Assembly: GCA_048938295.1 (NCBI GenBank)
Contig: JBHLMI010000045.1
Coordinates: 1 to 12,370, forward strand
Origin: Promethearchaeota archaeon
GTDB lineage: Archaea; Asgardarchaeota; Hermodarchaeia; Hermodarchaeales; Hermodarchaeaceae
Direction of reading: 5' to 3'
Length of the DNA: 12,370 nucleotides
This document shows positions 1 to 12,370 of the stretch, piece by piece (positions within the stretch are counted from its first letter, which is position 1; the number at the start of each line of letters is the position of its first letter). The position numbers were made by a program, and so were the translations under genes. The notes under the pieces were generated by a model that was not told the DNA's origin, ran no database searches, and was given only the letters and a program-made list of their open reading frames with translations.

Positions 1-342
1 CTGGAACCAGTGCACAACCTGTCAAAGGATAAGGTCTTTGATCAGCGGCTAGCGAAGGCTCGAAGGATCTTTGCTGCTTTATCCAAGCAAAAACCCACCG
101 CCCAAGACCTAATGCCCCTCGTTGAATATTTCCATGGCATCGAAATACAGGTAGGGGCTCTGCGCTGCCCTAAGTGCCATAGGTGGTTTCCAATTGGATC
201 ACGAGTGGAGACAATTCCTGAATTATTACCGGACGCTGGACGGGATAAAAACGCGGATGTGGCGTTTCTCCGGAAGTATCGTGACGTGCTTCCTGACGCG
301 ATTTTAACTGGCTCTAAACCCTTCGTTTTGGAAGAAGCCTAG
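1..342 (+). CDS. Trm112-like protein (methyltransferase activator family), 5'-truncated by the window edge
   Basis: Frame is open from base 1 (CTG GAA CCA GTG), so the GTG at 10 is probably internal. C-terminal half pattern EIQVGALRCPKCHRWFPI...IPELLPD...D..FL.K...LP..IL...KP matches archaeal Trm112-type proteins. Stop TAG at 340-342. Confidence 0.7.
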   Translation: MEPVHNLSKDKVFDQRLAKARRIFAALSKQKPTAQDLMPLVEYFHGIEIQVGALRCPKCHRWFPIGSRVETIPELLPDAGRDKNADVAFLRKYRDVLPDAILTGSKPFVLEEA

Positions 343-356
343 TTGAGAGTACAGAT

Positions 357-369
357 TAGCAGAATCCTT
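357..369 (+). repeat. 13-bp direct repeat, left copy (TAGCAGAATCCTT)
   Basis: Exact match to 1656-1668, read directly. Followed by GGG at 370-372. Confidence 0.97.
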
Positions 370-373
370 GGGC

Positions 374-381
374 TTTTTATG
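374..381 (+). promoter_or_regulatory. TATA-like box (TTTTTATG) upstream of tnpB; could also be an oligo-T terminator for the Trm112-like gene
   Basis: Centred about 26 nt upstream of the GTG at 403, the spacing expected for a leaderless archaeal transcript. No Shine-Dalgarno before 403 and the adjacent BRE position is non-consensus. Confidence 0.35.
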
Positions 382-402
382 TCCACTTGTTGACGAAAAG
401 TT

Positions 403-1641
403 GTGAAAGCTGGAAGTAAGTCACTAATTATCTATCGTGGATATAAGACGGAGTTGAAATTAAATAATCACCAGAGAAACCTTTGTAGAAGACACGCGGG
501 ATTTGCTAGGTTTGCTTATAATTGGGGTTTACAAAGGAAGATTGAGGAATATGAAAAAACTGGAAGCTCTCCCACTGCATTTACTTTGAGTAGGGAACTG
601 AACAGGCTTAAGCTTTCTGAATTTTCTTGGATGTATGAACTGTCAAGTCGTGTTCCCCAAGAAGCATTCAAAAATCTGGATTTCGCGTTCAACCAATTCT
701 TTCGTCGTATAAAAAAGGGTAAAAAACTAGGATTCCCAAAATTCAAAGCACGCAAATGTGGACTCGGATCCTTCCGGTTAAACGGAGTAATCCGTGTGTC
801 TGAAAATGTTATCCAATTGCCCCGACTTGGTAGGCTTCGGTTAAAAGAAAGAGGCTATTTACCCTCCGAGTCAAATCGGATACATATTCTTTCAGCAACC
901 GTCTCGGAGAAAGCAGGTCGTTGGTTTGTTTCCCTACAAGTTCGAGAAGAGATTTCTCCAGAACAAAGCAGTGGTCCAGTAGTTGGTGTTGATGTTGGGC
1001 TCCGCCATTTAGCAGTACTTTCTGATGGCACCTTCTTCGATAATCCAAAGGCATTGAGTCAGAAGGAACGGAAATTGAAGCAGGTACAAAGAAAGCTTGC
1101 AAAGAAGCTGCGTGGAAGTAATAATTATCAGAAGCTAAAACTCAAACTACAAAGAATCCATAAAAAAATTGCAAACATTCGAAAAGATGCTATTCACAAA
1201 ATAACAACCCGACTGGTGAAAACCAAATCAGTCATAGTTATTGAGGGACTTAATATTCGCGGACTAACGAAAAATCATTCAATAGCAAAGGCAGTTTCAG
1301 ATGCGAGTTTCCAAGAGTTTCGACGCCAACTCGAATATAAAACGGTCTGGTATGGATCTAATCTGATTATTGTGCCTTGGTCTTTTCCATCGTCAAAGCG
1401 ATGTTCCAAATGTGGAAAAATCAAGAAAGAGTTACCTCTATCTTCACGGATTTACGAATGCAAGTATTGTGGATTAACTATGGATCGTGATTTGAATGCT
1501 AGTAAAAACCTAGCATTAGTCGCCGCCAGTTGGTCGGAGACAATAAACGCTTGTCTAGAGGTGGGAGGTTACAGATCCATTGGATCAGTGCCCATCAATG
1601 ATGCAAGAACCGAACACCAATCAAAAAACTTGAAAGGGTAA
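403..1641 (+). CDS. tnpB: RNA-guided endonuclease TnpB (IS607-like), 412 aa
   Basis: N-terminal YKTELKLNNHQR...HAGFARFAYNWGL, PKFK motif, RuvC-I VGVDVG, RuvC-II VIVIEGL, zinc finger CSKC...CKYC, RuvC-III DRDLNASKNL. All three acidic catalytic residues present, no frameshift. Confidence 0.95.
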   Translation: MKAGSKSLIIYRGYKTELKLNNHQRNLCRRHAGFARFAYNWGLQRKIEEYEKTGSSPTAFTLSRELNRLKLSEFSWMYELSSRVPQEAFKNLDFAFNQFFRRIKKGKKLGFPKFKARKCGLGSFRLNGVIRVSENVIQLPRLGRLRLKERGYLPSESNRIHILSATVSEKAGRWFVSLQVREEISPEQSSGPVVGVDVGLRHLAVLSDGTFFDNPKALSQKERKLKQVQRKLAKKLRGSNNYQKLKLKLQRIHKKIANIRKDAIHKITTRLVKTKSVIVIEGLNIRGLTKNHSIAKAVSDASFQEFRRQLEYKTVWYGSNLIIVPWSFPSSKRCSKCGKIKKELPLSSRIYECKYCGLTMDRDLNASKNLALVAASWSETINACLEVGGYRSIGSVPINDARTEHQSKNLKG

Positions 1642-1671
1642 GATTCGGGCAACGGTAGCAGAATCCTTTTA
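1495..1671 (+). ncRNA. Predicted TnpB omegaRNA/reRNA: scaffold to 1655 plus guide from 1656
   Basis: Established: TnpB guide RNAs derive from the element's right end plus 3' flank and overlap the end of tnpB. Seen stems: 1495-1502/1510-1517 (8 bp), 1574-1578/1582-1586, 1561-1565/1591-1595, 1610-1614/1644-1648. The 5' and 3' limits are approximate. Confidence 0.7.
1656..1668 (+). repeat. 13-bp direct repeat, right copy (TAGCAGAATCCTT)
   Basis: Starts at the first base after CAACGG and is identical to 357-369. Confidence 0.97.
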
Positions 1672-1674
1672 TAG
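1659..1674 (+). promoter_or_regulatory. Archaeal BRE + TATA promoter (CAGAATCC TTTTATAG) for the r-protein operon
   Basis: Purine-rich AGAA directly upstream of TTTTATAG, the only good TATA box before rpl22. Predicts a start near 1696-1697, coinciding with the 5' end of the leader stem. Confidence 0.65.
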
Positions 1675-1695
1675 TGTTGGGGGTTTGACTTCCTC

Positions 1696-1804
1696 GCTCT
1701 CACATTGTTTGGGAGTGCGGATCAGCGCCGAGGGTTCTTGGAATTCTCGTTCTTGCTGCTGCAACCTGCAAAGTGAGTGTTTTCAATCCCAGAGATGATA
1801 CCCT
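1696..1804 (+). promoter_or_regulatory. Putative structured 5' leader of rpl22 (candidate r-leader)
   Basis: Hand-folded: closing stem 1696-1708/1768-1780 with two mismatches, arms 1715-1718/1725-1728, 1729-1737/1741-1749 (9 bp) and 1753-1756/1761-1764. Confidence 0.45.
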
Positions 1805-2266
1805 ATGCCCAACTACGGCTATTCGATCATTGGTCTGGATCCCGATAAAACCGCCCGGGCTAGCGGACGCGAGGTTCACATGTCTCCCAAGGCTGCTCGA
1901 GAAATCTGTAATGAGCTACGGGGACTCCGCCTTGAAGCCGCCAAAACCTACTTGGAAGAGGTCATCGCCATGCGCCAGGCGGTGCCTTACCGTCGGCACG
2001 ACGGACAAGTGGGGCATCGCAAGGGACTGCGTAAGGCTGATTCTGGACGGTACCCTGTGAAAGCATCCAAAGAGATCCTGCGTGTGATAGCCAACGCCGA
2101 GAATAACGCCGATTACAAAGGCTTAGATCTGGATCGGCTGCGAGTCACGCATATCTCAGCGTATCCGGGTCGGGTCAATAAACGCTTCGTACAACGGGCG
2201 CGGGGACGGTCAACTAAGTATAATGAGCAATTAGTCCATGTTGAGGTCGTCTTAACGGAGGAATAA
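1805..2266 (+). CDS. rpl22: 50S ribosomal protein L22 (uL22), archaeal type
   Basis: SPKAAREIC...GL.LE.A..YLEEV....AVPYRRH...VGHRKG...GRYPVKA; RARGR motif. Confidence 0.97.
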   Translation: MPNYGYSIIGLDPDKTARASGREVHMSPKAAREICNELRGLRLEAAKTYLEEVIAMRQAVPYRRHDGQVGHRKGLRKADSGRYPVKASKEILRVIANAENNADYKGLDLDRLRVTHISAYPGRVNKRFVQRARGRSTKYNEQLVHVEVVLTEE

Positions 2267-2268
2267 TC

Positions 2269-3495
2269 ATGCCAGCTGAAGATCATTTCATTAATCGAGG
2301 ACTGTTGAAAGTTAAAGTGAACGATTTTCTTCGCCAGGAGCTTCGACGTGCGGGTTATGCTGGCGTAGACCTTCAGAAAACTCCGCTCGGGATGCGAGTC
2401 GTCGTCTATGCTGCACGTCCTGGAATGGTTATTGGTCGACGTGGGATAACGGTTCGGGAGCTCACAGAAACTCTTGAACACGATTTTGGTCTTGAAGCAC
2501 CGCAAATCGAAGTCAATGAGGTGGAGGTCCCCGAACTCAACGGACCCATAATGGCAGAACGGTTAGCCCAACGCCTTGAGCGGGGTGATCATTTCCGTCG
2601 TGCGGCCTACGGTGTTCTTCGTCGTATCATTCAGACAGGGGCAAAGGGTGTCGAAATCTCCCTCGCTGGCAAGCTTACCAGCCGTCGTGCCCGGTATCAG
2701 AAATTCCGCAGCGGCTTCGTGGCCAAGACTGGTGAACCGATACGAACTGCGGTGAGTCATGGGTGGGCTTATGCTGTAATGAAACCGGGAGTCTTAGGAG
2801 TTCAAGTCCGCATCATGCTACCGGATACTGTTGCTCCGGATCATCCTGTTATCGTCCATCGGGAAGTGGAAGTTCAAGCAGTTCCTCCTCCTATCCCCAA
2901 AGCCGCAGAAATCGAAATCATCGAAGAAGAACTCCCCTTAGAAGAAGCTCCCTCAATCGAAGAGTTTGTGGAAGAAGATATGGAACCGGCTCCTGAATCG
3001 GTCGAGCCAAAAACCCCTGTGACCCCTGAGGGCGAACCAACCTCTAAGGCCTCCCCTGAACCTGCTCCAGAAGCCCCACCCGCCGAAGAAAAACCTGCAC
3101 CCGAAAAACCAAAGCCTAAACTCAAGGAAGAACCCAAAGCTGAACCTCCCAAGAAAAAGGCACCTGAAACGCCCAAGGAAAAACCGAAGCCAAAGAAAGA
3201 AGTAGCCAAGGAGAAACCAAAGGCTAAGAAGGAAACGGCAAAGCCGAAACCTAAAGCCAAGCCCAAAACCGAACCGAAACCCAAGGCAAAGGCTAAGACT
3301 GAGCCTAAGAAGAAGGTGGAGGAGAAACCAAAGGCTAAGGCGAAGCCAAAGGCAGCTAAAGCTGAAGAAAAACCCAAGGCCAAAGTGGCAAAGAAGCCGA
3401 AGACGGAGAAACCTACTGAGAAGGAAAAGAAGACGAAACCCAAAGCGGCAAAGGAGAAGGCTTCGAAATCCAAGAAGGAGTCCTCAAAGAAGTGA
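2269..3495 (+). CDS. rps3: 30S ribosomal protein S3 (uS3) with ~210-aa low-complexity C-terminal extension
   Basis: KH domain ARPGMVIGRRG and C-domain HFRRAAY...GAKGVEI..AGKL...RAR within aa 1-~197, followed by acidic then Lys/Pro/Ala-rich tail. Confidence 0.97.
   Translation: MPAEDHFINRGLLKVKVNDFLRQELRRAGYAGVDLQKTPLGMRVVVYAARPGMVIGRRGITVRELTETLEHDFGLEAPQIEVNEVEVPELNGPIMAERLAQRLERGDHFRRAAYGVLRRIIQTGAKGVEISLAGKLTSRRARYQKFRSGFVAKTGEPIRTAVSHGWAYAVMKPGVLGVQVRIMLPDTVAPDHPVIVHREVEVQAVPPPIPKAAEIEIIEEELPLEEAPSIEEFVEEDMEPAPESVEPKTPVTPEGEPTSKASPEPAPEAPPAEEKPAPEKPKPKLKEEPKAEPPKKKAPETPKEKPKPKKEVAKEKPKAKKETAKPKPKAKPKTEPKPKAKAKTEPKKKVEEKPKAKAKPKAAKAEEKPKAKVAKKPKTEKPTEKEKKTKPKAAKEKASKSKKESSKK
3209..3339 (+). 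repeat. 20-nt exact in-frame direct repeat in the rps3 tail (AGGAGAAACCAAAGGCTAAG at 3209-3228 and 3320-3339)
   Basis: Read directly. Copies are 111 nt (37 codons) apart and both encode EKPKAK. Confidence 0.9.
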
Positions 3496-3515
3496 GATGA
3501 GGAGGTAAAGGGCAA

Positions 3516-3749
3516 ATGCCATTACTGAAAATGAATGAAATCCGGAATATGACTCCTGTTGAACGGGAACGGAAGCTCGATGAACTCCGGGCTGAACTGG
3601 CAAAACAACGGGCTGCAATGATGTCTGGTGCAGGAATGGAAAATCCCGGAGTCATCCGTGGAATTCGTAAAAACATCGCTCGGATTCTAACCGTGAATAC
3701 TGAAGAGGCACGGAGGATTGCTGAAGAAAGCTTGGAGGCGGGTGAGTAG
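3516..3749 (+). CDS. rpl29: 50S ribosomal protein L29 (uL29)
   Basis: LKMNEIRNMT..ER..KL.EL..EL...R...ENPG.IR.IRK.IARILT; SD GAGGAGGT at 3499-3506. Confidence 0.96.
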   Translation: MPLLKMNEIRNMTPVERERKLDELRAELAKQRAAMMSGAGMENPGVIRGIRKNIARILTVNTEEARRIAEESLEAGE

Positions 3750-3751
3750 CT

Positions 3752-4033
3752 ATGCAACACGCTAGCCATCTGGAACTCCACCCCCTCATTGGTCTCTTAG
3801 CCACTGTGAAGCAGGCGACCAACCCCATGCTCCGCAACATTTCCGGCGTCATTGTGGACGACACCCATAACATGCTTACACTCGCTGACGGACTTCGACA
3901 CCGTCAGATTCCGAAGACCTCTACAGTCTTCGAGCTGTCCCTGCCTAGTGGCGAGACAGCAGAAATTGACGGGACGGCTCTACTGGGCACTCCCGCAGAA
4001 CGCCTAAGGAGGGCGAAAAAACTACGATGGTAG
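3752..4033 (+). CDS. rnp1: Ribonuclease P protein component 1 (Rpp29/Pop4)
   Basis: H.LIGL....NP....ISG.IVDDT.NML...IPK...F...IDG..L.G.P.ERL pattern and conserved position between rpl29 and rps17. Confidence 0.88.
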   Translation: MQHASHLELHPLIGLLATVKQATNPMLRNISGVIVDDTHNMLTLADGLRHRQIPKTSTVFELSLPSGETAEIDGTALLGTPAERLRRAKKLRW

Positions 4034-4371
4034 CGAAAAATATCGGTCTGAAGGTCACGCCTCCCGAAGAGGAATGTAGCGATCCTAATTGTCCGTTTCA
4101 CGGTACACTACCAGTCCGTGGACGAACCATGGACGGTGTTGTGGCCAGCACCAGAATGCGCGGCACTGTTACTGTCCGCCGTGATTACTTCAAGTTCATC
4201 AAGAAATACCGTCGGTATGCACGGAGTCACTCTATGACCGCGGCCCATCATCCTCCCTGTATCCCGCTTGAAGTGGGAGACACCGTTCGAATTGCTGAGT
4301 GCCGACAAATTAGCAAAACGGTATCTTATGTCGTCGTTGAACGCATCAAATCCAAGGAGGCGACCGACTAA
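4027..4371 (+). CDS. rps17: 30S ribosomal protein S17 (uS17)
   Basis: NIGL.V.PP..EC.D.NCPFHG.L.VRG; GD.V.IAECR.ISKT. Confidence 0.97.
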   Translation: MVAKNIGLKVTPPEEECSDPNCPFHGTLPVRGRTMDGVVASTRMRGTVTVRRDYFKFIKKYRRYARSHSMTAAHHPPCIPLEVGDTVRIAECRQISKTVSYVVVERIKSKEATD

Positions 4372-4793
4372 TGGTGAAACGAGGTAAAAAGGCTGTAGGT
4401 GTTGCACGAACCAAGATTAGTCGTGGTCTACCCACAGGGGCTAGACTCACCGTTGCCGATAATAGTGGGGCCCGGATAGTCGAAATCATCTCTGTCATTG
4501 GCTGGCATGGACGACTCCGACGTCAACCGGCCGCCAGTGTGGCTGATATGGTTGTAGTCGCCTGCAAGGCTGGGACTCCCAAGATGCGTCGCCAAGTGCT
4601 CCGTGGTATCATTGTGCGACAACGCATGCCCTACCGCCGTAAAGGGGGTCAATGGATTCGCTTTGAAGATAATGCCGTCGTCATCACTTCAGAAGTAGGG
4701 GATCCACAAGGATCAGAAATCCGGGGTCCCATTGCCCGAGAAGCCGCGGAACGCTGGCCCCGTATTGCTAGTGTCGCCAGCATCATCGTTTAG
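4371..4793 (+). CDS. rpl14: 50S ribosomal protein L14 (uL14)
   Basis: ADNSGAR, FEDNAVVI, IRGPIAREAAERWPRIAS. TAATG overlap with rps17. Confidence 0.98.
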   Translation: MVKRGKKAVGVARTKISRGLPTGARLTVADNSGARIVEIISVIGWHGRLRRQPAASVADMVVVACKAGTPKMRRQVLRGIIVRQRMPYRRKGGQWIRFEDNAVVITSEVGDPQGSEIRGPIAREAAERWPRIASVASIIV

Positions 4794-4807
4794 GAGTTGA
4801 AAAGAAC

Positions 4808-5194
4808 ATGACCTCACGAAAACCCAAGAAACAGCGCAAATCGCGATATACCGCACCTTGGCATCGTCGCCACAGATATCTCACCGCTAAGCTGGCTCCT
4901 GATTTAGTGGATAAACACGGCATCAAACGACTGCCGGTCCACACTGGTGACACCGTCTATATCACTCGAGGGGCCTTCCGTGACTCCGAAGGCGATGTGA
5001 TTGAAATCGATATGAAAAAGCTCAAGCTCAGTATCGAGAACATCACAATCGAAAAAGTGGATGGCTCCGCTGAGCCTTTTCCGATACGTCCCGAAAACGT
5101 CATGATTACCAAACTGAAACTTGATAAAACCCGTCAAACGGCCATCGATCGTAAAGCTGCTGCCCGAGCCGGCTTGATAGAAAAGGAGGATTAG
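4808..5194 (+). CDS. rpl24: 50S ribosomal protein L24 (uL24)
   Basis: S.KP.KQRK..Y.AP.H.R; KOW motif LPV..GDTV.I.RG. Confidence 0.97.
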   Translation: MTSRKPKKQRKSRYTAPWHRRHRYLTAKLAPDLVDKHGIKRLPVHTGDTVYITRGAFRDSEGDVIEIDMKKLKLSIENITIEKVDGSAEPFPIRPENVMITKLKLDKTRQTAIDRKAAARAGLIEKED

Positions 5195-5198
5195 TAGT

Positions 5199-5939
5199 AT
5201 GCCCAAAGGTCCCAGAAAACATCTGAAACGATTGGCTGCCCCTGGTCACTGGCAAATTAAGCGCAAGGTTCGTCCCTTTACTATCCGCAGTAAGGCTGGT
5301 CCCCATGCTCTCCAAGAAGGAATACCATTAGGGGTTGTCCTCCGAGACATGCTCAAATTAACCACCACACTGAATGAAACACGGCGTGTCATTGCGCAAG
5401 GGCACGTGAAGGTAGACGGGCGCATACGCAAAGACTACAAATTCCCTGTTGGCTTAATGGATATCATCGAGGTGGACAAAGCCGAAACACTCGTACGCGT
5501 TGTACCTGACTCGCAACACCTCCTCCAACTTTTCAAAATCACCAAGAAAGAACAGAACCTCAAGCCATGTAAAATCACAGGTAAGAACACAGTGGCTAAA
5601 GGAAACATACAACTCCATCTTCATGATGGTCGCACCATCCAACTTCCTGTAAAAGACCCGAAGGTCAAGCCCCAAATCCCCTATAATCCCGGCGATACGC
5701 TGTTAATCAAGTTGCCTGATCAAAGCATTCAGGAACATATCCCCCTTAAGAAAGGAATCACGGTTGTCATCACCGGCGGAGATCATACGGGCAAATTAGG
5801 CAAACTCATCGAAATTGACCCTGAGAATCAACTGGGAACCATCCAGACCACAGAGGCCAAGACCATTTTGACCGCTATTCGATACGTCTTTCCTCTTGGT
5901 ATGGATTCTCCCTTGGTTTCTATTCCGGAGGCTGGCTAA
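5199..5939 (+). CDS. rps4e: 30S ribosomal protein S4e (eS4)
   Basis: GPRKHLKRLAAP, VKVDGRIRKDYKFPVGLMDII, QLHLHDGR. Confidence 0.97.
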   Translation: MPKGPRKHLKRLAAPGHWQIKRKVRPFTIRSKAGPHALQEGIPLGVVLRDMLKLTTTLNETRRVIAQGHVKVDGRIRKDYKFPVGLMDIIEVDKAETLVRVVPDSQHLLQLFKITKKEQNLKPCKITGKNTVAKGNIQLHLHDGRTIQLPVKDPKVKPQIPYNPGDTLLIKLPDQSIQEHIPLKKGITVVITGGDHTGKLGKLIEIDPENQLGTIQTTEAKTILTAIRYVFPLGMDSPLVSIPEAG

Positions 5940-5941
5940 CC

Positions 5942-6604
5942 ATGTCAACAGCAAAGAAATCCCCTCAACCGAAAACCTCACCCAAACAAACAGCCTCAGT
6001 GAAGGCTAATGATGCCGGGGCTAAGGCTAAGCCAGCAAAGCCCCTCCCGGCTCCCCAACCAAAGGCAAAGAAGGACAATGTCATGCGACACATCTTCATT
6101 TCAAAGGTAGTCGTAAATATGTCCTTGGGCACCGGGGGTGAACCCCTAGCAAAGGCTAAAACAGTTCTCGAAAATCTAACGGGGCAAAAACCAGCGGATA
6201 TCTTGGCCAAACGCACGAATCGCGACTTTGGACTCCGTCAAGGTGAACCCATGGGCTGTAAAGTGACCCTTCGTGGTGAGAAAGCCAAAGACTTTGCCAA
6301 ACGAGCTTTAGATGTCGCTGACTTCCAAATTCCGGAGAGTGCTATCGACCATTCGGGGAATGTGTCGTTCGGTATTGCTGAACACATTCAGATTCCAGGT
6401 GTCAAATACGATCCCAATCTTGGGATCTTTGGTATGGACGTTGCCATATGCACGGAACGTCCTGGATACCGAATCAATCGGCGACGCCGAGGACGCCATA
6501 GAGTTCCCCGTCGTCACCGGATTACGCCTAGTGAAGCGATGACAGTTCTTGCCACAGAGCTGGGAATCCAATTCACACGACCCGAAATGGAGGAGGAATA
6601 CTAA
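5942..6604 (+). CDS. rpl5: 50S ribosomal protein L5 (uL5) with ~44-aa Lys/Pro/Ala-rich N-terminal extension
   Basis: Core from NVMR..ISKVVVNM; GCKVTLRG; SFGI.EHI.IPGVKYDP..GIFGMDV. Confidence 0.97.
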   Translation: MSTAKKSPQPKTSPKQTASVKANDAGAKAKPAKPLPAPQPKAKKDNVMRHIFISKVVVNMSLGTGGEPLAKAKTVLENLTGQKPADILAKRTNRDFGLRQGEPMGCKVTLRGEKAKDFAKRALDVADFQIPESAIDHSGNVSFGIAEHIQIPGVKYDPNLGIFGMDVAICTERPGYRINRRRRGRHRVPRRHRITPSEAMTVLATELGIQFTRPEMEEEY

Positions 6605-6753
6605 TGTCGCAGGAGAAAAAGCAGGGCAAAGGACACCGCTCATGTAAACGATGCGGGACCCATCGTGCCATTATCCGCAGTTTTAAAATCAGCTTATGTC
6701 GGCGCTGCTTCCGAGAAGTCGCCGAGGAGCTTGGATTTCGTAAATTCAGTTAG
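6604..6753 (+). CDS. rps14: 30S ribosomal protein S14 (uS14), zinc-binding type, 49 aa; absent from the ORF track
   Basis: Hand translation: [49 protein letters not shown]. CxxC...CRRCFRE motif, TAATG overlap with rpl5, conserved position. Confidence 0.96.
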
Positions 6754-6767
6754 AGGTGGAAAAGACA

Positions 6768-7160
6768 ATGACCGTAAAGCAGCCATTGGCAGATGCTTTC
6801 TCAAGCATCATGAATCACGAGCTCCTTCGTAAATCAGAGGTACTCATCGCCCCTGCCTCGAAGAAAATCGGCGCTGCGCTCCGGATTATGCAGCGAATGG
6901 GCTATGTTGGCGAATTCGAATTTATCGACGATGGTAAGGCCGGTATGCTCCGAGTAGAGCTCCTTGGCCGTATAAATCAATGTGGTATTATTAGTCCCCA
7001 CCACGCGGTGAAACGCCACGACTTCGAAGAATGGGAGAAGCGGTTCCTGCCCTCTCGGGCATTCGGCTTCCTCATTGTGTCAACTCCCAAAGGCTTCATG
7101 ACACACCGTGAAGCCGCAGAACAAGGTCATGGAGGACGGCTCATCGCCTACGTCTACTAA
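6768..7160 (+). CDS. rps8: 30S ribosomal protein S8 (uS8)
   Basis: [33 protein letters not shown]...GG.LIAYVY. ATG 6768 preferred over GTG 6756 because GAGGTGG (6753-6759) then serves as SD and the length is 130 aa. Confidence 0.96.
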
Positions 7161-7175
7161 GCTAAGGAGCGGATT

Positions 7176-7745
7176 GTGACAATGCCAGCTAAAACTACGC
7201 ACTTCGAAAAATTAACTTCTATCTTGGAGAACACCACCGTAACCCTTGATGGAAAGCGTGTGATTGTGCAAGGACCTAAAGGAGAACTCACCCGTGACTT
7301 CAGCCACGTCGACGTAACTATTCAAAAGACCCGAAACAATATCATGGTCTCTGTCGAATATCCCCGGAGCCGACAAATCGCCCTTGTAGGCACCGTCATC
7401 TCCCATATCAGAAACATGATGCTTGGTGTCATCCACGGCGTCACATACAAGATGAAAGTGGTGTACGCCCATTTCCCTCCTAGCGTTAAAGTTGAAGGCG
7501 ATCGCCTTATCGTCGAGAACTTCTATGGCGAGAAAGCTCCCCGCCGTGCCAAAATTCTTCCTGGTGTCAACGTTAGCGTGCATGGTGACGACGTAGTTCT
7601 GGAAGGGATTGACATCGAGCTTGTTGGTCAGACAGCAGCGAATATTCAGAATTCAACTAAGCTCCGTCGGAAAGATCCACGCAAGTTCCAGGATGGGATA
7701 TACGTATACGAAAAACAACTTGGAGAACAGCATTGGAAGCTTTAA
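7176..7745 (+). CDS. rpl6: 50S ribosomal protein L6 (uL6)
   Basis: V.GPKGEL.RDF, YKMKVVYAHFP, ENF.GEK.PR, D.RKFQDGIY. Start could be GTG 7176 or ATG 7182. Confidence 0.96.
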   Translation: MTMPAKTTHFEKLTSILENTTVTLDGKRVIVQGPKGELTRDFSHVDVTIQKTRNNIMVSVEYPRSRQIALVGTVISHIRNMMLGVIHGVTYKMKVVYAHFPPSVKVEGDRLIVENFYGEKAPRRAKILPGVNVSVHGDDVVLEGIDIELVGQTAANIQNSTKLRRKDPRKFQDGIYVYEKQLGEQHWKL

Positions 7746-7766
7746 CCAACCCGGATGTGAAAGATA

Positions 7767-8213
7767 ATGAAAAAGAGTAAACGTGTCAAACAACTTCAAC
7801 GCGAACTATACAAGAAACGGCAGTTAAATCAACGAAAACCGAAGTTTCGGCGTCCGGAGAGTTGGCGGTATAAACGATTAAACGCTAGGTGGCGGCGTCC
7901 CAAGGGCATTGACACTGCCGTTCGGAAACGCGAAAAAAGCCAACCGAAAATGCCCCGCATCGGCTACCGAAGTCCGGTTAAGCTCAGGGACTACCATCCG
8001 TCTGGCATGAAAGAAGTACTCGTTCACAACCTCCAAGAAATGGAAGGGCTTCATCCTAAAATTCATGCTGTCCGAATTGCTCATCGTGTAGGTGATCGCA
8101 AACGAATGGCCATTATTGATCGAGCAGATGACCTTGGTCTTCGGGTAATCAATCCTCAACTCAAATCGGAGATACGCGATCTCCTCGACCTTGACACAGG
8201 GGAGACTAGCTAG
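7767..8213 (+). CDS. rpl32e: 50S ribosomal protein L32e (eL32)
   Basis: KPKFRRPESWRYKRL...WRRPKGID, P.IGY.SP...HPSG..EVLVHN. Confidence 0.97.
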   Translation: MKKSKRVKQLQRELYKKRQLNQRKPKFRRPESWRYKRLNARWRRPKGIDTAVRKREKSQPKMPRIGYRSPVKLRDYHPSGMKEVLVHNLQEMEGLHPKIHAVRIAHRVGDRKRMAIIDRADDLGLRVINPQLKSEIRDLLDLDTGETS

Positions 8214-8228
8214 AAGGTGAGTATAACC

Positions 8229-8678
8229 ATGAATGTTAGAGCCCAACGAAAACTTGCTGCGCGAATTCTTAAAGTCGGTGAAAATCGGGTCTGGATTGAT
8301 CCTGACCGGCTTGATGATGTATCGCTAGCCATTCGCCGCGATGATATCCGCCGGCTAATCCATGAAGGTGCTATCCGCAAGGTGCCAATTCAGGGTGTTA
8401 GCCGTGGTCGAGTAAAGGTTGTTCATCTAAAGCAGAAACGAGGCCTTCGTTCAGGGCCAGGCAGTCGCGAGGGCAAACGTACAGCGAAACTCTCAGGCAA
8501 AGAACGGTGGATGATTAGAATTCGGGCTATCCGCCGACATCTCAAACAGCTCCGAGCTCGCCGGGTCATTAAGCCCCGTGATTACCGACGCTTATACCGA
8601 CTTTCGAAAGGTGGGATGTTTCCCACTATTCGACGAGTCGACATGTATATCCAAGAAAACAAAATGAAGAGGCGATAA
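8229..8678 (+). CDS. rpl19e: 50S ribosomal protein L19e (eL19)
   Basis: QRKLAA.ILKVG.NRVWIDP, R.DIRRLI.EG.I, G.GSR.G, YR.LY...KGG.F. ATG 8229 preferred, with AAGGTGA (8214-8220) as SD. Confidence 0.96.
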   Translation: MNVRAQRKLAARILKVGENRVWIDPDRLDDVSLAIRRDDIRRLIHEGAIRKVPIQGVSRGRVKVVHLKQKRGLRSGPGSREGKRTAKLSGKERWMIRIRAIRRHLKQLRARRVIKPRDYRRLYRLSKGGMFPTIRRVDMYIQENKMKRR

Positions 8679-8681
8679 AAA

Positions 8682-9290
8682 ATGGCACACGGACCACGCT
8701 ACAAAGTACCCTTCCGTCGACGTCGTGAAAGCAAAACCGACTACCATGCACGACGCCGGATGGTAGGCTCGGGACGACCACGCCTAGTCGTACGGAAAAC
8801 CAGTACCCGCGTCATCGTCCAAATCATGGACGCCCTACCGGAAGGAGACAGATGCATCGCAGCGGCTGATTCGCGACAGTTAAGCGAATTTGGCTGGCGC
8901 GCTGGTGTAAAGAACATCCCTGCAGCGTATCTCACAGGATTCTTAGCTGCCAGCCGCGCTCTGAAACTAGGAACAAACACCGCCATTGTTGACATTGGAT
9001 TAACCCAACCAATACCTGGTTCCCGAATCTTTTCAGCTGTCAAGGGTGCCATCGACGCTGGGCTTGACGTTCCGTGCCCAGATAAGATGTATCCAAAGGA
9101 AAAACGTCTTCGAGGCGAACACATCGCTAGCTATGCCAAAGATCTCAGCGAGAACCAGTCCAAAACCTTTCAACGCCAATTCGGAATGGTGTCAAAGGGC
9201 CGAACCGATCTTACTCAGCTCCCAAGCATGTACGATACTACCAAGAAGAATATCACAGCGAAATACACTCGTGGAGGGTCGAAACAATGA
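8682..9290 (+). CDS. rpl18: 50S ribosomal protein L18 (uL18)
   Basis: [44 protein letters not shown]. Confidence 0.98.
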
Positions 9291-9955
9291 GCCGAAGGCC
9301 GCGACAACAACAGCAACGCCCACGCGGCTTCAATGTCGATGAGTGGGAACCGGTCACAAAAGTTGGCCGACAGGTGAAAGCTGGCGAAATAACCTCACTT
9401 GAAGATCTCTTTCAGTTAGCTCTCCCCATCAAGGAGCCAGAAATCATCGATGTGCTGCTGCCTGACCTTCAAGAAGAAGTCATCGACATCAATTTGGTTC
9501 AAAAACAGACAGATGCTGGTGAAAAATCTCGGTTCAAAGCCACCGTCATTGTAGGTAACGAAAACGGTTTTGTCGGCATTGGCGAATGCAAAGCGCCAGA
9601 AATTGGACCCGCCATTCGGAAAGCCATTCTTCGCGCGAAGCTCAACCTCATTTCAGTTCGCCGAGGATGTGGAAGCTGGGAATGCGGGTGCAACGATCCC
9701 CACTCCGTTCCCTTTCAAGTGAATGGCAAAACAGGAAGCGTTCGCGTGAAGCTTCTTCCTGCGCCTAAAGGCGTCGGGCTAGTTACAGCTGACACAATGA
9801 AAGTTGTCCTTAGGCTAGCTGGCATCAACGATGTATGGTCCCGAACACGTGGTCATACCCGTACGACCCTCAACTTCGCGAAGTCAGTCTTCCGTGCATT
9901 AAAAGAAACCAATCAAATCATGACCCCGCAAGATTGGACTCGGAGAGCTGAATAA
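9287..9955 (+). CDS. rps5: 30S ribosomal protein S5 (uS5)
   Basis: [50 protein letters not shown] overlap with rpl18. Confidence 0.98.
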
Positions 9956-9956
9956 C

Positions 9957-10451
9957 ATGTCAACAGAAACCCAACAAAATCATCCATTGGTGGTTGTCAT
10001 CCGCATTCGCAGCAGTATTGGCTTGCGCCAAGAAGTCAAAGAAACACTAGCCCTGTTGAGCCTTTCCCGTGTGAATCACGCCGTGGTTCTGGATAAGCGC
10101 CCAACCTATCTAGGGATGTTTCAACGGGCAAAAGATGCCATCACCTGGGGTGAACTTGACGCCCCCACTTTATCGCACCTTCTTCGAAAACGAGGTCGGC
10201 TGATTGGAGAAAAACCTGTTACCGATGAATATGTAGCAAAGCACACCAAATACAAATCCATTGATGAATACGCTAATGCTCTCGTCGCGCAGAAAGAGGA
10301 ATCACTGGCTCTTCCTAAGCTGAAGAAAGTCTTCCGTCTACACCCACCTTCGAAGGGATTTCGAGGAAGTGTGAAACGAACCCTTCAACAGAAGGGTGAA
10401 CTCGGGTATCGCGGTGAGGATATTAATGCCCTCCTCAAACGAATGTCATAA
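9957..10451 (+). CDS. rpl30: 50S ribosomal protein L30 (uL30), archaeal long form
   Basis: VIRIR, TL.LL.L.RVNH.V, ITWGE, FRLHPP.KGF, GELGYRG..IN.LL.RM. Confidence 0.97.
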   Translation: MSTETQQNHPLVVVIRIRSSIGLRQEVKETLALLSLSRVNHAVVLDKRPTYLGMFQRAKDAITWGELDAPTLSHLLRKRGRLIGEKPVTDEYVAKHTKYKSIDEYANALVAQKEESLALPKLKKVFRLHPPSKGFRGSVKRTLQQKGELGYRGEDINALLKRMS

Positions 10452-10483
10452 GAGGGAGAATATGAAAACAGGATGGATGAAAT

Positions 10484-11023
10484 ATGGCTGAAAACGATGA
10501 TCGCCGTAAACGGAAGCGCTGGTGGGATGATGAGTCCACCGATTCACAGTTCGAAGCCCTTCAACGGATGTTTGAAGAAATCATGAAAATGATTTCTGAC
10601 ATTAATCCTGAGGACATGTTTGGTCCCGACGCCGAACACCAACTTGAAGAAATCCTCGAACAGCTCCAAAAGAATCCTATGGTATGGGGCTTCTCTGCAG
10701 GAATCGGACCAGATGGTAAGATACGCTTAAACCCATTTGGTAACCTTAACCCCGAGGGTGGACCACCCGTTGTCCGCGATGAACGTGAACCACTCATTGA
10801 TGTCATGGACCAAGATGACCAGCTCATTATCATTGCAGAACTCCCAGGCGTGAAACGGAATGAAATCAACATCAAAGTGAACGATTATAGTCTAACGCTC
10901 CAGGTGGATTCAAAGGACCGAAAATATGCAAAAGACATTGATCTTCCTGCACCTGTTGATATCGACTCCGTCAAGACCAGTTATCGTAATGGCATCTTAG
11001 AAATCCATCTCAAGAAACGTTAA
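10484..11023 (+). CDS. hsp20: Small heat-shock protein, archaeal Hsp20 family
   Basis: P.VWGFS..IGPDGK....FGN, then alpha-crystallin domain REPLIDV......IIAELPGV....I...LP..VD....K..Y.NGILEI.L.K. Confidence 0.93.
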   Translation: MAENDDRRKRKRWWDDESTDSQFEALQRMFEEIMKMISDINPEDMFGPDAEHQLEEILEQLQKNPMVWGFSAGIGPDGKIRLNPFGNLNPEGGPPVVRDEREPLIDVMDQDDQLIIIAELPGVKRNEINIKVNDYSLTLQVDSKDRKYAKDIDLPAPVDIDSVKTSYRNGILEIHLKKR

Positions 11024-11044
11024 CCTCATAGGAGAGACACAATC

Positions 11045-11725
11045 ATGTCAACACGAAAACCTAAAAAAGTCCGTAAAATGCGTGGGAGCCGGATGCACGG
11101 TTATGGACGAATAGGTCAGCATCGCAAAGCTGGCCAACGCGGTGGCAAAGGCAAAACCGGTGGAAAGAAACACGATTGGACCTATGTAACTGCACATGAC
11201 CCAGACCGCTTCGGCAAACATGGCTTCCAACGTTATACCAAACTCCGTCAAGATCACACCACCATTAATGTGGGCGAGATTGCTCGTAGCCTTCCTCGAT
11301 TCACCGAAGGAAAACCTGCAGCTAAAGGTGAACCCATTTCTATTGATCTGACCACACACGGTTACGATAAAGTGCTTGGAGCCGGATCAATAACGGTTCC
11401 CGTAGCCGTTACTGCTCCAATTTTCACTCACCGAGCAGCCGAGAAAATTAAAGCCGCTGGAGGGAAAATCAAAGGTTCTGTTCAAGAACCCACGAAGCAT
11501 CCTGCCCCTTCTTTAACTCAACCCCCTAAACCTGCACCAAAGCCGACGCCCAAGGCAAAAGTGGAACCGAAAACTAAGCCAAAGAAAGCAGCGAAACCAA
11601 AGAAAATAGCCAAATCGAAGAAGGCAACTAAGTCAAAAACTACGACCAAGTCCACACCGAAGGCCGCTTCCACTAAGGCAAAACCCAAACGAGCGGTAGT
11701 TACAAAAGGAAAAGCGAAGACCTGA
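11045..11725 (+). CDS. rpl15: 50S ribosomal protein L15 (uL15) with ~83-aa Lys-rich C-terminal extension
   Basis: RKMRGSR.HG.G..GQHR..G.RGG.G..G..KH, FGK.GF, GYDKVLGAG, A.EKI..AGG. Tail is aa 144-226. Confidence 0.97.
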   Translation: MSTRKPKKVRKMRGSRMHGYGRIGQHRKAGQRGGKGKTGGKKHDWTYVTAHDPDRFGKHGFQRYTKLRQDHTTINVGEIARSLPRFTEGKPAAKGEPISIDLTTHGYDKVLGAGSITVPVAVTAPIFTHRAAEKIKAAGGKIKGSVQEPTKHPAPSLTQPPKPAPKPTPKAKVEPKTKPKKAAKPKKIAKSKKATKSKTTTKSTPKAASTKAKPKRAVVTKGKAKT

Positions 11726-11727
11726 AC

Positions 11728-11745
11728 CAAAACATAATTAAATAG
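11728..11745 (+). promoter_or_regulatory. Putative internal BRE/TATA promoter for secY (CAAAAC ATAATTAAATAG)
   Basis: TTAAATA at 11738-11744 preceded by an A-rich tract, in the longest intergenic gap of the operon (87 nt). Confidence 0.45.
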
Positions 11746-11812
11746 CAAAACCTTCCGCTGTTCATCTTCGATACGAATTATTTGTAAAAACAATGCTTTT
11801 GGGGCAAACGGC

Positions 11813-12370
11813 ATGAGTCGGTTTCTCAACGCACTGCGTCCATTGGTTCGCATCATGCCAGAGATCAAGGCACCTGACCGGAAGGTCTCGTTCCGCGAAA
11901 AAATCATCTGGACCGCGGTCATCCTCATCTTATACCTCATAATGGCCAGCTTGCCCCTCTATGGCATCAACCAACAATTAGGATTTGACTACTTTTTCTG
12001 GCTTCGCACCATCCTTGCCTCTTCGCGAGGTACTCTCATGGAACTTGGCATCGGTCCCATCGTGACCGCTGGCCTCATCATGCAGCTCCTCGTGGGCTCC
12101 CAACTTATCCGCGTTGACATGTCGGACCCCTATCAGCGGTCGCTCTATACCGGGGCCCAAAAAGTCCTTGCTGTCTTCATGACTGCATTCCAAGCCTTCG
12201 CTTACATCTTCGCCGGTGCTTACGGACAGATCCCTGCGCAACTGCCCATTGGCAGCGCTGTCTTGGTTTTCATCCAATTGATGTTTGCTGGCGTTGTGGT
12301 CATCATGATGGACGAAACCATCCAGAAAGGTTGGGGCCTCGGCAGTGGGGTCAGCCTCTTCATCATGGCC
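11813..12370 (+). CDS. secY: Preprotein translocase subunit SecY (Sec61-alpha type), 3'-truncated by the window edge; absent from the ORF track
   Basis: Hand translation: MSRFLNALRPLVRIMPEIKAPDRKVSFREKIIWT...ASSRGTLMELGIGPIVTAGLIMQLL...DE.IQKGWGLGSGVSLFIMA, 186 codons without a stop. Confidence 0.97.
   Translation, partial: MSRFLNALRPLVRIMPEIKAPDRKVSFREKIIWTAVILILYLIMASLPLYGINQQLGFDYFFWLRTILASSRGTLMELGIGPIVTAGLIMQLLVGSQLIRVDMSDPYQRSLYTGAQKVLAVFMTAFQAFAYIFAGAYGQIPAQLPIGSAVLVFIQLMFAGVVVIMMDETIQKGWGLGSGVSLFIMA

Follow-up and report, generated by a model that had tools for sequence, protein, structure and literature searches.

A 13-bp direct repeat around a segregating, putatively IS607-type TnpB-only element at the ribosomal protein L22 promoter of an Asgard archaeon

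Relationship of the element to described TnpB systems

In IS607 elements, TnpA_S requires a GG core and prefers TGGG, and CboTnpB requires the TAM TGGG and has a scaffold that ends in UCGG (bioRxiv 10.1101/2023.11.20.567912); for other IS607 TnpBs, the TAM is AGGAG or GAGGG (PMC11061315). In the homing of ISDra2 TnpB (IS200/IS605), the TAM and the right flank, joined in the empty site, form the target, and the occupied site is immune, the element having parted the TAM from the target. To our knowledge, IS607 elements are not known to duplicate their target, 0–2 bp being the most. Long-form tracrRNA, as Workman et al. 2021 are said to have found, represses the cas9 promoter through a partial match at which the active nuclease binds without cutting; it belongs to another protein family and is a dedicated and conserved RNA isoform with a conserved target, and nothing comparable is conserved at the locus described here. 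In the case of TldR proteins, RNA polymerase would be blocked by a guide that matches promoter DNA adjacent to a TAM (Wiegand et al.; bioRxiv 10.1101/2023.11.30.569447), and the effective guides are short, 9–16 nt (bioRxiv 10.1101/2023.11.30.569447).

The analyzed stretch of DNA (the window, 12,370 nt, contig C15:1-12370 of a 2.52 Mb genome assembly) contains a tnpB gene on the + strand (403–1641) that encodes a protein of 412 aa. According to the Pfam analysis, this protein has HTH_OrfB, OrfB_IS605, and Cas12f1-like TNB (zinc ribbon) domains. Its best solved relative is ISDra2 TnpB (PDB matches with E ~1e-66), and the TnpBs closest to it are encoded in Candidatus Hermodarchaeota MAGs, which places the host among the Asgard archaea. 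The RuvC motifs GVDVG, VIEGLN, and DRDLNAS align with those of ISDra2 TnpB, and the residues D, E, and D are all present, which confirms at the sequence level the intact nuclease proposed in the earlier note. The TATA-like box TTTTTATG (374–381, + strand), a feature found upstream of tnpB in every paralogue, is the putative tnpB promoter. Its spacing appears, for an archaeal promoter, well suited for a leaderless start at GTG 403, and we infer promoter function for it.

The region 1519–1655 (+ strand), which overlaps the 3′ end of tnpB, is predicted to be the omegaRNA scaffold. The paralogues in the same genome and the copies in 14 genomes of the same genus show 64–78% DNA identity. All 23 family copies compared end in ...GTTTCGG(A/G)CAACGG and diverge at once beyond it; in the window, this right end of the element (...CAACGG) occupies positions 1650–1655. 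In the alignment of the 23 copies, compensatory changes are seen in 20 of the 36 base pairs predicted for the 137-nt scaffold, which is kept also in many solo copies without tnpB, each with its own TATA-like box. The Rfam scan of positions 1–2400 (E up to 1) detected no family, RAGATH-18 included. Since the sequence at 1656 and beyond directly follows the family-wide end, the second copy of the 13-mer described below would open the omegaRNA guide; the position 1656 given for the guide start in the earlier note thus holds, the 23 copies sharing the right end up to 1655 and diverging after it. A T-run at 1667–1670 could end the omegaRNA early, and the guide match would then be nearly equal for the left copy of the 13-mer and for the empty allele.

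Judging by its sequence features, the element appears to belong to an IS607-type family, because the G-rich left flanks, the scaffold end ...CGG, and the resolvase beside bacterial relatives match the published IS607 biology. Ten left boundaries of family copies read RGGG|TTAAY, and the empty sites of paralogues read GAGG|, TCGG|, or AGGG| before the target. The copy in contig C33 has GAAGAGG|AG..., which according to the empty-site comparison can be read as AGGAG|; the copy in C7 has the empty site ...GTGTCGG| and reads ...TGTGGG|TTTAC when occupied; for the copy G011C49, ...TCAGGG|TTATTCAT... was found in the empty sites of six genomes. The genes of the bacterial TnpBs of the same superfamily (P0123, P0132, and P0135) lie directly downstream of a MerR-HTH/resolvase tnpA gene. 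As in IS607 elements (CboIStron TnpB; ISFba1 TnpB, PDB 8IAZ), RuvC is intact, the predicted omegaRNA lies over the tnpB 3′ end and ends in ...CGG, the guide corresponds to the right flank, and (T/R)GGG or AGGAG with a GG core borders the paralogues.

Unlike IS607 elements, the window element has no tnpA; its flank is AGAT, it is surrounded by a repeat of 13 bp (0–2 bp in IS607), and its TAM contacts are replaced. A GG core with a G-rich TAM at the left end was found in the paralogues C33, C7, G011C49, and G006C30 and was not found in the window copy, whose target-side flank, ACAGAT, is not G-rich. According to the profile search, neither its own genome nor the 15 genomes of the genus contain a serine recombinase (PF00239); the window copy is therefore regarded as a TnpB-only derivative. 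As for Y1 TnpA, it is absent from the own genome and present in one of the 15 genus genomes (G013:C208), where it is divergent beside the gene of a 379-aa TnpB of another family. This TnpA was rejected as the transposase of the element, the TnpB being different and no CAACGG-type end being evident at that locus.

Dozens of solo omegaRNA copies without tnpB (scaffold identity 76–89%) were noted in genomes of the genus (e.g., loci L085–L104), and the own genome has such copies at C3:29470-29768 and C39:18960-19121. Several solo copies combine the left motif RGGG|TTAAY with an internal TATA-like box. The solo copies look like MITE-like guide-RNA genes and would need TnpB in trans. In another species (G006:C30, ~64028-64291), the orthologous L22 promoter contains a solo omegaRNA element of ~265 nt that carries a TATA-like box of its own, CCTATAAAAGG; similar solo elements were also observed at loci L105, L114, and L119. 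The insertion point of the G006 element is a canonical GG located 7 nt upstream of the right junction of the window element, and the guide of the G006 element therefore also covers the ribosomal-protein promoter.

The direct repeat and the polymorphic insertion

The sequence TAGCAGAATCCTT is read on the + strand at 357–369 and at 1656–1668, and these are its only exact copies in the whole genome (2,519,385 bases searched); the chance expectation for further copies is ~0.07 genome-wide and ~1.5e-6 at a distance of up to 100 nt from the tnpB start. The left copy is preceded by ACAGAT (351–356) and followed by GGGC and then by the TATA-like box; the right copy lies between ...GGGCAACGG and TTATAG. 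The earlier note had described this as a 13-nt self-match of the guide at 357–369 with a mismatch beyond it, ACAGAT as the 5′ neighbor, a TATA-like box 4 nt past the match end, and a TGGG-like motif at 369–372. The window sequence agrees with all of this: the copies are exact and genome-unique, GGGC after the left one is opposed to TTAT after the right one, and the box does begin at 374. What that description of the guide start, the seed-side match, the nearby TATA-like box, and the intact nuclease missed is that the two copies form a direct repeat around an insertion. The TGGG (369–372, + strand), placed after the left repeat and before the TATA-like box, is a canonical IS607-type TAM/GG-core motif in view of the family flanks and published data (bioRxiv 10.1101/2023.11.20.567912).

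A generic promoter consensus as the source of the match was ruled out, as the 13-mer and ATCCTTTTATA each occur only twice in the genome. The only other ATCCTTTTATA (G000:C33:38215-38260) is preceded by CAGGG|ATTAGAC and has the appearance of a further left end from this element family. An exact 20-mer of the left junction had no match in the metagenome and genome collections searched, a set that possibly lacks the records of the source itself.

The two 13-mer copies bracket a 1,299-bp insertion (tnpB and the predicted omegaRNA) upstream of the core promoter of the L22 operon. Empty sites with a single 13-mer copy were found in seven genomes of the same genus and four metagenome contigs. In the seven genomes, the upstream gene adjoins the L22 leader, with one copy of a conserved block between them. 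This block, ..GA(C/T) TAGCAGAAT(T/C)(C/T)TT(A/T)TATAG.., is kept in all related loci and resembles a BRE/TATA core promoter, here that of the L22-S3-... operon. In the window, the left flank consists of the 3′ part of the upstream gene (1–342, + strand; a weak match to the Trm112-like zinc ribbon, Pfam PF03966, E 4.6e-4), whose orthologues adjoin the L22 promoter in relatives, and of the native spacer (343–356, + strand) ending in ACAGAT, which was delimited by empty-site alignments and a contig of run X1 (see below). On the right side, the predicted guide template (1656–1674, + strand) coincides with the putative BRE/TATA stretch of the ribosomal-protein operon. The initial 13 guide nucleotides, i.e., the right arm of the repeat (1656–1668), correspond in the empty-site comparison to the upstream half of the putative native promoter, and the left arm (357–369) is equal to guide positions 1–13. 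The block is followed by the conserved leader and the L22 gene (1675–2266, + strand; L22 at 1805–2266), which are contiguous with the upstream gene in empty alleles.

The L22 leader (1675–1804) is strongly conserved across the genus although non-coding (..GCTCTCAC(A/G)TTGTTTGGGAGTGCGGACCAG..GCAACC(T/C)GCAAAGTGAGTG..), which is consistent with a structured ribosomal-protein leader.

Both states of the site were observed in sediment sequencing runs. In run X1, an 86-nt contig with a depth of 7.6 joins position 356 to position 1656 with 13 ambiguous bases, and the occupied form is represented by a contig covering 324–1708 with a depth of 23.5. Thus, the occupied allele and a precisely empty one, in which the single 13-mer is preceded by the same bases (ACAGAT) as the left copy in the window, occur together in one sample at a ratio of about 3:1. 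Since the 13-bp repeat is shorter than the word length of the assembler, there must be reads that contain the empty junction. Runs X1 and X2 may be the source samples, which makes the evidence for the empty allele direct and not independent of the assembly. Contigs of runs X3 and X4 match the window at the junctions without differences (left junction in both, right junction in X3). The occupied allele is the majority form and is intact in four runs. The TnpB insertion is still polymorphic in the sediment population.

Some other variants were recorded in the same runs. A further X1 contig (depth 27.3) joins 1343 to 1519, with 175 nt inside tnpB missing, and probably represents a copy, related or deleted, that is present in the community. 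In run X2, a contig has 12 differences within 80 nt of the upstream gene (147–225) and differs in the rest of 117–2600 at position 1371 only, synonymously; this suggests that the patch at 147–225 was recombined between strains.

The 13-mer is single in empty sites and lies inside the native promoter; therefore, the self-match appears to be a duplication linked to integration and not an evolved operator. That it originates as a repeat flanking the insertion is nearly certain. The match being one arm of a repeat around a polymorphic insertion, its origin is structural rather than selected.

Origin of the repeat

The combination seen here, with a direct repeat at both junctions and one copy at empty sites, is the pattern of target duplication at a staggered cut. 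The element holds tnpB alone, and the genome yielded neither a Y1 nor a serine transposase. According to the scheme that we consider most suitable, a TnpB-only IS607-type element would have inserted just upstream of the L22-operon core promoter, and the native promoter 13-mer would have been duplicated either at integration or via recombination between a similar left end of the element and the promoter; we infer both routes. The repeat would not have been selected as an operator. The usual separation of the TAM-side flank from the target by the element would be lost, and ACAGAT with 13 seed-side nucleotides would end up 4 nt upstream of the tnpB TATA box. In this the locus would differ from ISDra2, as the duplication keeps the flank and 13 nt of the target joined.

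Several related schemes were considered. Staggered cutting by TnpB as the source of the 13-bp duplication was not adopted, since the published staggers are ~6 nt. A canonical IS607 empty site (13-mer-GG-13-mer) was not seen among the empty sites compared. Canonical insertion at the downstream TGGG (1678–1681) followed by rearrangements was also not adopted, as several extra events are needed.

A doubtful but possible alternative is that no target was duplicated by a staggered cut and the left copy is the element's own left end: a circle or another copy would have been integrated at the similar L22 promoter by Campbell-like or microhomology recombination, so that each junction retained the 13 bp common to both. 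Left ends of other family members (C3 and G010C10) are similar to the left copy, which may therefore be element sequence rather than a target copy. The pattern AGCAG.{0,3}AATCCTT occurs three times in the genome, namely, in the two window copies and in the solo left end in C3 after GGG|TTAA; in the local alignment of the C3 left end with the promoter, one of 300 shuffles reaches the score (p ~0.003), and G010C10 reads TGGG|AGCAGC followed by a TATA box. In G011C49, AGGG|TTATTCACAA stands against the target TTATTCATAA, with one copy in six empty sites. The solo element in G006 at the same promoter, 7 nt upstream, and the lack of an element transposase in the genus (serine recombinase in 0/15 genomes; Y1 in 1/15, beside a different TnpB) are also in line with this origin. 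However, 13 bases are very short for homologous recombination, most family members have no such similarity, and neither a circle junction nor a donor copy was found, the nearest relative having 72% DNA identity. The comparison of the L22 leader with the interiors of solo elements gave no significant homology beyond the promoter block.

As for other members of the family, the window copy is the only one with a significant flank repeat among the copies compared. Of 12 elements in which the left end was matched to the guide, the window copy agrees in 13/13 positions, G011C49 in 9/10, and no other matches; a family rule by which the left end equals the guide start was ruled out, nine of the 12 elements not exceeding the cross-pair background. 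The copy G011:C49, which is the closest relative of full length, has GGTTATTCA(C/T)AA on either side (667–678 and 2076–2087); its six empty sites have a single copy of the repeat, and the insertion is just downstream of the TATAAAGG box of a host gene.

TAM-reading residues and a possible action of TnpB on the left copy

The possible action of TnpB on the left copy depends on the TAM, which the earlier note had named as the deciding point. It still decides: the family flanks RGGG and AGGAG oppose ..GAT, and altered TAM contacts keep the latter alive. The contacts were mapped onto the window protein from the structure alignment with ISDra2 TnpB, in which Y52 and S56 contact -1T, Q80 -2A, K76 -3G, F77 and T123 -4T, and N124 -5T (PMC10097598). 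The equivalent residues of the window protein are A59, S63, S82, R83, Q86, L126, and N127. At these positions, all eight paralogues have A-H-K-C-Q-L-T, and the window protein has A-S-S-R-Q-L-N; the substitutions are thus H63S, K82S, C83R, and T127N, with A84V and L89F in the same helix. The window protein differs at 12 of 146 columns that are invariant in paralogues, and four of these 12 are among the seven contacts (hypergeometric P = 8e-4), with another two of the 12 situated in that helix. Among the 119 best homologues from a collection of 5.8 billion proteins, AHKCQLT is exact in 97, and Lys at the equivalent of K76, the -3-G reader, is missing only from the window's own protein; the near-invariance of the contact residues holds in 52 homologues from many phyla. 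Because four near-invariant contact positions are substituted, the family TAM cannot be carried over to the window TnpB.

Of the 233 proteins fetched, one other, P0121, shares both TAF.LS and SSRVPQ with the window protein. P0121 has 71% identity with a canonical IS607 TnpB, as against 54% with the window protein, and its element has no tnpA; being closer to the canonical TnpB, it would have acquired the same substitutions in parallel. P0121 (L215, 482–1600) is encoded in a JGI metagenome, and its 71%-identical relatives are canonical and lie beside a serine recombinase. In ISFba1 TnpB (8IAZ, TAM AGGAG), the equivalents of S56, K76, and F77 are S, S, and K, and this Lys reads the A:T pair at -2 (PMC11061315). 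The substitution pattern in the window protein suggests a shift in TAM specificity, not decay. By analogy, a GAT motif would be compatible with S63 and Q86, both as in ISDra2, and with R83, which is like the Lys of ISFba1. The left side of the P0121 element reads ..TTTGAGG|TTAAC and that of the window ..TTGAGAG|TACAG (343–354), and the comparison points to a GAG-type motif 7 nt from the 13-mer, with GAGAG (345–349, + strand) as an alternative TAM candidate. A TAM of the SSRV-type proteins was not derived from P0121, which is a single copy with no empty site, so that the boundary ..GAGG|TTAAC remains a motif guess.

The left copy is probably an inert by-product of the insertion (rough probability 0.65), since the ACAGAT flank does not fit the G-rich TAM inferred for the family, with the reservation that the TAM-reading surface is altered. 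The comparison with TldR is as follows. The guide of a TldR matches a promoter beside the cognate TAM. The left copy is a 13-nt match to the guide at a putative promoter, 4 nt from the TATA-like box; its flank deviates from the family TAM, and the window protein has altered TAM contacts. In contrast to TldRs, which have no RuvC residues, are located outside transposons, and have guide–promoter pairs conserved across loci, the window protein retains the RuvC residues D, E, and D, the element is an indel polymorphism, and the match is a one-off duplication, a guide–target match being found only in the window and G011C49 of the 12 elements.

Published data indicate that a match of 13 bases is borderline. 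In ISDra2 TnpB, a heteroduplex of ~12 bp is sufficient for cleavage, and double mismatches in positions 1–12 abolish it (PMC10097598); in ISFba1, single mismatches in positions 1–13 matter, and 20 nt works best (PMC11061315). The ISDge10 TnpB with a 10-nt guide binds and does not cut (PMC13507860), and Dra2 binds targets mismatched past position ~8 (PMC12803034). As ~12 bp suffices for ISDra2, a 13-nt match with a valid TAM next to it could result in cutting and not binding alone; such a match could lead to repression or to self-cleavage with repeat-mediated loss giving the empty allele. The left copy and the empty allele share ACAGAT on the TAM side, and autorepression and homing to the empty allele therefore stand or fall together.

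RNA-guided autorepression, as proposed earlier for this locus, is unlikely. It supposes that the TAM has shifted to ..AGAT and that a 13-bp R-loop at 357–369, formed without cutting, blocks the BRE/TATA region (367–381) and lowers tnpB transcription, while at the empty allele, where this TAM stands beside a longer match, TnpB cuts or binds. The uniquely changed contacts (H63S, K82S, C83R, and T127N, with A84V and L89F) speak for it, as do the identity of S63, Q86, and N127 to the ISDra2 residues reading the TTGAT TAM (PMC10097598), the GAT common to ACAGAT and TTGAT, and the parallel between R83 and the ISFba1 Lys at A:T -2 (PMC11061315). Parallel substitutions in the TnpA-less P0121 suggest a functional alternative module rather than decay. 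Moreover, RuvC is intact, the site is 4 nt from the TATA box, and short guides can bind without cutting (a 10-nt guide of ISDge10 TnpB, PMC13507860; 9–11-nt guides of TldR, bioRxiv 10.1101/2023.11.30.569447). On the other hand, all family flanks are G-rich, the left sides of P0121 and the window suggest a GAG-type TAM 7 nt off the 13-mer, and recognition of ~12 bp by ISDra2 implies that 13 bp could license cutting (PMC10097598); in addition, the feature is not conserved, most copies having no match between the left end and the guide.

An extended form of this scheme, which seems just as improbable, would have a TnpA-less TnpB re-tuned to the ..AGAT of the site at which it is stranded. Its guide, ended by the T-run (1667–1670), would hit both the ribosomal promoter of the empty allele, in a homing or addiction-like manner, and its own promoter as negative feedback, and the five parallel substitutions in P0121 would represent a recurrent “TAM switch” module.

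Very improbable is self-targeting instability, in which, with a valid TAM, TnpB would cut ~15–22 nt from the TAM in its own left end, the 13-bp repeats would anneal, and the element would be lost precisely. It agrees with the finding of both the occupied and the precisely empty allele (roughly 3:1) in the same sample, with published cuts at 15–21/21 nt (PMC10097598) and 16/22 nt (PMC11061315), which would fall between the repeats, and with the 12-bp heteroduplex being enough in ISDra2 (PMC10097598). However, it meets the same TAM problem as autorepression, the occupied allele is the intact majority form in four runs, and a recent insertion or spontaneous repeat-mediated loss explains the polymorphism equally well. 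Finally, a chance likeness of the flank and the upstream region, favored by nothing beyond the AT-rich promoter setting, has a practically negligible probability and is refuted by the uniqueness of the 13-mer, the two copies of which in 2.52 Mb stand exactly at both junctions of an insertion that relatives lack, by the empty sites in these relatives, and by the empty junction of X1.

Significance for the TnpB family

The most unexpected features of the locus are the 13-bp repeat around a segregating IS607-type TnpB-only element, as it appears to be, and the parallel replacement of TAM-reading residues. If the left copy is inert, the locus is a well-documented oddity, a transposase-less IS607-type TnpB element with a 13-bp repeat segregating in a natural Asgard population, and as a segregating TnpB-only element it is informative on the movement or loss of such elements. 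A TAM shifted to the local flank would make this the first natural case in which a nuclease-competent TnpB regulates its own promoter, and would exemplify TAM re-specification following transposase loss. The parallel SSRV substitutions offer a testable handle on how TnpB reads the TAM, which is relevant to the engineering of compact editors.

Follow-up and report, generated by a model that had tools for sequence, protein, structure and literature searches.

A tnpB-only IS607-type element with a 13-bp target duplication upstream of a ribosomal-protein operon in Hermodarchaeota

The stretch of DNA described here, referred to as the window, comprises the first 12,370 bases of contig C15 in a MAG of 66 contigs and 2,519,385 bases that is 91.6% complete. 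At the left edge of the window lies the 3′ part of a gene with a weak match to a Trm112-like zinc ribbon (Pfam PF03966, E 4.6e-4, below the cut-off), and this flank is homologous in relatives as far as ...ACAGA(C/T). A tnpB element follows, and the next gene downstream is that of ribosomal protein L22 (Table 1). The closest relatives of the tnpB gene belong to Candidatus Hermodarchaeota, an Asgard archaeal group.

Table 1 Features at the left end of the window (window coordinates).
Feature	Position	Strand	Details
Upstream gene, 3′ part	1..342	+	from the ORF list; flanks the insertion on the left
Left copy of the 13-bp target-site duplication, TAGCAGAATCCTT	357..369	+	
Short left end of the element	370..402	+	begins GGG, like the canonical left junctions of the family
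tnpB, 412 aa	403..1641	+	HTH, OrfB_IS605 and zinc ribbon (Pfam PF12323, PF01385, PF07282)
Right end, predicted omega-RNA scaffold	1500..1655	+	terminates ...GGGCAACGG at 1655
Right copy of the 13-bp duplication	1656..1668	+	coincides with nt 1-13 of the predicted guide
Promoter-like segment native to the L22/S3 ribosomal-protein operon	1656..1674	+	BRE-like stretch and TTTTATAG at 1667-1674
Ribosomal protein L22 gene, first of the downstream operon	1805..2266	+	Pfam PF00237, E 1.3e-24

The encoded protein aligns end to end with the TnpB of ISDra2 (8H1J, E 4.5e-66). Because the RuvC Asp/Glu/Asp motifs and the Cys4 ribbon are in place in this alignment, TnpB is apparently an intact RNA-guided nuclease and looks active. 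No second ORF is present in the ORF list between 357 and 1668, and the element carries no tnpA of its own. Within its short left end, a TATA-like TTTTTATG at 374-381 is located 22 nt ahead of the GTG start of tnpB and, judged by its motif and position, may act as a promoter; no homologue of this 33-nt left end was found elsewhere. The right end is 74-84% conserved in paralogues and in tnpB-less mini-elements. In nine paralogous copies the similarity is lost sharply after ...(G/A)CAACGG, tnpB-less remnants in the same and related genomes lose it at the same point, and the homology to the window stops exactly at 1655, which sets this base as the right end of the element. An Rfam search with the predicted omega-RNA matched no family, and a single-sequence fold of the right end was no better than those of shuffled sequences (z -1.06). 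No terminal inverted repeats joining the two ends of the element were found.

The element is bracketed by two copies of TAGCAGAATCCTT with zero mismatches. The right copy begins at the first base past the ...CAACGG terminus, and the left copy is located 33 nt upstream of the tnpB start, with GGG coming next. Deletion of 1299 bp restores ...ACAGAT TAGCAGAATCCTT TTATAG. These are the only two exact occurrences of the 13-mer in the 2,519,385-base genome, for which base composition predicts 0.09, and the occurrence of such a pair around a tnpB element is far beyond chance. The preliminary description of this locus, which had reported the exact repeat, the start of its second copy straight after ...CAACGG and the position of its first copy in the gap before tnpB ahead of GGG, is upheld on each of these points, the first by the genome-wide count, the second by the end that the nine paralogues define and the third by the sequence itself. 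Its further statement that excision would leave a clean spacer is borne out by a contig from the probable source sample that has precisely this form, as described below.

To follow the insertion in environmental DNA, contigs from four public runs of one sediment study were aligned to positions 1-2400 of the window. In the probable source sample, the assembly forms a bubble between about 324 and 1708. The filled path is a 1385-nt contig at a depth of 23.5, and the empty path is an 86-nt contig at a depth of 7.6 in which 356 is joined to 1656 and a single 13-mer is present; in this contig, the 13 letters fit on either side of the join. The filled and empty haplotypes are also distinguished by a SNP. 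A 10,956-nt contig from a second sample covers 117-2400, including both repeats. In two further samples, small contigs bridge the left junction (244-409 and 124-395) and the right junction (1619-1757). The insertion is real, recent and still polymorphic in the population. In eight genomes of the same genus, whose flanks are 68-84% identical, the orthologous spacer reads ...ACAGAC TAGCAGAATTCTTATATAGG, with one copy of the 13-bp segment and no GG at either edge. Since both the empty allele and the eight relatives are single-copy, the single 13-mer is the ancestral state and the duplication belongs to the insertion. The check on empty alleles that had been proposed thus came out in favor of duplication upon insertion, and the one on junction coverage found both junctions spanned by contigs of independent samples.

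The same contigs bear on whether the repeat was created by assembly or binning. The start of the window does coincide with the end of a contig, and the MAG is fragmented. The junctions, however, are covered in independent assemblies of four samples, the 10,956-nt contig spans the element together with both repeats, and a 13-bp repeat is too short to mislead an assembly graph built at k=31, being shorter than the k-mer itself. An artefact is therefore regarded as extremely unlikely.

The 19 bases that follow the right end are kept as TAGCAGAATTCTTATATAGG in the eight relatives and, based on this conservation and on the BRE-like and TATA-like motifs, would serve as the promoter of the L22/S3 operon. 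As the duplicated segment corresponds to the BRE-side half of this putative host promoter, the operon retains a complete BRE/TATA-like promoter downstream of the element. Retention of the complete promoter is the probable reason that this essential spacer tolerates an insertion.

The termini place the element in the IS607-type family. Its nearest relatives with a transposase are about ten copies in Ktedonobacter racemifer (L075-L097), 2.2 kb long and 98% identical, whose TnpB is 49% identical to that of the window. Each has a 210-aa Resolvase-domain ORF upstream of tnpB and no Y1 enzyme. The Ktedonobacter copies finish ...GAGAACGG, begin after (R)GGG and sit between GGG and T, and flanking repeats are absent at nine different sites. 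This anatomy, with a Resolvase, GGG and no repeats, matches the published rules for IS607, which transposes by serine-recombinase crossover at GG without target duplication (PMC6188088) and for which the TnpB of ISXfa1 uses a GGG TAM (PMC10711439). The window element shares with the Resolvase-bearing copies both its right terminus (...CAACGG) and its left terminus (GGG), consistent with membership in this family, in which the guide is taken from the right flank.

Most Hermodarchaeota insertions that were checked against empty sites are also canonical. The left junction follows GAAGAGG at L003, where the right-end flank is AGAC..., CCGGGG at L034, with the right-end flank ACTCACCC, and GTGGG at L002, beside a thermosome promoter; at the mini-element L006 it falls between CCAGG and G. 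A further canonical mini-element, in genome G006, follows AAGGGG and is flanked on the right by CACAGAC. This mini-element, of about 270 bp, lies in the same spacer of a different species, at a distance of 7 bp upstream from the window's insertion site.

Measured against these rules, the window element did not arrive by a serine-recombinase GG crossover, because its site is without GG and 13 bp are duplicated. The alternative raised in the preliminary description was an ordinary IS607 insertion at a GG within a pre-existing tandem of the form 13-mer, GG, 13-mer. On its element side, each junction does read ...GG, the remnant that a GG crossover would produce, and L034 shows that repeat-like flanks can pre-exist in a target. 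At L034, a 19-25-nt imperfect flanking repeat had been a candidate duplication and was rejected: the empty site (G009:C90) already holds both copies, which makes L034 a canonical GGGG insertion. The 13-mer-GG-13-mer arrangement, however, is absent, at the resolution of contigs that do not reveal rare tandem alleles, from the same-sample empty contig and from the eight related species, all of which are single-copy and lack GG, and a search for the Resolvase domain (PF00239) in the own genome and 18 relatives (19 genomes, MAGs 72-92% complete) gave no hit. A GG insertion would in addition require two unrelated rare events. Based on the single-copy empty alleles without GG and the lack of a detected resolvase, this route is considered very unlikely, and the evidence argues against the proposed alternative.

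Further searches addressed the enzymes and donors that could account for the element. Neither a Y1 transposase (PF01797) nor a reverse transcriptase domain (RVT_1) was found in the own genome at its 91.6% completeness. The element is single-copy in this genome. A near-identical donor was sought among genome, metagenome and viral contigs, in the own genome and in 60 relatives; the highest identities were 72% for DNA and 67% for protein, and the element therefore came from an unsampled donor. MAGs often lack plasmids and viruses, and a tnpA or another transposase acting in trans could escape detection.

Recurrence of the duplication was examined at 68 distinct insertion sites of the family, at which a copy of the right flank was sought upstream of tnpB. 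A match of at least 12 of 14 positions occurs in 3 of the 68 loci, compared with 2 of 668 shuffled pairings in a permutation test. One of the three positives, L169, was rejected as a chance match within a tnpA coding sequence. In L048 (G016:C12), from a sister genus, an 11-12-bp duplication is present at a non-GG target, and the right end of the element is exact. The corresponding empty sites in three genomes read ...GAG ACTAAAC(G/T)GG(T/C)T TGAAG, and the filled site reads ...GAG ACTAAACTGGC, followed by 173 bp, the element and CAACGG ATTAAACTGGCT TGAAG. Within the 173-bp segment, an enoyl-CoA hydratase gene read from the other strand contributes its 5′ end (58% identity, E 1e-12), and the rest is the spacer upstream of that gene. 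The carried spacer terminates ...AAGGTAAGGG, and the true left end of the element, homologous to the left end of the paralogue L278, lies directly after it. At the native hydratase locus, which is now empty, ...AAGGTAAGGG directly adjoins TTAGCAAG. As both the hydratase-locus flank and the junction between GGG and the left end were carried along, the source of L048 was a canonical donor site, from which 173 bp of left flank were copied with the element. Such carry-over of donor flank would not be expected of a resolvase. The inferred right flank of this donor (TTAGCAAG...) is unlike the new target.

A third case, L045 (G018:C110), likewise from the sister genus, has a 9-10-bp duplication that was checked against an empty site in G016:C153, which reads ...AAGG TGAAGAAATAA GAGCC. 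In the filled allele, (G)AAGAAATAA is found on both sides, and the right copy adjoins CAACG(G). No homology links the extra left segment of L045 with that of L048. The window, L048 and L045 share an exact right boundary, a variable left boundary, a duplication of 9-13 bp and a target without GGG. The four bases before the duplication are AGAT, AGAG and AGGT; canonical sites have RGGG in this position, and the right end of the element itself has ACGG, a post hoc comparison with n=3. The duplication type is thus represented by three cases against about a dozen canonical ones. As for the proposed check of whether other copies of the family each carry a flank-specific repeat, most do not, and L048 and L045 do.

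Three further loci are ambiguous. Comparison with their empty sites gives overlapping flank alignments of 12 nt for L009 and 16 nt for L039, both at canonical GG sites, and over its first 10-14 nt each left end is similar to the right flank (9/10 and 10/14). At L278, the right flank is in turn similar to the left-end consensus. These likenesses may be decayed duplications or may reflect a target preference for left-end-like sequence, and the three loci were left out of the duplication count.

Resemblances of this kind are pertinent to a Campbell-type event, in which a circular or linear element carrying the 13-mer would have recombined with the identical 13 bp of the host, leaving the repeat as an att-like core. 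The 13-mer could have come from captured right-flank guide DNA or from the element's own promoter-like left end. The inserted 1299 bp can indeed be written as GG-element-GG-13-mer, the left ends of L009 and L039 resemble the right flank at canonical sites, the repeat length varies from 9 to 13 bp, and the left end of the mini-element in C3 holds TAGCAGCTAATCCTTTTTAG, one of only four sites in the genome that differ from the window's target by no more than 3 edits. Against such an event, the 13-mer occurs nowhere else in the genome, the window's repeat is outside the GGG left junction, and in L048 the duplicated target differs from the right flank inferred for the donor. Nor did a circle junction appear among the sample contigs, although contigs are unsuited to revealing one. 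A Campbell-type origin is accordingly held to be possible and rather doubtful. The mismatch in L048 likewise argues against a simple circle or fragment of element plus guide, barring intermediate hops, and the preliminary suggestion of a circle carrying the element with its guide is left without demonstration by a donor flank that is unlike the new target.

The variation among the three duplications also bears on the idea that some unrelated enzyme that generates duplications (a casposase or Cas1-type integrase, or a DDE transposase), encoded elsewhere or on an unbinned mobile element, acted in trans. Duplications of 9-13 bp fit some integrases. One published account describes TnpB genes within elements that have inverted repeats and target duplications (PMC10691335). 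Here, however, terminal inverted repeats are absent, the duplication length differs between insertions (13, 11-12 and 9-10 bp), and the insertions have different left boundaries, with the IS607-type CAACGG as the right boundary in every case. Mobilization by such an enzyme is therefore judged quite unlikely.

An RNA-mediated, target-primed copy would account for some of the same features: reverse transcription of a guide-paired tnpB-omegaRNA transcript would give an exact 3′ end, a variable 5′ end and a duplication of variable length. The right end is exact at the scaffold/guide boundary, L048 brings a 5′ flank, the duplications measure 9-13 bp, and the left end in the window is possibly short. 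This explanation is nevertheless regarded as decidedly improbable, given that no RVT_1 domain was found in the 91.6%-complete genome, that a TATA-like box, located ahead of its own likely start site, is part of the insert and that the donor flank of L048 does not match the target.

Taken together, a true duplication and a non-canonical route of insertion are well supported. The preferred reading is that 370-1655 is a recent tnpB-only IS607-type insertion at a non-GG site in the putative L22 promoter, accompanied by a 13-bp duplication and most likely produced by a route that is free of TnpA; the probability of this reading is put at about 0.6. The earlier proposal that arrival was non-canonical and probably TnpA-independent thus holds, by virtue of the empty alleles, L048 and L045, and the junction coverage.

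For the mechanism, repair of a break or nick that copies the element is most likely, possibly with the involvement of TnpB. In such a scheme, both target strands would be nicked or cut at points about 9-13 nt apart (about 13 nt in the window), or a single nick would supply a 3′ end that primes repair synthesis. The element would then be copied or ligated in as a copy that stops, on the right, exactly at the omega-RNA scaffold/guide boundary, and filling or annealing would leave the target segment at both sides. The left boundary would not be fixed, being at the GGG of the left junction in the window and 173 bp out in the donor flank in L048. We infer a staggered break with repair synthesis or end joining as the inserter, in which TnpB itself may make the nick at a near-cognate TAM. 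The duplicated segment begins where a TAM-adjacent target would, and a TAM-like AG is found at the sites. TnpB-type nucleases cut near the distance that matches the duplication length. TnpB is the obvious candidate for the nick. On the other side, we know of no enzyme that makes 9-13-nt staggered breaks in such a setting, the search gave no donor for the window's copy, and the L048 donor flank, unlike its new target, speaks against guide-directed retargeting. A cut by TnpB at these targets is unproven, because AGAT, AGAG and AGGT stand where canonical sites have RGGG; the same applies to the previously suggested repair of a TnpB-made break near guide position 13, which the AGAT target without GGG leaves as a suggestion. 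The most specific version, that TnpB-omegaRNA cuts at a near-cognate TAM, that repair copies the donor up to the scaffold/guide boundary with a variable left flank and that the segment from TAM to cut is thereby duplicated, is accordingly advanced as tentative and, in its full detail, unlikely.

TnpB genes are far more numerous than the transposases that go with them, and the locus bears on how tnpB-only elements keep spreading. Here, a natural population was caught with both a filled and an empty allele, and the IS607 mechanism cannot make the duplication seen in the filled one. The three insertions make a transposase-independent route directly testable. Were the most specific, TnpB-driven version true, it would constitute a second, nuclease-driven transposition pathway that could explain the persistence and movement of transposase-less TnpB elements in Asgard archaea.

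Among known systems, the IS607 family (IS607 of H. pylori, ISXfa1) resembles the window element in its combination of TnpB with a right-end omega-RNA, its ...AACGG terminus and its GG ends. The element differs in having no tnpA, none being found either in its own genome or in the 18 relatives searched, all incomplete MAGs, and in occupying a non-GG site with a 13-bp duplication, whereas IS607 is reported to make none (PMC6188088). With the IS1341 group of IS200/IS605 and with ISDra2 it shares the tnpB-only organization and a TnpB close to that of ISDra2, with an intact RuvC triad and zinc ribbon. In contrast to that family, its ends and target are of the IS607-type GG/GGG rather than of the TTGAT-plus-hairpin type, a duplication is present, and no Y1 gene is found in the genome; IS200/IS605 elements make no duplications (PMC13565253).

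A nuclease gene flanked by a target duplication is also a feature of the DDE-associated TnpB branches (PMC10691335) and of the transposons that bear Fanzor2, which rides in eukaryotic cut-and-paste transposons (PMC10711439). Unlike these carriers, the window element has no inverted repeats, a variable duplication length and left boundary across its three cases, and an IS607-type right end. A DDE-type IS with tnpB as cargo was rejected as an identity for the element on account of the lack of inverted repeats and of duplications that are not of fixed length (13, 11-12 and 9-10 bp).

TldR-type repressors are nuclease-dead TnpB proteins that have lost the RuvC catalytic residues and have a guide matching a promoter. 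This identity was considered, since the predicted guide of the window element does cover the promoter-like segment, and was rejected because the Asp/Glu/Asp residues align with those of active TnpB and the nuclease looks intact. As a functional analogy, the target-primed insertion of LINEs resembles the present cases in its exact 3′ end, its variable 5′ end with flank and its variable duplication; the differences are that no reverse transcriptase was found here and that the window element is a relative of DNA transposons. In TnpB-assisted homing, which Meers et al. reportedly described in 2023, the empty donor site is cut after excision and repaired from a sister copy. The route preferred here would share with homing its nuclease, its guide and its reliance on host repair synthesis. 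Homing, however, restores the old site precisely, whereas the site in the window is new, is without a canonical TAM and has its target partly duplicated. Finally, no lineage is closer to eukaryotes than the Asgard archaea, and the Fanzor nucleases of eukaryotes are likewise carried by transposons that make duplications.

The three full-length copies of the IS607-type tnpB family in the window's own genome (G000) all lie directly upstream of BRE/TATA-like boxes belonging to the downstream genes, and their predicted guides, which begin at the right flank, therefore span core promoters. Downstream of one copy is the L22 operon, downstream of another is a gene preceded by AGACTTTTTAAGG, and downstream of the remaining one is presumably the thermosome gene. 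The spacer that holds the L22 promoter is also occupied in another species, by a tnpB-less mini-element of ~270 bp (L013, G006:C30) that consists of a left end and an omega-RNA scaffold. Only 7 bp separate the end of this element from the downstream position orthologous to window 357, and its insertion is canonical (AAGGGG/...CAACGG/CACAGAC, with slashes at the element boundaries). The L22-promoter spacer has thus been struck at least two times by the family.

Family copies located in the genome of the window (G000)
Feature	Location	Locus or flank
Full-length copy	G000:C7	L002
Full-length copy	G000:C33	L003
Full-length copy	window	right flank 1656-1674
Mini-element, 280-bp	G000:C3:29480-29768	L006:1361-1642

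The mini-element on contig C3 carries TAGCAGCTAATCCTTTTTAG inside its left end. Across the G000 genome, just four sites come within 3 edits of the window target TAGCAGAATCCTTTTATAG, and this is one of them. Its right flank, TACTGTAATCCTT, is identical to the window 13-mer at 9 of 13 positions.

Several features of the flanking genes were also observed. At window positions 147-225, a contig from a second sample shows 12 differences to the upstream gene inside an 80-bp stretch, while the rest of it is nearly identical to the window; the pattern resembles a tract of recombination between strains. A leader segment (1690-1730, CGCTCTCACATTGTTTGGGAGTGCGG), which separates the promoter from the start of L22, is conserved in all relatives and may be a ribosomal-protein leader or regulatory RNA; a search of Rfam returned no match for this segment. 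The ORF of ribosomal protein S3 (2269-3495) encodes 408 aa, with the KH and S3_C domains confined to the first 182 residues and the remainder forming a long C-terminal extension.

In a single MAG of the sister genus (G016), at least 10 tnpB copies of 74-84% identity are spread across many contigs, together with at least 10 solo omega-RNA right-end fragments. Despite these many copies and fragments, a resolvase gene was not found in this MAG. Orthologous tnpB insertions are found at two sites, one represented by L009 (G011:C49) and L017 (G001:C14) and the other by L039 (G006:C76) and L208 (G012:C26). Both are common to species whose flanks are only ~70% identical, whereas in much closer relatives, with flanks 91-93% identical, the same sites are precisely empty. 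It follows from this distribution that the element was either lost precisely or inserted more than once at the same site.

Follow-up and report, generated by a model that had tools for sequence, protein, structure and literature searches.

A tnpB-only IS200/IS605-family element in the promoter region of an Asgard ribosomal-protein operon is flanked by a duplicate of its own guide target

Cas12 nucleases descend from TnpB, which is itself a compact genome editor. In IS200/IS605 elements generally the guide is whatever sequence follows the right end of the element, and retention of the element is a known role of this RNA-guided nuclease. In the ISDra2 element of Deinococcus radiodurans, the closest characterised system, the TAM is TTGAT, the omegaRNA overlaps both the right end and the 3' end of tnpB, and the flank supplies the guide. 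The ISDra2 guide is 16 nt long (PMC10097598), with a seed at positions 1-12 and tolerance of mismatches at positions 13-16 (PMC13639567). The IS200/IS605 family, including the IS1341 group, is described as making no target-site duplication, and TnpB-derived promoter repressors (TldR), whose RNA guides are complementary to promoter core regions, have been reported (PMC13565253). Functional and displaced copies of a host sequence are left by tRNA-targeting integrative elements and by homing-endonuclease genes with a replacement gene end.

The window analysed here is a stretch of 12,370 nt, comprising a whole contig (12.4 kb) of a 2.5-Mb MAG (91.6% complete) of Candidatus Hermodarchaeum (Asgard), for which MAGs of Candidatus Hermodarchaeota / Ca. 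Hermodarchaeum yapensis are the closest public relatives. It carries a tnpB-only (IS1341-type) element of the IS200/IS605 family, inserted within the promoter region of a ribosomal-protein operon that extends from rpl22 to secY; all window features described below lie on the forward strand. This is a known kind of element, TnpB/omegaRNA, in an unusual state, sitting in an essential Asgard promoter and flanked by a duplicate of its own guide target. An IS1341-type element lodged in this promoter region, kept there by TnpB-mediated retention and bordered by a scar-like repeat, is the best explanation of the whole and can be advanced with good confidence.

The sole ORF of the element, tnpB (403-1641), is intact and encodes a 412-aa ISDra2-like RNA-guided nuclease with the Pfam domains OrfB_IS605 (PF01385), Cas12f1-like_TNB (PF07282) and HTH_OrfB_IS605 (PF12323), which aligns over its full length with the ISDra2 TnpB structures PDB 8h1j/8exa (E ~1e-66). 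The RuvC residues D, E and D align with D191, E278 and D361 of ISDra2 and both CxxC pairs of the zinc finger are present, so that the protein is presumably an active nuclease; a TldR-type dead-nuclease repressor was ruled out by the intact catalytic residues. The element further differs from TldR systems in that its guide matches the adjacent flank and no TAM occurs at the promoter copy beside its right end. It shares with the IS1341 group the single tnpB, the lack of a transposase and of terminal inverted repeats (none join 357-402 to 1620-1655), and the occurrence of diverged copies and solo omegaRNA mini-elements in the genus. Unlike ISDra2, neither the element nor the 91.6%-complete genome yielded a tnpA gene for the Y1 transposase in a PF01797 search, and no left-end hairpin was found in 345-430 (z = +0.65). 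The 12 full-length copies compared have no left-end consensus. In the window the short left end (370-402) holds the TATA-like box of tnpB itself, TTTTTATG (372-379), located ~23 nt 5' of the GTG start codon, from which a leaderless tnpB mRNA is predicted. Five further diverged copies or fragments of the element are present in the genome and dozens in the genus, with at most 72% nucleotide identity to one another.

The earlier note had taken the 19 nt following the right end for the core promoter of the ribosomal-protein operon, and comparison with relatives confirms this assignment at the level of sequence. Positions 1656-1674 read TAGCAGAATCCTTTTATAG, comprising CAGAATCC (1659-1666) and TTTTATAG (1667-1674, with TTTT at 1667-1670). 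In nine element-free genomes of the same genus a Trm112-like gene is followed by rpl22 with nothing inserted between them. The target is kept in all nine, and the block AGCAGAAT..TT.TATAG, containing the BRE and TATA box, is invariant among these genomes and the window; the sequence before TAGCAG varies. The ~21 nt 3' of the TATA block likewise vary, and invariance returns at a C/T-G corresponding to window positions 1695/1696, at a distance of 25-26 nt when measured from the TATA centre. In archaeal genes a purine transcription start site is expected ~25 nt from the TATA box, with the BRE placed directly 5' of this 8-bp element. As judged from the invariance in ten genomes and the spacing, the BRE (CAGAATC, 1659-1665), the TATA box (TTTTATAG, 1667-1674), the spacer and a predicted start site at ~1696 have the canonical archaeal layout; among 28-nt non-ORF stretches drawn at random from the genome, 3.6% contain a strict TATA-like motif. 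The 5' leader predicted from this start site (1696-1804) extends for ~109 nt to the rpl22 ATG at 1805. It contains blocks that are invariant in ten Hermodarchaeum genomes and is conserved above the level of coding DNA, and is a candidate ribosomal-protein autoregulatory leader. Its predicted fold is no better than those of shuffled sequences. The Trm112-like zinc-ribbon gene (1-342; weak Pfam Trm112p match), truncated by the start of the contig so that its 3' part is present, natively precedes the operon, with the same gene order in the nine relatives.

The omegaRNA scaffold (~1519-1655) overlaps the 3' end of tnpB and the right end of the element and finishes with ...CAACGG. In an alignment of 25 distinct copies, compensatory changes are present at 17 of the 32 pairs of the scaffold consensus structure, the stems of which are reproduced by a single-sequence fold, and many solo pieces of ~137 nt matching window positions 1519-1655 are found in the genus. 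The right end ...GGTAAGTTTCGG(A/G)CAACGG, where similarity stops, is common to six copies of this genome and to ~25 distinct copies across the genus; this shared end followed by unrelated sequence delimits the scaffold at ~1519-1655 and shows that the guide boundary previously placed at 1655/1656 is correct. An Rfam scan of positions 1-2400 returned no omegaRNA or leader match, and the window contains no tRNA genes. Assuming the 16-nt length of the ISDra2 guide, the predicted guide is TAGCAGAATCCTTTTA (1656-1671), the first 13 nt of which form the right copy of the repeat described below; no further target of this 16-mer within one mismatch was found in the genome. The suggestion that the TTTT at 1667-1670 ends the omegaRNA as an oligo-U terminator fails as a family feature, with oligo-T following the right end in three of 25 copies, against 9% expected, and could still apply to the window's own copy alone.

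The first 13 bases of the guide, TAGCAGAATCCTT, form an exact direct repeat at 357-369 and 1656-1668, and these are the only two occurrences on either strand of the 2.5-Mb genome. Both copies have native sequence on their outer sides. The left copy (357-369), which includes the BRE, continues the upstream flank, and the right copy continues the promoter. The left copy is preceded by CAGAT (352-356), which empty-site comparison identifies as native sequence 5' of the target and as a candidate TAM; the equivalent positions in relatives are mostly CAGAC/GAGAC. Guide position 10 is a C in both repeat copies and a T in all nine relatives, and this lineage-specific base indicates that the duplication used the sequence of its own lineage. 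The earlier description of the element as sitting just upstream of an intact promoter needs one correction: the promoter is whole, but the element was inserted inside the promoter region, and the BRE, TATA box, spacer and start site are contiguous and native because the 13-nt guide start was duplicated at the left junction. In carrying this 13-nt target duplication the window element departs from the family description and from ISDra2, which makes none. At the left junction ..AATCCTT is joined to GGGCTTTTTATG, and likeness to the left ends of the closest relative (L028) and of its orthologue in genome G001 starts only at CTTGG, so that the window left end apparently lacks the first ~9 nt of its relatives' left ends, with CTT common at the join. 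The apparent absence of these ~9 nt, the shared CTT and the lack of a hairpin make end joining or the repair of a break a more likely origin of this junction than the action of a transposase. The left repeat copy also matches the start of the L028 left end at 10 of 14 positions with one gap, a borderline chance resemblance that was set aside.

Empty sites were located for four other loci, and three insertions, at L003, L002 and L027, are clean. At the intact paralogue L003 (G000:C33) in the same genome, for which genome G001 has the empty site, the junction is ambiguous by no more than 3-4 nt and shows the expected absence of a target-site duplication. Between its right end and the conserved TATA box of rpl22e, the gene for ribosomal protein L22e, lie 4 nt, and its guide, AGACTTTTTAAGGGGC, covers this TATA box. 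No repeat is present at the pseudogene copy L002, where ~11 nt of native sequence have been replaced, or at L027 (G006:C30) of Ca. Hermodarchaeum yapensis, a 275-nt mini-element with an omegaRNA scaffold and no tnpB. The latter is inserted 7 nt upstream of the window junction in the same promoter, between the stop codon of the Trm112-like gene and CACAGAC-TAGCAG, and, as a member of another subfamily, represents a separate insertion event. This mini-element has its own TATA box, CCTATAAAAGG.

Repeats of the guide start are present at two further loci. The closest relative of the window element, L028 (G011:C49), is flanked by TTATTCA(C/T)AA, the first 10 nt of its guide, of which genomes empty at this site have one copy. 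The same site is filled in G011 (L028) and in G001 (L030/L079, contig C14), with flanks that are only ~70% identical, and is empty in G005 and G006, whose flanks are 92% identical to those of G011, which implies either that the insertion is ancient and was precisely lost more than once, or that this one site was hit repeatedly. At L034 (G009:C37), which encodes an intact 403-aa TnpB, the flanking repeat comprises ~90 nt of tRNA-Leu(UAG), beginning in the anticodon loop and continuing to the 3' end. The left copy completes a functional tRNA-Leu(UAG); the right copy is contiguous with native downstream DNA, has a 6-nt deletion and is decaying. The site is empty in four genomes, each with a single tRNA. 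This tRNA-Leu(UAG) has a T-loop intron and was missed by ARAGORN, and the ~90-nt duplication applies to both L034 and L043 (G003:C43). The left repeat copies of L028 and L034 carry seed mismatches. A scan of all 25 flanks for prefix repeats gave no cases beyond the window, L028 and L034. The guide-prefix direct repeats, of 10, 13 and ~90 nt at three of ~20 insertion loci in a family described as having none, are thus real and recurrent, always correspond to the start of the guide, and represent a minority state.

These three lengths do not fit a fixed staggered cut, nor do they agree with TnpB cleavage, which is known to occur at a distance of 15-21 nt from the TAM. Aberrant cleavage by TnpA that carries along flanking sequence does not account for all three. 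Formation of the repeat through a Campbell-type crossover of a circle, or through cDNA insertion, was considered and could not be established. Selection surely filters the outcomes, with insertions in a promoter or tRNA gene persisting only where function is restored. Together with the window, the other two cases in the genus point to a route of insertion or repair that has not been described. A wider proposal, that the TnpB-only elements of Hermodarchaeum can enter, or be fixed at, conserved functional DNA, such as a ribosomal-protein core promoter or a tRNA gene, by TnpA-independent break repair that duplicates the guide-matching target, restoring the host function and leaving a TAM-adjacent partial target by the tnpB promoter, is tentative and regarded as possible but doubtful. 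If it is true, the direct repeats would mark insertion triggered by an RNA-guided nuclease, or selection for restoration of the target. The elements also resemble the tRNA-targeting elements and homing-endonuclease genes, most clearly at L034; they carry neither an integrase nor a homing endonuclease guided by protein, however, the sole gene codes for an RNA-guided nuclease and the guide is the displaced copy.

Recognition of the target by the window TnpB appears to have diverged from that of its relatives. The target is preceded by CAGAT at the window element and by ...GGG or ...AGG at five other loci with known junctions. At the TAM-contact positions of ISDra2, H, K-C and T are present in every paralogue where the window TnpB has S63, S82-R83 and N127, and alignment with ISDra2 itself gives the differences Y52A, K76S, F77R and T123L. 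The TAM of the window TnpB probably differs from both that of its relatives and TTGAT, and the TAM of a paralogue cannot be borrowed for it since these residues are unlike those of all paralogues. The promoters of all nine relatives have two to three mismatches to the 16-nt guide, with one to two of these within positions 1-12, and would therefore be poor targets. The left repeat copy in the window, with its native 5' flank, matches the guide at 13 of 16 positions and by the ISDra2 rules may remain open to cleavage. Its tolerance does not follow from the simple model; the T in place of C beside the target, or binding without cutting, are possible reasons.

In the proposed mechanism, tnpB would be transcribed from its own TATA box (372-379) as a leaderless mRNA, and the omegaRNA would consist of the scaffold followed by ~16 nt of flanking sequence. 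Promoter copies that lack the element, in which a TAM, probably ...GA[C/T], is followed by TAGCAGAATCC..., would be recognised and cut by the RNP, while the element's own right junction would be protected because ...AACGG fills the TAM position. Repair of the cut element-free copies from an element-bearing copy would then be favoured. The guide would be the promoter by virtue of the landing site and of tolerance, and promoter seeking would not be required. Insertions in such a narrow intergenic space would persist only with a working promoter, a function that the duplication would secure here.

The earlier note had read the choice of target as a homing-like strategy, and an adaptive version of this reading would hold that the TnpB lineage has been selected for essential, slowly evolving targets, such as ribosomal-protein core promoters and tRNA genes, so that mutation offers empty alleles no escape, with the duplication as part of the strategy. 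Integrases that restore their tRNA target would be a parallel for such a duplication. The part of the claim that concerns the target stands, in that it is conserved, slowly evolving and invariant in relatives. The target genes of some copies also agree with it: two of the three intact copies in the genome, the window element and L003, adjoin ribosomal-protein promoters (the third, on C57, does not), with the L003 guide covering the rpl22e TATA box, L002 precedes a thermosome gene, the L034 guide is the anticodon loop of a tRNA-Leu gene restored by the ~90-nt duplication, and in G006 a second element lies 7 nt away in the same promoter. TATA-like motifs within 28 nt of the right end show a moderate, 3-4 fold enrichment: a loose definition gives eight of 25 copies, compared with 8% for non-ORF positions picked at random, and a strict one four of 25, compared with 3.6%. 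In these counts only ~6 sites are independent, and related genomes do not amount to independent samples. The survey of related copies proposed in the earlier note thus gives some support to a preference for essential promoters, through L003, L002, L034 and the G006 mini-element. Most copies, however, around two thirds, adjoin ordinary genes or nothing obvious, including those located before enoyl-CoA hydratase, NAD(P)HX repair, creatininase, DinB, NIF3 and DUF354 genes. Ongoing homing is a further part for which evidence is lacking, since no Y1 TnpA was found in the genome and no TnpB sibling that might share the guide, with above 71% aa identity, was present among 301 genomes of the phylum; the copies are also old, as their low mutual identity indicates. 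As the guide is the right-end flank in any IS200/IS605 element, adaptive targeting is an extra claim. The enrichment of TATA-like flanks is what would be expected if insertions are tolerated directly 5' of genes, as can arise from purifying selection on tolerated sites, with an additional bias possible and an adaptive strategy not established. Two independent insertions within 7 nt at one promoter, together with the two of three intact copies at ribosomal-protein promoters, hint at something beyond passive tolerance. Selection for essential targets is regarded as possible but doubtful.

Regulatory use of the repeat is less probable still. The left copy, CAGAT+TAGCAGAATCCTTGGG, would in this case be an uncut or poorly cut putative site through which TnpB-omegaRNA represses its own promoter, and the RNP might also modulate the ribosomal-protein promoter in a TldR-like manner. 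The position of 352-369 directly before the tnpB TATA box (372-379), with the left copy ending 2 nt upstream of it, is consistent with this, as are the 13/16 match, which covers the ISDra2 seed and not the distal positions (PMC13639567), the precedent of the TnpB-derived TldR repressors (PMC13565253), and the seed mismatches in the left copies of L028 and L034, as would be expected if full self-targets are selected against. Set against these points, the intact RuvC triad is not that of a TldR, the right junction lacks a TAM and the real promoter would not be bound in cis, most copies have no repeat, and the repeat may be a mere repair scar. The promoter assignment itself could also be mistaken, in that the operon might be transcribed by read-through from tnpB or from a start nearer rpl22, with the block at 1659-1674 serving some other function. 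The ~109-nt leader, which is long for an archaeal mRNA, would agree with this, but the invariant block has the sequence of a BRE and TATA box at the canonical spacing from the start of leader conservation, and no second TATA-like motif is present between 1700 and 1804. Since the nine relatives keep the block with no element upstream, tnpB read-through cannot explain its conservation, and a start elsewhere is thus very improbable.

The base-level junctions and the empty sites of sister species place an intact TnpB element in an essential Asgard promoter that is nevertheless unbroken, and reveal that in part of the family the very sequence recognised by the guide is duplicated. Should the repeats be footprints of nuclease-triggered insertion or repair, they would point to a route of mobility or retention unlike the TnpA 'peel and paste' mechanism, and should they be rare repair scars kept by selection, the locus would still be a clean case of a tolerated insertion in essential regulatory DNA.

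Downstream of the promoter, the ribosomal-protein operon (1805-12370) extends from rpl22 to secY, the latter being cut by the contig end, and its 19-20 co-directional genes agree with the earlier prediction of a transcript of at least 18 genes. The predicted operon comprises, in order, rpl22, rps3, rpl29, RNase P p29, rps17, rpl14, rpl24, rps4e, rpl5, a small ORF, rps8, rpl6, rpl32e, rpl19e, rpl18, rps5, rpl30, an HSP20-domain gene, rpl15 and secY. The HSP20/alpha-crystallin-domain gene (10484-11023) is localised within the operon with rpl30 and rpl15 as its neighbours. Ribosomal protein S3 (2269-3495) is 408 aa in length, with a long Lys/Glu-rich C-terminal extension past the KH and S3_C domains.

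Follow-up and report, generated by a model that had tools for sequence, protein, structure and literature searches.

Why does a ribosomal protein of an archaeon carry, behind an ordinary folded core, a charge-segregated tail that doubles its length? The question is raised by the uS3 gene (rps3) in a 12,370-nucleotide stretch of contig JBHLMI010000045.1 (assembly GCA_048938295.1) from a Promethearchaeota archaeon of the Hermodarchaeaceae; this whole stretch is referred to here as the window. The genome carrying it comprises 2.5 Mb and is 92% complete. The window contains an archaeal S10/spc-type ribosomal-protein operon on the + strand, in the order uL22, uS3, uL29, RNase P p29, uS17, uL14, uL24, eS4, uL5, uS8, uL6, eL32, eL19, uL18, uS5, uL30, an HSP20-like gene, uL15, and the start of secY. 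A TnpB element (403–1641) lies upstream of the operon. The uS3 open reading frame, on the + strand, encodes 408 residues without an internal stop codon and is flanked by uL22 (1805–2266) upstream and uL29 (3516–3749) downstream, the latter starting 20 nt past the uS3 stop codon with its own Shine–Dalgarno sequence. The whole-genome search gave one match, showing that uS3 is present as a single copy. The features of the locus are collected in Table 1.

Table 1. Features of the uS3 locus and related Lys-rich extensions in the window
Feature	Position	Strand	Basis or properties
GGAGG Shine–Dalgarno sequence, 7 nt ahead of the uS3 ATG	2257..2261	+	read from sequence
uS3 gene (rps3), 408 codons + TGA	2269..3495	+	ORF translation, profile matches
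Folded uS3 core, aa 1–200: KH type-2 and S3 C-terminal domains	2269..2868	+	Pfam, NCBIfam, AlphaFold2
Acidic Pro-rich block, aa 201–274	2869..3090	+	21 E, 1 D, 3 K, 17 P; net −19; pI 4.05
Acidic-hydrophobic motif, aa 213–236, genus consensus ~AEIEVIEEELPIEEAPPIEEFIEE	2905..2976	+	column identity
Acid-to-base junction, aa 271–290, PPEEKPAPEKPKPK...	3079..3138	+	71–78% column identity (36 orthologues)
Lys/Pro/Ala/Glu block, aa 275–408	3091..3492	+	56 K, 0 R, 20 E, 24 P, 19 A; net +36; pI 10.2
Conserved C-terminal end, aa 397–408, KASKSKKESSKK	3457..3492	+	~80% column identity, almost gapless
Lys/Pro/Ala N-terminal extension of uL5, aa 1–45	5942..6076	+	Lys-window scan; Pfam L5 starts at aa 46
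Lys-rich C-terminal tail of uL15, ~aa 150–226	11492..11722	+	Lys-window scan; same operon

The core is a normal uS3 of the archaeal/eukaryotic type, and the model scores, domain order, operon position, and single copy all fit this assignment. The NCBIfam models PRK04191 and TIGR01008 span residues 1–202 (269 bits against a cut-off of 147) and 4–195 (251 bits against a cut-off of 150.25), respectively, and the Pfam domains PF07650 (KH_2, residues 16–88) and PF00189 (Ribosomal_S3_C, residues 99–182) follow each other in the protein. In the AlphaFold2 model, which was built from a 37-sequence alignment, the core has pLDDT values of 80–93 and its final strand stops at residue 183. The best genuine relatives in the PDB are the uS3 chains of archaeal 30S subunits (e.g. 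6skf and 6sw9). The top match with the whole protein, 9p8h_SD (454 residues), was rejected as a tailed uS3, being a chain with the core of the eukaryotic 40S protein S3 twice.

Past the core, 208 residues follow, about 20% of which are Pro, arranged as an acidic block and then a Lys-rich block. The residue counts given in the first-pass annotation, 21 Asp/Glu and 2 Lys in residues 214–274 and 56 Lys but no Arg among the 134 residues 275–408, are exact, and the composition is indeed like that of histone H1 tails, as was also stated there, with Lys in large excess over Arg and accompanied by Pro and Ala. The sequence charge decoration of the tail is −11.5 against +3.5 ± 1.2 for 500 shuffled sequences, a departure of ~12 standard deviations. 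Kappa, which reflects short-range segregation, rises only modestly (0.20 against 0.15 ± 0.03 for the shuffled sequences) because Glu residues are scattered through the basic block; the informative measure for this tail is the sequence charge decoration, not kappa. With 20 Glu residues inside it, the basic block is a polyampholyte rather than a pure polycation. The whole tail is predicted to be disordered, as AlphaFold2 modeled residues 190–408 entirely as coil with pLDDT values of 41–57. Pfam searches with the tail and with each block separately gave no match up to E ≤ 10. The PDB search with the tail returned only weak low-complexity matches (E = 0.016), to the Lys-rich segment of mammalian eL29; these were not accepted as homology. 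The Protein Atlas search with the tail gave no usable match. At the DNA level, AAG makes up 63% of the Lys codons of the tail but 40% of those in the remaining genes of the window (Fisher p = 0.003), and runs of A in the DNA of the Lys block reach at most 5; this preference and the short runs are consistent with avoidance of slippery poly-A tracks. Repeats inside the DNA of the Lys block are weak.

The reading frame, independent contigs, and orthologues are all open through the tail, and the tail is thus a real part of the gene. Two metagenome contigs of 6.4 and 11 kb, assembled independently, cover the whole uS3 gene; relative to the window, they show three substitutions and a 6-nt insertion that keeps the frame. 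A third run, from another study, gave a contig that also has an in-frame 6-nt insertion, a different one but at almost the same site. Among the eleven genomes of the same genus, ten have a complete uS3 orthologue and one has an orthologue cut by the contig end. The complete orthologues of the genus, ten from genomes and 36 from the protein database, are 355–436 residues long and open to the end; their tails keep the acid-then-Lys layout, with 38–72 Lys and 0 or 1 Arg. The first-pass annotation had named the loss of the tail or of its charge pattern among orthologues as the outcome that would speak against it, and the pattern proved to be retained.

Conservation within the tail is uneven. In the 36 genus orthologues, column identity at residues 213–236 is 74–86%, compared with 21–61% in the adjacent tail, and the C-terminal end is conserved despite differences of up to 80 residues in tail length. 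The dN/dS values, which rest on five close pairs because dS was saturated in most of the others, were 0.02–0.03 for the core, 0.18–0.42 for the acidic block, and 0.05–0.18 for the basic block. Neutral evolution would give no signal of purifying selection. These values indicate that the tail is under purifying selection and kept throughout the genus, and on this evolutionary evidence it is probably translated. The signal may reflect a constraint on composition alone, for example solubility or the avoidance of hydrophobic residues.

The origin of the two blocks was addressed by comparing uS3 tails from 40 related genomes and 121 database proteins. As a rule, uS3 of Asgard and other archaea has an acidic tail of ~10 to ~140 residues behind the core, which bears out the earlier statement that archaeal uS3 often has a shorter acidic tail. 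By its position, the acidic block is homologous to these tails and represents the ancestral archaeal uS3 tail. The distal basic block is lineage-specific. In the host genus, it is rich in Lys, Pro, and Ala, and is the most lysine-rich basic block of those compared; in the sister genus, the basic part is a tandem array of two to three units, each ending in KRKRRTRK; and in the more distant close relatives (P0039–P0048), Lys/Ala/Pro blocks are found again. Basic ends on acidic uS3 tails also occur in Atabeyarchaeia, some Heimdall lineages, and Methanobacteriaceae, where the tails have two AT-hook-like RGRP motifs, and these ends were added independently. The acid-then-base layout was seen in 18 of the 44 other long-tailed uS3 proteins of the hit list. 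The core of the acidic-hydrophobic motif (E-h-E-h-h-E-E) is present in 38 of the 52 proteins from the genus and its closest relatives (P0001–P0052), compared with one of the 69 other archaeal uS3 proteins, suggesting that the acidic segment acquired it within the Hermodarchaeota family. The architecture is, from these comparisons, most simply explained as an old acidic tail with a polycationic add-on that is lineage-wide. The proposal of the first-pass annotation that an acid-then-base polymer could act as a self-neutralizing switch is thus upheld for the charge segregation but not for a single purpose-built device.

To place the tail among the proteins of its genome, a six-frame scan for Lys-rich windows was performed. 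At the strict threshold (at least 18 Lys per 60 residues), eight open reading frames were found genome-wide. Five of them encode ribosomal proteins (uS3, uL15, eL24, eL33, and eS24). Of the other three, one encodes Rpo3, one a protein bearing a Lys/Glu-rich tail, and one is probably a non-coding repeat where a contig ends. The lower threshold adds uL5, eL13, aIF2-beta (N-terminal), Nop5 (C-terminal), an exosome RNase PH subunit, Rpo7, Alba, and DnaG, as well as an FKBP and an HdrA–MvhD fusion, both without known nucleic-acid binding. The uS3 tail is the largest of about a dozen Lys tails on the nucleic-acid machinery of this lineage. The tails of eL24, uL15, and Rpo3 occur throughout the genus and are shorter in the sister genus, and the sampled genomes of other Asgard archaea showed none of them; the uL15 frames of the genus are open for 226–291 residues, compared with 150–183 in other Asgard genomes. 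By blastn, neither a shared DNA module nor gene conversion was detected between the tails of different genes. As they share no DNA, the tails grew independently toward the same composition. Most of the other Lys tails have no acidic block, and that of uS3 is the sole charge-segregated member of the set because it was added onto a pre-existing acidic tail. The HSP20-like gene beside uL15 was considered as a tail-specific chaperone and rejected, since it also adjoins uL15 in Asgard families without Lys tails. The rRNA genes, which were available only in part, did not support a connection of the tails with rRNA expansion segments. The 16S head domain has a 617-nt insertion with a 182-residue open reading frame, and a group I intron is found in the 23S piece; these large insertions are intron-like and were rejected as expansion segments.

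Here, we propose that the tail is a nonspecific electrostatic RNA-binding tether on the head of the small subunit, with the acidic block as a spacer or counter-ion, and we give this reading a probability of about 0.5. It has two layers. The acidic Pro-rich segment, common to most archaeal uS3 proteins and furnished here with the acidic-hydrophobic motif, would form the first, and the Lys/Pro/Ala block, one of the polycationic tails of the lineage, the second. Because such Lys tails are carried almost exclusively by nucleic-acid-handling proteins, the Lys block is most likely an RNA tether. We take the C-terminus of the uS3 core to exit, as in established uS3 structures, from the solvent face of the small-subunit head, close by the mRNA entry channel, and the tail would be placed there by analogy with these structures. 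From this point, the Lys block could grip the rRNA surface, the incoming mRNA, or neighboring ribosomes. The acidic Pro-rich block, being repelled by rRNA, would keep the Lys block off the rRNA surface and would also partly neutralize it within the molecule (net −19 against +36). A fully extended chain spans ~0.3–0.36 nm per residue. The 208 residues, 20% of them Pro, would measure ~65–75 nm if fully extended, and the tail can therefore reach well past its own ribosome. RNA binding by the Lys block and the spacer or counter-ion role of the acidic block are inferred; the distribution of such tails on RNA-binding proteins, the purifying selection, and the published interpretation of Lys-rich low-complexity regions of ribosomal proteins (PMC6821194) favor this reading. 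The Glu residues within the basic block, the Lys tails on the FKBP and the HdrA–MvhD fusion, a possible selection on composition alone, and the partial rRNA genes, which showed no link to extra rRNA, count against it.

Among the other explanations, an artefact, whether a mistake in assembly or annotation or an untranslated 3′ stretch left open by chance, is extremely improbable. Low-complexity, A-rich DNA does keep several frames fairly open in this gene, including an antisense frame of 213 residues, but independent contigs concur, more than 35 orthologues are open up to the conserved C-terminal motif, dN/dS is far below 1, and uL29 with its own Shine–Dalgarno sequence comes directly after the uS3 stop codon. 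The main alternative, possible though rather unlikely, is that the tail is a tolerated low-complexity appendage without a specific binding role, which arose by slippage or duplication at a solvent-exposed terminus and is selected only for solubility and lack of toxicity, like an entropic bristle. The fast turnover of its sequence, the length spread of 355–436 residues within one genus, the plain tandem duplication that produced the basic part in the sister genus, the weak internal DNA repeats, and the 6-nt indel polymorphism all fit such an origin, and similar tails recur in many unrelated archaeal lineages (PMC6821194). Such an appendage is harder to reconcile with the dN/dS values, which are well below 1 and, within the tail, lowest in the basic block. 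The conservation of the motif, the junction, and the C-terminal end, the almost exclusive use of Lys over Arg throughout the genus, and the concentration of the tails on nucleic-acid-handling proteins instead of the whole proteome also argue against it.

A sharpened form of the idea in the first-pass annotation is an autoinhibited switch or docking module, in which the motif binds a partner or folds back on the Lys block and releases it conditionally. The partner would be a translation factor, a neighboring ribosomal protein, or the mRNA channel, and the outcome mRNA recruitment, ribosome pairing, or condensation. The ~24-residue motif is far better conserved than its surroundings and nearly confined to the genus and its closest relatives, the charges are strongly segregated, and the acid-then-base order recurs independently in other lineages. 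We nevertheless regard this switch as unlikely: AlphaFold2 left the motif unstructured and undocked on the core (pLDDT ~45), the other Lys tails of the lineage mostly lack an acidic partner block, and the acid-then-base order would equally follow from simple growth at the C-terminal end of an old acidic tail. Slightly less probable still is an extraribosomal, H1-like role, in which uS3, free or ribosome-bound, binds DNA and serves nucleoid tethering, chromatin compaction, or transcription–translation coupling. The likeness in composition to the C-terminal domains of H1, the similar tails of Rpo3, Rpo7, and Alba in the same genome, and the AT-hook-like RGRP motifs in the Methanobacteriaceae uS3 tails speak for DNA binding; most tail carriers, however, are RNA-binding components of the ribosome, exosome, or snoRNP, and the uS3 tail has neither a winged-helix domain nor a run of S/TPKK motifs. 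The most far-reaching reading is speculative, with a probability as low as that of the H1-like role. It holds that polylysine tails came to cover the translation and transcription machinery of this lineage independently, paralleling the eukaryote-type extensions of ribosomal proteins, eIF2-beta (a K-box-like N-terminus), and Nop56/58 (a K-rich C-terminus), and that on the mRNA entry side the uS3 motif and Lys block would together work as a regulated electrostatic switch, controlling mRNA capture, ribosome pairing or hibernation, or condensate formation.

The RNA tether and its alternatives bear on a broader question. Among known organisms, Asgard archaea stand nearest to eukaryotes, whose ribosomal proteins characteristically bear long disordered extensions. 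The prokaryotic lineage described here gained Lys-rich tails in parallel on about a dozen parts of its ribosome, RNA polymerase, initiation factor 2, snoRNP, and exosome. If the tails bind RNA, they constitute a natural experiment on the addition of polycationic extensions to an RNA machine, with possible consequences for stability, mRNA capture, and ribosome clustering; if they do not, they gauge how much inert appendage a core ribosomal protein tolerates. In either case, the conserved acidic motif is a concrete candidate binding motif.

The comparison with known systems separates several kinds of likeness. Literature searches found no paper on the archaeal uS3 tail, a bipartite uS3 architecture, or the acidic motif, nor on ribosomal-protein tails of Asgard archaea or Hermodarchaeota, and the M. 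acetivorans ribosome paper makes no mention of uS3 or extensions. Among the closest counterparts are the acidic tails of other archaeal uS3 proteins, which occupy the same position after the S3 C-terminal domain and are Glu-rich and partly hydrophobic; they are mostly 10–100 residues long and purely acidic, with a distal basic block in some lineages only. TonB, an otherwise unrelated case, has a spacer of ~35 residues in which (Glu-Pro)n is followed by (Lys-Pro)n and which is thought to be an extended rod between a membrane anchor and a folded domain. The uS3 tail is likewise acid-then-base and Pro-rich, and its junction PEAPPAEEKPAPEKPKPK looks similar, but the EP/KP-like junction of uS3 (residues 262–290) is irregular, and the protein has no membrane anchor and no TonB domain, the tail matches no Pfam family, and there is no homology. 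As to histone H1, the tail has the disordered Lys/Ala/Pro composition, but there is no linker-histone winged-helix domain and no SPKK/TPKK run, and therefore the likeness is compositional only and does not amount to membership.

On the eukaryotic 40S head, the C-terminal tail of uS3 contacts RACK1/Asc1 (PMC11274626). It belongs to the same protein and leaves the subunit head at the same point, but it is ~30–40 residues long, is neither acid-then-basic nor Lys-rich, and is not alignable past residue ~200. In insects, H1-like Lys-rich extensions are found on mosquito RpS6 and RpL23a and on Drosophila RpL22 and RpL23a (PMC548281, PMC1934995). These are also long terminal Lys/Ala/Pro segments that were gained independently on several ribosomal proteins of one lineage; unlike the uS3 tail, they are eukaryotic, reside on other proteins, and have no preceding acidic block. 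The likeness between the insect and Asgard tails is a convergence of composition, not homology. In the survey by Ntountoumi et al. 2019 (PMC6821194), archaeal S3 (11 orthologues) and S24e recurrently carry low-complexity regions, and those of prokaryotic ribosomal proteins with at least 30% Lys are interpreted as nucleic-acid binding. The archaeal regions of that survey average 36 residues and are mostly Ala/Glu, whereas the uS3 tail described here has 208 residues, is bipartite, contains a conserved motif, and is one of several coordinated tails of an Asgard lineage outside the 2017 data of the survey. Being compositionally biased, terminal, in frame, and conserved in relatives, the tail fits the class of low-complexity or disordered ribosomal-protein extensions, and it is an extreme variant of this known habit of ribosomal proteins.

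Extensions rich in lysine are present on two further ribosomal proteins of the window, uL15 and uL5. The uL15 open frames are 226–291 aa long in the genus compared with 150–183 aa in other Asgard genomes, and the C-terminal tail is genus-wide. In the source genome (G000), many translation, transcription, and RNA-processing proteins bear Lys-rich disordered tails, and the coordinates of these and other features are listed in the table. Eukaryotic eIF2-beta carries K-boxes, and eukaryotic Nop56/58 have K-rich tails. The termini are presumably shared, as the N-terminal tail of aIF2-beta would be placed like the K-boxes of eIF2-beta, and the C-terminal tail of Nop5 like the K-rich tails of Nop56/58.

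Lys-rich extensions, rRNA genes, and operon neighbors in the window and in the source genome (G000; C, its contigs; L, loci)
Feature	Location	Description
uL15	window 11045-11725	C-terminal tail rich in Lys/Ala/Thr/Pro, ~75 aa
uL5	window 5942-6604	N-terminal extension rich in Lys/Pro/Ala, ~45 aa
eL24	G000 C9:15577-15993	Lys-rich tail
eL33	G000 C38:20524-21054	Lys-rich tail
eS24	G000 C9:22376-22876	Lys-rich tail
Rpo3	G000 C9:6532-7515	Lys-rich tail
aIF2-beta	L035	Lys-rich tail, N-terminal
Nop5	L042	Lys-rich tail, C-terminal
Exosome RNase PH	L040	Lys-rich tail
Alba	L037	Lys-rich tail
Rpo7	L043	Lys-rich tail
16S rRNA	L033 (G000 C48:1-2667)	partial
23S rRNA	L034 (G000 C20:43359-46863)	partial
HSP20/CS-domain gene	window 10484-11023	between uL30 and uL15
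TnpB gene	window 403-1641	IS200/IS605- or IS607-type RNA-guided nuclease; immediately upstream of uL22

One open reading frame of the genome (L039, G000 C1:27186-27956) matches both eL13 (Ribosomal_L13e) and helix-hairpin-helix (HHH_5) domains and also contains a Lys/Pro/Ala stretch, an unusual combination for eL13.

The partial 16S rRNA gene has three insertions in its 3' third, which may be introns or expansion segments: 617 nt at approximately model position 916, containing a 182-aa ORF (L033 181-729); a tip of h44 that is ~59 nt longer than in the model; and ~90 nt extra in h45, directly before the GGATCACCTCC 3' end (L033 ~1333-1425). The partial 23S rRNA gene is interrupted by an intron of group I (61 bits against Rfam RF00028).

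Within the operon, comparison of coordinates indicated that the HSP20/CS-domain gene adjoins uL15 in several other Asgard families, and this arrangement is therefore an old, widespread trait of the Asgard spc operon. At the other end, neither uS19 nor uL2 was found before uL22 on the contig of the window.

Basic ends occur on other uS3 tails. In a 365-aa Methanobacteriaceae uS3 (P0079), the acidic tail is long and its distal end is basic, with two AT-hook-like motifs of the KRGRPKK type; here, an acidic uS3 tail has independently gained a nucleic-acid-binding-type motif. In the sister genus (L012-L015), the basic segment of the uS3 tail is built from a ~26-aa unit that ends in KRKRRTRK and is repeated in tandem, with two or three copies. 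This segment is Arg-rich, whereas that of the source genus uses Lys only, and it resembles a classical nuclear localization signal.
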